DNA of 14,840 nt from Promethearchaeota archaeon (GTDB lineage Archaea > Asgardarchaeota > Odinarchaeia > Odinarchaeales > JBHLKK01), in contig JBHLPL010000043.1 of assembly GCA_048939465.1 (NCBI GenBank), positions 1 through 14,840 on the forward strand, in the 5' to 3' direction. Below, piece after piece: positions 1-14,840 of this stretch. The position numbers and the translations under genes were made by a program. Under the pieces are notes generated by a model that had not been told where the DNA came from, did not search any database, and saw nothing but the letters and a program-made list of their open reading frames with translations. Numbering within the stretch: position 1 is the first letter of the stretch; the number at the start of each line of letters is the position of its first letter.

Positions 1-1353
1 CCAATGCTCTATTCTATAACGTACATAGTGACTAGATCAAGAATCCTCAGTTTTTTGCCTTTTTTCACGTCCTTCATTGTGTGTTGGGTGAATAACAGAA
101 ATCTTGAGAGATGGCTAGTCGGATATTATTTTAATGGACCGTACCCCTGCTTATATGGTTTCATGCTTTCTATATTAAGTCTCAGCTTGGTTTTGTTATG
201 GTATATCACTAGGCTTGACAGGTTTTTCTTTGCCGCATTCTTAACACTCATAACTACTCTTATCGTCTACCTTCCCTTTGCTTTTTTGAATACGATATAC
301 CTTGTTGTCGTTTTCTTCTATCTAAGGGACAAATCCTGCAGCTTAACCTCTTGGATAAAGAAAAACCTACTTCCAATAATTTTCTGCTTCAGTCTGGGTT
401 TAGCGGTTCTTGGTTACTACTCATTAGTGTCCGGTGCTTTTCGAGTTTACATGGAACATGTATTGGGTGAGGGTGGCGTTGGACCAGGTTATACTTTTCC
501 TGTGAGTCTTCTTTATATGGACATGGTTGGAATAGCAATAGTTCCAGCATTAGTGATATCAGTGTTGTCTGTTAAAATAGATGGTAGCAAAACCATGAGA
601 GCTATTTACATGTATTATATCCCTATGACTTTACTTGTGTTGCTGTCTCTGAATGGTTTTCTCTACAACTTTCTACAGTTCCTGGTTCCAAATCGGGTGA
701 TGGTCATAAGTAGTCTGCTTTCATGGTTAGTGATTGGGAGATTAGTATATCTTGCATCTCAACGTGTAGACTCATCGAACGTCCGTGGTACGCCAAGAGA
801 AACAGGAATGGACAAAAGAACCAGAGTGAAGACCTATGCAGTTCTAGGGATAGTGCTAGCTATCGGTCCTAGTTTAGTCTTTCAGTTCTCTTTATTGGCA
901 GCCAATATCTACGCGTGGTTTCCGCGCTCTTCCTACTTCACTGATGACATGAGCGCACTTGAGTGGATTAATATGAACGTGCCTCCAGAAGATCTAATAC
1001 TAAATGATTACTCTTTCACCAGTCTCTACTTGCAGTCGCTATCCATAAAGAATGTGACGTGTTTTTATTCTCTATCACTGAGTCTACAACAAAGAGTGAA
1101 AGATATATATCAAATATGGTATACACCGAATGACGAAATCTTGGTAAGGAATTTGCTTCTGAAATATGATGTAAGATATGTTCTAGTTACGTCCGAACCT
1201 CGCTTTCAGAATTACACATACATTGGAGGAACGGACCAATGGGTAGAAAAATCGTTTAAACCATCAGAATATAACGAAATCTTTAGTAGCTACGCATTCT
1301 TAGAGCAGGTTTTTGGAATTGGAAATTCGTCTGTTTATAGTGTGAATGCATAG
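1..1353 (+). CDS. Multi-pass membrane protein with C-terminal extracytoplasmic domain, probable GT-C-fold glycosyltransferase-like protein (5'-truncated by window edge)
   Basis: Frame is open from base 1 (cca atg ctc), so the true start is probably upstream. About 9-10 hydrophobic segments are followed by a soluble tail 'DDMSALEWINMNVPPEDLILND...LLKYDVRYVLVT', a pattern typical of the C-terminal alpha/beta domain of archaeal GT-C-like membrane proteins. Stop TAG at 1351-1353. Confidence 0.6.
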   Translation, partial: PMLYSITYIVTRSRILSFLPFFTSFIVCWVNNRNLERWLVGYYFNGPYPCLYGFMLSILSLSLVLLWYITRLDRFFFAAFLTLITTLIVYLPFAFLNTIYLVVVFFYLRDKSCSLTSWIKKNLLPIIFCFSLGLAVLGYYSLVSGAFRVYMEHVLGEGGVGPGYTFPVSLLYMDMVGIAIVPALVISVLSVKIDGSKTMRAIYMYYIPMTLLVLLSLNGFLYNFLQFLVPNRVMVISSLLSWLVIGRLVYLASQRVDSSNVRGTPRETGMDKRTRVKTYAVLGIVLAIGPSLVFQFSLLAANIYAWFPRSSYFTDDMSALEWINMNVPPEDLILNDYSFTSLYLQSLSIKNVTCFYSLSLSLQQRVKDIYQIWYTPNDEILVRNLLLKYDVRYVLVTSEPRFQNYTYIGGTDQWVEKSFKPSEYNEIFSSYAFLEQVFGIGNSSVYSVNA

Positions 1354-1423
1354 TCAATTCGAAAACAATTTGAAGTGACGTTAAAAACTTGCACAGGTAA
1401 TTCCCTAAAGACATGTCCTAGTC

Positions 1424-2494
1424 CTATATTTGACTTGCCTTGAAATAATGCTTCGCTGCTTTCCTTTCACCTTTTATCATGCGCATCAGAAATAGTGAAA
1501 CTAATTTTTTAAAATTTGTTTTGAGCATATACTTCGTGACTTCTGAATGTGGTACTCCTCTCAAGGACTCTTGAGTGTGTATTCTTTTTTTCCAAATCTC
1601 TCTCAAGTTTCTCAATACCCAGACTATTGCTTTTAACGTAGCACCAAGGAGGAGAGGGTTTTTTCGAACAATCAGATCACCTATCATAAAGCCTAATGTG
1701 GGAATCAGAGGGTTATACCTGAAGAGAAAGCTAAGTGCTTGATTTTTTACAGAGGTAACGATGCGATTCTTCTCATTGTGGAATTTTTTTATGAATGACG
1801 GGGGAGACGATCCTCCACTCACATGGTATATCACTGATTTTGGTACAAACAATATCTTGTAACCACGGAGCCTTATTCTCCAACTCAAATCTATATCCTC
1901 ATAACTCATGAAAAACTCAGGGTCGAATAATCCAATTGTGTCTATAATTTTCTTTCGAATGATTATGGCAGCACCTCTGGCACTGAAAATTTCTCTTAAA
2001 TAGTCGTACTGCCCCCTATCTTCTTCTCTCCAATCGCCTCCTATCCGTATTGAACTTCCATAGTAGTCGACTATATCTCCTACAGAATCTATAACTTTTT
2101 TATTCCCAAGAAGGAGGAGTTTACCTTGTGCTGCACCAACCTCTGGGTGCTTTTCCATGACAATCACTAGCTCTCTTAACCATGTTGGCTCAACTATCGT
2201 GTCATTATTGAGAAGAATAACGTATTTTCCTTTGGCATGACGTGCCCCTACATTGTTTCCTTCTGCAAATCCAAGATTTTTGGGATTTTTTATTATCTCA
2301 AGCCGCGGATTGCCTTTAAAAACTCGTTTAACGAACATAATGCTATTGTCAGTAGAAGCGTTATCAACCAGAATAATCTCAAAATTCGGATAGTTTGATT
2401 GCAGGACAGATTTTAAACACGACTCCAAGAATTGTCTCCCATTGTAATTTAAGATGATTATGGAGACGAGAGGGAGTCTGGATAGCGAGACCAA
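1424..2494 (-). CDS. Glycosyltransferase family 2 (WbbL/rhamnosyltransferase-like GT-A fold)
   Basis: Motifs VSIIILNYNG, ILVDNASTD, LLNNDT, EDIDLSWR, HxxG. Start moved from 2578 to TTG at 2494: it lies 7 nt after an AGGTGA SD and gives an N-terminus (MVSLSRLPLVSIII) comparable in length to the two paralogs. Confidence 0.9.
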   Translation of the reverse strand: MVSLSRLPLVSIIILNYNGRQFLESCLKSVLQSNYPNFEIILVDNASTDNSIMFVKRVFKGNPRLEIIKNPKNLGFAEGNNVGARHAKGKYVILLNNDTIVEPTWLRELVIVMEKHPEVGAAQGKLLLLGNKKVIDSVGDIVDYYGSSIRIGGDWREEDRGQYDYLREIFSARGAAIIIRKKIIDTIGLFDPEFFMSYEDIDLSWRIRLRGYKILFVPKSVIYHVSGGSSPPSFIKKFHNEKNRIVTSVKNQALSFLFRYNPLIPTLGFMIGDLIVRKNPLLLGATLKAIVWVLRNLREIWKKRIHTQESLRGVPHSEVTKYMLKTNFKKLVSLFLMRMIKGERKAAKHYFKASQI

Positions 2495-2624
2495 GATGCT
2501 TTCACCTTTCTCTGATTCCCAGCTTGTTTCCATTTCTCTTATTATTCCCATAATAATAACATTAAAAAATAAAAACAATTCTCCTCTTCCTTGAGAGAAA
2601 ATTCAAGACCTCATCCACCACAGA

Positions 2625-2636
2625 CATAACTTATAG
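2625..2636 (+). promoter_or_regulatory. Candidate BRE/TATA element for the GT2 pair 2673-4785
   Basis: CATAACTTATAG, 36 nt upstream of ATG 2673, in a divergent intergenic region. AAAGATTTGTAA at 2649-2660 is an alternative. Confidence 0.35.
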
Positions 2637-2672
2637 ACGACATTCTCTAAAGATTTGTAAAGAGGTTCTTTT

Positions 2673-3725
2673 ATGAGTAAAACGCGAAAAATACGCAATC
2701 TGCCTAAGGTCAGCATCATCATACTGAACCACAACGGAAAGCATTTTCTCAATCGTTGCTTAGCTTCGTTGAAGGAAATAGATTACCCTCCTAATCTTCA
2801 TGAAGTAATATTAGTTGATAATTCTTCTAGTGATGATAGTGTAGATTTCGTTAAGAAGCATTTTCCATGGGTGAAAGTAATTTCTCTTGATAGGAACTAT
2901 GGTTTTGGCGGGGGGAATAATAGAGGAATTAGACGTGCAACAGGAAACTACTTCGCATTTCTGAACAATGATACTAAAGTGATGCGTAGATGGCTAACAG
3001 AACTAGTAACTGCATCAATTGAGAATTCAACACCCGTATGTGCCAGTAAAACTCTTTTCATGAATGATCCTAGTATAGTAGACTATGGAGGTGGAAAGCT
3101 CACGATTAGTGGGAGAGGCTATAGTACTGCATTTGGAAAGAGGAATGTAGAAAATGTTGAATCTCCCACGTATACCGGATATCCTTGTGCTGCAGCCATG
3201 CTGATTAGAAAGGATGTGTTCTTAAAAGTAGGACAGTTTGATGAAGATTATTTCGCGTGTCTAGATGACACCGACCTTGGCTGGCGTACTTGGTTGCTCG
3301 GTTATACAATTCTCTATTGCCCTAAATCTGTTGTTCATCATGTAGGTGGGGGAACGACTGGAAGGAAGCGTATATCTCACACAAAAGCGTTTCATGGTCC
3401 GAAGAATAGCCTCATGAACATCTTAAAGAATCTTGAATTCCGGAATATCCTATTTGGTGTAATACTCGCATTTATTTATGACTTTATAGAAGTAATTTCC
3501 TTAATGAGAGTCAAAGACGCCAGTTGTATAAAGAAGAGAATAAAGGCCTATATATGGGTAATTAGGAATTTGCGACGCATATTACAGAAACGTTACACCG
3601 TGCAACAAAGCCGTGCTGTATCAGATAAGTGGCTGTATGCAAATAAGCTGATGGTTTCATTCAAAGATGCCCTACGTGAGCACATACGTCTGGGCAGGCT
3701 AAATCTTAGATTTTGGAAGACCTGA
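2673..3725 (+). CDS. Glycosyltransferase family 2 (WbbL/rhamnosyltransferase-like)
   Basis: VSIIILNHNG, ILVDNSSSDDS, FLNNDT, DDTDLGWR, HHVGGG; clear paralog of both flanking GT2s. Confidence 0.92.
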   Translation: MSKTRKIRNLPKVSIIILNHNGKHFLNRCLASLKEIDYPPNLHEVILVDNSSSDDSVDFVKKHFPWVKVISLDRNYGFGGGNNRGIRRATGNYFAFLNNDTKVMRRWLTELVTASIENSTPVCASKTLFMNDPSIVDYGGGKLTISGRGYSTAFGKRNVENVESPTYTGYPCAAAMLIRKDVFLKVGQFDEDYFACLDDTDLGWRTWLLGYTILYCPKSVVHHVGGGTTGRKRISHTKAFHGPKNSLMNILKNLEFRNILFGVILAFIYDFIEVISLMRVKDASCIKKRIKAYIWVIRNLRRILQKRYTVQQSRAVSDKWLYANKLMVSFKDALREHIRLGRLNLRFWKT

Positions 3726-3771
3726 CGAATTAATCAAAAACTGGAAGAATCAGAAGGGAGAAGTCTAATTA

Positions 3772-4785
3772 ATGACAGAGCCATTAGTCTCAGTTATAGT
3801 ATTGAATTGGAATGGGAAGAAATTTCTAAGCAAATGCTTGGGATCCTTGTTGGAGCAAGATTATCCAAATTATGAGGTTCTTTTGGTTGATAACGGATCT
3901 ACCGATGGCAGTATAGAATTCGTAAAAGAAAGACTTGGAAAGAATAGTAGATTAAGGCTCATAGCGTTAGATGAGAACTATGGATTCGCCAAAGGAAATA
4001 ACATTGGAATCAAGTACGCCCATGGCAAATATGTTATCATCTTGAACAACGATACAGAAGTTAAGAGGAGTTTTATTAGGAAACTAGTCAAAACAGCGAA
4101 AAGCGATGATCAGATTGGTAGCGTTACTTGTAAGATTCTAAGTACGGACAGCAGACTTTGGTTTAGCCAAAAATTCACAAACAGAGGATTCATTGTACCA
4201 TTCTTCTTACAAAACTTGACCAGAGACCGTATAAGACGAATATCTAATGTTTTTCGTTCTAACATAGGCAATGCTGGTTGTGCAGTACTCTATAAGAAAA
4301 GTGTCTTAAATAAAATTGGTTACTACGATGAAGATTTTTGGTCTAATTGGGAAGATTATGATCTGGGTTACAGAATAAACATTGCGGGATTTAAATCAAT
4401 ATACATCCCACTTCCCCTTGTTCTACATGTAGGTGGGGGTTCAGAAGGTTTTTCGCCCGACCGATATGTACGGATATATCGAAACATGCTTCTAACGTAC
4501 TTCAAGAATTACGAATCAAAGAATCTGCTTGTACGTTTTCTTATTTTTTTGTTTCTTTTACTCCCGCTGCACCATCTGGGATGGATAGTGTCTCACATAC
4601 TTTTCTATAAACCTGAGTTCGAGAAGCGGAAATCTTATCAATATGTCTTCTCACTTGTGAAAGCTTACACTCATTTTATGCGCAGGCTAAGACATTTCGT
4701 AGAGAAGAGAGTCATGATACAAAAACTAAGGAAAGACTCCGATAAGCAGATTTTCTCAAGAACTAAAACAAGATATATTGTCTAA
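3772..4785 (+). CDS. Glycosyltransferase family 2 (WbbL/rhamnosyltransferase-like)
   Basis: VSVIVLNWNG, LLVDNGSTDGS, ILNNDT, EDYDLGYR, HVGGGS; AGGGAG SD-like element upstream of ATG; 46 nt downstream of the previous GT2. Confidence 0.92.
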   Translation: MTEPLVSVIVLNWNGKKFLSKCLGSLLEQDYPNYEVLLVDNGSTDGSIEFVKERLGKNSRLRLIALDENYGFAKGNNIGIKYAHGKYVIILNNDTEVKRSFIRKLVKTAKSDDQIGSVTCKILSTDSRLWFSQKFTNRGFIVPFFLQNLTRDRIRRISNVFRSNIGNAGCAVLYKKSVLNKIGYYDEDFWSNWEDYDLGYRINIAGFKSIYIPLPLVLHVGGGSEGFSPDRYVRIYRNMLLTYFKNYESKNLLVRFLIFLFLLLPLHHLGWIVSHILFYKPEFEKRKSYQYVFSLVKAYTHFMRRLRHFVEKRVMIQKLRKDSDKQIFSRTKTRYIV

Positions 4786-4835
4786 AGAGATTTGACGAGT
4801 TCATTCACTTTTCGCCTCTATATTCTAAGAAACAA

Positions 4836-5531
4836 TTATTTTCTCAGAACCATAAACATATTGTTTATAAAAAAGTTCCCGGTGGCAACCTTGAAATCAT
4901 CGTATAATAAGGATGTTACAAAAGCACGCATAATGGAGCCTTCTTTGAACCTCTTATTACTAATTAGTATAGGCCTGAGCCCCTCCTTTCTTAAGAGCTT
5001 AACTACCTCCGTTGGATAGAAGTGATGAGGATGAATTCTATCAAACAATCCAAATATGACCTCAATCGGTTTTATGAATGATTTTACTGTATGCAGCCAC
5101 AGTAGTAGTCTTCCATTCTTTTTTAATACTCTAGAGATTTCTGCCACCACTTTCTTCGGGAAAATCACATGATCAAGAACATTAAAGCATATTACAATAT
5201 CTATTGATTGATCACGGAAAGGTAGCTTTTCTCCAGCAGCCATAATGTGTGGCGTTTTGATTTTGAATCGTTCCCAAATCTTACAAAAATCTAAGGGATC
5301 GATTCCTATTTTGAGAGGAGGGCGTATTGGATCAATAAAGTGTATTATCCCATACGGTCCGCAACCTACCTCCATTACGCTTTTTCCTCCAAAAAAACCA
5401 AAATCAATTTGAAAATTATCTTTCAGGAATTTTCGCCAATGAATTCCTGTCTTAATTGCTTTTACATCTTCTTGGAACCAAAATTCTTTTTCAGCTTCTG
5501 CAGCGATCTTCCACTTCTCGATATTGCTCAT
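4836..5531 (-). CDS. Class I SAM-dependent methyltransferase (Methyltransf_11-like)
   Basis: Motif I VMEVGCGPYG, acidic post-beta2 IGIDP, 'AGEKLPFRDQSIDIVICFNVLDHV', 'EISRVLKKNGRL'. Confidence 0.9.
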   Translation of the reverse strand: MSNIEKWKIAAEAEKEFWFQEDVKAIKTGIHWRKFLKDNFQIDFGFFGGKSVMEVGCGPYGIIHFIDPIRPPLKIGIDPLDFCKIWERFKIKTPHIMAAGEKLPFRDQSIDIVICFNVLDHVIFPKKVVAEISRVLKKNGRLLLWLHTVKSFIKPIEVIFGLFDRIHPHHFYPTEVVKLLRKEGLRPILISNKRFKEGSIMRAFVTSLLYDDFKVATGNFFINNMFMVLRK

Positions 5532-5569
5532 CCTTCTACGATCCTTAAACTTAAAGCATCAAAGAGATT

Positions 5570-6796
5570 TTAGGATGCTAATTTATGATTTATGACATTC
5601 GAAAAGACTTCAAGCATGCGTTCTCCCAGTTTCTCATATGAGAGAAGTTCAGAAACATGTGTCCATCCATTCGAGCCTAGATCTAATGCTAGTCTCTTAT
5701 TTTCATAAAGCGATAATATTGCTTTGGAGAGAGCGTCATAATTGCCAGGTTCTATTATTAACCCTGATTCTGTAACCCGAATATAACGAGCAGGTTCACC
5801 TTTTGAAGCGCAGATTATTGGCTTACCGAAAGCTTGATATTCAAATATCTTAGTGGGTAATCCATCATCTACTGCTGCAGCAGGGTTCATAGGTAATAAA
5901 AAAACATCCGCCAAACCAAGCATTTCTGTAAGCTGATGCTCATCCAAGCGGCCTACTAGTAATTTCACATTCTTGAGATTCAACTCGTTAATTTTTCTTT
6001 TGATACGTGAAGCGTATTCTCCAGATCCTCTTATAACAAATTCTATCTTTTCATTGTTTTGCAGTAATCTCGCAGCTTTTAGTATGATATCGAAGTCATA
6101 GCCTATACTAAGAATGCCGGAATACATAACAGTAAACTTCCCTTTAGAATCGTCTTTACTGATATTACGAGAATGAAAGATTTCAGTATTAACGCCTACT
6201 TCAATTACATGAATCTTATTCTTATTTATTCTGTATTTTTCTACTATAGTTTTCACATATCCTGGACTAACAGGGGTAATCGCAGCAGACAGCTTATAAG
6301 TTATCCTTGAGGCAAAATTAATTATCCTACGCAAGATTTTTGATTTAATCCAGCCAAGATCATATATTGCTTCAGGCCATAGATCATCCACATTCCTGAC
6401 CACTGGACATTTTTTGACTAGGCTGTATATAAGAGCAGAGTAAAATGAGAAGAAGTTGGGGTTTGCTGCCCAAATAATATCCACCTTTCCTATAACAGGC
6501 AATGCAAACAATGTTGAAAACATGAAGGCTAGGTGCAATAGCAGTCTTTTTGCAAAACCTTCGTGAGGTAAAGGAGGTACCCAAACTCTTATGACCTTCA
6601 CGTTTTGGAGTTTCTCAAATTCAATTATCTTTCGTCTATACTGCTTGGGAATCTTTCCATGCGGGTAATTAGGGAATGCTGCTACTACTGTTACCTCATG
6701 TTTCAGCTTCTTCAAACCCTTAACTATGTTATATACCCTAGTACTTGCACCGCCTATGTCAGGCGGGAAGTATTGTGCCATGACCAAGATGCGCAT
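5570..6796 (-). CDS. Glycosyltransferase family 4, WbuB-like subfamily (GT-B fold)
   Basis: MRILVMAQYFPPDIGGA, PNYPHGKIP, DLWPE, YSGIL, 'LPTKIFEYQAFGKPII'; GAAGGTGA SD upstream of ATG. Confidence 0.92.
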   Translation of the reverse strand: MRILVMAQYFPPDIGGASTRVYNIVKGLKKLKHEVTVVAAFPNYPHGKIPKQYRRKIIEFEKLQNVKVIRVWVPPLPHEGFAKRLLLHLAFMFSTLFALPVIGKVDIIWAANPNFFSFYSALIYSLVKKCPVVRNVDDLWPEAIYDLGWIKSKILRRIINFASRITYKLSAAITPVSPGYVKTIVEKYRINKNKIHVIEVGVNTEIFHSRNISKDDSKGKFTVMYSGILSIGYDFDIILKAARLLQNNEKIEFVIRGSGEYASRIKRKINELNLKNVKLLVGRLDEHQLTEMLGLADVFLLPMNPAAAVDDGLPTKIFEYQAFGKPIICASKGEPARYIRVTESGLIIEPGNYDALSKAILSLYENKRLALDLGSNGWTHVSELLSYEKLGERMLEVFSNVINHKLAS

Positions 6797-7127
6797 TGTT
6801 TATGTATTCACCTTCACTTCCGTTATACCTAACTTTTTTTGTCAAATCCAAAGACACTAACTCTAAGTTGTCTGGGAGTATTACGTCCTACGTTTATTTA
6901 TTGCTTTACCTATTACTTTGCATATTTCCGTGTCTAGTTCGAGTCGACCGCTCATAATAAAATGGCGATATTATGAAAACAATGATCCTACTCTTATAGT
7001 TCTGGTACTGGCTCAAATATCGGGACAGTCCTTTCATTCCATAAATCTTTATTTTATCATTTAAGAAAATATCGTTTGCGTTATTTATAAAGAACATCAG
7101 TCCCATAATTTATAGAAAGGAGTTTAT

Positions 7128-8246
7128 CTAAATCAGACAATCATATACTTTTTCTACATCTGATGTTATCTTCTCAAAATCATACTTAAGACGAATCATT
7201 CTGAGTGCGTTTTTGCATAGGTAATCTCTCAAAGAGGATTTTTCAGATATCTTTATTACAGCCTGAGCTATAGCCTCGGGATTTTTGGACGGAACTACGA
7301 TTCCTGTTTTCCCATCAGATACTATTTCGCGGATGCCACCAACGTCAGTCGCTATAACAGGGATGCCGGATGCCATTGCTTCGAGAGCTACTGTCGGTAT
7401 ACCTTCCCACAGGGAGGGTATTACGAAAACCGAGGAATTTCTAAGGAGATGAGGGATTCTTGCGTGTGGCTGCTGCCCCAAGAATTCTATTGGCAATCCT
7501 TGGGCTAGTCTTTCCAATTTCTCCCTACTATCTCCATCTCCAACAATCGTAAGCGAAACTTTGCGGTTATCATTAGCTAGCTTCTTTAAAGCTCCTATAA
7601 GATAAGAAAGACCCTTCCAAAGCTCAAGATCACCAACATAAATCAATCTTTCTGTTTTAGACTTCAGGTGTCTTCTCGGGAAGAATACCTTCGTATCAAC
7701 ACCATTTGGCACAATTATTATCTTGTTCTTATCTATGTTAAACACCTCGACAGCATAATTGAGATCATGTTGGGATATTGAAAGTATGATGTCAGCAGAA
7801 TTAAGTGTAAACCGTGCAAAAGTCTTGTCAAAAAGAGTTTTTGCAAGTAACTTTATTGTTCCAAGCTTGAGTGTCGGAGGAGGCCCAACTCCTCCGTGTA
7901 GATGGATAACCATCGGAGGTTTTCTTCGAATCCTCCGAGAAATGGCTGCCTGTATTGATGAAAAATATAAATGGGAGTGAACATGGACCACATCAAAATT
8001 ACATTTCAGCAGCTTATGTATCATTAGAGCTACTGGGTTTATGTTCCACACTACTTTAGGAGCATAAAACCGGTGGATAGTGACTCCATTCTTCTTTTCT
8101 ATGGAAGGGTCAGAATTACGGAGTTTCGTTGTATATATAGTAACATCGTGACCTCTGGCCGCAAGGTGCCTGGAAAGATTATAACAATAACGCTCTGAAC
8201 CGCCATATTGCTGACCCAGAAATGGAGACACTTGTAATATTTCCAA
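7128..8246 (-). CDS. Glycosyltransferase family 4 (GT-B fold, retaining)
   Basis: MEILQVSPF...GGSE, GHDVTIYT, PNGVD, KGL, 'PSLWEGIPTVALEAMASGIPVIATDVGG' (E-X7-E). TTG start with GAGAGGGTG SD-like element. Confidence 0.93.
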   Translation of the reverse strand: MEILQVSPFLGQQYGGSERYCYNLSRHLAARGHDVTIYTTKLRNSDPSIEKKNGVTIHRFYAPKVVWNINPVALMIHKLLKCNFDVVHVHSHLYFSSIQAAISRRIRRKPPMVIHLHGGVGPPPTLKLGTIKLLAKTLFDKTFARFTLNSADIILSISQHDLNYAVEVFNIDKNKIIIVPNGVDTKVFFPRRHLKSKTERLIYVGDLELWKGLSYLIGALKKLANDNRKVSLTIVGDGDSREKLERLAQGLPIEFLGQQPHARIPHLLRNSSVFVIPSLWEGIPTVALEAMASGIPVIATDVGGIREIVSDGKTGIVVPSKNPEAIAQAVIKISEKSSLRDYLCKNALRMIRLKYDFEKITSDVEKVYDCLI

Positions 8247-8265
8247 CTAGGGCACCCTCTCATCG

Positions 8266-8304
8266 GCAAGTACAGCTTTTAGAATAATATCAATAGCAAG
8301 TACA
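8266..8304. repeat. 9-bp perfect direct repeat GCAAGTACA x2, 30-bp period, in the GT4 upstream region
   Basis: GCAAGTACA at 8266-8274 and 8296-8304 in the 117-bp intergenic region between the DUF1616 gene and the GT4 start. The repeat is directly visible; its function is not established. Confidence 0.8.
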
Positions 8305-8363
8305 AATATCTTTTCGACAATCTTTCACGCTCAAGAATTTAATTTGAAGAACATCCTAGAGAA

Positions 8364-9005
8364 TTATACAGGGGCTTTCATGGTCTTTGCTTTCCGATAA
8401 GCCCCAATAGTCATTGCCACTCCAGTCATCATTGCAAGGCAAATCAGTATGGGGGTTAAGGTTATACCCCAAGGTGTGAAGTTCAGCATAAGACCCAATA
8501 AAGGAGTAACAGCCAGACTCAATCCAAAACTTAAAGCGATTTCTTCTACTGAATCCAGATCCTTCAGCGGAAAGATTGCAGTTGTCAAAGCATAACCAGG
8601 CAAAAAAAACACAAATAACGCACCTAATACCCATCTTAAGAACGCGGCGGGATACAAGTCTTCGGGTATAAGGAGGGAGGCAACAGTTGCAGCCACAGTA
8701 AACGTTAATGTTACCCAAAAATCTGTTGCTTGTGGGCTTTGAAGATAATCAATGAATGATTGCGGTTTTGGTGCAGCAAAAGCAGATCCCTCTGACGTTT
8801 GAATGTCCTTCTTGTGGAAGATTAGCTTACCTTTTTCTTTCATATGCGTTACTATACTTAGGACAGCCCTTTTTGGCAAATCGTATGCCTTCTCGAGATA
8901 AGCGACTAGATCTCTCACTGTTTTCAGTTCTTCTTCTTTGATTGCTTTTAAGATCAGTTTTTCTAAGACCGATTCATCGTATCTTCCGTCATCTTTTATG
9001 AGCAT
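8364..9005 (-). CDS. DUF1616-type 4-TM membrane protein with N-terminal winged-helix-like domain
   Basis: DUF1616 signature 'FLPGYALTTAIFP..DLDSVEEIALSFGLSLAVTPLLGLMLNFTPWGI..PI'. The N-terminal ~65 aa show a helix-helix-helix-beta pattern. ATG at 9005 (or TTG at 9008) follows a GGGGG SD-like run. Confidence 0.8.
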   Translation of the reverse strand: MLIKDDGRYDESVLEKLILKAIKEEELKTVRDLVAYLEKAYDLPKRAVLSIVTHMKEKGKLIFHKKDIQTSEGSAFAAPKPQSFIDYLQSPQATDFWVTLTFTVAATVASLLIPEDLYPAAFLRWVLGALFVFFLPGYALTTAIFPLKDLDSVEEIALSFGLSLAVTPLLGLMLNFTPWGITLTPILICLAMMTGVAMTIGAYRKAKTMKAPV

Positions 9006-9051
9006 CAAAGTCCCCTTTTTCGTTCAGCTCTGTTCTAGGTTTATGTTAATG

Positions 9052-9066
9052 TTTTATATTTTTTGC
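9052..9066 (-). promoter_or_regulatory. Candidate BRE/TATA for the DUF1616 gene
   Basis: Minus strand GCAAAAAATATAAAA, about 46 nt upstream of ATG 9005. Confidence 0.4.
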
Positions 9067-9160
9067 CTGGTTTTTTTGCTTGGCACGGTATTCGCTTTTT
9101 AATTATACCTTGGCAGAAGCCACTCAGAGCCAGAAACAGATAAAGAGTCTTCTAAGGGTG

Positions 9161-9174
9161 GTAAAACTTATTAA
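9161..9174 (+). promoter_or_regulatory. Candidate BRE/TATA for the 9213-10197 operon
   Basis: GTAAAACTTATTAA ending 39 nt upstream of ATG 9213; GAGGGAG SD at 9201-9207. Confidence 0.5.
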
Positions 9175-9212
9175 TCTTTGAGACCGACTCTCTTACAATT
9201 GAGGGAGACTTC

Positions 9213-9707
9213 ATGAAAAGGGCCGGCTTGATATTAGTCATAGGACTACTGTTTTTCCCTTTGCCGGAGACTCTCACTGCCGTGGCAAGTCAGCCGATTT
9301 TGGACGCTGAAGATTCTGTTGAGAATGCCTACCAGGTGATTCTAAACGCCGATAATGCAGGAGCAAATGTAACAGAATTAGTGGAGCAGCTAAATGTTGC
9401 TGTCGAGTTGCTTGGTGAAGCACGAAACATTTATGAGGTTAATCAAACCCACGCCGAGAGCTTGGCAAACCAAGCTAAGATAATAGCAGACGCTGTTCGT
9501 GAGGCCGCGTTAGATTTGTTGACAGATATACGATCAAAAGGTTCAATCTGGTTTGTTTTATTCCCATTGGGCGTTATATTCGTGATTGTTTTTGTGGCAG
9601 TTGCACTATACTATTCTTGGCGCAGCATGGCTGCAGAGGAGGAGGAAAAACTATTGGAGACAGAGATATCAGTCCCGGAGCAAGGTGATGACTGTGGGAA
9701 AGAGTGA
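9213..9707 (+). CDS. Hypothetical type-I membrane protein: signal peptide, alanine-rich helical ectodomain, single TM, acidic cytoplasmic tail
   Basis: MKR plus hydrophobic signal ending AVA/SQP; amphipathic helices (AEDSVENAYQVILNADNAGANVTELVEQLNVAVELLGEA); TM IWFVLFPLGVIFVIVFVAVALYY; good SD. Confidence 0.8.
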   Translation: MKRAGLILVIGLLFFPLPETLTAVASQPILDAEDSVENAYQVILNADNAGANVTELVEQLNVAVELLGEARNIYEVNQTHAESLANQAKIIADAVREAALDLLTDIRSKGSIWFVLFPLGVIFVIVFVAVALYYSWRSMAAEEEEKLLETEISVPEQGDDCGKE

Positions 9708-10197
9708 GGAGAGAACTGTGATGGGTCTCATTTCCATTGCAGTCATCATATCTGGCTCATTATTGTTTTATGCAGTAGTGACGTCACCGCCTCGGGAAGG
9801 ATTTCCAACTATATCTGTGTTAAATCAGGACCTGCTGGCAGTAGGTTTGATGCAAGCAGATAATGCTTCTCAATTTCTATTTCATGTACTGGTCCAGAAT
9901 TATTTGGGGCATGTAGGTTATTTCTTGGTGGATGTTTGGATGGGGCAGATCACTGGTGAGACAAATCCCCCACTTAACAGTTGCACTCATTGGGGAAACA
10001 TCAGCAGAATAATTGTAGATAGGGGGGAACACATGTTTCCGATCAATGACATGATTCATACTACTCAGCCGGTTGAACGGTATATTTACTATTGCATATT
10101 ATACGTTTTCAATGTCAATATAGGCGAGTTCGAGTATGTTCGTAACGCGCTTGGAGAAACCACCACGGTTTGGATGCAAGTCAATATCACTGCATAG
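9688..10197 (+). CDS. Single-TM protein with extracellular beta-rich domain, resembling the C-terminal half of DUF1616 proteins
   Basis: Start moved from TTG 9586 to ATG 9688 (alternatives GTG 9694 after a GGTGA SD, or ATG 9721), giving a short overlap with the upstream gene. N-terminal TM anchor, then 'PPREGFPTISVL...FHVLVQNYLGHVGYFLVDV', which recalls the E.F...L....V.N..G...Y.V.V pattern of DUF1616 C-terminal domains. Confidence 0.65.
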   Translation: MTVGKSEERTVMGLISIAVIISGSLLFYAVVTSPPREGFPTISVLNQDLLAVGLMQADNASQFLFHVLVQNYLGHVGYFLVDVWMGQITGETNPPLNSCTHWGNISRIIVDRGEHMFPINDMIHTTQPVERYIYYCILYVFNVNIGEFEYVRNALGETTTVWMQVNITA

Positions 10198-10269
10198 TCT
10201 AGCCGAGAGAATTAAAAATCGTGTTCTCAACTCCAACCAATTGGAACCGATACAAAGAAAGGGGAATCA

Positions 10270-10674
10270 CTAGCCGGAGTAAACAAAAAAGAAGAGAATG
10301 TGAAACCAAAGAATGATGTCGAATTTCTCGGATGCCAGCAAACTAACGATTTTCCCCCTCATAGCCGGAAGGTACCTTCTAGGAATATTGAAGCTTTTAG
10401 AGAAGAAAATACCCGTTATGTGATCCTACTTTTAAATAGGCGCAGCTTTGTAAGAATATCTTTTGAATTACCTTTGATGCTCAGTGGTTCGATGCATTCT
10501 ACTCCGTCGTAGAGATGATCGGTGCTCTCATTCGACGGTTTATTACTAATAAATGATACTAACGTCATTTTGTAGTTTTTGTTGCATTTAACGAAGTAAA
10601 AGGGGCCTCGCCAAGGATGGGTGCACCAGGGAAGGTATCTCTCTCCACAGAATCGAAAGCCACATTTTGTCCAT
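10270..10674 (-). pseudogene. Probable remnant of a GT4 glycosyltransferase N-terminal domain (two frameshifts, truncated)
   Basis: Three abutting frames: 10674-10588 MDKMWLSILWREIPSLVHPSLARP; then FYFVKCNKNYKMTLVSFISNK...KLRLFKSRIT (stop 10416); then ITGIFFSKSFNIPRRYLPAMRGKIVSLLASEKFDII (stop 10270). Joined, they resemble GT4 N-termini of the 'R.F...K.L..H..TLVSF ... Y.P.MR..I..LL..E.FDII' type. Confidence 0.5.
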
Positions 10675-10711
10675 CCGATTTCTTGCCTTAAATAAATGGA
10701 ATCGAAAAAGG

Positions 10712-10723
10712 ATTTAAGCCTTT
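10712..10723 (-). promoter_or_regulatory. Candidate BRE/TATA upstream of the GT4 remnant
   Basis: Minus strand AAAGGCTTAAAT, 38 nt upstream of ATG 10674, the same spacing as at 9161 and 2625. Confidence 0.35.
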
Positions 10724-10903
10724 AATCTTCCTAGGCTGTTTCTGAGTGTTAGGCGAATAACCGCATTTAGATTTCGCACTTCTGAGACTCTGGTAAGGTT
10801 TGAAAACCTCTTACAGGTAGCAGTTGTCCCCATACTCATTGCTGAAATCATTCTGACTCAAGACACCAGTGCACATTCGCTCCGCCTGATTTATCTGCAA
10901 TTC

Positions 10904-10909
10904 AAAAAA
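10904..10909 (-). terminator. Possible oligo-T terminator after the epimerase gene
   Basis: TTTACTTTTTTG on the minus strand about 20 nt after the stop codon at 10929; archaeal intrinsic terminators are T-rich. Confidence 0.3.
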
Positions 10910-10928
10910 GTAAACATTATAGCCTCAA

Positions 10929-11867
10929 TCATTTTGAATCTCGGATCTTTGAGTAATATTGAATGATTTCATCGATTCCTTTTTCAAGCGTGTACTTAGC
11001 GACAAAACCCAGTTTTTCTTTTGCCTTTTTAATATCCGCAAGAGTCCTTCTGACGTAGTTCTTTATAGGGTTTCTTACATACTTGGGTCTTGCACTTGTT
11101 CCAAGCTTGAAGCTCAACAACTCAATGAGTTCGTTAAAACTAGTTTCAATGCCAGTTCCAACATTGAAGATTTCACATCTTATTTTGGATCCTGCTGCCA
11201 GAATGCATGCGTTTACTACGTCCTCCACGTATACGAAGTCTCGGCCTTGGGTTCCATCACCATATACTAAGGGGGTTTTGCTGTTTTCTAACTCCCAGAG
11301 AAACTGAGTTACCATGTTTGCATATTCCTTCTTGTATTCTTCATGAGGTCCGTACACGCTGAAAAACCTCAAGCCTATAGAATCAATTCCGTGAATGTCT
11401 TGATACAGCCTTGCTAGCCTTTCGATGGCATATCTGCATTCTGTGTAGTAGTCTTTTACATATACTGACATGTCTTCTTTGAAAGGCGTCGCATTTCCGT
11501 TATAAATTGACGATGTAGAAGCGTAAATAACTCTGCTCTGTGGGTAGTCTTGTTTTACTCGCTCAAGGATTCCAGTAAATGCCGTTATTGTTTCTCCAAC
11601 AAGACTCGGGGTTTGTCTGTAGATCAGACTCGAGGAGGGTATACCCAGATGATAGACTGTCTTTAATTCTGGCAGTTTTGCCGTTTCAACTATTCTTGAA
11701 TCCCCGGGAATGATTTTGACGCTATCCAGATAATCCTTGAGGTTGTTTAGTGATCCTGTTGAAAGATCATCTATGACAATGACGTCCTGTCCCAAATCTA
11801 CCAGTCGTCTCACTAGATTTGAGCCTATGAAACCCGCCCCACCAGTAACCAAGCTGCATTCAGACAT
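10929..11867 (-). CDS. NAD-dependent nucleotide-sugar epimerase/dehydratase (extended SDR, HldD/RfaD-like features)
   Basis: GGAGFIG, DDLSTG, YASTSSIY, RFFSVYGP, YGDGTQGRDFVYVEDVV, FNVGTG; active-site motif reads YTECR; GAGGGAGG SD. Confidence 0.93.
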   Translation of the reverse strand: MSECSLVTGGAGFIGSNLVRRLVDLGQDVIVIDDLSTGSLNNLKDYLDSVKIIPGDSRIVETAKLPELKTVYHLGIPSSSLIYRQTPSLVGETITAFTGILERVKQDYPQSRVIYASTSSIYNGNATPFKEDMSVYVKDYYTECRYAIERLARLYQDIHGIDSIGLRFFSVYGPHEEYKKEYANMVTQFLWELENSKTPLVYGDGTQGRDFVYVEDVVNACILAAGSKIRCEIFNVGTGIETSFNELIELLSFKLGTSARPKYVRNPIKNYVRRTLADIKKAKEKLGFVAKYTLEKGIDEIIQYYSKIRDSK

Positions 11868-11913
11868 AATCCTCCCTCAATGAATTAGCTGATTTTGTAA
11901 GGAAAGGGTTTCT

Positions 11914-11926
11914 CTTATAGTTTTTC
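11914..11926 (-). promoter_or_regulatory. Candidate BRE/TATA for the epimerase gene
   Basis: Minus strand GAAAAACTATAAG, 47 nt upstream of ATG 11867. Confidence 0.45.
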
Positions 11927-12005
11927 CCTGTCAGCTATCCGTCATTTCGGTCCAACTACTGCATTATAATATTAATATTGATTCCCTAAGAAGAATTGAA
12001 CAAAC

Positions 12006-13097
12006 TCAGCGTAGTAGTTTCATTTTCTTTAATATTTCTATTTTTTCTGGAATGTAAGATTCTACGACATAACCTAGCCCGTATTTGCTGAAAGCTTGTT
12101 GTTCTGCTTTTCGCTTCAGCTTCTTGAATTTCTTTAGCTGGCTTTTCCAGAATCTTCTTCTATATCTAGGATCATTTAGGAGTTCTGTTACACGTTTTTT
12201 ATCCTGTTCATTAAAGGCGTCCGTCGGAAGCTCATACCGTTCAATATCTGATGCCCAAACACCCATCCATATGGCATCTGGGGTTGCTAATTCTGGTATG
12301 TGGGCAGCATTCGCTGATCCACTTATGATTACCATAGCTATGTGACAACCCCACGGATCGCCATCAGTGAATATAAGGACGGGGAGACCTAGTTCTTTGT
12401 TTAGTCTGCGAATCAATCTTCTAGTGCTTCTTGGTGCCTGCCCTGCAGTATGAATGAGAAGAGCGTTGAATTTTTCTTGTGCCCGTTCCTCAACCAATCT
12501 GGTGAACATACCACCAGATTCTATAGCTATGACTTTGTCAGCTCTGCATTTGATGAAGTTTGATGTGGTTAGGGCCGGACCAATCATTATGCCATCCGGG
12601 CTTGAAGAGAGATTTAGTGTGTTTCCTTCATAGCCAGGGATCGTATACTCGACTGTAAGATCTCCAAATATGGCACTTCGCTCTTCTGGAAACACCTTAA
12701 AATCCTCTCGAGGCGTGTGAAGCAGTGCCTCTAGATCGGTGATTACTCCATCGGATTCCTCTTGATCCTTGAAGTCAATATCATAAGCCTCTGCCGAGTA
12801 ATAAATATCTCTCAGAGTGCTACTTCGATTTGCTTTAAGAAGATTTTGAACAAAATAGGCAACCCATATGGTTTGCGTGAAGGGTTTTAGATGACGAACG
12901 TTACTCGTGCTTCTTGTGACCCTTTTTTCCCCAAGAATATAGTGTCCTAGATTGGCATCGTATTTTATATTACTTATGGATCTGCTGGGTATTTCCAGCT
13001 TGGGGAGCTCTTTCTGCTCCAGCTGAGAATATACGTCGAGTCCTAGATCTGCAAACTTCTGAATCAATTTTCTACGAGGATCTTCGGATTTTGACAT
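12006..13097 (-). CDS. top6A: DNA topoisomerase VI subunit A (Spo11-like)
   Basis: Catalytic-Tyr motif LRDIYY; TOPRIM motifs AIESGGMF, GQAPRSTRR and FTDGDPWG; C-terminal KAEQQA; directly follows top6B (TAA-ATG). Confidence 0.98.
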   Translation of the reverse strand: MSKSEDPRRKLIQKFADLGLDVYSQLEQKELPKLEIPSRSISNIKYDANLGHYILGEKRVTRSTSNVRHLKPFTQTIWVAYFVQNLLKANRSSTLRDIYYSAEAYDIDFKDQEESDGVITDLEALLHTPREDFKVFPEERSAIFGDLTVEYTIPGYEGNTLNLSSSPDGIMIGPALTTSNFIKCRADKVIAIESGGMFTRLVEERAQEKFNALLIHTAGQAPRSTRRLIRRLNKELGLPVLIFTDGDPWGCHIAMVIISGSANAAHIPELATPDAIWMGVWASDIERYELPTDAFNEQDKKRVTELLNDPRYRRRFWKSQLKKFKKLKRKAEQQAFSKYGLGYVVESYIPEKIEILKKMKLLR

Positions 13098-14588
13098 TTA
13101 GCTTTCCATCCTTTCGAGCAGTTTTTGTATATCTGGGGCTTTTTCTTTTCCGGCCAACTTCGTGGAATACTCCGCTATTTTGGATAGATGTTTTGAAAGT
13201 GCTGTGAAACGCATTTTCTGTCGCTTAAAGTGTTCCTTGCGAGAGAGATAGCGACTGAGTCTTCTTGCACATTCCTTTAATCCCCATTCCATTTCATATT
13301 CAATCTCCGGTTTATCGGCAATGAACTCCTTGCCTACAGTCTTGTAGGGGATTTTGGTTGAGCACAAATGAATTAAGAGAGTGATGGGCATTTCCGGTTT
13401 TATCTTATATCGGTGCCACTTTATTTTTCGTATTACCTTCATTGAAATGTCGCTGTAGGCATCATAAAGAAGAGGAATTTTGTTTGCAAATCGATACAAA
13501 ATAAAGTCCTTTTCTGAAGGTATTTTTCCGCCGTACGCTATGGCAACCTCTATAATAAAGGGATGTCCTGAGTAGGCTGATGGGGGGCGTTGAACAACTT
13601 CTCTGAACTCCGGCTTCAGCTCTTTATCAATCCCGGCCTTAAGGAGAGTAACACCTATAGGTGACAGGCAATCAGCACTAGGCGGCAAAAAATCCGGAAA
13701 TTCCTTCATTGCACGAACCAAAGTTAATACCTCCTTTGAATTAAGGCTTTTTGGATTGGTCTGAGGTTCCAGTCCTGCAAACTTCAGGAATTTCTTAGCA
13801 ATTGCCTTTCCCACCCTATGAAAGTGCCTAGTCAAGAAGTTTGCCAACGTTTGGGTGTTTGTTTTTCTAATAATGCGGTTTAGTATTTCCACATCAACCC
13901 CGTAGGGGTGAGGTAAGACTACTTTGGAAGGTGCCGGCAGAGCGTTGGTTACTCGTTTAAAAGTATAGAAAGCACCCTTTGGATCTATGAAAGTCAGATT
14001 CACGTAAGGCGTGACTACAGCAGTCTGCCTTATATATTCCAAAATCTTGCTTTTTGCGCGTAAATAGTCCCCTTCAAGAGCTAGATCTACGATAATCCCG
14101 TGCCAATTACCTTTGTTTGGACGAATTATGCTCTTTTCTATTAGAGGTACGTTATTTTGAATGTCGATTTTAATTTCCATTTCGTTTATTTCGCTGTCTC
14201 CTGTGCTAGAGATAACCTTAACAGCCCTATGTGTGGTTATCTGGCCATATAGAATGGCCATTGTTCCTCCTAACCCGAAGGTGCCCCTCAGTTGTCTGAG
14301 CGTATACTTTGAGCCATATAGGACTTTTCCGAAGGCCGGTGGTATGTTTTCAGCCGGGATGCCCGAGCCATTGTCTTCTACGCGAAGTTGGTAATCGTTT
14401 TCATCAGACTGTATTAATTGAATATTGATATCCGGAGGAATATTCGCGCTCTCACAAGCGTCCAAAGAGTTCTCGATTAGTTCTCGAACTGCTGTATACA
14501 GAGCTCTAGAGGGGTTGTCAAACCCTGCAATGTCACGATTCCTGTAGAAAAAATCTGCAGGGCTGATGGTTTTATATATTTCAGTCAT
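13098..14588 (-). CDS. top6B: DNA topoisomerase VI subunit B
   Basis: ISPADFFYRN; GHKL motifs ELIENSLDA, EDNGSGIP, RGTFGLG; H2TH region; transducer motif RFANKIPLLY and STKIPYK; GGGGAG SD. Confidence 0.98.
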   Translation of the reverse strand: MTEIYKTISPADFFYRNRDIAGFDNPSRALYTAVRELIENSLDACESANIPPDINIQLIQSDENDYQLRVEDNGSGIPAENIPPAFGKVLYGSKYTLRQLRGTFGLGGTMAILYGQITTHRAVKVISSTGDSEINEMEIKIDIQNNVPLIEKSIIRPNKGNWHGIIVDLALEGDYLRAKSKILEYIRQTAVVTPYVNLTFIDPKGAFYTFKRVTNALPAPSKVVLPHPYGVDVEILNRIIRKTNTQTLANFLTRHFHRVGKAIAKKFLKFAGLEPQTNPKSLNSKEVLTLVRAMKEFPDFLPPSADCLSPIGVTLLKAGIDKELKPEFREVVQRPPSAYSGHPFIIEVAIAYGGKIPSEKDFILYRFANKIPLLYDAYSDISMKVIRKIKWHRYKIKPEMPITLLIHLCSTKIPYKTVGKEFIADKPEIEYEMEWGLKECARRLSRYLSRKEHFKRQKMRFTALSKHLSKIAEYSTKLAGKEKAPDIQKLLERMES

Positions 14589-14618
14589 TTGAAGGCTTAC
14601 TCCCCGTTAGGATTACGG

Positions 14619-14840
14619 TCAAGTTTCATTTATATCTAGAGAGGGTTCCCATAAAGATACCGCTTCTCTCTTTATTTCTCTTCTCTTCCTGTGCAAAAAG
14701 CGATAAACTGAACTATGGGGCGCGCCATCGATTATTAAGACTACAGCTTCCTTTGCCACCTGAAGGTTCGTAGGCTCACCTATTATGGCCACCGTATGAC
14801 CGACTACGGATACATGAGTTTTTGTAAGTTCTTCGATTGC
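14619..14840 (-). CDS. pno1: KH-domain pre-rRNA processing protein Pno1/Dim2 (3' end only, 5' part beyond window; absent from ORF track)
   Basis: Own translation: AIEELTKTHVSVVGHTVAIIGEPTNLQVAKEAVVLIIDGAPHSSVYRFLHRKRREIKREAVSLWEPSLDINET*. This matches the C-terminal KH domain of archaeal Dim2 (IEELT...V.GHTVAIIG...G.PH..VYRFL), and the position upstream of top6B is the known archaeal neighbourhood. Confidence 0.9.
   Translation of the reverse strand, partial: AIEELTKTHVSVVGHTVAIIGEPTNLQVAKEAVVLIIDGAPHSSVYRFLHRKRREIKREAVSLWEPSLDINET

Follow-up and report, generated by a model that had tools for sequence, protein, structure and literature searches.

A split DUF1616 membrane protein and a third gene, B, in Asgard archaea

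Judging by homology, two genes of an Asgard archaeon, here called A and C, are the two halves of DUF1616, a membrane protein that is single-chain in other archaea, and they are accompanied by a third gene, B. All three lie within the 14,840-nucleotide stretch of DNA analysed here (the window), and their products probably form a cell-surface complex. The fuller reading that we prefer, tentatively and with a little less than even confidence, is that A, B and C make up one membrane complex, the Asgard form of the archaeal DUF1616 family (arCOG02884, COG4743), which serves as an accessory to surface glycosylation at the outer face of the membrane.

Open reading frames for the three genes are all present where the preliminary description of this DNA had placed them. 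Gene A occupies positions 8364-9008 on the minus strand (214 aa from TTG 9008, or 213 aa from ATG 9005), and genes B (9213-9707, 164 aa) and C (9697-10197; 167 aa from GTG 9697, the database call, or 158 aa from ATG 9721) lie on the plus strand. The possible starts of C are GTG 9688, ATG 9691, GTG 9697 and ATG 9721; basic residues conserved upstream of the C helix, together with 14-nt overlaps of B and C at two further loci (L002, L016), favour a start that overlaps B, and the overlap of about 20 nt first proposed is accordingly acceptable. The lineage, on the other hand, needs correcting: the genome does not belong to TACK but is Asgard, with relatives labelled Hodarchaeota, Odinarchaeia or Helarchaeota. 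The datasets containing the locus are mangrove and sediment metagenomes, with no RNA dataset among those listed. A tblastn search with six GT4 proteins for remnants of such genes in the spacer at 10198-10928 returned nothing below E 0.3.

Gene A matches PF07760 with an E-value of 6.5e-29 and 101.5 bits, above the Pfam gathering cut-off of 31.6, but over profile positions 6-120 of 307 only, which correspond to the N-terminal four-TM core of DUF1616. Aligned against full-length DUF1616 (hhalign, 99.9%, E 3.4e-34), it matches residues 18-139 of P0023, a haloarchaeal DUF1616 protein of 328 aa. This N-half (8373-8732, minus strand; residues 93-212) comprises four TM helices with conserved LPGYA, E..S.G.S and NFTPWGI motifs, and the protein ends 9 residues past the fourth hydrophobic stretch. 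As 15 of 15 A orthologues share this end point, the stop does not reflect a local truncation. Ahead of the core, the AF2 model of A (pLDDT 77) contains a winged-helix domain, predicted to be cytoplasmic, at residues ~10-72 (8793-8981, minus strand), with helices at 12-26, 31-42 and 46-58 and strands at 62-65 and 68-71; it also gives a weak Penicillinase_R match (E 0.0011). It is this domain alone that matches solved structures; the four-helix core found no match among them and resembles PMT_2 and DUF6541 models only weakly (TM-score 0.53-0.54 over 82-86 residues). We considered whether the core could itself be a GT-C enzyme and set the idea aside: unlike those enzymes, it has four helices only and no invariant acidic residue in the first outer loop, the loop after TM1 reading PED, PEG, PEN, PGN, PQE, PVD or P-N among orthologues.

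The other half is less readily recognised. C alone has no direct Pfam match at E-values up to 1 and no NCBIfam match, and a shallow alignment of six C sequences aligns to DUF1616 with a probability of just 1.9% (hhalign, E 0.026). A profile of 22 C sequences, by contrast, aligns to full-length DUF1616 at 99.0% (E 5.3e-18), with C residues 11-163 corresponding to P0023 residues 166-326, and 15 of the 22 family members match PF07760 directly. Through this family profile, C covers the fifth TM helix and extracellular Ig-like domain of DUF1616 (profile positions ~150-305), and its AF2 model (pLDDT 93.7) indeed shows one N-terminal TM helix followed by an Ig-like β-sandwich. In VIA-align comparisons, the ectodomain scores Z ~11, tied among many Ig-like domains including CARDB (3idu). 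Several other identities were tried and rejected: a link to the TRAP translocon (8b5l_q and 8b6l_E; E ~1e-3, TM-score 0.47-0.49) is equalled by dozens of other matches and differs in topology; a type IV pilin-like protein would have a conserved Gly cleavage motif ahead of the helix, which C lacks; and the repeat proteins P0053 and P0059, matched by the C profile, consist of Flg_new_2 and fn3 repeats with a generic β-sandwich likeness.

Given that A corresponds to residues 18-139 and C to residues 166-326 of the same protein, the two are complementary halves. None of the DUF1616 matches listed from 201 Asgard genomes spans both, whereas most of the strongest 150 matches listed from a Halobacteriota sample span positions 1-307 and are thus single-chain. 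The preliminary description is borne out here in its reading of A as a four-TM DUF1616 core that stops right after TM4, of C as one TM helix with a β-rich external domain homologous to the C-terminal part of DUF1616, and of the euryarchaeal proteins as single chains. Single-chain relatives (PF07760/COG4743/arCOG02884), such as HVO_2173 of Haloferax volcanii and MMP0360 of Methanococcus maripaludis, share with A the four-helix core and the LPGYA, ER..S.G.S and NFTPWGI motifs, and with C the fifth helix and an Ig-like ectodomain with an invariant Asn. Unlike them, the trio divides these parts between two genes, in the window on opposite strands, adds an N-terminal winged helix to A and includes a third protein, B. 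All the Asgard matches listed show the split state, and in the operons B separates A from C; fission and fusion would fit alike. In the accessible portions of the literature on the DUF1616 family, neither the split nor gene B was found described. The nearest annotated relatives of C are C-half-only Asgard proteins of 162-172 aa named 'DUF1616 domain-containing' (WEU40280.1 of Candidatus Odinarchaeum yellowstonii and MHA1310986.1 of a Helarchaeota MAG), which match the C profile with E-values of 1e-5 to 3e-26; these types are recognised by Pfam and NCBI, whereas C of the window falls below Pfam detection.

Gene B encodes a small helical membrane protein with an N-terminal signal-like or TM stretch (residues 3-26), a helical region of ~80 residues, a second hydrophobic (TM) stretch (108-140) and an acidic tail predicted to be cytoplasmic. 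The predicted ectodomain is a helical hairpin bearing an A..AG.(N/D)V..L...LN.A motif and two sequons. B belongs to no Pfam or NCBIfam family, has no relation to or counterpart in full-length DUF1616, and no B-like ORF was found beside 80 haloarchaeal DUF1616 loci at E-values up to 10. Its structural neighbours in the Atlas are unrelated helical proteins. A polysaccharide co-polymerase (Wzz/PCP) was rejected as an identity: B gives no PF02706 match at E-values up to 1, its ectodomain has only ~80 residues, and the sole likeness is one of topology, a helical ectodomain between two hydrophobic stretches. Likewise, B-C fusions carry the name 'cell division protein FtsL' at JGI, which was assigned automatically and finds no support here. 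For Bathyarchaeia, where the preliminary description placed similar trios, the Atlas offers only leads, in the form of N-half-only and B-like clusters.

Across Asgard genomes, the linked A-B-C trio is found in families f1, f4, f12, f15 and f27, and f10 and f16 have a B-C pair with A unlinked. The layout itself varies: A diverges from B-C in f1 and f12, f4 and f27 have a co-directional, overlapping A-B-C operon, and f15 pairs A with a BC fusion (A<->BC); the B-C fusion proteins measure 338-341 aa. With the same three genes together in seven Asgard families, the arrangement goes far beyond chance, and the co-occurrence that the preliminary description had anticipated is confirmed. B is present in 47 of the 201 Asgard genomes searched, every strong match adjoins a C gene, and the families with B are the same as those with short A. 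Families with C only have no B (f9, 0 of 41 genomes; f2, 0 of 4; f23, 0 of 3).

Could the three proteins nonetheless be separate surface or membrane glycoproteins, for instance S-layer-associated anchors, brought together by co-regulation with envelope glycan genes and forming no stable complex? Many Asgard genomes (f9 and the Odinarchaeum-like f2) have C but neither A nor B, one (G012) has A but no C, and A and B-C can be unlinked, so the parts are not strictly obligate partners; the C ectodomain is moreover a generic Ig fold, and the complex prediction described below is weak. However, hundreds of euryarchaeal genomes encode A and C as parts of a single chain, several lineages have B fused to C and others have the two in overlapping reading frames, and A and B are distributed identically at family level. 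We consider independence of the three proteins quite improbable.

The complex prediction took A residues 85-214 with B and C, C being the partner. It scored 0.35 against 0.00 for the best control, a verdict of weak support on a scale where 58 of 80 solved complexes pass, as do 2 of 110 mismatched pairs; passes at scores of 0.60 or below came from just 7 of the 80 solved complexes, and from both of the mismatches that passed. At least 69% of contacts agreed among the three runs, with a partner pLDDT of at least 67. Replacing B brought the score to 0.00, so the scored interface depends on B, and the A-C contact as such draws no support from the score. Of the earlier proposal that A and C reassemble in the membrane with B as third subunit, the complementary halves and conserved linkage stand, whilst the assembly itself is backed by a weak score that is lost when B is replaced. 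The proposed topology, with the winged helix inside and the Ig-like and helical domains outside, fares better: it agrees with the positive-inside rule, with the conserved sequons of both B and C, and with the N-glycosylation of HVO_2173, whose ectodomain lies outside and carries four AglB-dependent N-glycosites (PMC8241124).

Between A and B lies a divergent spacer of 204-207 bp, in keeping with the ~207-bp region first described as holding BRE/TATA candidates for both strands. An alignment of four related intergenic regions has invariant columns at two AT-rich boxes, each ~45-50 nt upstream of a start codon. One, TGTTTTATATTTTTT (plus-strand letters; 9050-9064, assigned to the minus strand), lies ~50 nt upstream of the A start and is a candidate TATA element for A; the other, GGTAAAACTTATTAAT (9160-9175, plus strand), lies ~43 nt upstream of the B ATG and is a candidate BRE/TATA for a B-C transcript. 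A third element conserved in the four loci, CTTACAATTGAGGG (9192-9205, plus strand), sits just ahead of B; in it, a CAATTG palindrome is accompanied by GAGGG, a ribosome-binding-like motif 8-11 nt upstream of the B ATG. A scan for sigma-70 promoters and terminators gave counts at or below shuffle level, its bacterial-type models being uninformative for an archaeon.

This divergent layout with its conserved boxes brings to mind a membrane-tethered one-component regulator, in which the winged helix of A would act on the A/B promoters or on others of the cluster, with B and C as extracellular sensor or co-sensor subunits. By analogy with ArnR and the Sulfolobus archaellum, such a trio might tie glycan-gene expression to conditions at the cell surface. 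ArnR is a membrane-bound winged-helix activator of the Sulfolobus archaellum operon, with a HAMP-like domain and two C-terminal TM helices. The likeness, drawn from description and not from sequence, lies in an N-terminal cytoplasmic wHTH on TM helices and a context of cell-surface genes; the HAMP-like domain and the two C-terminal TM helices set ArnR apart from A, for which DNA binding is putative. Several observations favour regulation. A has a predicted cytoplasmic winged-helix fold joined to four TM helices, and the domain stands at the N-terminus of all the short Asgard A proteins that we aligned or looked at (A4, L106), whereas single-chain proteins of Halobacteriota do not have the length for it. 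By VIA-align, the fold matches winged helices that bind DNA at Z 8.6-10.4 (10.4 for SAMD1, 9.8 for KAT6A, 9.2 for MecI, and also BlaI). In the clade of the window the domain is basic, most members carrying a net charge of +2 to +9 and P0014 one of 0, and in Odinarchaeum-like genomes without A the C gene adjoins one for a soluble coiled-coil winged-helix protein. Yet protein-binding winged helices (cullin WHB, ESCRT-II, Rpa2, the MCM C-terminus) match equally, conservation of the putative recognition helix does not extend across the family, and the domain is neutral or acidic in distant orthologues (net charge 0 to -3). In f4 and f27, moreover, the genes form one co-directional three-gene operon and not a regulator-target pair, and the core family of Halobacteriota works without any winged helix. 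On balance, both a regulatory A and the proposed coupling to glycan genes seem to us rather unlikely.

The neighbours of the trio, by contrast with those of haloarchaeal single-chain DUF1616, are nearly always genes of glycan biosynthesis. Beside the trio or its parts we find GT4, GT2, sugar nucleotidyltransferase, UDP-GlcNAc 2-epimerase, NAD epimerase and Wzx-like flippase genes; in Halobacteria, DUF1616 adjoins DUF58 and a DUF4129/MG-like secreted protein and not glycosyltransferases, with rdfA also present at the Haloferax locus L064. Here a further explanation must be weighed. A secretion or membrane-remodelling system composed of a MoxR AAA+ ATPase, vWA (DUF58), DUF4350 and Ig-domain membrane proteins was predicted in 2015 by Makarova, Galperin and Koonin (PMC5898192), and pfam07760/arCOG02884 is listed as a component (PMC5898192, PMC6393860); the trio could be the DUF1616 component of that system, acting in trans with a copy elsewhere in the genome. 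The published listing and the haloarchaeal neighbourhood speak for this, as does the presence of DUF4350, MoxR and DUF58 together on another contig (C138) of the same genome, and in one Asgard genome A overlaps a DUF58-like gene (L113). On the other side, the published system is itself a prediction, the window contains none of its genes, the trio is unlinked from the C138 cluster, and 0 of ~15 Asgard trio or B-C loci examined adjoin MoxR, DUF58 or DUF4350, the neighbours at these loci being glycan genes. We regard a role in that system as unlikely.

A connection of the preferred glycosylation complex to GT-C glycosyltransferases (STT3/AglB, AftA, PMT/ArnT) and their accessory subunits is suggested by further fusions: in Asgard genomes, the A-type core also forms the N-terminus of polytopic proteins of 650-760 aa (L107, L108), and the L108 protein matches TIGR03662 (E 2.6e-11) and DUF6798. 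The window has a GT-C-like polytopic ORF of its own (ORF1, 1-1353), which lacks its N-terminus and shares its C-terminal domain with L108 (E 1e-6); its language-model look-alikes, a lead only, are the GT-C families DUF6541, DUF6798, AftA and STT3 (0.91-0.96). No ORF1 homologues were found by jackhmmer in other trio loci, and the polytopic proteins without a family that lie close to other trios show no relationship in BLASTP beyond weak pairs.

How might such a glycosylation complex work? A would supply the four-helix core and the added cytoplasmic winged-helix domain, and C the fifth helix and an outward-facing, glycosylated Ig-like domain. B, made just ahead of C, would be translationally coupled to it, as well as being fused to it in some lineages, and would add an outer helical hairpin and dock on C. 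On the external side of the membrane, we posit, the complex would work together with the lipid-linked glycan pathway encoded nearby. Most likely, it would assist a GT-C-type glycosyltransferase in decorating surface proteins or polymers, serving the enzyme as a partner or scaffold without catalytic activity. The four-helix core would be the point of contact with the enzyme or with its lipid-linked donor, whilst the acceptor, or else the cell-surface layer, would be held by the Ig-like and helical ectodomains. The trio might also have the sensing or glycan-export function that the preliminary description envisaged.

This account gives the winged-helix domain no role. A bolder version would give it one: perhaps an Asgard-wide, hitherto undescribed heterotrimer physically couples outer-face (GT-C-type) glycosylation to the cytoplasm. 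The task of the split DUF1616 and B would be to read the glycan at the surface or to hold it, and the winged helix would relay the state of that glycan to DNA or to cytoplasmic partners. We consider this a long shot.

A split domain family is by itself an ordinary evolutionary event, and the trio does not reveal a mechanism. Nevertheless, few archaeal membrane protein families of unknown function are as widespread as DUF1616, with arCOG02884 reported in 293 of 524 genomes (PMC6393860), and the Asgard split makes its function testable. It provides three 'Rosetta stone' links, between A and C, between B and C, and between the A-type core and large polytopic proteins, which indicate the pieces that should be in contact, and it introduces B as a new, obligatory-looking partner of the family. 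Moreover, in the archaea most closely related to eukaryotes, the split connects DUF1616 with genes for surface glycosylation. Should the trio prove to couple the surface to the cytoplasm, these archaea would have a transmembrane signalling and assembly module of a new archaeal class.

The three genes around the divergent promoter are, close to certainly, a split form of DUF1616 (PF07760) accompanied by an extra gene. Gene A (8364-9008, minus strand, 214 aa) matches PF07760 with an E-value of 6.5e-29, restricted to profile positions 6-120 of 307, and its AlphaFold2 model (pLDDT 77) shows a canonical winged helix at about residues 10-72 followed by four long helices; the C-terminus lies nine residues past the fourth helix, as in all 15 aligned orthologues. 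Gene C ends at 10197 on the plus strand, and its start is ambiguous (9688, 9691, 9697 or 9721); we favour an overlapping one, given that basic residues ahead of the helix are conserved and that B and C overlap by 14 nt in two related loci, which makes the B/C overlap of the preliminary description acceptable. The C model (pLDDT 93.7) consists of one helix and a β-sandwich similar to many Ig-like domains, such as CARDB domain 3idu (Z about 11, with many ties). Direct comparison of C with Pfam gave no match, and a six-sequence C profile gave a weak hhalign signal to DUF1616. An exhaustive C-profile search of 1.84 billion representatives returned 14 relatives: stand-alone proteins of 160-172 aa, above the PF07760 cut-off over positions about 145-305, and two of 338-341 aa, B-like in the N-terminal half and C-like in the C-terminal half. 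Some of the 338-341-aa B-C fusions P0056, P0057 and P0071 carry the JGI label 'cell division protein FtsL', an identity that no observation here supports.

A 22-sequence alignment of the C family, 15 of whose members match PF07760 directly, aligns to 18 single-chain haloarchaeal DUF1616 proteins with 99.0% probability (E 5.3e-18), placing C 11-163 on residues 166-326 of the 328-aa haloarchaeal protein P0023; the proposed homology of C to the C-terminal part of DUF1616 is thereby upheld. On the same protein, the A alignment covers residues 18-139 (99.9%, E 3.4e-34). As the two profile matches tile P0023, leaving only a cytoplasmic linker of ~26 residues uncovered, A and C are complementary halves of DUF1616, and there is good support for this arrangement and for the third gene conserved with it. 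That gene, B (9213-9707, plus strand, 164 aa), begins with a signal-like hydrophobic segment; a helical ectodomain follows (~80 residues, two sequons), then another hydrophobic stretch and, at the end, an acidic tail. B matched no family in Pfam or NCBIfam, and did not match P0023.

The window (14.8 kb) is a complete contig (C87) of a 1.96 Mb MAG (91% complete, contamination 3.8%) whose nearest relatives carry the submitter label Hodarchaeota, and remoter homologues occur in Odinarchaeia and Helarchaeota MAGs; the host is thus an Asgard archaeon, and not a member of TACK. The expected co-occurrence of A, B and C does hold across Asgard families. Among the fetched loci, the divergent layout recurs in the same genus (L002, L017), in L016 and in family f12 (L021, L024, L025); A, B and C form a co-directional, overlapping operon in f4 (L106, L109) and f27 (L115); A faces a B-C fusion in f15 (L023, L110); and f16 and f10 (L020, L114, L022) have B-C with A elsewhere in the genome. 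L016 is a second trio in the same MAG (contig C124, 1-2949), with A (3-224, minus strand) cut by the contig end, B at 411-962, C at 949-1452 and an NAD epimerase after them. Identity to the proteins of the window is roughly 55-64%, and this trio could be a paralogous copy or, at that level of contamination, a binning contaminant.

PF07760 matched 95 of 201 genomes of the phylum, and the Asgard matches listed cover either the N-half (~3-145) or the C-half (~130-307), none both. It also matched 104 of 151 Halobacteriota genomes, where most of the strongest 150 matches (95 weaker ones lie outside these) cover positions 1-307, the ORFs being 300-350 aa long, with additional C-half-only copies among them. 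The B profile was found in 47 of the 201 Asgard genomes, which, as in the other counts, are related genomes rather than independent samples, and each strong match directly adjoins a C gene. The families bearing B (f1, f4, f10, f12, f15, f16 and f27) are those with a short A, and the B profile found nothing in the C-only families f9 (0 of 41 genomes), f2 (0 of 4) and f23 (0 of 3). C can therefore stand alone, and A and B occur as a pair with C. B being the middle gene of the operon forms, either of two histories can be considered: a fission may have been followed by insertion of B, or an ancestral three-gene state may have undergone B loss and fusion in Euryarchaeota. In Odinarchaeum-like genomes without A and B, the gene ahead of C, on its strand, encodes a soluble protein of 226-230 aa (L018 4868-5560, minus; L019 3818-4498, plus) that combines a long coiled coil with a winged-helix-like segment at its C-terminus. 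Locus L005 (6001-7400) holds a divergent relative of the short A (207 aa, 35% identity), followed after 3 nt by a 257-aa two-TM protein recorded as DUF7982, in place of B and C, with GT4, phosphodiesterase and Wzx-like genes around the pair.

Do the three proteins assemble? A single complex prediction, in which A 85-214, B and C (the partner) were all supplied with their alignments, scored 0.35 against 0.00 for the best control, lending weak support; 58 of 80 solved complexes reach the mark used, as do 2 of 110 mismatched pairs, and at 0.60 or below it is reached by just 7 of the 80 and both of those mismatches. The runs share at least 69% of contacts, with a partner pLDDT of at least 67. Swapping B for an unrelated protein brought the score to 0.00, so the confidence of the model depends on B, which fits the B-C fusions. 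The A-C contact of the proposed complex does not draw support from this prediction, and would instead rest on the single chain found elsewhere. We regard a physical A-B-C complex as likely but unproven; that the proteins form no complex at all, as the low score might suggest, seems improbable beside the B-C fusions and the single-chain A-C proteins.

The proposed topology agrees with several observations. The even helix numbers and the basic residues after TM4 place the winged helix inside, and the conserved N-X-S/T sequons in B and in C, along with N-glycosylation of the Haloferax homologue HVO_2173, place the Ig-like domain outside. According to PMC8241124, HVO_2173 is N-glycosylated at four sites in an AglB-dependent manner, and one site is noncanonical (a peptide ending GVGNQE, 2 PSMs); by our own reading of the C-family and single-chain alignments, its Asn is the residue that the whole family keeps invariant, N60 in C. 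The winged helix of A resembles solved winged-helix domains (Z up to 10.4), and no solved structure matched the four-helix part. In the spacer between A and B, two AT-rich boxes shared by four related loci, each ~45-50 nt upstream of a start codon, are candidate archaeal promoters, and CTTACAATTGAGGG is likewise conserved ahead of B. Could the trio be a membrane-tethered winged-helix regulator? The inward-facing domain would suit such a role, which we consider unlikely.

In the window, one side of the trio has three GT2 genes, two GT4 glycosyltransferase genes and a methyltransferase gene, and the opposite flank has genes for an NAD-dependent sugar epimerase and for topoisomerase VI A and B. 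Between C and the epimerase lie 730 bp without a long ORF (10198-10928), a junction of only 27 bp in L002; a quick tblastn with six GT4 proteins found no GT4 remnant there below E 0.3. Other families place the trio or B-C beside GT4, GT2, sugar nucleotidyltransferase, UDP-GlcNAc 2-epimerase, Wzx-like flippase and NAD epimerase genes, and the lone C gene of f9 overlaps an epimerase gene. An accessory of outer-face surface glycosylation is the best of several readings, and a tentative one.

Makarova et al. (2015, PMC5898192) assign DUF1616 to a system predicted to act in secretion or membrane remodelling, whose other members include a MoxR ATPase, a vWA protein and DUF4350, and a 2019 survey (PMC6393860) repeats the assignment. 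Haloarchaeal loci fit this prediction: the single-chain gene is preceded by DUF58 and a 700-aa DUF4129/MG-like secreted protein, whereas the Asgard trio lies beside glycan genes. Downstream genes in L026 and L058 differ from those in Haloferax L064 (5195-7832), where the next genes are rdfA (rod-determining factor A) and an SMC-like one; rdfA and the CetZ tubulin gene near DUF1616 in Halarchaeum L026 (5213-6556) are cell-shape genes. The trio could be a trans-acting part of that system, since the MAG carries its core (DUF58, MoxR AAA+ ATPase and DUF4350; contig C138, about 2110-5389, minus strand) and the A-only locus L113 has a DUF58-like neighbour; this core is unlinked to the trio, no MoxR, DUF58 or DUF4350 gene lies beside the Asgard trio loci examined, and we hold the idea to be rather unlikely.

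The glycosylation reading has one further lead. In at least 10 Asgard genomes, polytopic ORFs of 620-950 aa begin with the N-half core, such as L107 (697 aa; PF07760 positions 1-124, E 1e-37) and L108 (744 aa), which matches DUF6798 and, under the cut-off, TIGR03662 (Chlor_Arch_YYY; E 2.6e-11). A 5'-cut polytopic membrane ORF of the window (1-1353, plus strand, 450 aa, without a Pfam family), the N-terminus of which is off the contig, shares its C-terminal domain with L108 (E 1e-6). Its language-model look-alikes (0.91-0.96) are DUF6541, DUF6798, AftA and STT3, of GT-C type, a likeness we treat as a lead only; the lack of a homologue in the other fetched trio loci counts against it. The Atlas model of the A core resembles PMT_2 and DUF6541 clusters weakly (TM-score 0.53-0.54 over 82-86 residues), and strongly those in which the core is fused with LysM, or with Big_7 and PKD ectodomains. 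The LysM fusions come from Chloroflexota and the Big_7/PKD-repeat fusions from Methanobacteriota, and the core alone is a 160-aa Atlas protein, most commonly labelled Bathyarchaeota. The four-helix core looks like a membrane module that accepts varied outward-facing binding domains.

The split trio is, then, a variant of the already known, uncharacterised DUF1616 family, and its interest lies mainly in giving this widespread archaeal protein defined, testable partners, in the Asgard archaea.
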